Below, in pieces: positions 1 to 64,000 of a DNA stretch of 64,000 nucleotides. Source of the DNA: Blastocatellales bacterium (GTDB lineage: Bacteria > Acidobacteriota > Blastocatellia > RBC074); contig JBFWQI010000029.1 of the NCBI GenBank assembly GCA_050249535.1, forward strand, positions 7,039-71,038, written 5' to 3'. The notes beneath the pieces are model-generated. The model was not told where the DNA came from, ran no database searches, and saw only the letters and a list, made by a program, of their open reading frames with translations. The position numbers were made by a program, and so were the translations under genes. The stretch's first letter is position 1, and the number at the start of each line of letters is the position of its first letter.

Positions 1-1528
1 GGGCGGAGAGCTTGCCGGAATCCCCGGCCAGTCGCGAGCTGTGTTCGATGACGCGAGCCACGGCATGTCTGTCGAACGGCATCAGACCTTCCTGCTGAGT
101 CAGCATCCCGATCAGCCGAGCCTGGGATTTCTGGCTCTCATCGCTGCGTTCCATCTCCTCGTCGAAGTCGACGGCCACCTTGAAGAGCTCGTTGAACTCC
201 GGATCGTAATGGCAGAGCAGATAGTAGAGCAGCCTTTCCCCGATCAGCACTACCTTCAGGTCGAGCGGGATCGACTGAGGTTCGATCGACACGGTGCTGA
301 TCAGCCCGAGAGACTGTCCGAGCGATTCGATTCGAATTTCGCCCGATCTGAGCGTCCGCTTGAGTCCCTCCCAGGCATACGGCTGACCGAGGACCTTGTG
401 GGCGTCCAGCACCAGATAACCGCCGTTTGCCCGATGCAGAGCTCCCGGACGGACCAGCGTGAAGTCCGTCATCAGCGCGCCGAGGTGCGATACGTATTCG
501 ATCTGACCGACCAGATTCTGAAACGTCGGATGGTCCTCATAGATCACCGGCGCCCCGCCGCCGGGCTCGTGATTCACCAGCAGATTGACCTGATACCGGC
601 GCATCAGCAGAGACTCCTGTGAGAGTCCCTGTTGTGGCAGCCCGAGGGCCGCCGCCAGCGGATTCTCTCCCGGATTGAGGATCGTATCCACGTTCTCGAT
701 GACATCCCGCTGGAGAGCGTCGAGATATCCCAGAACCTCCGGCAGGGATTCGTATTTTGTTCGCAGATCGCGCAGCATATGCTCGACGGCGAAGCTCGAA
801 ACCTCTCGGTTGAGATCCCTGATCTTCTCGCGCCCCTCTTTCTGCCATTGCGGCGCCTGTTTCATCAGCTTGTGAAGCTGGTCGTGAAGCTCCGATATCG
901 CGTCTTCGATCTTTTTCTGCTCATCCTTCGGCAGCTTGCCGAACTCATCGGGACTGATCACCTCGCCGTCACGCACCGGCGCGAAAGCGAACCCGGCGGG
1001 AGTCTGGAGCAGCGTGATCCCTTTCTCCTCCGCCTTCCGGCTCAACTCCTCCAGCGCGGACTCATGGCGTTCCTTGATCTCGTCCATGATCGCCTGTTTC
1101 CGCGTTCCGTAACTCTCGCTTTCGAAGACGGACTGAATCGCCGACCGCAGATCCTCGACCAGATGCGCTATGTCCTGCCTGAGGATCAGCCCCTGACCGG
1201 GCGGCAGACTGAGATATCGCGGCTGCTGTTCGTTCTCGAAATTGTTGACATAACACCAGTCGGTCGGAGTCGGCGATGACGCCGCTTTCTCTTCGAGATA
1301 CCTGCGGATCGTCGTGTGCTTCCCGGTTCCGGGCGGGCCGAGTACGAAGAGATTATATCCCGGACGACCGATCCCGATCCCGAACCTGACCGCCTCGATC
1401 GCCCGCTCCTGCCCGGCGATCTCGGTTCGATCGGGCAACTCAGCCGTTGTCTCGAACTCGAACTGCCCGGGATCGCATCTGTTGTAGAGCTCTTCAGGTT
1501 TCAATCCACTGGTTGATGTCTTTTCCAT
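1..1528 (-). CDS. Lon-like ATP-dependent protease / AAA+ ATPase, N-terminal ~509 aa (gene continues past the left edge)
   Basis: Not in the ORF track because it is open at the window edge. Reverse-strand reading from ATG at 1528 (GGAGAGGAG just upstream) gives MEKTSTSGLKPEELYNRCDPGQFEFETTAEL...FVLGPPGTGKHTT (Walker A)...GGYLVLDAHKVL..., uninterrupted to position 1. The layout is typical of Lon-related (LonC-like) proteases. Confidence 0.8.
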   Translation of the reverse strand, partial: MEKTSTSGLKPEELYNRCDPGQFEFETTAELPDRTEIAGQERAIEAVRFGIGIGRPGYNLFVLGPPGTGKHTTIRRYLEEKAASSPTPTDWCYVNNFENEQQPRYLSLPPGQGLILRQDIAHLVEDLRSAIQSVFESESYGTRKQAIMDEIKERHESALEELSRKAEEKGITLLQTPAGFAFAPVRDGEVISPDEFGKLPKDEQKKIEDAISELHDQLHKLMKQAPQWQKEGREKIRDLNREVSSFAVEHMLRDLRTKYESLPEVLGYLDALQRDVIENVDTILNPGENPLAAALGLPQQGLSQESLLMRRYQVNLLVNHEPGGGAPVIYEDHPTFQNLVGQIEYVSHLGALMTDFTLVRPGALHRANGGYLVLDAHKVLGQPYAWEGLKRTLRSGEIRIESLGQSLGLISTVSIEPQSIPLDLKVVLIGERLLYYLLCHYDPEFNELFKVAVDFDEEMERSDESQKSQARLIGMLTQQEGLMPFDRHAVARVIEHSSRLAGDSGKLSA

Positions 1529-1674
1529 TACTCCTCTCCTGTTTTATCTTCGACAGATACTTAAGAAGGCAACCGCTATGCCGTTAGGAGTTATCTCTTA
1601 TTGTTGCAGGAAAAGGCTTTGCCCCTCAGGGGCTGCGAAAAATCGCTCACTTCATGCGCGAAAATCCCAGCGCA

Positions 1675-1704
1675 CAAAGCAAAAGGGAAGCGTTTCCGCT
1701 TCCC
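1675..1704 (-). terminator. Rho-independent terminator downstream of tRNA-Lys
   Basis: Minus strand reads GGGAAGCG-GAAA-CGCTTCCC followed by TTTTGCTTTG, 20 nt after the tRNA 3' end. That is an 8-bp GC-rich stem, a GNRA-type loop and a U-tract. Confidence 0.7.
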
Positions 1705-1721
1705 CTCTTGCTTCATATTAA

Positions 1722-1799
<78 letters not shown>

Positions 1800-1867
1800 G
1801 TTGTTACGGAGTAATTCGCCGTTCCAACGAAACTGCAATAATACTCATCAGGTTAGTGATCGTCAAT

Positions 1868-1896
1868 GGGAGCGCAGGCAGGATGACTGCGCTCCC
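1868..1896 (-). terminator. 10-bp GC-rich hairpin just after the stop of the TonB-like gene (terminator-like, no clear U-tract)
   Basis: GGGAGCGCAG-N9-CTGCGCTCCC lies 7 nt beyond the stop codon at 1903-1905. Confidence 0.35.
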
Positions 1897-1902
1897 GTGT
1901 GA

Positions 1903-3729
<1,827 letters not shown>

Positions 3730-4088
3730 ACGGGGCAAAATCAAGATGCCCTTTCTTTGACGCTGATCGCAGAACGGAGTAAATCCTCTTTCTTGCGTTA
3801 CGTTTAGACTGACAGAGTTGTTCTTCAGTCACTATTTTTACTCGATTCTCTATTTCACCCTCTAAATGCTACTTTTCGATGTTCTTTCCATTAAATTAGA
3901 TGTACCGGCCGGGATACCTGATATTAATTTCAACTTAGAACGCGCGAGGCCGGCTGATCGCGGAATAGTTGCCGGGCATCTTGATCAGAGGCCCGGCTTT
4001 CACTTAATCTGGAACTGATTTAGAGAGCATTATCGAAAAGATGTAATCGGAATAATAAGAACGTATTGCATAGCAAGGGAGAGTAATA

Positions 4089-5258
<1,170 letters not shown>

Positions 5259-5263
5259 TTGAC

Positions 5264-5436
5264 CAGGAGATTCCGACGCCAAGACGCCAAGGGTTGCCAG
5301 GATCTTTGTAAGGATATCAATGCCTGAGTTAATCCTCACTGGAAACTCGTCGGTTGGATGCAAATGCGGGATTTTCTTCCCTGATGATTCTTGGCATTCC
5401 TTGGCGTCGGAATCTCGTGGAGTCCAAATCTCCTGG
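5264..5436. repeat. CCAAG-family hairpin element between convergent gcdH and the sigma-54 regulator
   Basis: Left arm CCAGGAGATTCCGACGCCAAGACGCCAAGGGTTGCCAGGATC. Right arm GATTCTTGGCATTCCTTGGCGTCGGAAT...ATCTCCTGG. Outer 9-bp and inner 12-bp blocks are perfectly complementary, and the right arm carries a 14-nt bulge. Confidence 0.8.
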
Positions 5437-5446
5437 CGAATCAGGA

Positions 5447-7507
<2,061 letters not shown>

Positions 7508-7515
7508 AGCGGGTA

Positions 7516-10034
<2,519 letters not shown>

Positions 10035-10058
10035 AATTGTCTACCTTCCTTTAAGGCC

Positions 10059-11728
<1,670 letters not shown>

Positions 11729-11770
11729 GATTGTTATCCGTATTGCTGGTTGATGGTCGTCCGGGCAGTA

Positions 11771-12031
11771 TCAGTCGGCTTTCGGCGCGGTGTGACAGAG
11801 CAGGCAACTGACGCGCTCGTCACGCCATTTTCCGGGATGCTTATGCTGAATCTCAAGATTTGCCAGTGTATCGGGCAGGTGGCACTTGAGGCAGTCCTTG
11901 CGCTCCGTCACGGTCAGATGCTCCGCCGGCTGGGCGGGCATCGGTCGGGCCTTGTTCTTGGTCGACAGGAAATAGAGCCCGCCTACCACTGCCAGGACGA
12001 TAAAGATGAAAAGAAGATCACGCGATTTCAT
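11771..12031 (-). CDS. Small membrane-anchored dihaem c-type cytochrome
   Basis: 86-aa ORF with a GGGAG SD, one N-terminal TM helix and two CxxCH motifs (CLKCH, CLLCH). Confidence 0.7.
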
Positions 12032-12038
12032 ATGACTC

Positions 12039-13936
<1,898 letters not shown>

Positions 13937-13994
13937 CTTGATAAATGCTCCGATTTCTTTGAGGGTGGAAAAACCGCCAAGAGCCTAGCATATC

Positions 13995-14126
13995 GGGCAC
14001 CGAACCGCGAGCGATAGCGCCGGGTTGTGCGGCACCGGTACGGCACCGTTACGGCAGCGGTACGGCACCGGCAGCGATAGCGACGGGTAGGGCGGTACGG
14101 CACCGGCAGCGAAAGTGACGGGTCGC
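13995..14126. repeat. Tandem direct repeats (two 35-bp units plus degenerate upstream units)
   Basis: GCGGTACGGCACCGGCAGCGATAGCGACGGGTAGG (14057-14091) is followed by GCGGTACGGCACCGGCAGCGAAAGTGACGGGTCGC (14092-14126). Related GGCACCG...GCGAGCGATAGCG units lie at 13995-14056. Confidence 0.8.
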
Positions 14127-14189
14127 TTAATCCGACGGCGCCATGATTTCATTACCCACATCGGCCCGTTTGAGAGTAAACTATGGGCC

Positions 14190-14462
14190 ATGGACGAGAG
14201 AGACTATTACACTGAACGCCAGGAGACGAAGACGGCGACCTATGTTTGTCCGAAGTGCCGTCAGAGTTTTGAATTCGGGATCAGATGGTTGCGCAGGACG
14301 CGAAAGAAGGAGCTTCCTCGCGGAGCGAGCGAGCTCGATCGCGCGAAGTTCGCGAAGGCGCGCGATTACATGGTTCGGGTCGACGACGTGGTCTTCTGTC
14401 CGAATCCGCGTTGCCGCTGCAAGTTCGAGATCCCCAACTCCCAGACGGTGGTCTTCGTCTGA
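14190..14462 (+). CDS. Small 4-Cys zinc-ribbon protein (hypothetical)
   Basis: The ORF is open from 14115, but that part overlaps the tandem repeats, so I prefer ATG 14190 (MDERDYY...). It has CPKC...CPNPRC motifs. Confidence 0.55.
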
Positions 14463-14505
14463 GCTCGTACACGTCACGGCTGGTGGCGCTGCGATACGGA
14501 TTTAA

Positions 14506-14796
14506 ATGAATCTGGATGAATTCGAGTCGAGTCTGGCGGGGGGCTCTCCGCCGCGCGATCTGTCGCCATACCTGACGGCGCTCTGGCGCGAGAGGAAGGG
14601 CGACTTGACATCCGCCCATGAGATCGTCCAGGAGATCGAGGACGAGAGCGCCGCCTGGGTTCACGCGTATCTGCACCGGCGCGAGGGCGATGAGGGCAAC
14701 GCCCGTTACTGGTATCGCCGTGCCGGGCGGCCTTTCCCGGCGGGCCGATCGCTCGATGAGGAATGGTTCGATCTGGTCGGTGCACTCCTGAAATGA
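14506..14796 (+). CDS. Hypothetical protein (96 aa)
   Basis: Codon usage is consistent with its neighbours. I recognise no domain. Confidence 0.5.
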
Positions 14797-14852
14797 CCTG
14801 ACAATCCGTCACGGTCGTCATAACCAGTTCAAGCTGACAAGAGGTCTACCCG

Positions 14853-16184
14853 ATGAAGAGAAGGTACACGCGACGCACTTTTCTTGCCTCCGCGGGCATT
14901 GCGGCTGCGGGCATGAGCGCAACGGCGAGAGTAGCGACAAATGATTCGACGCCGGCCCTGCTCGGCGGGACGCCCGTCAGGAGTTCGGCCTTTCCCTCCT
15001 GGCCGGTGATCGGTCAGGAGGAGGAGAAGTTGCTGATGGAGGCGCTGCGAAGCCGGCGCTGGAACCGTCACGGCGGAAGCATGGTCGACCGTTTCGAGGC
15101 GATCTGGGCCGAGCGGCTCGGAGCCGGGCACTGCCTTGCCACATCGAGCGGCACGAGCGCTCTTGTCGCCGCGCTCAACGCCCTCGAGATCGGGCCGGGC
15201 GATGAGGTGATCGTTCCGCCCTTCACCTTCGTCGCGACGATCAACGTGGTGCTGCTCCAGCACGCGCTGCCTGTCTTCGTCGATACGGATCGCGAGACGA
15301 TGCAGATCGACGCCGGCAAGGTCGAGGCGGCGATCACCAGGCGAACGCGGGCGATCCTTCCCGTTCACCTCGGCGGTTCGGTCGCCGACATGGACCGGAT
15401 TCTAGCCGTCGCCGCGAAGCATAAACTGCCCGTCATCGAGGACGCCTGCCAGTCCCATCTGGCCGAATGGCGCGGCCGCAAGGTCGGGACGCTCGGCACG
15501 ATGGGCTGTTTCAGCCTGCAGGCCTCGAAGAATCTCAATTCGGGCGAAGGCGGAGCCGTCGTCGGCAATGATGCCTCGCTGATCGAGGCCTGCCGCAGCT
15601 TCCACAATCAGGGACGCGCGGCGGCCAACAGCAACATGACCTATGCCCGCAACGGCGACAACCGGCGGATGACCGAGTTCCAGGCCTCCATCCTGCTGGC
15701 TCAATTGACGCGGCTCGAGGAGCAGTCGAAGACCAGGGAGCGGAACGCCGCTCACCTGACCGCTCGCCTGTCAGAGATCCCGGGAATCGCTCCGGCGCGC
15801 ATGTACGAAGGCGCGACGCGCAACGCGTATCATTTATACATGTTCCGTTACGATCCCGACCGGTTCAGCGGCCTCAAGCGCGATAAGTTTCTCAAGGCGA
15901 TGCGCGCAGAAGGGATACCTGCTTCGGCCGGCTACGCCCCGCTCAACCGGGAGCCGTTCCTGACCGCGACGCTGCGGTCGCGCGGTTACCGTTACATCTA
16001 TTCTCTGAAGGAGATCGACGATCTGCTGGAGAGGAATTCGCGGCTGCCCCAGAACGATCTGCTCTGCGGAGAGGCCGTCTGGCTGACTCAGTCGATGCTG
16101 CTAGGTGGACGGGACGACATGGACCAGATCGCCGACGCCATCGCCAAGATCCACAAACACGCCGCCCGGCTCGCCGCCGCCTGA
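14853..16184 (+). CDS. DegT/DnrJ/EryC1/StrS-family PLP aminotransferase with twin-arginine signal peptide
   Basis: 443-aa ORF. The N-terminus [23 protein letters not shown] matches the Tat motif. [14 protein letters not shown] is the PLP-lysine region. Confidence 0.85.
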
Positions 16185-16189
16185 ACTCT

Positions 16190-17698
<1,509 letters not shown>

Positions 17699-17699
17699 G

Positions 17700-18690
<991 letters not shown>

Positions 18691-18824
18691 TTCGCCTCCT
18701 GATTATTGCTGATTGTCCGTTAACGCCATTAATGAAGACTCGCAGCATAGCATAGCGAATTTTCAAAACGCAAAAGCGCCCCGCACGCCCCCGCTTCTTC
18801 ACATTTCCGTCGCGAACCCTTCAA

Positions 18825-18840
18825 GTAAGTGTCCACTTAC
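18825..18840. promoter_or_regulatory. Candidate TetR operator 1 (perfect 7-2-7 palindrome)
   Basis: GTAAGTG-TC-CACTTAC lies in the sucD/tetR divergent spacer. Confidence 0.45.
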
Positions 18841-18876
18841 AAAAAGTCCTTGCCTGGGCGCGGGGAAGTGTGGTAA

Positions 18877-18892
18877 GTAAGTGCATACTTAC
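18877..18892. promoter_or_regulatory. Candidate TetR operator 2 (6-4-6 palindrome with the same half-site)
   Basis: GTAAGT-GCAT-ACTTAC lies 52 nt downstream of operator 1, immediately upstream of the TetR gene. Confidence 0.45.
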
Positions 18893-18933
18893 AAGTGGGA
18901 GGGGAGAGAATCAGATTGGGTGGAGCAGGGAGG

Positions 18934-19635
18934 ATGATGGATCGGAAGCGGGAAGAAGAGATTGAGAGCCGGCCGTCGGTCAGGATGGCGGCGGAGGACC
19001 GGCGTCAGCAGATACTTGATGTGGCTGTCGAGTTGTTTTCGCAGAAAGGGTTTCGCGGGACGACGACGAAGGAGATCGCGCAGGCTGCGGGGGTGAACGA
19101 GGCGATCATCTTCAGGCATTTCGCTACCAAGGGCGATCTGTACACGGCGATCATGGACCGGAAGGCGTCATCGGGCAACGTCAGGGCGATGCAGGAGAAA
19201 GTGACGCGTGCGATGGAGGAGGGCAACGACCGGCAGGTCTTCGAGACGCTGGCCTTTCATATGCTGGAGTTTCATGAGCACGACGATTCGGCCATGAGGC
19301 TGTTGCTCTACAGTGCGCTCGAGGGCCACGAACTCGCCGATATGATCTTTCGTAATCACATCCTGCGAACGCATCGGATGATGGCCGATTATGTCGAGAA
19401 GCGGATCGCGGAGGGCGCTTTCCGCGACGTGGATCCGATGACCGCCGTGCGGTGTTTCCTGGGTATGGTCATCAACCAGATCATGCATCGGAAATTCTTC
19501 GATCGCGAGATGGGGCCGGTGACCGATCTCTCGAGCAGGGAAGCGGCCGGTCGCTTCGCCGATCTGATCCTTGCCAGTCTTAAAAACAATGAGGGAGGAC
19601 GTTCAGCGCGTCCCGCCCGCAAATCGAGGAGCTGA
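18934..19635 (+). CDS. TetR/AcrR-family transcriptional repressor
   Basis: The HTH is [37 protein letters not shown]. The ORF is open from 18895 and ATG 18934/18937 follows AGGGAGG, so the exact start is uncertain. Confidence 0.85.
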
Positions 19636-19686
19636 AGCTCCCGTCAATTTGACAATACTATTAATAGATATCAACCGAGGGGAATC

Positions 19687-20961
19687 ATGCAGGAGAAGGA
19701 GATTGGTTTGAACGATATTTCACAAAACGGCGTTCGCCGGAGGAGCGGGCGGCTGTGGCTGGTCCTTGGAGTGATCGCGGTCCTGATAGTGGTTGTGGCC
19801 GGGCTGATGAAGTTCCGGAATCAGGATGCGGTCGCGGCGAACGATGCGCAGCCTGCGGCGACGGCTGAGCCGCCGGTATCGGTAACGACCGCGGCGGCGA
19901 TATCGCGGGGGTTGCAGCGGAGCGTCGAGGCGGTCGGGTCACTGGCGGCTGACGAAGAGGTGGTGGTGGCGGCGCAGGTGGCGGGTGAGCTGTCGCAGTT
20001 GAGCGTCGATTTCGGGAGCTATGTCGGTCAGGGGCAGGTGATTGCGGTGATCGACCAGCGGGATGCGAAGCTGAAGGTCGAGCAGGCTGAAGCGACGTTG
20101 AAGCAGACGATGGCCCGGTTGGGGATGCGCGAGGGCGAGCGTTACGATCCGCAGCAGAATGCCGAGGTCAAGGTGGCGAAGGCTGCGCTCGACTGGGCGA
20201 AGCTGGATCTGGACCGTGCGACGAAGCTGATCGAGAACGGGGACGTGGCGCGGTCGGTCTACGATCAGTCGATGATCAATCATGCCTCGGCGCAGGCGAG
20301 ATATCAGGCGGCGCTGGATGCGGTCAATCAGCAGCTGGCGCTGGTCGAGCAGCAGCGTGCGGCGCTGGCATTGGCGCGGAAGACGATCACCGACACGGTC
20401 GTGCGGGCGCCGATCAGCGGGGCGGTCAAGGAGAAAGCGGCGTCGCGCGGATCGTACCTGCCGGTCAACGGCAGGATCGTCACGCTGGTCAGGATCAATC
20501 CTCTGCGGCTGCGGGCGGAGATCCCCGAGCATGCCGCTGGCGCGGTGAGGACGGGACAGATGATGAACCTGACGGTCGAATCCTTCCCCGGGGTGACCTA
20601 TTCGGGGCGGGTTGTCAGGATCGGTCCCTCGCTCAACGAGCAGACGCGGGCGCTGACGGTCGAAGCGGAGGTCGCCAATCCGGGCAATCAGTTGAGGCCG
20701 GGAATGTTCGCCAAGGCGCGGCTGATCACGGCCAACGAAGCGCCGGCGGTCCTGGTTCCGATGTCCGCTGTCGCAAATGCGGCCGGGCTTTCGAAGGTCT
20801 TCGTGATCGAAAACGGCAAGGCGTCCGAGAAGATCGTCAAGACGGGGCTTATCGACGGCGAGATGATCGAGATCGTCGAAGGCGTGAGGGCCGGCGAGAC
20901 GGTCGCCACGAGCAACCTAACGAAACTGCAGCAGGGAGCCGCGGTGGCTGCCGGCAAATAA
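19687..20961 (+). CDS. RND efflux periplasmic adaptor (membrane fusion protein)
   Basis: 424-aa ORF with an N-terminal TM anchor, coiled-coil and beta-barrel regions, and a C-terminus typical of the HlyD/AcrA family. Confidence 0.88.
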
Positions 20962-21040
20962 CGAAAGAACCCGGAAACAGAGGTTCGACAGCGCGGCGAG
21001 GGGTCGTTGAAGATCTCCCCGCGCCCGATCAGGGGAAGGT

Positions 21041-24254
<3,214 letters not shown>

Positions 24255-24261
24255 CGGAGAG

Positions 24262-25221
24262 ATGGCGCTTTTTCTGACAGAAGACGATGTGACGGCTCTG
24301 CTGACGATGGAGGAGACACTCTCGGCGGTCGAGGAGGTCTTTCGCCTGCAGGCGACAGGTGCGGCGACGAACGAACCGCGCCGCAGGCTGCGGGCGGCCG
24401 GCGCAGTGCTTCAGGTCATGAGCGGAGCAGTTGCCGGGATCGGTGAGTTCGCCGGTCTGCTCGGACTCAAGGCCTACACCGTCACGCGATCCGGCGTCAG
24501 GTTCTACGTCATGCTCTTCGATGCGGGATCGGGTGAGCTGCTCGCTCTGATCGAGGCCGACAAGCTGGGTCAGATGCGGACGGGCGCAGCGAGCGGCGTC
24601 GCGACGCGACACCTGGCGCGGCGGGATGCGAAGAGCGTCGGGATCTACGGTACAGGCTGGCAGGCCGAGAGCCAGCTCGAGGCGGTCTGTGCCGTGCGTC
24701 AGGTCGAGGAGGTCCTCGTCTACAGTCGGAAGGCGGAGAGACGAGAGGCGTTCTGCTCGAAGATGAGCGAAAAAACGGGAATCAGGAATATCAAGCCGTC
24801 CGCTCGACCTGAGGAGGCGGCCGCCGCCGACATCCTGATCACGATCACCTCGTCGCGCGAGCCGGTGCTCGAAGGAGCGTGGATCCGGCCCGGCGCGCAC
24901 GTCAACGCTGCCGGCGGGAATTCAGTGCTCCGCCGCGAACTCGACGACGAGGCCCTGGTCAGAGCATCGCTGGTCGCCGTCGATTCGCTCGAACAGTCGA
25001 GGATCGAGGCCGGCGAGCTGATCGCGGCCGTCGAAAAGGGGCTCATCACCTGGGAGTCGATCTGGGAACTGCGTTACATCGTCGCAGGCGAGATGCCCGG
25101 AAGACGGACCGATGATGAGATAACGATATTCAAGTCTCTGGGGATTGCGATAGAAGATATCGCCGCTGCATCCGTCGTCTACAGAAAGGCGACGGAGCGG
25201 CAGGCGGGGAGGAAACTGTAA
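24262..25221 (+). CDS. Ornithine cyclodeaminase / mu-crystallin family protein
   Basis: 319-aa ORF with a GGAGAG SD, starting [27 protein letters not shown]..., and a GIYGTGWQA Rossmann loop. Confidence 0.85.
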
Positions 25222-25244
25222 TGTTGAGAGGGAGAAGAGAGGGA

Positions 25245-26927
25245 ATGATCAGGAAACAGATCGGATTATTCGGTGTGACGCTGGCTTTGACGGCGGTCCT
25301 GTCGGTCAGCGGGCTGGCACAGGCGACGGAGATCAAACGGGTCGGAGTCGATGCCGGCAGGAAGGTGAGCATGACGCTGCGCGACGCGATGCTCATGGCG
25401 CTCGAAAACAATCGGGACATCGAGGTCGAGCGGCTCAACGTCCAGATGACGGATCTCGACCTGCGGAGCGCCAACGGGTTCTACGATCCGACGCTGGCGG
25501 CCAGTTTCTTCTACGATCGCCGCAACACGCCGGTCGCCAACCCGCTGGCCGGCGGTTCCGGAGGCGGGCTGCTGACGGACAATCTGACCGGCAGCGCGAC
25601 GATCAGCCAGCGCATCCGTCAGCAGGGCGGTTTGCTGCAGGCGACTTTCAGCAACGATCGTGCGACGACGCAGAATTTATTCAATATTCTCAATCCGCAG
25701 TTCACCTCGACGATCAACGTCAGTTTCACGCAACCGCTCTGGAAGAACCGAGAGACCGATCAGGGACGCCGGCAGATCCGCATCGCGCGGAAGCGTCTCG
25801 ACCTGTCTGACAGCCAGTTCCGCCAGCGCGCGATCGAGATCATCGCGCAGGTTCAGCGCGCGTACTGGGATCTGGTCTTCGCCCGCCGCGATCAGGAGAT
25901 CAAGCGGGAATCGGTCGAACTTGCCGTCACGCAGCTCAAGCACAACGAGCGGCTGGTCGATGCCGGGTCGCTGGCGCCGTCCGACATCATCTCGGCGCGG
26001 GTCGAGCTCGAGAGGCGCAACGACGAGGCCGAAGCCGCGGTCGATGCCATTCAGCGCGCCGAGAACGCGCTCAAATCGCTGCTCCTCCAGCCGAGCAATA
26101 CCGAGATGTGGGGATCGGAACTGGTCCCGGTGGAGAAGCCCGAGATAACTCCGTCGACTTCGCTCCCGCTCGACGATGCCGTCCGGCTGGCTTTCCAGAA
26201 CCGGCCGGAGCTGGAGCAGTTCAGGCTGCGCGGAGAACTGAACAAGATCGATACCGATTTCTTCCGCAACCAGACCAAGCCGCAGATCGATTTCGTCGTC
26301 AACTACGGCAGCATCGGGTTGGCCGGCGACCCGCGGACCGAGGGCAACTTCTTCTCGGAATCGAATGCGCTGCTGACAAAACGCGTCAATGATCTGTCGA
26401 CGCTGGCAGGGCTGCCGCCGCTGCCGACCAGCGGGTTCGATTTCTCGATCCCGGGCTTCCTGATCGGCGGAACGGGTCAGAGTCTGGCCAACGTCTTCAA
26501 GAACGATTTCCGGACCTGGCGGGTCGGGCTCAACTTCAACCTGCCGCTGAGGAACCGGACGGCGCTGGCTCAGCTCGGCCACGCACTGGCCGAAGGCCGT
26601 CAGATCGACGTCCAGCGCCAGCGGCTCCAGCAGTCGATCGAGGTCGAGGTCCGCAACGCATTGCAGGCGGTCGAGACCGCGAAGCGCCGCGTCGAGGCCG
26701 CGACCAATTCCAGATCCAACGCCGAGCTCCAGTATCAGAGCGAGGTCCGCAAGTTCGACGCCGGCCAGTCGACCAACTTCTTCGTTCTAGACCGGCAGAA
26801 CGCGCTCTCGGCTTCGCGGGGACGCGAGCTCCGAGCGCTGACCGACTACACCAAGGCGGTCGCCGAACTTCAGCGCGCCATGTCGACCATCCTCACCAGC
26901 AACAACGTCGAGGTGAAACCCAACTGA
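25245..26927 (+). CDS. TolC-family outer-membrane efflux protein
   Basis: The ORF is open from 25221 (ATG overlapping the OCD stop, TAATG). ATG 25245 follows GAGAGGGAGAAGAGAGGGA and yields a clean signal peptide, [27 protein letters not shown]. The rest has the two-repeat TolC architecture. Confidence 0.88.
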
Positions 26928-27004
26928 CAAATGGCGTGTCGGGATGATAAAATTTCGCACTGGTTCAATGAATAATTCAGACGCACAAGGAGCGAGTTCA
27001 TCCC

Positions 27005-27436
27005 ATGTCCGAAGATAATCAGGGTGGTTTCAAGATCACTGACCGGAGGCTCTTCAATCCGGACGGCAGCCTTCGCGATGACGCTCCGGTCGAAGAGCCG
27101 GTTGTCGAGCCGGCTCCGCCGGTGACGCCGCCCGCGGAGCCCGCCGCGCAGTCGGCCGTTCAGGACGCCCCGGATGAGGAGGAAGCCGGCGAACACACGC
27201 TCTTCACCGAATTCCTGATGAGCATCGCATCGTCGGCTTTCGTCTATCTTGGAATGATGGAACATCCGGCCACCGGCAAGCGCCATGTCGATCTAAATGC
27301 GGCCAGGGACTCGATCGACATGCTCGTCATGCTGCGCGAGAAGACCCATGGCAATCTGACTCCCGGAGAGGACCGGCTCTTTGAAGATCTGCTGGCCGAT
27401 CTCCGGATGCAGTTCGTCGCGCTGAGTCGTAAGTAG
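27005..27436 (+). CDS. DUF1844 domain protein
   Basis: 143-aa ORF with FKITDRRLF... and [23 protein letters not shown] motifs. Confidence 0.8.
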
Positions 27437-27438
27437 CC

Positions 27439-51406: not shown

Positions 51407-52276
51407 TTACTGCTGTCCGAAGATGCCACCCAGATTGACGCTGCCGCCGCCGCTCGAAGACTGCGTCGGGAAGAAGGGCTTCATGACTCCTGCGAAGGCG
51501 GCCAGATTCCGCGTCTGAATCAGGATCTCGCCGGGGCCTCTGAACTCCGCGACTATCCCTTCGCCGCTGACCAGACTCCGGAACCAGCCGGCGCTCGAGG
51601 CCTTCCTGAGCTCATACGGCATGTGACCTTCCCACGCGACCAGATGCCCGGTATCGACGACGTATCGCTCATTGACGGCCAGTTGCTTGCGGTGGATCGC
51701 GCCGAAAGACGAGACCAGCAGCAGCCCCGTTCCCTGAACCTGGAGTACGAAGAGCCCTTCGCCGCCGAAGAACGATTTCGCCCCGCCCCATCGGGTGTCG
51801 ATCGTCAGGCTGCTGTCGCCGGCCAGATAGGAGCTGGACTGGACATAGAAGAGCTGGTTGGCCATCTCGATCGCCGCGACGTCGCCGGGAGTCGCCGGCG
51901 CGAGCGTCACTTCGCCCGGGCCGCCGCGCGCCGTGAAGGTGGAGATGAAGGCCGTCTCGCCGCCGACCGCGCGCTTGAGCGCTCCCATCAATCCGCCCTT
52001 CATCTCCGAATTGAGTTCGACGTTGCCCGACATCGAGACCATCGCGCCCGATTCAGTCTGGATCGACTGTTCGGCCTGTAGCTTGATGACGGCCAGCGAG
52101 AAGGCCGATCCGTGCAGGATCTCGTAGTTGTATCCGCGGCCGCTACCTCGACCGTCGGCGTCGATGTGAATCCCGCCGCTGCCGGCGCCGCTTCCTCCAG
52201 ATTTCAGATTCGCCCCGCACGAACTGCAGAAGACCGCATCGTTGGGAAGCCCGATCCCGCAAGCTGGACAATTCAT
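51407..52276 (-). CDS. Zinc-ribbon + TIGR00266/AIM24 (DUF124) family protein
   Basis: 289-aa ORF with an N-terminal CPACGIGLPNDAVFCSSCG and an AIM24-like beta-rich body. Confidence 0.75.
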   Translation of the reverse strand: MNCPACGIGLPNDAVFCSSCGANLKSGGSGAGSGGIHIDADGRGSGRGYNYEILHGSAFSLAVIKLQAEQSIQTESGAMVSMSGNVELNSEMKGGLMGALKRAVGGETAFISTFTARGGPGEVTLAPATPGDVAAIEMANQLFYVQSSSYLAGDSSLTIDTRWGGAKSFFGGEGLFVLQVQGTGLLLVSSFGAIHRKQLAVNERYVVDTGHLVAWEGHMPYELRKASSAGWFRSLVSGEGIVAEFRGPGEILIQTRNLAAFAGVMKPFFPTQSSSGGGSVNLGGIFGQQ

Positions 52277-52322
52277 CTCGTTTTCCTTTCTCCTTAATGG
52301 TTACCAGAATAGTAGATATATT

Positions 52323-52514
52323 TTAACTGCTCAGCCCAAACGCGAAGAGTGATAAAACGCTAAGCCGCCAAGATGGCCAGAGTTTAATCAGGGCATGAAA
52401 CATTGGATTTAGCCATCGTGAGATCGGCGATATTGAGGGAAATTGTACATTCCCATCCTTAATCCCCCCTTGGCCATCTTGGCGCCTTGGCGTTCAATCA
52501 CTCTGAGCCGTTAC
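52323..52514. repeat. CCAAG-family hairpin element bounded by TTAACTGCTCAGCC / CTGAGCCGTTAC termini
   Basis: Three blocks pair across the element. The left terminus (52323-52336) pairs with the right terminus (52503-52514). AGAGTGAT pairs with ATCACTCT. GCCGCCAAGATGGCCAG pairs with CCTTGGCCATCTTGGCGCCTTGGCG. The element ends 4 nt before the sirtuin stop. Confidence 0.8.
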
Positions 52515-52517
52515 AAT

Positions 52518-53270
52518 TTATTGACGTCCTGCTCTGACCGCCTCGGCGAAGGTACCCGTCGAATCGCGAACGACGAGCGTGGCGAGATGATCGAGCGCGG
52601 TCGGTTCGCGATTGACGATGATCACCCGGGCGCCATGTTCACTTGCCATCCTCGGCAGCCCGGCGGCCGGTTGAACTATCAGAGAAGATCCCAGAACCAG
52701 CATCAGATCGCATTGTACGATCTCGCGGATTGTATCGTTCCAGATCCCCTCGGGCAAAAGATCGCCGAAGAGCACTACGTCGGGTTTGACGACCGAACCG
52801 CAATTCTCGCACAGCGGAACTGCCGTCCGTCCTTCGGCGATTCCGTGATACAGAACGTCCATCTCGTATTTACGCCGGCAGTTGACGCATCTGCCGGTTC
52901 GGAAGGTCCCGTGAATTTCGAGGACGTTGCGCGACCCGGCTGCCTGGTGCAGGCCGTCGATGTTCTGCGTGACGATGGCGGAGAGCCTGCCTTCGTCCTC
53001 TAGTTCGACAAGCAGGCGGTGGGTCGATGTCGGCAGAGCGCCCCGGATGCCGGGCATCAGGCGAAGGGCTGCCCGGTAGAATCCCGCCGGGTCGCGTCTG
53101 AAGCCCGGCGCCGAGAGCTGTTCCATCAGCCCTTCGTCCTCCCACAATCCGCCGGGACTGCGAAAGTCCGGTATCCCGGCCTCGGTGCTGATTCCGGCTC
53201 CGGTGAAGGCGACGATCCGTCGCGCATCATTAATATATGCGATAGCTTTCAAAATAGCGTCAGTCATCAC
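52518..53270 (-). CDS. cobB: NAD-dependent protein deacylase (Sir2/CobB family)
   Basis: 250-aa ORF with GAGISTEAGIPDFRS, a CxxC...CxxC zinc module and a QNIDGLH motif. Confidence 0.88.
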   Translation of the reverse strand: MMTDAILKAIAYINDARRIVAFTGAGISTEAGIPDFRSPGGLWEDEGLMEQLSAPGFRRDPAGFYRAALRLMPGIRGALPTSTHRLLVELEDEGRLSAIVTQNIDGLHQAAGSRNVLEIHGTFRTGRCVNCRRKYEMDVLYHGIAEGRTAVPLCENCGSVVKPDVVLFGDLLPEGIWNDTIREIVQCDLMLVLGSSLIVQPAAGLPRMASEHGARVIIVNREPTALDHLATLVVRDSTGTFAEAVRAGRQ

Positions 53271-53329
53271 GTCAAACCCGCCCGTTCGATAATTGTCACT
53301 TCGGCCTGTCGCGCATTCCGTTTAATTGG

Positions 53330-53357
53330 TTGACTTTGAAGACAGGGAGGCTAAGAT
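53330..53357 (+). promoter_or_regulatory. Possible sigma-70-type promoter for the TonB-dependent receptor
   Basis: TTGACT, 16 nt, then TAAGAT, 64 nt upstream of the ATG. This is a pattern match only. Confidence 0.25.
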
Positions 53358-53420
53358 TACCATTTACGTCAAGACACAACCACGGCAAAGTTAATCAAAT
53401 CCGCAGACTGGAGAGCACGC

Positions 53421-58806
<5,386 letters not shown>

Positions 58807-58811
58807 CTTCA

Positions 58812-59001
58812 TCCACTAAGGACACGAAGAAGCACAAAGTAAATAAATTGATCCACAAAGTGCACGAAGAAGCACAAAGAGTATAAAAATCTTGGTGTCT
58901 GCTTCGTGTCACTTGGTGGATAAAAACAATTTCTTTGTGCCTCTTTGTGAACTTTGTGGATAAAAATTCTTTCTTTGTGTCTCTTCGTGTTCCTTCGTGG
59001 A
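58812..59001. repeat. CACGAAG/CACAAAG-family hairpin element between convergent eno and the ATP-grasp gene
   Basis: Left arm TCCACTAAGGACACGAAGAAGCACAAAG...TCCACAAAGTGCACGAAGAAGCACAAAGAG. The reverse complement of the right arm is TCCACGAAGGAACACGAAGAGACACAAAG...TCCACAAAGTTCACAAAGAGGCACAAAG. Confidence 0.85.
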
Positions 59002-59010
59002 CAACATTTT

Positions 59011-60360
59011 CTACTCGTCGATGATCAGCATGGGGACGGCCGAGCCGCCGCCGGCAGTCACGTTGAGGAGAGCCGATGACGAGAGTCTGACTCCGGCGCC
59101 TTCGACGCGCTGCCCGCGCCAGGTGTAGGGATCGAGGTCGAGATAGCGCGGCTCGAATGCGATTCCGTCGGGTGTCAGGACAGGGAATATCTCACTCGAA
59201 ATCTCGACCCGCTCCTGCACGATGAAAGCCGCGCCGAGGGCCTCGCCGATCGCGCGCTCCCAGTCTTCATCGCTGCACTCCCATCCGAGGGTGACCCCTC
59301 TTCCGCCGTAATCTCCGTTCGGTTTGAGGACAAGTTCGTCGCGATGCCGGAGGACGCAATCGATCAGGTCGACGCGCCGGCCGCGCCAGGTCGTGAATCC
59401 CTCGATCAGGCGCCGGGTCCAGGGGATGTGGCGGCGAACGGCATCAACCTCGTCGTTTGTGAAGAGATGCGAGAATTCAGGTTCTTCGAGCAGCGCGAAG
59501 AGGATCTTCTTCGAGAGCGCCTGAACGCGGAAGGAATTGACCACGCAGACGGCCCGATCCCGTGCCGCCGCCGCCAGCGGATGCGAGGGCCCGCAATGTT
59601 CGATGAATTCCGTCGTCACGATCCGCTTGTAGACGATATCGATCTCGAAGTCGCCGGCGCGCAGCCGGCCGTCGCTGTAGTCGAGATCGTTCGGATCAAC
59701 GATCCTGGTCGGGCATCCGCGGGATTCGAAGTACTGGCGGCAGATTTCGAATTCGCTGCGCGTTCGCACCTCCTTCCAGTCGACGATGGCGATATTCGGC
59801 CAGTATCCGGAAGCGCCGCCGGACCATTCCTCGTAGCTCTCGATCAGGGCGTCGAGGATAAGCGGGCGGACGGGGATCCGGCGCAGGGGATGGTTTCGCG
59901 AGAATTCGCGGACGACATCCATCTCGATGAAGATCTCGCTGAGAACGTCGCCGAAGAGCAGGCCTCCGGGGCTGTCGGCGTTGTATTCGACGAACCGGAA
60001 CTCGCCGTCCGACCCGATGAATGCGTCGAGCCGGCCGCTCGAGTCGGGCGCGGCGAAGCCAGGGTCGATCCGGACGATCTCTTCCTCGGCCGGCGTCAGA
60101 TCGAGTCGCTTGAGCAGGCCTGAGTCCGCGCAGATCGCCCGCGAGATCTTCGACAGCGCCGACAGGATGAGCGTCGATCCCGCGCGAATGGTCTCATAGC
60201 GGGATGCCGTAATCAGACAGGGTCTGAGCACATTGCAGATCGGACGATCGCCGAAAGTGAGCCGGTGTCGATCGATCCCGGCAGCGAGCGTCTCGACGGC
60301 CTGATCCGCCATCGGCCCTTTGAGCAGGCTGTGGAATTGTTCGATGAAGGTCTCTTGCAT
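59011..60360 (-). CDS. ATP-grasp superfamily protein (glutathionylspermidine-synthase-like / circularly permuted ATP-grasp)
   Basis: 449-aa ORF with a FVEYNADSPGG motif resembling GSP_synth/CP_ATPgrasp families. The subfamily is uncertain. Confidence 0.6.
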   Translation of the reverse strand: MQETFIEQFHSLLKGPMADQAVETLAAGIDRHRLTFGDRPICNVLRPCLITASRYETIRAGSTLILSALSKISRAICADSGLLKRLDLTPAEEEIVRIDPGFAAPDSSGRLDAFIGSDGEFRFVEYNADSPGGLLFGDVLSEIFIEMDVVREFSRNHPLRRIPVRPLILDALIESYEEWSGGASGYWPNIAIVDWKEVRTRSEFEICRQYFESRGCPTRIVDPNDLDYSDGRLRAGDFEIDIVYKRIVTTEFIEHCGPSHPLAAAARDRAVCVVNSFRVQALSKKILFALLEEPEFSHLFTNDEVDAVRRHIPWTRRLIEGFTTWRGRRVDLIDCVLRHRDELVLKPNGDYGGRGVTLGWECSDEDWERAIGEALGAAFIVQERVEISSEIFPVLTPDGIAFEPRYLDLDPYTWRGQRVEGAGVRLSSSALLNVTAGGGSAVPMLIIDE

Positions 60361-60492
60361 AGGGGTTAACTCTTGGTTCTGGCCTTTCAGTGCCGTATAT
60401 TACCATCTGTTTTACCGTCAGTCGCGCGAAACAGCGACATTCATCCCGGCTCAGCCGAGGATTACATTTCATACCGGGACAGGAACACAAAA

Positions 60493-61380
60493 GTGAGCAT
60501 ACGCAATGCCGTCATACCCGTTGCCGGACTCGGGACGAGGCTGCTTCCGGCCACCAAGTCGCAGCCCAAGGAGATGCTGCCGGTCGGCAAACGGCCGATC
60601 GTGCAGTACATCGTCGAAGAGCTCAATCTCTGCGGCATCGAACGGATCCTCTTCGTCACGGGCCGCGGAAAGAGTTCGATCGAGGACCACTTCGACGACG
60701 ATCCGGATCTGGTCCGCAACCTCCGCGAATCGGGCAAGGAGGACCTGCTCGAGGAGCTGGAATACGAGCGGATCGGGATCAACTTTCTCTACACCAGACA
60801 GCGGCGCCAGCGGGGACTCGGCGATGCCGTTCTGTGCGCCGAATCGTTCGCCGGGACCGAGCCGTTCGTCGTCGCGCTCGGAGATTCGATAATCGGACGT
60901 CACAAACCGTCCGACGTCGTCAGCCGGCTGATCGGCGCCTTCGAGCAGCATGACGCTGCCTGCGCGATCGCCGTCGAGGAGGTTCCCCGCGAACAGGTCT
61001 CGATGTACGGCATCGTCAATCCCGCTTCGGACGATGATGTATTTGTCATCTCTGATCTCGTCGAGAAGCCGAAGGTCGCTGAGGCGCCGAGCAACTGGGC
61101 GATCGCCGGTCGTTACGTCTTCGCCCCGGATCTCTTCGACGCCATCAGACAGACCGGATTCGACCATCGCGGAGAGATCCAGTTGACCGATGCCATCCGC
61201 CTGCTCGGTAAAGCGGGCCGTCGGATCGTCGGCGTTCGTCTCCCGCCCGATGAAAAACGCTACGACATCGGCAACTTCGAGAGCTACTTCGAAACTTTCG
61301 TCGAGTTCGCGCTGACCGACCCCGTCTACGGCGAGAAACTGCGCCAACACGTGAGGGAACTGCTGGGTGAGAATTCATAA
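60493..61380 (+). CDS. galU: GalU-type UTP--sugar-1-phosphate uridylyltransferase
   Basis: [29 protein letters not shown] is the canonical GalU N-terminus. I prefer GTG 60493 because the ORF-track start at 60373 would leave only 12 nt to the divergent gene. Confidence 0.85.
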
Positions 61381-62404
61381 GACAAAGGCCTTTGCGAGGG
61401 CAGGACTGATCGGCAATCCGTCAGACGGTTATAACGGCAGGACGATCAGCCTGATCGTCAGGAACTTCCATGCCGAAGTCGTCATCTACGAATGGCCCGA
61501 GCTGGAGATCATCCCGACGCGCCAGGATCACTGCCGGTTCGAGGATCTCGATCATTTTCTTTACGATACGCGGCTCAACGGTTATTACGGCGGATTGAGA
61601 CTGGTCAAGGCCTCCATCAAGCGGTTCGCCGAACACTGCCAGCAGAAGGGCATCGAACTTCCGCGCGAAAACTTTTCGATGCGTTATTCGTCGAACATAC
61701 CGCGCCAGGTCGGGCTGGCCGGTTCGAGCGCGATCGTGACGGCGACGATGCGGGCGCTCTGCTGGTTCTACAAGGTGACGATCCCGGAGGAGATACTTCC
61801 GGGTCTCATCCTCTCGGTCGAGAAGGAGGAGCTCGGCATCAGCGCCGGTCTGCAGGACAGGGTCTCGCAAGTCTATGAAGGACTGGTCTACATGGATTTC
61901 GACAGGGAGTTCATGGAGACTCACGGCCACGGGATCTACGAAAGGCTCGACCCGGCCCTCCTGCCGCCGGTCTACATCGCCTATCAGACCGAGCTGGCCG
62001 AACCTTCCGAGGTCTTTCACAACGACATCCGCAAACGATACGACAACGGAGAGCCGCTGGTGGTCGACGCGATGCGTGAGTTCGCGGAGCTTGCCCGACT
62101 GGCCCGGACCTGTCTGCTCGAGGGGAATCATGCCGAACTCGCTCGTCTGATGAACCGGAATTTCGATCTGCGCAGCAGCATCTACAATCTCAATCCCAAG
62201 CACGTCAGGATGATCGAGGTCGCCAGGGCCGAGGGCGCTTCGGCGAAGTTCGCCGGCTCGGGCGGCTCGATCATCGGGACCTATACCGACGAGGAGATGT
62301 TCGCTCGACTCAAGGCCTCCTTCGCCGCCGAGTCGTGCGATGTCATCAAACCCATTATCAATCCCGGGAACAGGCCCGGAAGCGCAGCCATTCTGCCGGC
62401 ATAA
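61367..62404 (+). CDS. GHMP kinase, glucuronokinase-like
   Basis: 345-aa ORF with a GTG start that overlaps galU by 14 nt. Motifs [56 protein letters not shown] and KFAGSGGS resemble plant GlcAK. This is recalled from memory and not searched. Confidence 0.75.
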
Positions 62405-62449
62405 TATTTTTGCAGGCAGGGTGGCTGCGCTCCCAGGAGCATCACAATA

Positions 62450-64000
<1,551 letters not shown>

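Follow-up and report, generated by a model that had tools for sequence, protein, structure and literature searches.

The overlapping gene pair and its conservation

The window, by which we mean the whole 64,000-nucleotide stretch of DNA that was analysed, carries two overlapping genes on the forward strand. The first gene (60493..61380, +) encodes a GalU-type UTP:sugar-1-phosphate uridylyltransferase of 295 aa that falls in a kinase-associated subfamily, and the second gene (61367..62404, +) encodes a GHMP kinase of 345 aa, assigned by homology to the glucuronokinase family (GlcAK, EC 2.7.1.43, KEGG K16190). Both genes start with GTG. In the open reading frame listing, the frame of the GalU-type gene runs from 60373 to 61380 (+), and the conserved start is the GTG at 60493. 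Shine-Dalgarno-like motifs were read from the sequence 8 nt 5' of each start codon, namely AGGA (60481..60484, +) for the GalU-type gene and GAGGGA (61353..61358, +), which lies within the end of the GalU-type gene, for the kinase gene. The kinase GTG at 61367 precedes the GalU-type stop codon TAA (61378-61380), and the two genes share 14 nt (61367..61380, +). Orthologous GalU/kinase pairs likewise abut or overlap, and the 14-nt overlap suggests that the translation of the two genes is coupled.

The Pfam search matched the first gene product to NTP_transferase (PF00483, E 5e-31) and the second to GHMP_kinases_N and GHMP_kinases_C. Together with the coordinates, these matches confirmed the preliminary description of a GalU-type reading frame overlapping a 345-aa GHMP kinase by 14 nt. 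Because homologues of each number in the thousands, both are real genes rather than chance reading frames. The overlapping kinase start is supported by orthologues, which align with the N-terminus from residue 1, and at its C-terminus the kinase extends about 13 aa beyond the usual 332-aa homologues. A scan of positions 60300-62700 for promoters and terminators gave nothing exceeding the shuffled expectation, and no polysaccharide genes adjoin the pair in the window. The adjacent ATP-grasp, enolase, and amidohydrolase genes were rejected as parts of the module; their synteny with the pair is confined to close Blastocatellia-type relatives, some of which lack it.

Eighty kinase loci from Acidobacteriota, Planctomycetota, Verrucomicrobiota, Chloroflexota, and other phyla were compared. 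The GalU-type gene was directly upstream of the kinase gene in 49 loci, directly downstream in 10, and absent in 14, and the contig ended in the remaining 7; that is, the two genes were direct neighbours in 59 of the 73 assessable loci, across many phyla. Within the phylum sample of 201 genomes, the GalU-type gene immediately preceded the kinase gene for all seven close kinase orthologues. Fusion of the kinase and GalU in one protein has occurred in at least two lineages. Genome G159 encodes a 637-aa frame with NTP_transferase and GHMP domains, the kinase domains of three further fusions (P0121, P0122, and P0123) are 50-53% identical to the window kinase, and P0121 shares 40% identity with the window GalU-type protein across its GalU-type N-domain. 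Fusions P0121 and P0123 are located in exopolysaccharide/exosortase loci. Natural fusions of this kind speak for proximity of the two proteins.

Sequence features of the kinase and its GalU-type partner

The window kinase is 47% identical over 344 residues (E 8e-102) to the kinase domain of Xenopus tropicalis GKUP, whose glucuronokinase activity has been published (PMC3938481), and 46% identical to plant glucuronokinase 1 (P0289), although identities of 46-47% are no guarantee of the same sugar. Other GHMP families, including heptose-phosphate and mevalonate kinases, matched at E 1e-11 or worse, and the closest solved relative, HddA, reached only E 1e-11; similarity to the characterised glucuronokinases is therefore far above that to other GHMP subfamilies. 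In an alignment of the kinase with plant, frog, fish, sea urchin, sea anemone, and bacterial members, 60 columns were invariant, including the N-terminal GNPSD, GYxGGxRL, the GHMP phosphate-binding loop PRQxGLxGSSA, AGLQDRVxQ, and the C-terminal KFxGSGG. The Lilium peptide VGFLGNPSDVYFGR (PMC2823444) also matches a stretch of the window kinase. Judged by these similarities and by its possession of the family motifs, the window kinase is a member of the glucuronokinase family. The motifs quoted in the preliminary description were all found, the GalU-type ones in the product of the first gene and those of the kinase, including KFAGSGGS, in the product of 61367-62404, and its placement of the kinase in the plant-glucuronokinase subfamily, rather than with galacto-, mevalonate, or homoserine kinases, holds. 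Four more distant kinase homologues in the phylum (L023-L026, 35-41% identity), which have no adjoining GalU and no extra Pfam domain, were not counted as orthologues.

The GalU-type protein resembles the GalU/YngB structures in the PDB (E 5e-66), and its TIGR01099 score of 288 bits lies below the equivalog cut-off of 326.8, a strict threshold passed by only 5 of 14 control genomes. Some kinase-adjacent GalUs exceed that cut-off (354 bits). In an alignment with E. coli and acidobacterial GalUs, the catalytic and nucleotide-binding motifs are all kept, namely GxGTR with the catalytic Arg, the Lys of PKE, the uracil-binding Gln, the Mg-binding Asp, and the Glu and Lys of EKP, with residue roles taken from PMC11796359 and bioRxiv 10.1101/2020.11.30.405621. 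The variant motifs are GLGDAV, a changed stretch in place of xGDD(I/V), and RYDIGNF in place of RHDxGxK, and there are two 2-residue insertions relative to standard GalU. In the tree, linked and fused GalUs were separated from unlinked GalUs with support of 100/99.

A further difference concerns the residue directly after the Mg-binding Asp. This site corresponds to YngB Asp134 and PaUGP D131, a reported contact of the glucose moiety (bioRxiv 10.1101/2020.11.30.405621, PMC11796359), and is Ser132 in the window protein. Among the 59 linked GalUs, the residue is Ser in 49, Thr in 9, and Cys in 1, whereas the 29 unlinked acidobacterial GalUs of kinase-less genomes carry Asp (27), Glu (1), or Val (1), an acidic residue in 28 of 29. 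The loss of Asp is nevertheless not diagnostic of a new substrate, because the GalUs of E. coli and Klebsiella, with Val at this site, do accept glucose-1-phosphate (PMC11796359). The Ser type was also found in a planctomycete genome in which no GalU adjoins the kinase and only one GalU is present.

One close GalU per genome was found both in the phylum sample, where 152 genomes were counted with a GalU match (including the unpublished genome G024), and in five genomes reached through the loci of other lineages. Because none of the kinase-bearing genomes tested had another close GalU, the kinase-associated enzyme probably makes both UDP-glucose and UDP-glucuronate. A second GalU-like gene of the genome (L002) was rejected as the standard housekeeping GalU; its product has 30% identity and aberrant motifs, and is unlike the GKUP domain too.

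Proposed salvage route and its alternatives

With moderate confidence, we believe that the pair works as a bicistronic salvage module, with coupled translation, for the conversion of free D-glucuronate to UDP-glucuronate. In the first step, as homology suggests, the kinase would use ATP to phosphorylate glucuronate at C1. In the second step, for which gene linkage, the fusions, and the changed sugar-pocket residue speak, the GalU-type enzyme would convert glucuronate-1-phosphate and UTP to UDP-glucuronate and pyrophosphate. It is most likely also the UDP-glucose maker of the cell, and would then be a dual-specificity analogue of plant USP on the GalU fold. The earlier proposal of a GalU-type enzyme in place of USP thus gains comparative support from the frequent adjacency, the fusions, the separate clade, and the changed sugar-contact residue. 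Glucuronate may come from the breakdown of polysaccharides or glucuronides, from polymers that the cell itself turns over, or from the myo-inositol oxygenase (MIOX) encoded in the window, which would not be required. The UDP-glucuronate produced would enter uronic-acid envelope polysaccharides or exopolysaccharides, alongside an apparent UDP-glucose dehydrogenase route.

The preliminary description had gone further and joined MIOX, the kinase, and GalU into one route. In its full form, this would be a complete plant-like myo-inositol oxidation route, independent of UDP-glucose dehydrogenase, that leads from glucose-6-phosphate to UDP-glucuronate and in which MIOX expressly feeds the kinase and GalU. 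The genome does contain all the parts, namely inositol-1-phosphate synthase, a single MIOX (36837..37661, -; PF05153, E 1.6e-112), the kinase, and the GalU-type gene. MIOX was found in 12 of 17 kinase genomes of the same family, versus 4 of 8 kinase-less genomes, and in a few relatives (G201, G213, and L053) it lies 8.5-27 kb from the kinase. Against this, MIOX in the window is 24 kb from the pair, on the opposite strand, in an operon of its own that also contains genes for a GH4 glycosidase and a ceramidase-like protein, and it stood within 10 kb of the kinase in only 1 of the 80 loci. Among 200 other genomes of the phylum, the kinase was present in 11 and MIOX in 11, without a single overlap. 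Family genomes of 96-100% completeness contain each gene without the other, with the kinase but no MIOX at 100% and 98% completeness and MIOX but no kinase at 96-99%. The genome also encodes a glucuronate isomerase (catabolism) and two probable UDP-glucose dehydrogenases. MIOX is thus neither consistently co-present with the kinase nor at the same locus, the link between the two across genomes is weak, and the joint route is not borne out as it was stated; we regard it as unlikely. In this organism, the pair may still draw on glucuronate made by MIOX, as a possible, non-obligate source.

A still less probable alternative to glucuronate salvage is the same module acting on another sugar, such as galacturonate, mannuronate, an N-acetylated uronate, or another hexose, whose 1-phosphate the GalU variant would activate. 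Few substitutions are needed to switch the specificity of GHMP sugar kinases, and the loci of the fused forms carry genes for UDP-GlcNAc 2-epimerase and NDP-sugar dehydrogenase, enzymes that produce other uronic acids. However, the plant and zebrafish enzymes have been reported to be specific for glucuronate, with galacturonate and glucose not used (PMC2823444, PMC3938481), the zebrafish enzyme having a Km of 31 uM for GlcA (PMC3938481). The 60 positions that are invariant from the plant and zebrafish to the bacterial proteins include all the long motifs, and the plant galacturonate kinase was reported to have almost no identity to glucuronokinase (PMC2823444).

It is very improbable that the GalU-type gene encodes a plain housekeeping UDP-glucose pyrophosphorylase while glucuronate-1-phosphate goes to a different enzyme or meets another fate: as the sole close GalU, it must be able to support UDP-glucose synthesis, and its adjacency could therefore reflect shared regulation alone, a view that also accommodates the kept catalytic motifs, the kinase-adjacent GalUs that pass the strict cut-off, and the 14 of 73 assessable kinase loci with no adjoining GalU, but it is opposed by the existence of at least two lineages in which a single polypeptide unites the two gene products, by the perfect covariation of kinase presence with loss of the acidic residue (60 of 60 GalUs that go with a kinase, the unlinked planctomycete one among them, against 1 of 29 controls), and by the statement that no other enzyme using glucuronate-1-phosphate is known (PMC3938481).

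Beyond the salvage module itself, we speculated on a broader reading, which we hold only tentatively. The Ser/Thr/Cys-type GalU may be an unrecognised bacterial dual-specificity UDP-sugar pyrophosphorylase that, as the only GalU of its host, would make UDP-glucose as well as UDP-glucuronate, its one-residue signature marking the acceptance of glucuronate-1-phosphate across many phyla. With inositol-1-phosphate synthase and MIOX, this acidobacterial family might, like plants, be able to reach UDP-glucuronate from glucose-6-phosphate by a complete route without the dehydrogenase.

Significance and comparison with known systems

Uronic-acid polysaccharides, capsules, and many envelope modifications are built with UDP-glucuronate as the donor. 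To our knowledge, in bacteria this donor is taught as arising only via UDP-glucose dehydrogenase. Current one-pot syntheses of UDP-glucuronate rely on the Arabidopsis kinase together with a separate pyrophosphorylase. If the salvage reading is true, kinase/pyrophosphorylase salvage would exist in many soil and aquatic phyla, and models of uronic-acid recycling and exopolysaccharide supply would be revised. The pairs and fusions would supply natural two-gene or single-polypeptide catalysts for one-pot synthesis, and the GalU-type enzyme would provide the kinase with an active pyrophosphorylase partner, which could not be demonstrated in the zebrafish study. The single-residue signature of GalU is a directly testable hypothesis of specificity.

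The literature searched agrees with the preliminary description that no such pathway is established in bacteria, and in it we found no report on the activity of either protein in any bacterium. The genes themselves are less new: Pieslinger et al. already remarked on glucuronokinase genes in "a few bacteria" (PMC2823444), and the JGI automatic annotation names close homologues "glucuronokinase".

In plants, salvage within the myo-inositol oxygenation pathway is carried out by GlcAK together with USP (PMC2823444). The window kinase belongs to the same family as Arabidopsis GlcAK1 (At3g01640, EC 2.7.1.43), with 46% identity and all motifs in common, and the proposed route follows the same two-step logic from sugar to sugar-1-phosphate to UDP-sugar. 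In contrast, plant USP is a protein of about 600 aa in the PF01704 family and the window enzyme has about 295 aa and a GalU fold, the window genes are operonic and overlapping, and MIOX is not consistently present. A PF01704 profile search of the genome returned no match, and the control genomes were equally silent.

Zebrafish and Xenopus GKUP, with a kinase domain 47% identical to the window kinase, have the same order of nucleotidyltransferase and then kinase and the same presumed product. The N-terminal domain of GKUP, whose pyrophosphorylase activity was barely detectable in vitro (PMC3938481), is however a different type of nucleotidyltransferase, and the bacterial fusions have a GalU-type domain in its place. 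BLASTP of the window GalU-type protein against Xenopus GKUP gave no significant similarity (best E 0.17), and the putative uridyl pyrophosphorylase domain of eukaryotic GKUP was rejected as an orthologue of the window GalU, the similarity being undetectable.

With the bacterial GalUs of TIGR01099, such as E. coli GalU, B. subtilis GtaB/YngB, and P. aeruginosa UGP, the window enzyme shares the fold, GxGTRxLPxTK, the Mg-binding Asp, and EKP, and it differs from them in its score below the cut-off, its separate clade, Ser for Asp, the two insertions, and RYDIGNF. The joining or fusion of an anomeric or other sugar kinase to a nucleotidyltransferase that activates its product is a design also seen in Bacteroides FKP (fucokinase/GDP-fucose pyrophosphorylase, PMC11982464), HddA/HddC, and AmgK/MurU, which differ from the proposed window pair in kinase subfamily, nucleotide, and sugar.

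Gene pair and kinase family

The GalU-type gene (60493-61380) and the GHMP kinase gene (61367-62404) both lie on the plus strand. The GalU-type ORF, which includes [21 protein letters not shown], is open from 60373; its start is GTG 60493, with AGGA 8 nt upstream, the point from which homologues and solved GalU structures align, and its stop is TAA at 61378-61380. The kinase ORF (345 aa) runs from GTG 61367, with GAGGGA 8 nt upstream, to 62404, and this start is supported because orthologues align from kinase residue 1. Since GTG 61367 precedes the TAA at 61378-61380, the 14-nt overlap of the two genes is real. The pair was thus present as the preliminary description had placed it, and all the kinase motifs quoted there were found in the 61367-62404 product. 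Pfam assigned NTP_transferase to the first gene and GHMP_kinases_N and GHMP_kinases_C to the second.

No NCBIfam equivalog took in the kinase; the top matches, at E values of about 1e-11, were models for heptose-phosphate and mevalonate kinases and fell far under their cut-offs, and the nearest solved structures belong to the same families. In contrast, the kinase was 47% identical to the Xenopus tropicalis GKUP kinase domain over 344 residues (E 8e-102), 44-49% identical to animal proteins named glucuronokinase with putative uridyl pyrophosphorylase, and 46% identical to Ziziphus glucuronokinase 1. An alignment of the window kinase with plant, frog, fish, sea urchin, sea anemone and three other bacterial proteins had 60 invariant columns, which take in every long motif, and many metagenome proteins 75-79% identical to the kinase carry the JGI pipeline name 'glucuronokinase'. 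These identities, the invariant columns and the naming make membership of the glucuronokinase family, as previously proposed over other GHMP kinases, well supported. Glucuronokinase activity has been measured for the zebrafish and Xenopus enzymes by Gangl et al. (PMC3938481) and for the Arabidopsis enzyme by Pieslinger et al. (PMC2823444), and both enzyme types were reported to be specific for glucuronate (PMC3938481, PMC2823444). Glucuronate is the probable substrate of the window kinase.

The kinase C-terminus (62366-62404) is about 13 residues longer than in the usual 332-aa homologues, the extension ending in [11 protein letters not shown], and the next gene, for an amidohydrolase, starts at 62450, 45 nt past the kinase. 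In a same-family relative, the match to the kinase orthologue (G210:C21:175737-176752) was split into two pieces that overlap (query residues 1-198 and 194-339), which suggests a frameshift or assembly error. Upstream of the GalU-type gene and divergently oriented to it, on the minus strand, 59011-60360 encodes a 449-aa protein whose one match, to circularly permuted ATP-grasp type 2, stays below threshold (30 bits, cut-off 32). The gene holds this position in 8 loci of related Blastocatellia-type MAGs, where the protein is 54-63% identical, and not beyond them.

Linkage and fusion of the two genes

The kinase was present in 12 genomes of the 201-genome phylum sample. All 7 close orthologues (54-59% identity) had a GalU-type gene (59-61% identity) immediately upstream and abutting, and in genome G159 the pair was a single frame of 637 aa that carries both NTP_transferase and GHMP domains. 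A wider scan with one genome per species gave 80 kinase loci (54-80% identity) spanning Acidobacteriota, Planctomycetota, Verrucomicrobiota, Kiritimatiellia, Chloroflexota, Desulfobacterota-like bacteria, Bacteroidota, Nitrospirales, Abditibacteriaceae and others. The GalU-type gene was immediately upstream on the same strand in 49 of these loci, immediately downstream in 10 and absent in 14; in the other 7 a contig end left its position not assessable.

Three more natural fusions (P0121, P0122 and P0123) had kinase domains 50-53% identical to the window kinase, and the GalU-type N-domain of P0121 was 40% identical to the window GalU-type protein. P0121 and P0123 sit in exopolysaccharide loci with genes for a GT4 glycosyltransferase, a heparinase II/III-like protein, UDP-GlcNAc 2-epimerase, an NDP-sugar dehydrogenase, exosortase EpsH and an SDR epimerase/dehydratase. 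The remoter bacterial kinases P0245 and P0253 were stand-alone. The natural GalU-glucuronokinase fusions at L038:8001-9842 and L039:8001-9902 end exosortase (EpsH) exopolysaccharide loci. Genes for sulfate activation (a CysN/CysC fusion and a CysD-like gene) follow after one to three opposite-strand genes, a hint of a sulfated uronic-acid polysaccharide.

The GalU-type partner

The GalU-type protein matched solved GalU/YngB structures at E 5e-66, scored 288 bits on TIGR01099, under the strict cut-off of 326.8, and was the top GalU match within its own genome. A second, divergent GalU-like nucleotidyltransferase on contig C7 of this genome (L002:1423-2274) is 30% identical to it and has aberrant motifs, with GPYGNGTP in place of GLGHA.

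Across the phylum sample there was one GalU match per genome at E 1e-40 or better. Kinase-linked GalUs scored 363-387 bits against the window protein, whereas GalUs of kinase-less genomes, same class included, reached at most 244 bits. In a maximum-likelihood tree, a branch supported at 100/99 separated linked and fused GalUs from ten unlinked acidobacterial ones and from E. coli GalU. The kinase-associated GalU was the sole close GalU both in the phylum sample and in five genomes reached via loci of other lineages. The simplest interpretation is therefore that this one enzyme provides UDP-glucose as well as UDP-glucuronate, which would make it the functional counterpart of plant USP, built on a GalU scaffold, and not an extra specialised copy.

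The residue after the Mg-binding Asp is reported to contact the glucose moiety (YngB Asp134, P. aeruginosa UGP D131), and UGP D131A to be nearly inactive (PMC11796359, bioRxiv 10.1101/2020.11.30.405621). This residue is Ser132 in the window enzyme and Ser, Thr or Cys (49, 9 and 1) in 59 kinase-adjacent GalUs, whereas 29 GalUs from kinase-less acidobacterial genomes have Asp (27), Glu (1) or Val (1). In a planctomycete with the kinase but no adjacent GalU, the only GalU of the genome, encoded elsewhere, keeps the Ser-type signature. The loss of the carboxylate would fit a sugar pocket that admits the C6 carboxylate of glucuronate-1-phosphate, yet enterobacterial GalU has Val at this position and uses glucose-1-phosphate (PMC11796359). 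The linked clade also differs by two insertions of 2 residues each, by RYDIGNF in place of RHDxGxK and, in some of its members, by GLGDAV in place of GLGHAV.

The pair shares its two-step logic with the plant GlcAK/USP salvage arm and with animal GKUP, but the GKUP pyrophosphorylase domain is unrelated in sequence to the GalU-type partner and USP differs from it in fold family; the partner is a distinct GalU subfamily. As the best explanation we propose, with moderate confidence, that glucuronate-1-kinase and GalU-type uridylyltransferase form a translationally coupled salvage module. Such a module is widespread and directly assayable. That glucuronokinase genes occur in 'a few bacteria' was noted before by Pieslinger et al. 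(PMC2823444), and our literature search found no paper assaying a bacterial family member or describing the GalU partner.

MIOX and glucuronate supply

It had been suggested that MIOX, the kinase and GalU make up a whole route to UDP-glucuronate. The MIOX homologue was confirmed (36837-37661, minus strand; Pfam E 1.6e-112), as a single copy 24 kb from the pair and on the opposite strand. However, when co-occurrence was checked as proposed, no genome had both genes among the 11 other kinase genomes and 11 other MIOX genomes of the phylum sample, and one of the 80 loci carried MIOX at a distance of 10 kb or less from the kinase. Among 25 genomes of the window's family, 12 had both, 5 the kinase only (100% and 98% complete ones included), 4 MIOX only (including 96-99% complete ones) and 4 neither. 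Given these counts, MIOX can be a glucuronate source here, at most a facultative feeder, and does not belong to the conserved module; of the first reading, the kinase family and the GalU partner are supported. The genome further encodes inositol-1-phosphate synthase, glucuronate isomerase and two probable UDP-glucose dehydrogenases, so salvage would run beside the dehydrogenase route and not replace it.

Downstream of MIOX, likewise on the minus strand, come a gene for a GH4 NAD-dependent glycosidase (35144-36523) and one for a neutral/alkaline ceramidase-like protein (33731-35140), the latter overlapping the GH4 gene by a few bases. This set (33731-37661) looks like an operon degrading an inositol-containing glycoside or glycolipid, and we speculate that plant glycosyl-inositol-phosphoceramides could be its target.
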